22,244 nucleotides of DNA from Octopus sinensis (lineage: Eukaryota): the NCBI RefSeq assembly GCF_006345805.1, contig NW_021836966.1, forward strand, positions 1-22,244, written 5' to 3'. The notes beneath the pieces were generated by a model, which made no database searches, had not been told where the DNA came from, and worked only from the letters and a program-made list of their open reading frames with translations. Positions 1-22,244 of this stretch are shown here, piece after piece. Position numbers and translations under genes: made by a program. Position 1 is the first letter of the stretch; each line of letters begins with the position of its first letter.

Positions 1-15
1 CTAATTTATATATGT

Positions 16-77
16 ATATTATATTTTGTGAAATTTGATTTAGCATTCTAAATTGAATTTTTCCCTGTAAGTTTGGA
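16..77 (+). repeat. Dispersed repeat fragment, second copy of 15100-15164 (sequence downstream of the large hammerhead palindrome)
   Basis: tatattatatt.tgtgaaatttgatttag.att.ctaaattgaa.tttttccctgtaagtt.gga shared with 15100-15164, with a few substitutions/indels. Confidence 0.65.
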
Positions 78-110
<33 letters not shown>

Positions 111-132
111 TACATACATATATATATATATA

Positions 133-429
133 TTATTTATGCGCCCTTTTCAAGCCTAACCGGGCTCATGGGCCCGGTTTCCTGGTTTCTATGGCGTATG
201 TGTTCCCCCCAGCTGGACAGGATGCCAGTCCACTTCAGCATTACTCAAGAAACAGGAAGAAAGAATGAGAGAAAGTTGGGGCAAAAGAGTACAACAGGGG
301 GCGCCACCCACCCCCCCTGCTGGAGCCTCGTGGAGTTTTAGATGTTTTTGCTCAATAAATACACACAACGCCTGGTCTGGGAATCGAAACTGCGATCCCC
401 CGACTGAAAATCTGCTGCCCTAACCACTA
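133..429 (-). mobile_element. tRNA-derived SINE (gtggagg-head group), slightly 5'-truncated
   Basis: Minus strand: A-box remnant tagtggttag, B-box gtttcgattcc; head and body align with 12753-13136, 3' part resembles 15947-16256; A/T-rich tail. Confidence 0.85.
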
Positions 430-440
430 TATATTACACA

Positions 441-650
441 TGATGGTGTGCTGAAAAGTTCCAGTAAAAGAAAATACAGGAGGATCTGTTAATTATGGTT
501 TTATTTAATATATTTCCCTCTCAGGTTCACACGCTTATTGCAGTGGCCTTTCAGTTTTTCTAAGCCCTGTAAAAAATACTCAGAAGGTTGGGCCTCCAAC
601 TAAGCCTTTCAGGATAACCTTAAAGCCAGGAACTTTTCAGCACTCTTTCA
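441..650 (-). mobile_element. Mariner-derived MITE retaining the transposase C-terminus
   Basis: Perfect 15-bp inverted repeats gtgctgaaaagttcc (448-462) / ggaacttttcagcac (629-643); minus 599-501 translates LEAQPSEYFLQGLEKLKGHCNKRVNLRGKYIK*, resembling the mariner C-terminal F..GI.KL..RW.KCV...G.Y.E* pattern. Confidence 0.85.
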
Positions 651-686
651 TATATGTATATATATATATATATATTATTATTATTA

Positions 687-740
<54 letters not shown>

Positions 741-753
741 TATTATTATTATT
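651..753. repeat. (TA)n then (ATT)n microsatellite
   Basis: Directly visible. Confidence 0.95.
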
Positions 754-1303
754 GAGTGAGAGAGCACTGCATGCCATCAAAGTGACACTGGGGTAAAATA
801 TACAAAGCCCAGTATATCCATCATGACTAACTGTCTGATAAGGGTACACTAGGCACATGCATCACAACCATATGTGCACGACATGGTGATCTCATAACAA
901 GATAAACAGCACATGACCTTGCAGGTAGGGCCCAATTAGAATTTTTTTCTGGTCGAGTAGCCCATCTCACTCAAAAGGTCCCTGAATGAGGGTTGTTTAA
1001 GGATGTTGAATAAAACACCCATGTTTCCAGAAGTGAATTATTCAAACCCCAAATAATCCCTCTCAACACATGGCTATGATGTTCCCCACTACTTCTGCTC
1101 ATGATCAGAGATGCACATATCGTCAGCCACTAAGGGACATGCTCAACTGGTTACGGTCAAACACTGACAAGCAATCTGTGGTATTGAGCAGAATATTTGC
1201 TGTAGCCCATCTTTTATACCAGACACAACAATGTACATGATAACACTTCCAATCAGTTAATATCAGAAGCCATGAAAGCCACTGTCTGGTACTGCATCAG
1301 GGC

Positions 1304-1306
<3 letters not shown>
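754..1306 (-). mobile_element. ~555 bp unclassified interspersed repeat embedded in (ATT)n, copy 1
   Basis: Reverse-complement match along its length to 3433-3988 and 17362-17863; flanked by (ATT)n on both sides. Strand assignment is inferred from which end is truncated in copy 3. Confidence 0.85.
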
Positions 1307-1364
<58 letters not shown>

Positions 1365-1390
1365 TATTATTATTATTTTATTATTATTAT
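1307..1390. repeat. (ATT)n microsatellite
   Basis: Directly visible. Confidence 0.95.
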
Positions 1391-1645
1391 TCATCATCGT
1401 TTAACGTCCGCTTTCGATGCTAGCATGGGTTGGACGGTTCAACTGGGGTCTGGAAAGCCCGAAGGCTGCACTAGGCCAGTCAGATCTGGCAGTGTTTCTA
1501 CAGCTGGATGCCCTTCGTAACACCAACCACTCCGTGAGTGTAGTGGGTGCTTTTTATGTGCCACCGACACAGGCGCCAGACGAGGCTGGCACGGCACCGA
1601 TCGGATGGTGTTTGTTACGTGCCACCAGCACGGAGGCCAAGTCTT
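1391..1645 (-). mobile_element. Retroposon (SINE/LINE-type) 3' tail ending gcggacgttaaacgatgatga
   Basis: Same terminus as plus-strand fragment 6618-6665 (tagcatggaaagcggacgttaaatgatgatg); (GAT)n tail; internal duplicated gtgccacc unit. Confidence 0.7.
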
Positions 1646-3305
1646 GCATGCGCAGCGGGCTTACTACCTGTAGCCTACGGTACCATGCTATTCATTCTTT
1701 TCAGCTATCTAATACTTTTCTGATTATTCTGGCCGTACCAAGGAAGCAAACCTTTTGTAACAGTTCTACTGGGCACTCTTATTCTGGTTTCCTGTATATT
1801 CCCCTTGATGCCTTCTGTTGGTTCCCAAGGACATAACATTAATTAGCACTATCTTCACCTTCTTCATTTTCCATAGCCAGGCTATTTTGTACTTAAGGGG
1901 GTTATATCTATCTTTTTATCACTTTCTTTTTTGACTATTTGTGAGTCAAAGAGGCATGCAACATCAACTATTTAGCATATGTGATGCACCTTGTCCATCA
2001 TCACTAGGTCCGGTCTCCACTCTCTGTGGTTTGTGCTCATACCACATCTTGTCTCTCTCTAGCTTGCACTTTTTGCACAGTTTCCAATGTAGCTAACTTT
2101 CACTACCTGATCATGTCACCACAACTTGTAGTAGTTTTGAGCAAATCTAGGGCATTCACACATGATAAGGGCAATGGTTTCATCTACTCTATTGCAGATG
2201 CAGCACAGCAGAGACACTTGCTCATTCCTAAAGTTGACCCTTCAGTTCATGGTCAACGCTTGGTCTTACACTGCCAGTATAGTGCTCTCCAGTCTCTTTT
2301 TTTAATGTTCCTTTCATCAGCCAATCCCACCTATTTTTACCAGCAATTTCTGTTGTGGCTACATGGAATTGATTGTGTACTCCCTTCTTGCGTAATTATT
2401 CTTCCTGCCCTTTTTGTACTTCTTCCTTTGTTTTCCCCTTTTTTCTCTGCTCTCAATACTCCCTCATTCCTAACTGTCATAAGCTAGGTTTCCTTACTTT
2501 GGACTAGGTATCCCATTAAACTCTCGAGTTCGATACGCATGCAATCTTCCACAATTATCAGTCCTTTTCCTCCATTTGCTCTCTTCATGTATTGTTGATC
2601 AGTGTCTGCACGTGGATAATGGGCTCCATGCATCGTCAGGAGCTTTCTTGACTACCTGTCCATCTCCTTTAGCTCCTTCTCTGTCCTCTTCAGCATTCCA
2701 GCGTCAAACCAAATTACTGCGACTGCGCGTGAGTTTATCGCTGAAATTATGTTTCTTACACTCACCTTTCAAGCCAATATTTTTCTCACTCGCCGCAGGT
2801 AATCTCTTTTTTTGTCTTTTCCTTCATGACGTGGTGTTTTATTCCATCTGCCTCAAGTATTCCCAGGCATTTATAGCTGGATTGAGGTTGAATTGCCTTC
2901 ATCATTTCACCACTTAGCAACCCTAAGCCTTCTGTCTTGGCAAGCTTTCCTCGTCTCATCACCATCGTAGCATATTTTAAGAGTCCGAAATCCATTTTAA
3001 TATAATTGGAGAAAATCTGCATAGACTGGACTAGGCAGTTCAGTTCTGCCTCACTTTTTAGGAATAGCTTCAAGTTGTCCATGAATAGCAAGTGGTTCAG
3101 TTTTGCCTTACCTCTTCCCAAATCATACTCCAAATTTGTTATCTGTAGCATTTCACTCAAGGGGATCATTCCCAGCACGAAGATCAGTGGGGGAGACACT
3201 GTCCCCCTGGAAGATTCTTCTCTTGATTTTCACCTCTCCTAATACTTGATTCCTTGCTGTCAATTCCATCCTATAGCACTTTAGGCTATTCCATATATGG
3301 CTCCT
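1646..3305 (-). mobile_element. Decayed, 5'-truncated RLE-type non-LTR retrotransposon (R4/Dong-like)
   Basis: Manual translation: RT motifs IFQGDSVSP and LNHLLFMDNLKLF, YLRRVRK..AINSRAV..RKLLTMHG..GGKGL, Zn-knuckle-like CCICNRVDETIALIMCEC (~2140-2205), RPDLV..IVDVAC nuclease motif (~1940-2016), C-terminus LLQKVCFLGTARIIRKVLDS* (stop 1701-1703). Confidence 0.9.
1701..3290 (-). pseudogene. Reverse transcriptase / restriction-like endonuclease ORF remnant
   Basis: Multiple in-frame stops and frameshifts; catalytic FMDD reads FMDN; tracked ORF 2786..3199 is its largest open piece. Confidence 0.9.
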
Positions 3306-3421
3306 TGCTGCATTATGAAGTAATATAATAATGATGATGATGATGATGACGATGACAACAACGATGACGACAATGATGATTGATGATAATGATGATGTTT
3401 ATAATAATAATAATAATAATA
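3306..3421. repeat. Compound (ATA)/(ATG)/(GAC) trinucleotide microsatellite
   Basis: Directly visible. Confidence 0.9.
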
Positions 3422-3432
3422 AGGCAATGGCT

Positions 3433-3988
3433 AATGCCCTGATGCAGTACCAGACAGTGGTTCTCATGGCTTCTGATCTTAACTGATTGGAAGTGTTATC
3501 ATGTACATTGTTTTGTCTTGGTATAAAAGATGGGCTACAACAAATATTCTGCTCAATACCATAGATTTGCTAGTCAGTTGTTTGACCGTAACCAGTTGAG
3601 CATGTCCCTTAGTGGCTGACGATATGTGCATCTCTGATCACGAGCAGAAGTAGTGGGGGAGCATCATAGCCATGTTTTGAGAGGGATTCTTTGGGGTTTG
3701 AATAATTCACCTCTGGAAACATGGGTGGTTCTTTCAACATCCTTAAACAACCCTTATTCAGGGACCGCTTGAGCGGGATGGCTACTCAACCTGAAGAAAA
3801 TTCTAACTGGGCCCCACCTGCAAGGTCATGTGCTGTTTATCTTGATATGAGATCACCATGTCGCGCACATATGGTTGTGATGCATGTGCCTGGTGTGCCC
3901 TTATCAGACGGGTAGTCATGATGGGTATATTGGTCTTCGTATATTTTACCCCAGTGTCACTTTGATGGCATGAACTGCTCTCTCACTC
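3433..3988 (+). mobile_element. ~555 bp (AAT)n-embedded repeat, copy 2
   Basis: aatgccctgatgcagtacc...ctctctcactc followed by (AAT)n; matches 754-1306 (rc). Confidence 0.85.
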
Positions 3989-4194
3989 AATAATAATAAT
4001 AACAATAGTAATCAGGAGAAGCCATGGGGGAGCCTGAAGAGAATACTGTAACAAGACCAACCATGGGGCGGGGTGCAGGTGAGGGAGAAGGGTTGTGCTG
4101 ATGAGAATGGTAAAAATAATGGTTGGATGAAAGAATTTTGATAATCTGTATAGACATGAATGGGACTTTTCAAATATAGCTAACCTTGTTGTAA

Positions 4195-4223
4195 CATAAC
4201 AACAACAACTGCTGCTGCTGCTG

Positions 4224-4257
<34 letters not shown>

Positions 4258-4285
4258 CACCAATTTTACTATTACTACTGCTGTT
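4195..4285. repeat. Compound (CAA)(CTG)(CTA)(CCA) microsatellite
   Basis: Directly visible. Confidence 0.9.
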
Positions 4286-4351
4286 ATCTGTATATAAGTC
4301 AACATCTGTTGGCAAATAATCACTGATAAATATTCTCTTATTCTTTTTTTA

Positions 4352-4440
4352 AAATTCTTTTACTTGTTTCAGTCATTGGACAGCGGTCATGCCGGAGTAC
4401 TACCTTGAAAAGTTTAGTCAAGCAAACCAGGACTTATTTT
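4352..4440 (-). mobile_element. 3' fragment of SINE family A
   Basis: ttgtttcagtcatt.gac.gcgg.catg..ggag resembles the tail at 9411-9480. Confidence 0.6.
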
Positions 4441-4520
4441 TGTATGTTTAATATTTTCTCTCTAACTGTGTATTTTTCGTTAAACAACTATTGTTACATG
4501 GATGTAAACAAACCATCATT

Positions 4521-4643
4521 TACATTATTTACATTCGATGGATATTTGTCCTCATCTTGTTTGTTATTAACACAATGTTTTGGCTGTTATACCCTCCAGC
4601 CTTCATCAGGTGTCTTGGGGAAATTTTGAACCTGGGTTCTCAT

Positions 4644-4708
<65 letters not shown>

Positions 4709-4724
4709 TTGTTGTTGTTGTTGC

Positions 4725-4767
<43 letters not shown>

Positions 4768-4884
4768 AATACTACTACTACTATTATCATTATTATTACT
4801 ATTATTATTCTGGTCACTGCTTGAAATTGAACTCAGAATCTGGGGTTAGTAGCCTGTACTCTTACACCATATTCCATGCAGTGA

Positions 4885-4938
<54 letters not shown>

Positions 4939-5117
4939 TAATAACATCAAAAAATACCTTAGGAATGAGAACCCACGTTCAAAATTTTCGCAAGACACCT
5001 GAAGAAGGCTGGAGGGTATATCAGCCGAAACATTGTGTTAACAACAAACAAGATGAGGACAAATATCCGTCGAATGTAAATAATGTACATAATTCCTCAT
5101 CTCTTAAATATAGAACT
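4521..5117. mobile_element. Palindromic element, locus 1: Penelope-like tail(-) / triplet microsatellite / tRNA-like heads / (AAT)n / Penelope-like tail(+)
   Basis: 4521-4647 is the reverse complement (with substitutions) of ~4961-5087; centre 4810-4888 holds inverted tRNA-like head remnants; hammerhead-like cores at 4569-4614(-) and 4994-5039(+). Confidence 0.8.
4994..5039 (+). ncRNA. Minimal type I hammerhead ribozyme-like motif (family 1), partly decayed
   Basis: gacac CTGAAGA a ggctg-gagggtatat-cagcc GAAA catt gtgtt: core boxes, stem II and stem I (gacac/gtgtt) present; stem III reads catt instead of cgtt (CpG decay). Confidence 0.6.
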
Positions 5118-5124
5118 GTAAAAC

Positions 5125-5325
5125 CATCATTTGTTATCAAGCTGTGGTGGAGGAGAAACAGAAAGACACACAAGCTTCCTCAGAGTTTCCGTTTACCAAA
5201 TCCACTAACAAGGCACTGAGCGACCCTGGGGCAATGGTAGAAGAAACTTGCTCAAGGTTCTGCGCAGTAGGACTGAACCCAAAACTAGGTGGTTGCAAAC
5301 CAAACTGCTTAAGCACCTAATCATG
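5125..5325 (-). mobile_element. Diverged SINE family A fragment (head and body)
   Basis: agtttccgtttaccaaatccact..aaggc..tagaagaaacttgctcaagg..gggactgaaccc-like blocks match 9670-9800. Confidence 0.65.
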
Positions 5326-6239
5326 CTGTGCTAGTCTGATAGATGAATTACTTTAAAATGAAAAGTTAATATTTAATTTAAACAGAACAGTTTATAAGAA
5401 TTCTCTACTAACTCTGAGGAATATTCATGAAATGAAATACAATTCTTTTGTTGGGTTTTCAAATTAATTTACGACAGTAAAACTTCCACCAAAAATGTCC
5501 TGGTGTCAATTGTTGTTTTAGCTGTGAGGCTGAAGTAATCTAGTAGAAAATGACTTATCCACAGAGACAAGGGCTAGGATGGAGCTGAATTCAACATGTC
5601 TTGGTAACAAGGTATATCGCTTAAGAATCCATGTTACATGATAAAATTATGTAAAGGAAGTTGAAGAGTACTTCATTGTACGGACTTGTTTCTTTGGCTC
5701 TTGTAAAAACATTCCAAATAAAACCTTTATAAAATATCTACTAGGAGAGTCAAGACTATTGAAAAGGTTGCAAGACGCAACAAGAATTTTACAAAAATGA
5801 AAAAAAAACAAGTGTAAATTTTACCGGTGAGTGTGTTAAATTATAAGGCACAAAAAGCAAATGTCTCTCCACAGACACAACAGAATATGCTTCAACACAT
5901 GAACTCAAATAAAAGAATCTTGCAAACCAAATCCAAAAACAAAATAAGAAAAATAAATACAATCAAGAAATTACCAAGCAATCTTTGTAATTTATGTTTG
6001 TATTCTTCCTGTTGGAGATATTTCTTCTGCATTTACTCTGTATATTATAACCAGTAATACTTCTAAATTTGATAGAACTGCATCACTTTACTGAAAGTGT
6101 ATTGAATGATGATAATCTACAAGGAACACTAACTTCACCAGAAGCAGTCATATATCTAACTGCCTGTATGAGATATACTAAAATATCTAATATCAAGTTT
6201 GTCTTTCCCACCTTTTGTGCCAGCCAGGAATCCATTCTT

Positions 6240-6469
6240 ATTTCCTTATTGCCCACAAGGGGCTACACACAGAGTGGACAAACAAGGACAGACAAATGGA
6301 TTAAGTCAATTATATCGACCCTAGTGAGTAACTGGTACTTATTTAATCGAGTCCGAAAGGATGAAAGGCAAAGTCGATCTCGGCGGAATTTGAACTCAGA
6401 ACATAGTGGCGGACGAAATACTGCTAAGCATTTCACCCGGTGTGCTAAAGTTTCTGCCAGCTCGCCGCC
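6240..6469 (-). mobile_element. tRNA-derived SINE family B, near full length
   Basis: Head ggcggcgagctggcagaa, B-box gagttcaaattcc, body gactttgcctttcatcctttcgg; matches 7257-7418 and 19079-19307. Confidence 0.85.
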
Positions 6470-6617
6470 GGGAATCCATTCTATCCAGCTGCATACTCCT
6501 GGTGGCAACAAGGGGAGTCTTTCTTTCAGTTAAGTACATGATAGTACATGAATGATACTCATGTACGAAGTATGATGTTGCATGATAACAAAACACAAAT
6601 CATGAAGGTGGAAGATA

Positions 6618-6665
6618 TGCTAGCATGGAAAGCGGACGTTAAATGATGATGATGATGATGATGAT
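6618..6665 (+). mobile_element. Isolated retroposon 3' tail with (GAT)n
   Basis: Matches rc of 1391-1430. Confidence 0.65.
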
Positions 6666-7189
6666 ATATATATAAAGGATGGAGGAACTCTTGAGAGTCA
6701 ACAGCCATCCAATAAATGTGTAATTTTTTGTTTTCTTAAGGCTTAAGGCTGTATCATGCGCGGGGACATAGAAATAATTGGACTGAATACCCGATTGCGT
6801 GGTTAAACCATTGGAAGTGAAGGACTCCTAGCCTTTGTTAGGGCATCCTTCTAGGAGAATGTAACTCAGGTAACTGGGATAATTCCGACATAAAACCTGC
6901 AGCTCAGTGGTTACCGATGATGTTGACTTGTTCTTCTTTTCGGATTATGGCTGCTGTTGCTTAGTGAGTGGGATTGACTCAGTGCACAGCCTTTCGTCAC
7001 TTTAAAAAAAATCTTCCTGCACAGGCATTACACGATAACAACATTGTTCATGATTGTTGATTGTGCTGTGAGTCTCAACTGAATGGCTAGCTATAGCCTT
7101 AAAAAGCAAATAAAAGTCACATTCGATCACAGCACCAATAACAGTTAAGCTTCGTGCAATGGCCATATTCGATAACAAGGGGGCAGCCA

Positions 7190-7256
7190 TCATCATCATA
7201 TATATATGTGTGTGTGCATGTGTGTGTGTTGTGTGTGTGTGTGTGTATATGTGTGT
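7190..7256. repeat. (CAT)/(TA)/(GT) microsatellite
   Basis: Directly visible. Confidence 0.9.
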
Positions 7257-7418
7257 ATGTTCTGAGTTCAAATTCCGCCGAGGTCGACTTTACCTTTCAT
7301 CCTTTCGGGGTCGATAAATAAAGTACCAGTTTCTCACTGGGGTCAATGTAATTGACTTACTCCCTTTGTCTGTCCTTGTTTGTCCCCTCTATGTTTAGCC
7401 CCTTGTGGGCAGTAAAGA
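7257..7418 (+). mobile_element. SINE family B, 5'-truncated
   Basis: atgttctgagttcaaattccgccgaggtcgac...ccccttgtgggcagtaaag matches 6240-6469 rc. Confidence 0.85.
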
Positions 7419-8065
7419 TATATATATATATGTATGTATATATATATATATATATACCCAAAAGCTCTGAAGAACTTAAAGGAGTATGCTCCACTGGATG
7501 TGTAAGGTTAATGTGCATGAGTGAGGGAGCACAAATGAATCGAAAGAAAACTGGGTATAAATGAAAGGTATCAGACAGGTATAGTGTGCAACGGAAGTGA
7601 CTAGCTTGATATCAACACCTGATATATATGGATAGCCGGTTCAAGAAATGCAACTTATACAGGTACCATCGAACTTCATATTATGTGTATTTGTATCTGT
7701 CAATAACTTATGGCATGTGTTCAAGCATTTCAGCTTACACCCTAAACCCGTCCTTTCATAGGACTACGGGGGGTATATTTTCATTAGCTTTCTGAGACAT
7801 TCTTTATTTCAAGGTGTTATAATAAAGAAGAAGCCTTGTTCCTTTGTTTCATTCCTGGTCCATTTATACACCAGCTACTCCTCAGCCACTGTCAACACAA
7901 TTGCTATGAATTGTATGGTTAAACACGCTTATCTGCTTTTGTTCAACAGTGGCTGTTGAGGTGAATTAGTCACTGGAAACATCTAGCTATCCTTTAAGGT
8001 AACATATGGCAAATATCCTTTATTTTCTTTATGTGGTTTATCTGCGGTCCGCTATTTGAGGTCTG

Positions 8066-8126
8066 CTACTACCACTACTGCCGCTGCTCCCCACCACCGT
8101 CTCCGCCATCACTGCTGCTGCTGCTG

Positions 8127-8173
<47 letters not shown>

Positions 8174-8268
8174 ACTTCTACTGCTACCACCATCACCACT
8201 ACTGCTGCCTCTACTGCTACCACCACCACAACCACCACCACCCACCATCGCCGCTGCTGCTGCTGCTG

Positions 8269-8318
<50 letters not shown>

Positions 8319-8390
8319 GCTGCTGCTGCTGCTGCTGTTGCAACAACTACTACTACACATATACACACTCACACACACACACACACACAA
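8066..8390. repeat. Compound (CTA)/(CTG)/(CAC) trinucleotide plus (CA)n microsatellite
   Basis: Directly visible; source of four overlapping low-complexity ORFs. Confidence 0.95.
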
Positions 8391-8727
8391 TTGATGAAGT
8401 CCATGGAAAGCAAGGGAGGGGTCTTATGATAAAACACTCAGATAGACCCGAGAACAATTTACCAAAGAACAAATATCAACCTTAAAAACCTCAATACACG
8501 GGGGGTATGGCACCATTCTTCCTCTTTTCCAGGAACAATATGGTCAGACATGTTTCCAATCAAAATTTGAACAGTAATCTTCCATTATCTCCTTGTTCAA
8601 AACCTGGAATGTTTTCAAAACCAAAGTCCATTCTAACTTGTTGGGTTTTTTTTTTTTCTCAGTACGATTTCAAGTTTTTGAGTTCATGGTTGTTCCCTTG
8701 AACATTACCCTTAAAAATTAATCAATA

Positions 8728-8919
8728 GGCATAGGAGTGACTGTGTGGTAAGTAGCTTGCTTATGAACCACATAGTTCCGGGTTCAGTCCCACTGCGTGG
8801 CACCTTGGGCAAGTGTCTTCTACTATAGCCTCAGCCCGACCAAAGCCTTGAGTGGATTTGGTAGACGGAAACTGAAAGAGGCCCGTCGTATATATGTATA
8901 TATATACATACACTCACAC

Positions 8920-8951
<32 letters not shown>

Positions 8952-9121
8952 GTGTGTATATGTTTGTGTGTCTGTGTTTGTCTCCCCAACGTTGCTTGAC
9001 AACCAATGCTGGTGTGTTTACGTACCCGTAACTTAGCAGTTCAGCAAAAGACACTGATAGAATATGTACAAGGCTTACAAAGAATAAGTCCTAGGGTCAA
9101 TTTGCTCGACTAAAGGTAGTG
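8728..9121 (+). mobile_element. tRNA-derived SINE family A with internal (TA/TG) microsatellite, 3' end truncated
   Basis: Head ggcataggagtgactgtgtggtaag, B-box-like gggttcagtccc; reverse-complement match to 9393-9821. Confidence 0.85.
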
Positions 9122-9204
9122 AAAGAAGTATAAGAGTATAAGAGTACTTAGTCTTCCCTGTGCAGAAATACACCCCTTCCCCACTACCTCTATATCATAA
9201 TTCT

Positions 9205-9871
9205 TTCTTCTATAGGCACAAGGCCTGGGATTTTTTTTTTGTTTGTGGGTGTTGGGGGAAAGGAATAGTTGATTTCATCAACCCCCAGCGTTGAAGGGGT
9301 TCTTATTTTAATTGACACTGAAACAATGAAAAATGAAGACAACCTTGGTGGAACGGAATTTGAACTCAGAACTTAAAAACAGATGAAATGCCTTTCTTTT
9401 TTTTTTCTTTCATTTGTTTCAGTCATTTGACTGTGGCCGTGCTGGAGCACTGCCTTTAGTCGAGCAAATTGACCCCAGGACTTATTCTTTGTAAGCCTAG
9501 TTCTTATTCTGCCGTTCTCTTTTGCCGAACCACTAAGTTACGGAGACGTAAACACACCAGCATCGGTTGTCAAGCAATGTTGGGTGGGGGGGGGGGGACA
9601 AACACAGACACACAAACATATACACACACATACATATATATACATATGCATATATATACGATGGGCTTCTTTCAGTTTCCGTCTACTAAATCCACTCACA
9701 AAACTTTGGTCGTCCCAAGGCTATAGTAGAAGATACTTGCCCAAGGTGCCACGCAGTGGGACTGAACCCGGAACCATGTGGCTGGTAAGCAAGCTACTTA
9801 CCACACAGCCACTATTATGCCTCTAAGCATTTTGTTTGACGCGCTAACTATTCTGTCTGCTCACCCACCTT
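9205..9871 (-). mobile_element. Diverged SINE family B variant, split by a nested family A copy
   Basis: 9205-9392 (..ggaatttgaactcagaac..gaaatgcc) resumes at 9822-9871 (tctaagcatt..gcgctaac..ctcacccacc) as in 6380-6469. Confidence 0.7.
9393..9821 (-). mobile_element. SINE family A, full length, nested
   Basis: Complete head-to-tail rc match to 8728-9121 plus T-rich tail. Confidence 0.85.
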
Positions 9872-10411
9872 TATCATAATGGATGGATATTATTTGACTC
9901 CACCCAGGATTCTACCATGATGTTGACAGACAACGAATATGATTTGACCCAGAATTTATTTGTCCAATTTTTATGATTCCTGCATCCAAGATGATTTTTC
10001 AGTGACATCATTAGTTCTTATCTTTTATCTTCTTGAAGGGTTTTAATCGAACAAATCGGCACTAATGCTTTTCTTTTTTTTTTTTTCTATTCTAAGACTG
10101 GTACTTACTCTGTCAGTCTATTTTGCTTAACTGTTTGGTAATGAGGACACAAACAAACTAATACTGGTTGTCAATTGATGGTGGGAGACAAACACAGAGA
10201 TACACACACACAACACACACACACACTCGCACGCATACACACACATGCACACACTCACATACACATACATAAATGCTTGTTTTTATGTTCAGTTACTTTA
10301 CATTAATCTGATTGGTTACTCAATGCTTTCAGAGAGTACAAATTTATTATTCTTAAACAAGAATATCATTGATGATAGTGACTTCGGAGTTTCAGCCAGG
10401 TTAGCCATCAT

Positions 10412-10481
<70 letters not shown>

Positions 10482-10490
10482 GTCTGTCTG
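10412..10490. repeat. (ATCT)n tetranucleotide microsatellite
   Basis: Directly visible. Confidence 0.95.
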
Positions 10491-10502
10491 CTGAATCTAA
10501 AC

Positions 10503-10580
10503 AAAACTGTCCAACAAACAGGAACATGAAACTCTGAGTAACAGTTTTTGTCTTATTTTTGCTGCTTTTTCATAAAGTGT
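10503..10580 (+). mobile_element. Decayed single-arm copy of the family 3 hammerhead element
   Basis: aaaactgt ccaacaa aca ggaa cat gaaa ctc t gag ta acagtttt..gctgctttt..aaag aligns with 18295-18370; core differences are mostly CpG transitions. Confidence 0.7.
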
Positions 10581-10604
10581 ATGTATATATATATATATAT
10601 ATAT

Positions 10605-10606
<2 letters not shown>

Positions 10607-10638
<32 letters not shown>

Positions 10639-10710
10639 TGATAGATAGACTGATCGATTGATTGATCGATAGATAGATAGATAGACAGACAGGCAGACAG
10701 ATAGATAGAT
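10607..10710. repeat. (AGAT)n tetranucleotide microsatellite
   Basis: Directly visible. Confidence 0.95.
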
Positions 10711-11091
10711 GCACTCATACATATAACAGGTTTTATTCAGTTTCCGTCTGCCAGATTCACTTACAAGGCTTTGGTCGATCCGAAGTTATAAAAGAAGACA
10801 CTTGCCTAAGATATCACTTTGTGGAACTGAACCTGAATCCTTGAACTTGGAAAGCAATCTTCTTACCAAACAGGTCTGTGCTAGTTTCTATTTTATTTTT
10901 TTTTCCACTGGACATCTTGAGGTTGGACGGAAGTCTTTCTATGTGATAAGTTTTCTTCCCTTTGCCTCTTAACATATTATCCCATACATTTTCGTTCAAT
11001 GATGTCCAGTAAATATATGTTTGAATGAAAATATATATTCACTGTATTCTGAGGTATCTGTCACTTATTTCTAACCCGAAATACTTTATAT

Positions 11092-11246
11092 ATTTACTTT
11101 CAACTGATATTTGTCCTCATCTTGTTTGTTGTTAGCACAACGTTTCGGCTGATATACCCTCCAGCCTTCTTGAGGTGTCTTGGGGAAATTTTGAACCTGG
11201 GTTCTCATTCCTAAGGTATTTTTCAATGTTATTGTTGTTATTATTA

Positions 11247-11288
<42 letters not shown>

Positions 11289-11400
11289 ATTATTATTATT
11301 ATTGTTATTGTTCAGGTCATTGTTTGGAATCGAACTCATTGGAATAACAACAACAATAACAACAACAACAACAACAACACACAACAACAACAACAACAAC

Positions 11401-11462
<62 letters not shown>

Positions 11463-11641
11463 AATAATAACATCGAAAAATACCTTAGGAATGAGAACCC
11501 AGGTTCAAAATTTTCGCAAGACACCTGAAGAAGGCTGGAGGGTATATCAGCCGAAATGTGTTAACAACAAACAAAGATGAGGACAAATATCTATTGAATG
11601 CAAATTATGTACATAATTCCTCATCTCTTAAATATAGAACT
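11092..11641. mobile_element. Palindromic element, locus 2 (same architecture as 4521-5117)
   Basis: Inverted tails ~11092-11230 and ~11470-11641; head remnant 11313-11337; (ATT)n and (AAC)n spacers; hammerhead-like cores 11134-11179(-) and 11520-11562(+). Confidence 0.8.
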
Positions 11642-12070
11642 GTGTGATCCAAAATAATTTGTGTACTTATTCCTCCTTACATACAGATTCAAAAATAAAT
11701 AATTAAAAAATAATTTTTGCATGGAAGTTTAAAAAATAAAATGTCTATGTTAAGAGGTTAACGACGTCTTTTACTAAGACTGGTATCAGTCTTTTTGCAA
11801 TTCACGATCTATAGACTGAGTGACGTCTGATAGTTGAAGTCTTTCTGCAACTGATGTCTTGATGCTGTGGTGCAGTGTTTTACTGTTGCTTACAACTGTG
11901 GTTGTATGGCTCTGCTGAATGATGTAAATGGGGATGTAATACAACGATGATGAATCATACCATTGGTTCGATAAGATATCATGAGATCTATTTGATCTAC
12001 CAAAATAATTGAGTGCTACTTTAGCATGCAGTCTACTGCAGTATCTGAAGTTTATGCTGTGAATTTACCT

Positions 12071-12387
12071 GGGTAAAGATTAGAGTTAGGTTTTAAGGGT
12101 AGTGTTAGGGTTGGGATTTAGGGGTAGTGTTAGTGATAATGGTTTAGAGTTAAGGTTTAGTTTTAAGGTAAAGATTTAGGGTTAGAGTTAGGGAATAAGA
12201 TTAGAGCTAGGGTTTAGGGTTAGACTTTAGGGTTATAGTTAGAGGTTAGGGTTAGAGTTGGGGTTAAGGTTAGGGTTTAGAGTTAGGGTGGATTTAAGGT
12301 TAGTGTTAGAGTTTAGGTTTAGGTTTAGGGATAGGGTTATAGTTTAGGATTAGGATTAGGGTTAGGGTGAAGGTTGAGTTAGGGATA
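12071..12387 (+). repeat. Degenerate telomere-like (TTAGGG)n interstitial tract
   Basis: ttaggg, ttagag, tttagg, ttaagg variants in ~6-nt periodicity. Confidence 0.8.
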
Positions 12388-12445
12388 GACTGCATGTGTA
12401 AATGTATGCTAAAGTTTAAATGGCTACAGTTTGGGTTAGAGTTAG

Positions 12446-12712
12446 AAGAGGAAGAGGAGGAAGAAGAGAAGGTGAAGAAGGAAGAGAAGGAGGAGAATGA
12501 GAAAGAGGAAGAGAAGGATGAAGAGAAAGAGGGGAGAAGGAGAAGAAGAAATAGGAGGAAGTGATGAAGGACAAAGAGAAAGAGAGGAGGGAGGATTGGA
12601 AAAAATGAAGGAGGAGGAAGAGACAGAAAGAAGAAGGATGAGAGATAGAGGAGGTGGAGGTGGAGGAGACATTGAGGAGAAGAAGGACGAGAAGGAAGAT
12701 AAGGGTGTTAGG
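12446..12712. repeat. GA-rich (GAA/GAG) low-complexity tract
   Basis: Nearly pure purine on the + strand. Confidence 0.9.
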
Positions 12713-12752
12713 GATATACGTGTAGTGTTGACACAGATATTGTCATTACTTA

Positions 12753-13136
12753 GTGGAGGCACAATGGCCCAGTGGTTAGGGCTGCGGACTTGCGGTCATA
12801 GGATCGCGGTTTCGATTCCCAGACCGGGCGTTGTGAGTGTTTATTGAGCGAAAACACCTAAAGCTCCACGAGGCTCCGGCAGCGGATGGTGGTGATCCCT
12901 ACTGTACTCTTTCACCACAACTTTCTCTCACTCTTACTTCCTGTTTCTGTTGTACATGTATTTCAAAGGGCCGGCCTTGTCACTCTCTGTGTCACGCTGA
13001 ATATCCCCGAGAACTACGTTAAGGGTACACGTGTCTGTGGAGTGCTCAGCCACTTACACGTTAATTTCACGAGCAGGCTGTTCCATTGATTCGGATCAAC
13101 CGGAACCCTCGTCGTCGTAACCGACGGAGTGCTGCC
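12753..13136 (+). mobile_element. Full-length tRNA-derived SINE with 14-bp target-site duplication
   Basis: A-box tggcccagtgg, B-box gtttcgattcc; TSD attgtcattactta at 12739-12752 and 13137-13150. Confidence 0.9.
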
Positions 13137-13344
13137 ATTGTCATTACTTAACATCATTACTGATTGTAACAAAACTACAACAAAACTCTTAGACTAACAC
13201 ATACACATTCACGTTCTTTCTTTCTTTCTGTCTGTCTGTCTGGCTCTCTCTCTCTCTCTCTCTCTCTTTCACTATATATACCAATTCCTCTTGCCCCCTC
13301 TGTCTCTTCCTGTTTGGGTACAAATGTACATCAGCTCCTTTGTA

Positions 13345-13758
13345 GGATCTTTTCGGTTCGAACGGCAGTTTTTTTCTAGCGGTGTCATATGAAATTGTCA
13401 CCCATAATTATGACCCTAGTATCGATCTATTGCATTTCAATCTGTTTTAGGGTTATGGGTGGGGGGAAGGGCATCTTTTTCTTCTTCACAAATGTAAATA
13501 AACCCAACCTGTTTCTTAAACGAGGGACATATTCATACGGCACAGAATGTTTTTCACCTCAATAGACGTCATTGATTGGTTGAAATTGCAGAAATTGAAG
13601 AAAAACAACAACAAATATCTTACAAACTATACAATTTTCTCAATAAAGCCAAGAGAAAAAGATGTTTTATAAACACATTCTACCAGTATACGAAGTTTAA
13701 AAGTGTTTAGTTACGTGGAAATTATTTAAAAAAACTGCCGTTCAAACCGAAAAGATCC
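13345..13758. mobile_element. 414-bp non-autonomous DNA transposon (MITE) with 31-bp TIRs and 8-bp TSD, Merlin-like
   Basis: TIRs ggatcttttcggttcgaacggcagttttttt (13345-13375) / 13728-13758 with one mismatch; TSD cctttgta at 13337-13344 and 13759-13766. Superfamily is inferred from the GG terminus plus 8-bp TSD. Confidence 0.85.
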
Positions 13759-14116
13759 CCTTTGTATGTTTCACCCGCAATTTTACACGCATTTCAAAAA
13801 CCGCAAGTTTCATGCATTGCGTGCGTATGTAGTGCGTGCGCGCACGTTTTTATTAACACACATACGTACACACACACACATATATATATATACACACATA
13901 AACATATTTCCTTCGAAACGCGGAGTAGATAAAACAGGGGACAACTGAAGAAGGGGAATATTCTTTATGTTGTATGTCTTGTTTTTCTGAGTTTTTTTCG
14001 TTGTTCGAAAAAAAGTTCGTTTTCTGTGTTTTTGTTTTCGTTTCTCATTGTATTTAACGTTTGTTTTTTTTATGTCCTGCACCCATATATGTAAGTATAT
14101 ATGCATATATTTATAT

Positions 14117-14246
<130 letters not shown>

Positions 14247-14366
14247 TCACAATCAAGGAACGGCCATAATAGGCCATTCACCCACTAGAAATAACAGCCA
14301 AAAGCTTAACCGCAAAATAACATCAATCCGTAAACCAGGAGAAAATTAAAAAACATTTACCCTGTA

Positions 14367-14473
14367 ATTTCTTATACGATGCACCGTTTCATCTACTGTT
14401 TAATGGTAAACTAACCTGATTAAATTAAATCAAGCCAATCTACCATAGGCCCTTAGATTCATCAGTAAGAAAT
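14367..14473 (-). ncRNA. Type I hammerhead ribozyme motif, left-arm mirror copy
   Basis: Exact reverse complement of 14710-14816. Confidence 0.8.
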
Positions 14474-14709
14474 AGCCAAGTCGGAACAGATATTTTTCAC
14501 GAGGCATTCCCGTCCCTGCCTCGGCAATATCTGACCTAAAATTTTCAAATCATCGAATTTTCTGGTTAGTTCCGTAATGGAATCGGCGGCTTATATTTAT
14601 TTGCTGCCGATAAATTTGGCGCGAGTGCGATGATTTGAAAATTTTAGGTCAGATATTGCCGAGGCAGGGACGGGAATGCCTCGTGAAAAATATCTGTTCC
14701 GACTTGGCT

Positions 14710-14816
14710 ATTTCTTACTGATGAATCTAAGGGCCTATGGTAGATTGGCTTGATTTAATTTAATCAGGTTAGTTTACCATTAAACAGTAGATGAAACGGT
14801 GCATCGTATAAGAAAT
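14710..14816 (+). ncRNA. Type I hammerhead ribozyme motif with extended stem II
   Basis: Stem I atttctta/taagaaat (8 bp); CTGATGA 14718-14724; stem II atcta/tagat plus 19-bp distal helix; GAAA 14793-14796; stem III acg/cgt; GTA triplet 14806-14808. Confidence 0.8.
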
Positions 14817-14991
14817 TACAGGGTAAATGTTTTTTAATTTTCTCCTGGTTTACGGAATTGATGTTATTTTGCGGTTAAAGCTTTTGGCTGTTATTTCTAG
14901 TGGGTGAATGGCCTATTATGGCCGTTCCTTGATTGTGATGTTGAACTTAAAAATGGTCTATGACTATTTAATTTTTTCCCACTAGGCCGCT

Positions 14992-15027
14992 GGTGGCAAA
15001 AAAATTCTACAAAATTTTTCTGCCACC
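14992..15027. other. 15-bp stem hairpin (one mismatch, 6-nt loop)
   Basis: ggtggcaaaaaaatt-ctacaa-aatttttctgccacc. Confidence 0.7.
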
Positions 15028-15169
15028 CTATATTGATTAATAAATATATATATATATATATATATAAATAATATATAAATATATGCATATATACTTATAT
15101 ATATTATATTGTGTGAAATTTGATTTAGTATTTCTAAATTGAACTTTTTCCCTGTAAGTTAGGATTAAT

Positions 15170-15392
15170 ATTCCCTCAAATAATTATTATACATACACAC
15201 ACAGACACACACATATATATATATATATATACAGACATATATGCATATTCATATACAAAGCATATGCACACACTCACACACACACATATATGCATATCTA
15301 TCAATCTATATATGTATGCATATGAATGTATATGTACGTTTATATATGCAAAGGTCTGTGAATATGCATGTATATAGATATGCGTACATATA

Positions 15393-15425
<33 letters not shown>

Positions 15426-15475
15426 CACGCGCACGTATGCATGTAGTTATGTATATATGTGTTTGTGTGTGTGTT
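15170..15475. repeat. Mixed (TA)/(CA)/(TG) low-complexity tract
   Basis: Directly visible. Confidence 0.85.
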
Positions 15476-15946
15476 ATGCGGGCGGCAATGCAGCGTTGTC
15501 TGAACGAAGCATTGTGTGAGAGCTATTGAAGTTGTTTTAGAATGTCAATACAGTTGGAATTTTGGAGTAAAAGTTTGAAAAAAGAAATAAGCTCCAGTAA
15601 CAATTATAACAGTCTTCCAGGTTTATGTGACCCTTAGGGTTCCATTTGCTTCAGATGTATTTATAGCCAGAAACAGCAAGGTTTCTTTCTCTTCTGTTTT
15701 ATGCAATTTGACGTCTTCCTAGCCACTGAAACGCTTTCTTTGAGAGTAGGAGTCTGAGAACATTTTTAACCAATTATCCCAAAAGGAAGAAAATCTTAGA
15801 TTCTTTGAATTTGAAAGGTTTATTGAATCTATTTATATGAATCTATTTACACGTCCATTACATTGGACAGATGCAATGCTACCAGAAGAAAATTTCTGTC
15901 GTAACAAGGAACACGTTTCTTTTTTTATATAATTTTTCTTATATCT

Positions 15947-16256
15947 TGTTGTTGTTTGTTCCTTCTCGAGCCATGCCTGGCTCGTAAGGGCCGGTTTTCC
16001 GGTTTCCTTGGCGTATAGGTTCCCCACCTGGACGGGACGCCGGTCCGTCGCAGGTGTGCTGCAAGATGCAGGAGGAAAGAGTGAGTGAAAGTAATGGCAA
16101 AAGAGTCAGCAGAAGTTCGCCATTACCTTCTGCCGGAGCCGCGTGAAGCTTAGGTGTTTCGCTCATAAACACACCCATCGCCCAGTCTGAGATTCGAACC
16201 CGCAATCCTTCGACCGCGAATCCACTTGCTCTAACCACTAGGCCATGTGCCTCCAC
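15947..16256 (-). mobile_element. Full-length tRNA-derived SINE (gtggagg-head group) with (CAA)n tail
   Basis: A-box tggcctagtgg, B-box ggttcgaatct; probable TSD cttatatct at 15938-15946 and 16259-16267. Confidence 0.85.
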
Positions 16257-16615
16257 TACTTATATCTAATGAGTCCTTATTACCCCACAGGAATTTAATT
16301 TTTATCCCACTTGGAGTAATTCAACCCGGTTTGCCGACCCCTGTCTTAGAGAAAATACTCTTACAAACCTACACAAGTCAAAGTGTGAAAAGAAAACAGA
16401 AATTTTGAAAGAAGCGTCGATAAAATTCGTTTTAAACAACAAATGGCTTTGTGGGGTCCACAGGCAACGAATGGTTGAAAACCACTGGTCTACATCATCG
16501 TCATTTGGTCGAGTTTGCTCTGAAAAAATGTCTTTCGATTGCAAATTTCTCGTTTGTGGTTGCAGGTCCTATAGACGATTGCAATGCTAGTCAAACCGAC
16601 GGTTTCTAGGCAAAA

Positions 16616-16862
16616 AGTTGCCTTCTCGAATCATGCCGATTCATAAGGGCTGATTTCCCGGTCTCATGGCATATAGATTCCCAACCTGGACGGGACGCCA
16701 GTCTGTCACAGGATTTCTCCCTTTTGCTAACTGAGTGGCCTGGAGTAACGTGAAATGAAGAGTTTTGCTCAAGAAAACAATGCCTCACCTGGTCCAGGAG
16801 TCGAAACAACAGTCATATGATCATGAGACCAACACCCTAACCACTAAGCCACGAGTCTCCAC
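16616..16862 (-). mobile_element. Diverged tRNA-derived SINE sharing the 3' part of 15947-16256
   Basis: Head gtggagactcgtggcttagtggttaggg; gactggcgtcccgtccagg..cgagaagg tail shared; different middle. Confidence 0.8.
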
Positions 16863-16907
16863 AGCCAACGGGTTTACCAGACCAAGATTAATAAAAGTGT
16901 AATAAAA

Positions 16908-17055
16908 GTACATTATTTACATTATTTACATTCGACGGATGTTTGTCCTCATCTTGTTTGTTGTTAACATGTTTCGGCTGATATACCCTCCAGCCTTCAT
17001 CAGGCGTCTTTGGCAAATTTCGAACCTGGGTTCTCATTCTTAAGGCATTCTTCGT

Positions 17056-17111
<56 letters not shown>

Positions 17112-17294
17112 TTATTATTATTCAGGTCACTGCTTGGAATCGAACTCGGGATCTTGGGGTTAGCCCGAGCTCTTATGTCCGTGGGCATATCGCGTAGTGG
17201 TTAAGTGGCATATGCCCATAGGCATATGGCGTAGCGGTTAAGAGCGCGGGCTACTAACCACAGGATTCCGAGTTTGATTCCAAGCTGTGACCTG

Positions 17295-17335
<41 letters not shown>

Positions 17336-18035
17336 CGATAATAATAATAATAATAATAATACTGATCTTAACTGATTGGAAGTGTCATCATGTACATTGT
17401 TTTGTCTTGGTATAAAAGATGGGCTACAGCAAATATTCTGCTCAATTACCACAGATTTGCTTGTCAGTTGTTTGACCTTAACCAGTTGAGCATGTCCCTT
17501 AGTGGCTGACGATATGTGCATCTCTGATCACGAGCAGAAGTAGTGGGGGGAGCATCATAGCCATGTGTTGAGAGGGATTCTTTGGGGTTTGAATAATTCA
17601 CCTCTGGAAATGGGTGGTTCTTTCAACATCCTTAAAACAACCCTTATTCAGGGCCCGTTTGAGCAGGATGGGCTACTCGACCCAAAAAAAATTCTAACTG
17701 GGCCCCACCTGCAAGGTCATGTGCTGTTTATCTTGATACGAGATCACATGTCGCGCACATATGGTTGTGATGCATGTGCCTGGTGTGTAGTCATGAGGGT
17801 ATGCTGGGCTTCGTATATTTTTACCCCAGTGTCACTTTGATGGCATGCACTGATCTCTCACTCAATATAATAATATAATAATAATAATAATAATAATAAT
17901 ATAATAATAATATAATAACAACAACATCGAAAAAAACCTTAGGAATGAGAACCCAGGTTCAAAATTTCCCCAAGACACCTGAAGAAGGCTGGAGGATATA
18001 TCAGCCGAAACATTGTGTTAACAACAAACAAGATG
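16908..18035. mobile_element. Palindromic element, locus 3, most complete centre; interrupted by the 555-bp repeat
   Basis: Inverted tails ~16908-17050 and ~17922-18035; head-to-head tRNA-like heads 17123-17294 (A-box tggcgtagcgg 17227-17237; B-box gagttcgattcc intact on the minus copy); hammerhead-like cores 16966-17008(-) and 17974-18019(+). Confidence 0.8.
17362..17863 (+). mobile_element. (AAT)n-embedded repeat, copy 3, truncated at one end
   Basis: Matches 3433-3988 minus the first ~40 nt; (AAT)n on both sides. Confidence 0.85.
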
Positions 18036-18104
18036 TTCGGTTTTTTGTGTCGTCTTCTAAATGTTTCACGTTCTTGTCCCAGTTGTATATTTTTTTACTT
18101 TTAC

Positions 18105-18149
<45 letters not shown>

Positions 18150-18254
18150 GGAGTTAAACCCATAAGTGTGAAACAAGGTGGAAAAAAGAGTACTCAAATA
18201 CCAGTGTGTAGAGTAATATGCTTTATTTAAAAGCAGCAGAAAATTCAACAAAAC

Positions 18255-18292
18255 TTGTTACTCTGAGTTTCACGTTCCCGTTCGTCGGACAG
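18255..18292 (-). ncRNA. Minimal type I hammerhead motif, mirror copy (one stem I mismatch)
   Basis: ctgt CCGACGA acg ggaa cgt GAAA ctc a gag TA acaa. Confidence 0.6.
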
Positions 18293-18298
18293 AAAAAA

Positions 18299-18336
18299 CT
18301 GTCCGACGAACGGGAACGTGAAACTCAGAGTAACAG
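18299..18336 (+). ncRNA. Minimal type I hammerhead motif with palindromic stem III
   Basis: ctgt CCGACGA acg-ggaa-cgt GAAA ctc-a-gag TA acag: all three stems pair; core has C at the U4 position. Confidence 0.7.
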
Positions 18337-18446
18337 GTTTTGTTGAATTTTCTGCTGCTTTTAAATAAAGTATATATTATATATATATAAATATATATAT
18401 ATTTAAAATCTTAGGGAATAATAGCGCCTTTCATGGAATCAACTAC

Positions 18447-18601
18447 AATCAGTTAATTATGATTTTATTCAACATATTCCTCTCTCATATTCACACAGTT
18501 ATTGCAGTTATTTCTAAGACCTGTAAAAGAATCGGAAGGTTGGGCCTCCAAACAGGTCATTCGCGAATCTCTTGAAGTCAGGAACTTTCAGCAAGCCCTT
18601 G
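18447..18601 (-). mobile_element. Partial copy of the mariner MITE at 441-650
   Basis: Aligns with ~485-650; ends ggaactttcagcaagcccttg-TA. Confidence 0.75.
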
Positions 18602-18619
18602 TATGTGTGCATATATATA

Positions 18620-18663
<44 letters not shown>

Positions 18664-18686
18664 TATATTTACACCCACCCACACAC

Positions 18687-18865
18687 ATACAGAGGAGGAT
18701 CAGTTGATTATGATTTTATTCAAAAATATTCCCCTCTCAAGTTCACACATTTAATGCAGTGGTCCTTCAGTTTTTCTAAGTCTTGCAAAAGAACTCGGAA
18801 GGTTGGACTTCCAATTAGGCCTTACACGATAACCTTGAAGCCAAGAATTTCCCAGCACACCCTCG
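18687..18865 (-). mobile_element. Second partial copy of the mariner MITE
   Basis: Aligns with ~475-650; ends cagcacaccctcg-TA. Confidence 0.75.
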
Positions 18866-19078
18866 TATGTTATAAGCATTATGGTTAAAGATATACCTTT
18901 TTTTTTTTATCCTCCTTCTAGCCATTCGGAGGTCTTGAAAGAACTCGTGGATATTCCTTTATCCCTTGGCTAAACAATAAACACTCCCATAGACATGCAT
19001 GCACGCACACACAAACACACATGTATAATTCTTAACAGCCTTTCTTTCGATTCTTTTATATCCTGAGTTTAAATACCT

Positions 19079-19307
19079 ATTTCTTTACTACCCACAAGGC
19101 GCTAAACACAGAGGGGACAAACAAGGACAGACACACGGATTAAGTCGATTATATCGACCCCAGTGCGTAACTGGTACTTATTTAATCGACCCCGAAAGGA
19201 TGAAAGGCAAAGTCGACCTAGGCGGAATTAGAACTCAGAACGTAACGGCAGACGAAATACCGCTAAGCATTTCGCCCGGCGTGTTAACGTTTCTGCCAGC
19301 TCGCCGC
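19079..19307 (-). mobile_element. SINE family B, near full length
   Basis: High similarity to 6240-6469. Confidence 0.85.
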
Positions 19308-19435
19308 TGAGTTGAAATACCACCAAGGTCGTCCTTACCCATTATCTCTTCGGGGTCAATAAAACAAGTACCAGTCGAGTACTGGAAATGGTTCGAATTT
19401 CCGCCTCCCCTAAAAATTACTGGTCTCGTGCAAAT
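19308..19435 (+). mobile_element. Diverged SINE family B-related fragment
   Basis: aaggtcgtccttacc..cttcggggtcaataaaacaagtaccagt resembles the body at 7280-7330. Confidence 0.55.
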
Positions 19436-19727
19436 ACTATTGTATTTGCGTGTATATCCTTGCACGTATATATTAAATTTCTTTTAGTGTGTATGTGTGT
19501 GTGAGTGTGTATGCATGCATGTATGTATGTATGCAGGCATTGGGCAAAATAATGAAAACTGCACTTTTAATTTAACAATTCTTTTTTCTATTGACAATAT
19601 GACAAATTCATGTCTGTTCTAATCTGAATATGTGTGGTTGTATGCGTTATGTATGTGTTGTACTTCCTGATGTAGGCATCTAACTTTTATTCTTGTTTTT
19701 TTTTCTTTTTATATATATATATACATA

Positions 19728-19778
<51 letters not shown>

Positions 19779-19804
19779 GGGCGAAAATAAGTAGGCATTA
19801 AAAA

Positions 19805-20317
19805 TCTATATATATAAAACTGTAGTGTGTGAGTGTCTGTTCCCTTCGATTTAGATTCCTAACTACTCCCACATTTTGCGGTGCAGTTTAACCAAATTCG
19901 GGTATCTTATAGTCGTGATTCATATCGAGCCCGTCTGAGTATTAGCGCACGTCTACGATGAGTCTACGATTTTAAAAAATAATTTAACATAATTTTTTAT
20001 TCCATTTTAATGCATAATTTTTCATGTGTCGATGGCGGCGGAGTTGGCGTCCATGGGTCACACCTGCACTTGTTTGCTTCTCCCCCTTCTTCCCTCCCTC
20101 GTGAAGCTGTGGGGAAGGGAGTGTAAGGAAATCAACGTCGTAAAGCGTTGTCAGGAGACCAGCGTTCTTTTAAACAACGACTTCATGGCTTGAAGACACC
20201 AAAACAGAAATGGCTAAGAAAGCCCGAATTGGCATCTATAAGGGAAGTAACTCTCTAAAAATGCTTATATAGTTATTTCCTTACAAACCCGAGCAACGCC
20301 GGGCGATACTGCTATAG
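19805..20317 (+). mobile_element. Non-autonomous Helitron-like element, copy 1
   Basis: a|TCtatatatataaaa start; subterminal hairpin cccgagcaacgccggg (20288-20303); terminus ctatag instead of ctag; matches 20899-21197. Confidence 0.75.
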
Positions 20318-20324
20318 TAGTAAT

Positions 20325-20866
20325 AAAATCCTTCTGAAGGACGTTGTCTGGAATATCACTGAGAACCTCCTGAATCAGTGTCTCCAACTCTCCCAGTTTG
20401 CGAGGTTTTGGCTTGTATATCGCCTCGTGGAATGAGATCTGAACCGCTCGAAGTTCTGGACTTCTGGGCTTCAGCAGTGACAGTGTTCAGGCTCCTGCAC
20501 GTAAAATGGGGTTTCCACGGACGAAAATTCAGTTCTTCATGAAACACCGTACGTATTGTGTCGTGTTAGTCCACTTTCATGAGCTACTTGACGTGTTGAA
20601 TTTTGCGGGCTGCGAGTAAACATTTCCTGCACAGTTGCCACGTTCCCCGCCGATCGGGATGTGATTGGACGGCCACTTTTTCTTGCATCGTTCACAGAGT
20701 TCGTGGTCATCAGCTTTGCACGACAACTTTTTATTGTCTCCGAACTTAGTGTTGCATGCTTATCTTTCCATGCACGCCACCATCTCTAAACCAAAATAGT
20801 TGAATTCCACACTTCATAGCGTGCGGCTATCTTGGTTCGCTCCTGAACAGTCAAGTGACCGGCCGT
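20325..20866 (-). pseudogene. Tc1/mariner-type transposase remnant (N-terminal DNA-binding region fused to C-terminus, catalytic core deleted)
   Basis: (ACG)AGHLTVQERTKIAARYEVWNSTILV*RWW..SVNDARKSGRPITSRS..RSPQNSTRQVAHESG, then FHEELNFRPWKPH, then YKPKPRKLGELETLIQEVLSDIP; mutated start codon, stop and frameshifts. Confidence 0.85.
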
Positions 20867-20898
20867 CTGTAACAAGCGTGTGAATCTGAGAGGGAATA

Positions 20899-21197
20899 TC
20901 TTTATATATAAAAGTGAAGTTGTGTATCTGTCTCCTACGATTTAGATTCCAAACTACTCCCACATTTTGCGGTGCAGTTTAACCAAAACCGGGTATCTTA
21001 TAGTCGTGATTCATATCGAGCCCTTCTGGCTATTAGCGCGCGTCTATGATGAGTCTACGATTTAAAAAAAAAATTACCATCACATTTTCCCATTTTTAAT
21101 GCATTTTTTTGCTATTATATAAGGAAAGTAACTCTCTAAAAATGCTTATATAGTTATTTCCCTTACAAACCCGAGCAACGCCGGGCGAAACTGCTAG
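20899..21197 (+). mobile_element. Non-autonomous Helitron-like element, copy 2
   Basis: a|TCtttatatataaaa start; hairpin 21170-21185; CTAG terminus 21194-21197 (followed by a, not the canonical t). Confidence 0.75.
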
Positions 21198-21344
21198 AAA
21201 AAATAAGACATAAGAAAATAAGAAATCCTCATTAGTGTTATCTGTTAAAAAAATGTTTTCGTCATGTCTTCAGTGATACTAAAATTTTTATAACCAATTT
21301 CTAATGCCTAGTTAATTTCCACCCACCCTATATATATTACACAC

Positions 21345-21363
21345 ACAACACACACCACACACA

Positions 21364-21448
<85 letters not shown>

Positions 21449-21451
21449 ATA
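21345..21451. repeat. (CA)/(TA)n microsatellite
   Basis: Directly visible. Confidence 0.9.
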
Positions 21452-21475
21452 CTCGTATTTAAAAAACCAATTAAA

Positions 21476-22231
21476 ATGTCTGACGTATCTGATTTCCAAA
21501 GAAGACAAATTGTTGGCGCGTGGACGGCTATATCTTCAGACAATGAATTGTTTAATGCTTCGAGAAGAACAGCCTCTAAAACCAGAATAAAACCAGTTCT
21601 GGCAAGCACAATCGGTCTAGACTACGAGAAGTAGTCAATGGCTAAATGAAGCAAGGTAATTTTCTGACGAATTATCATTCACCTTTTTTTTCCCTCACAT
21701 CGGGGCAAGTTTATGTCCGGAAAGAACCGAAAGAAGCCTTCAACTCTGACCGTTTGGTCTCTACTATGAAGCGTCGAGGTGGTTCTATGTTGATTTAAGA
21801 ATTCTCTTGGCCTTTTAATTCTTCTACTGGACAGAATTAATACCAAAGATTATCTGTGTATTATGACCGATAATGTCCCTCCAATTGTACAAACATTGTT
21901 CCTTGATAGTTGCACCATCTTCCAGACTGGTAATGCGCCAATGAATATTGCTAATGTTATTCTAAGTTGGTTCAAAGAGCACGAAAGTGAAGTAGGCCAT
22001 TTGAATTGGCTGCCAAAACCACCAGATCTCACTATAATCGAATATTCATAGTGCATTCATAGCAGCCAGAAAGGAACCGCTTAACAACCTATGCCATCGT
22101 CACTGAAAGAGCTAAAGCGGATTATATTTGGAGAATGACTCGAAATTCTCCAAACAACCGTTTAGAACGTGTACGCCATTGACGTATAAAAGATTGTGGT
22201 TGATACCAAAGGTGGAACAGCCTCATATTAA
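21476..22231 (+). pseudogene. Tc1-family transposase pseudogene, internally deleted
   Basis: MSDVSDFQRRQIVGA N-terminus; FSDELSF, KRRGGSM, FQTGNAP, WLPKPPDLTIIE motifs; stop taa 22229-22231 followed by aataaa; many stops and frameshifts. Confidence 0.88.
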
Positions 22232-22244
22232 CAATAAAATTTTC

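Follow-up and report, generated by a model that had tools for sequence, protein, structure and literature searches.

A complete type I hammerhead motif is found in each arm of a large palindrome in the genome of Octopus sinensis, and it is probably a genuine hammerhead-derived motif carried by a Penelope-like or retrozyme-like element that is present as a head-to-head pair. The motif is most likely an odd variant of a known ribozyme class and not a new kind of thing. The DNA that was analysed, hereafter the window, is a stretch of 22,244 nucleotides of contig NW_021836966.1 (assembly GCF_006345805.1). A first-pass annotation made from the letters of this stretch had placed a complete type I hammerhead in both palindrome arms. 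Direct reading and a motif script agree with its placing of every part of the hammerhead, base for base: helices II and III are closed, and helix I is open (Table 1).

Table 1. Coordinates, within the window, of the hammerhead motif, the palindrome that contains it and the second hammerhead family
Feature	Position	Strand	Sequence or pairing	Basis or remark
Type I hammerhead motif, right arm	14710-14816	+		direct reading, script scan
Type I hammerhead motif, left arm (identical)	14367-14473	-		script scan; arms identical
Helix I	14710-14717 with 14809-14816	+	ATTTCTTA with TAAGAAAT	8 Watson-Crick pairs
Core, 5' part	14718-14724	+	CTGATGA (C3 U4 G5 A6 U7 G8 A9)	direct reading
Core, 3' part	14793-14795	+	GAA (G12 A13 A14)	direct reading
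Proximal helix II, 5 bp	14725-14729 with 14788-14792	+	ATCTA with TAGAT	direct reading
Helix II internal loop, 7x7	14730-14736 opposite 14781-14787	+	AGGGCCT opposite TAAACAG	
Distal helix, uninterrupted, 19 bp	14737-14755 with 14762-14780	+	14 Watson-Crick and 5 G-U pairs	
Loop of distal helix, 6 nt	14756-14761	+	TAATTT	
Whole extended helix II	14725-14792	+		direct reading and folding
Helix III hairpin	14796-14807	+	ACGGUGCAUCGU; loop UGCA	A15.1-U16.1, C-G, G-C, G-U
Predicted cleavage site	14808..14809	+	triplet GUA, 14806-14808	cut before U14809; from hammerhead numbering
Possible helix I extension	14703-14706 with 14819-14822	+	CUUG with CAGG	across a 3x2 internal loop; minimum-energy fold
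Left arm	14246-14555	-		ribozyme sense reads outward from centre
Right arm	14628-14937	+		ribozyme sense reads outward from centre
Non-palindromic centre, 72 nt	14556-14627	none		unique within the window
Outer left arm	14085-14245	-		about 30 nt that also occur on the right, followed by a long (TA)n array
Outer right arm	14938-15104	+		first some 100 nt without counterpart on the left, next a short (TA)n array, lastly the shared 30 nt or so
Second-family locus 1	about 4515-5093	both	C3 at +4999 and -4609	head-to-head pair
Second-family locus 2	about 11079-11574	both	C3 at +11525 and about -11171	head-to-head pair
Second-family locus 3	about 16911-18035	both	C3 at +17979 and -17003	head-to-head pair

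Core, extended helix II and self-complementary helix III

All the bases that define a hammerhead core (C3-U4-G5-A6-N7-G8-A9 and G12-A13-A14) are present, and three helices surround them: helix I with 8 bp, helix II with 5 bp (plus a further 19 bp) and helix III with 3-4 bp. The 15.1-16.1 pair is formed by A14796 and U14807, and position 17 is A14808, i.e., an H that is not G. Hammerhead numbering thus bears out the GUA site of the first-pass annotation and its predicted cut, as regards position only. In the left-arm copy, on the minus strand, C3 falls at 14465 and H17 at 14375, and the cut is predicted between 14375 and 14374. An alternative register, in which one base after A9 stays unpaired as it does in min-HHRs, was considered and rejected; it would leave an unpaired U before G12. 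A second TAGAT, which had been pointed out as a possible competitor for the pairing of proximal helix II, does occur at 14741-14745.

One departure from consensus had been overlooked: the first pair of helix II, 10.1-11.1, is A14725-U14792 instead of G-C. The G10.1-C11.1 pair is the most conserved stem pair of hammerheads after 15.1-16.1 (PMC3088659, PMC4209133). The preference is strong, yet it is not absolute, and a natural hammerhead variant with U-U is active.

Helix II is unusually long, as had been claimed. Type I hammerheads usually have 4-5 bp in this helix and Penelope-type min-HHRs 7-8 bp, both far fewer than here. Viral hammerheads, for their part, have 0-8 bp in this helix (bioRxiv 10.1101/2024.05.16.594327, also for the type I range). 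A search of the open-access literature brought up no type I hammerhead from animals whose helix II is as large or contains an internal loop. Both helix I and helix II appear in the minimum-energy fold, whether 131 nt or the 385-nt arm is folded. Beyond the 3x2 internal loop, this fold suggests a possible extension of helix I. Internal loops are thus located 8 bp out on helix I (3x2) and 5 bp out on helix II (7x7). A tertiary contact between the two helices would be geometrically conceivable from this model, and no known loop-loop motif was recognised in them.

The two strands of the motif are not equivalent. Read on the ribozyme strand, the 19-bp helix departs from Watson-Crick pairing five times, always with G-U, which confirms the strand preference proposed for these pairs. 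The motif folds with -38.9 kcal/mol (z = -4.9) in the sense orientation versus -20.7 kcal/mol (z = -2.2) in antisense, and helix II by itself with -27.1 versus -11.4 kcal/mol. Under neutral decay of a DNA hairpin, the probability that five mismatches out of five wobble on one given strand is estimated at p ~0.001-0.004, assuming that transitions make up half to two-thirds of substitutions.

Helix III has a further property. Its 12-mer ACGGTGCATCGT (14796-14807), described from the outset as near-palindromic, is complementary to itself throughout once G-U pairs are counted. The ACGGUGCAUCGU hairpin is worth only -0.2 kcal/mol, compared with -17.5 kcal/mol for the homoduplex of the 12-mer, and two copies are able to join through an intermolecular helix III of 12 bp. 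A homodimer of the full motif is predicted to reach -83.3 kcal/mol, versus twice -34.9 kcal/mol for the monomers, and to adopt the fold of a classical double hammerhead. Metazoan type I and Penelope-type hammerheads are known for a short helix III with a palindromic loop and for cleavage as a dimer (PMC4209133, PMC7229834, PMC6155905). Because neither the self-complementary helix III nor the G-U bias was among the search criteria, both constitute an independent fit to animal hammerheads. The G-U strand bias, the self-complementary helix III and the outward-reading min-HHRs in the neighbourhood (see below) all point to an RNA made from this strand.

Four head-to-head hammerhead loci in one window

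The inverted structure spans approximately 14085-15104, roughly 1 kb, and its two copies stand head-to-head. The arms are 100% complementary over 14327-14555 and 14628-14856, and over 313 nt they differ by no substitution and by two one-base indels. The 72-nt centre would be 5' sequence that only the longer of the two head-to-head copies has. Arrays of (TA)n flank both arms, the left one being much longer than the right one, and the 30 nt or so that lie outside these arrays are also inverted, so that an inverted duplication at the DNA level fits as well as a retroelement insertion. The extra segment present on one side only measures about 100 nt, compared with the 30-40-bp tail described for Penelope-like insertions. 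A small hairpin, GGTGGCAAAAAAATT-CTACAA-AATTTTTCTGCCACC, is found within this right-only segment at 14991-15027.

A read-through transcript of the whole palindrome would form a near-perfect hairpin of about 310 bp (-584.6 kcal/mol), in which the ribozyme is buried. On this folding model, the ribozyme may be silent at the palindrome locus, and the hairpin might instead feed small-RNA or editing pathways. Between 14491 and 14692, on both strands, Rfam returns sub-threshold matches to the plant microRNA families MIR5512 (72.7 bits, threshold 139), MIR5185 and MIR834. Homology to plant microRNAs was rejected for this segment, as the matches are far below threshold, occur on both strands and are generic to long inverted repeats. 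They mirror the inner part of the palindrome, which folds as a long hairpin.

A listing of all CUGANGA sites in the window revealed a second hammerhead family with six copies, whose consensus reads CUGA(A/U)GA-A-GGCUGG...UCAGCC-GAAACGU-U-GUGUU. In its members, A9 is followed by an extra A, 10.1-11.1 is G-C, helix II is GGCUGG/UCAGCC, the short helix I is GACAC/GUGUU and helix III is missing. Their 15.1-16.1 region is a palindromic ACGU, of which the CG is kept in one copy; in the others, it has decayed to CA or was lost by small deletions. In some copies, the core itself has undergone inactivating changes (G5 to C, G12 to A). Judging by published features (PMC4209133), the second family is a Penelope-type min-HHR. 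Apart from the core, the two hammerhead families share no sequence similarity.

The six copies form three head-to-head pairs (Table 1) with microsatellite centres, differing 5' truncation points and ribozymes that read outward. All four hammerhead loci of the window therefore share the same architecture, and the palindrome is best regarded as a property of the element class and not of the long-stemmed ribozyme. The head-to-head arrangement is a recurrent retroelement architecture, which the first-pass annotation had missed. Penelope-like insertions have been described with an inverted, 5'-truncated copy at their 5' end, with hammerheads in their pseudo-LTRs and with a bias for (TA)n microsatellites (PMC8557442). 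Penelope-like elements were recently active in O. vulgaris (PMC13282606), and a squid genome contains 235 Rfam hammerhead matches (PMC6962438).

Two observations concern the units of the second family. At 4940-5110, a stop-free peptide that crosses the repeat (ITSKNTLGMRT...) is 81% identical to UniRef A0A0L8FV75, an uncharacterized protein of Octopus bimaculoides, which agrees with an octopus-like genome and suggests that this annotated protein may be a translated repeat. The 5' part of the unit (17130-17296, 4811-4890) contains, on the hammerhead strand, strings resembling box A and box B, GCGTAGCGGTTAAGAGC ... GAGTTTGATTCC. By eye, these give the impression of a unit that would be a tRNA-derived SINE with a Penelope-type 3' part. 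A tRNA-derived head was rejected, being unsupported by ARAGORN and by Rfam at E<=1.

Other repeats are abundant in the window. Microsatellites are very dense throughout, and include (TA)n, (TAT)n, (CAA)n, (CAG)n, (TAC)n and (GATA)n. At 12071-12447, degenerate TTAGGG-like units (GGTTAGGG, GTTTAGGG, GTTAGAG) recur every 12-19 nt or so; the array is rich in G, has a strong GC skew and, from its sequence, looks like an interstitial, decayed telomere-like repeat. Dispersed repeats with 75-90% identity, some of them inverted, are located at 6234-6468, 7256-7430 and 19070-19307, and at 507-636, 18471-18588 and 18723-18851. A large inverted repeat (740-1306 and 3433-4002), whose arms are 90-95% complementary in pieces of 86-223 nt, encloses about 2 kb. 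This interval contains a reverse transcriptase fragment (2786-3199, minus strand) whose homologues carry Pfam PF00078. A search for a Penelope-like ORF near this fragment, with three frames of 1300-3460 (stops masked) against Pfam, gave no matches.

Searches, chance estimates and alternative explanations

The first-pass annotation had suggested a covariance-model search, and this did not bear the motif out: Rfam gives no significant hammerhead match, either at gathering thresholds or at E<=10. The best model, Hammerhead_3, scores 12.4 bits (E = 5), and its threshold is 48.5. Rfam likewise detects none of the second-family min-HHR copies in the window, so its silence on the long-stemmed motif is weak counter-evidence. 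BLAST within the window recovers no copy of the palindrome other than itself, and the arm has no direct repeat there, its two copies being inverted. An exact-pattern scan of viral contigs for the motif gave 0 matches. A gapped core pattern run against metagenome contigs matched ten times, always in protein-coding DNA and never with hammerhead helices; by eye, seven of the ten belong to a single conserved gene that resembles a Clp ATPase. When ten peptides free of stops, taken from both strands of the arms, were searched against 5.8 billion proteins, nothing was found at E<=1, and exact-protein look-ups of three window ORFs and of octopus protein P0010 returned no record.

These searches bear on the earlier proposal that the motif may be an undescribed variant. 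The completeness of the motif and the length of its helix II hold. No second independent copy was found in the searches, and since the sole two copies are identical, neither conservation nor covariation can be judged from them. A viroid-like or circular-RNA origin was rejected as unsupported, since the two polarities result from the inverted duplication of one sequence. Inside the arms, ORFs do not exceed 42 codons, and neither a reverse transcriptase nor a GIY-YIG ORF was found adjoining the palindrome, the only reverse transcriptase fragment of the window lying 11 kb away. The element can thus be no more than a relative of Penelope-like elements, truncated or non-autonomous.

The probability of finding such a motif by chance was estimated on 40 Mb of simulated Markov-1 sequence with the dinucleotide content of the window. 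A strict scan (CUGANGA, GAAA, A15.1-U16.1, H17 not G, helices I>=4, II>=3 and III>=2) yielded 20 motifs in the 40 Mb. With helices I>=5, II>=4 and III>=3, no motif was found in the same sequence (the real motif has 8, 5 and 4). By extrapolation, chance would produce such a motif at about 1e-5 per 22-kb window, i.e., in the order of once per few-gigabase genome. The strict definition matters, since a laxer scan that drops the 15.1-16.1 pair found 20 motifs in 300 simulated windows, one of which matched the total helix length. Matches to the core plus helix II number 6 in the window, compared with 0.14 expected.

A chance origin of the hammerhead motif is very unlikely. It would make the motif a fortuitous resemblance within an unrelated foldback or MITE-like repeat of a genome rich in inverted repeats, and one could invoke for it the single known locus, the lack of an Rfam match, the non-consensus 10.1-11.1 pair and the outcome of the lax scan. 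The window does contain 1983 inverted-repeat pairs, which make helices cheap. Even if the hairpins are granted, however, neither the 11 core bases nor U16.1, H17 and helix III depend on them, and with helices I>=5, II>=4 and III>=3 the full definition found nothing in 40 Mb. The palindromic helix III and the G-U bias fit animal hammerheads although they were not searched for, and a second, unmistakable hammerhead family shares the same architecture in the window. The long hairpin formed by the palindrome could be what is functional, as an RNA gene giving rise to small RNAs or to an editing substrate, with the hammerhead as a passenger. The extent and stability of the hairpin, mirrored by the plant microRNA matches, are what this proposal builds on. 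It is highly improbable, as those matches are generic and far from threshold and as it leaves the intact ribozyme core and the G-U bias unexplained; such a hairpin would also be compatible with the preferred reading, a head-to-head pair of hammerhead-carrying copies, as a secondary consequence. An assembly artefact, for example a chimeric long read, is scarcely credible. The arms are perfectly identical, and their sole differences in 313 nt are one-base run-length changes typical of long-read errors. Yet the structure is asymmetric (a 72-nt unique centre, about 100 nt on the right only and unequal (TA)n arrays), it is embedded in the 22-kb window with unique flanks on both sides, and even an artefact would leave one real ribozyme-bearing arm.

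The motif might also be the dead relic of a retroelement hammerhead, in which the expansion of helix II and the A-U pair at 10.1-11.1 have abolished useful cleavage, the palindrome having arisen by a recent fold-back duplication of DNA that included flanking sequence. We consider this unlikely, though by no means negligible. The 10.1-11.1 pair is off consensus, and in a hammerhead that depends on tertiary contacts, altering the length of helix II lowered activity. The inverted region runs through the (TA)n arrays into about 30 nt of apparent flank, the absence of substitutions between the arms implies a recent event, and several second-family copies of the window are visibly decayed, in G5, in G12 and through CpG decay in helix III. 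Against this, the remaining core positions are all intact, and the A at 10.1 is, by our own reasoning, still a purine. Furthermore, all five G-U pairs favour the ribozyme strand, which is unexpected under neutral decay of a DNA hairpin, and the differing truncation points of the three other head-to-head loci argue for insertion and not for independent fold-back accidents.

Proposed mechanism, known relatives and implications

The preferred explanation is that the palindrome would be a head-to-head pair of short, non-coding, hammerhead-carrying retroelement copies, either of the Penelope-like (pseudo-LTR) type or of the animal-retrozyme type. One copy would be 72 nt shorter than its partner at the 5' end, the pair would adjoin a (TA)n microsatellite, and each copy would encode a type I hammerhead when read outward from the centre. 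In an arm transcribed alone, helices I and II are expected to fold, while helix III would be too weak to form within a single molecule. Two ribozyme copies could then pair through the self-complementary ACGGUGCAUCGU into a double hammerhead. Cleavage of each RNA behind A14808 would produce a 2',3'-cyclic phosphate and, on U14809, a 5'-OH, as is seen for hammerheads of newt satellites, viroids and the Penelope type. The long helix II would represent a lineage-specific extension, with its internal loop, 5 bp from the core, at the usual place of loop 2. The motif itself, its rarity in simulated sequence, the strand bias, a helix III compatible with dimers and the recurring inverted layout are direct observations, from which the retroelement class, transcription, dimer cleavage and any activity are inferred. 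In a bolder version, the motif would be active and would represent a structural subclass of type I hammerheads, so far undescribed, that occurs in Penelope-derived elements of cephalopods. The internal loop of its long, rod-like helix II would assume the tertiary docking of loop 2, A-U would stand in for G10.1-C11.1, and the divergently transcribed pair would yield identical RNAs that cleave each other as a trans dimer. This stronger claim appears distinctly doubtful.

The closest relatives share several traits with the octopus motif. The hammerheads of animal satellites and non-LTR retrozymes (newt satellite 2, Schistosoma Sm-alpha, mussel, coral and axolotl; PMC7229834, PMC6155905) are likewise of type I, with a consensus core and a GUH site. 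They have a weak helix III with a palindromic loop, which implies cleavage as a dimer, and reside in low-GC, non-coding sequence; helix I is possibly internally looped. However, their helix II is of about 4 bp, with a loop that docks on helix I and with G10.1-C11.1, whereas the octopus motif has 5 bp, a 7x7 loop, 19 bp and an A-U pair. Animal retrozymes are, moreover, direct tandem repeats of 170-400 bp that give rise to circular RNAs, whereas the octopus copies are inverted and only two in number. A transcript therefore carries a single ribozyme and cannot release a monomer. Direct tandem copies being absent, the octopus element is not a retrozyme in the strict sense.

The hammerheads of Penelope-like pseudo-LTRs (Cervera and de la Pena 2014, PMC4209133; Craig et al. 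2021, PMC8557442) resemble the octopus motif in their terminal-repeat-like setting with an inverted, 5'-truncated partner, possibly in their association with (TA)n, in their palindromic helix III positions and in a lengthened helix II. Indeed, the octopus locus displays head-to-head copies, the 72-nt offset and outward ribozymes, as expected of a Penelope-like architecture. In min-HHRs, helix II measures 7-8 bp and helix I 4-5 bp, one additional base stays unpaired after A9, the 10.1-11.1 pair is G-C and helix III is usually missing. The octopus motif lacks the additional base, pairs A with U at 10.1-11.1 and has 8 bp in helix I, a genuine helix III and a helix II that is several-fold longer. 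An ORF with a reverse transcriptase and a GIY-YIG endonuclease is expected of Penelope-like elements, and none adjoins the octopus motif. The hammerheads of the group to which chrysanthemum chlorotic mottle viroid belongs are of type III. The minus-strand hammerhead of this viroid self-cleaves with an 'unusually long helix II' (PMC3705267), so that a long helix II is compatible with activity, although that hammerhead is part of a plant viroid RNA and the octopus motif is a DNA-encoded animal repeat.

If the motif is inactive, it is one more decayed retroelement ribozyme, of little consequence. Either way, it comes with a warning for annotation: Rfam models miss both the long-stemmed motif and the min-HHRs of the window, so that hammerhead counts in cephalopods are probably underestimates. 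If the motif is active, the natural architecture of type I hammerheads would tolerate a helix II of about 30 base-pair equivalents with an internal loop at the usual place of loop 2, and the most conserved stem pair may be A-U. Cephalopods would then join the animals in which non-autonomous, ribozyme-carrying elements of the Penelope type can be studied.
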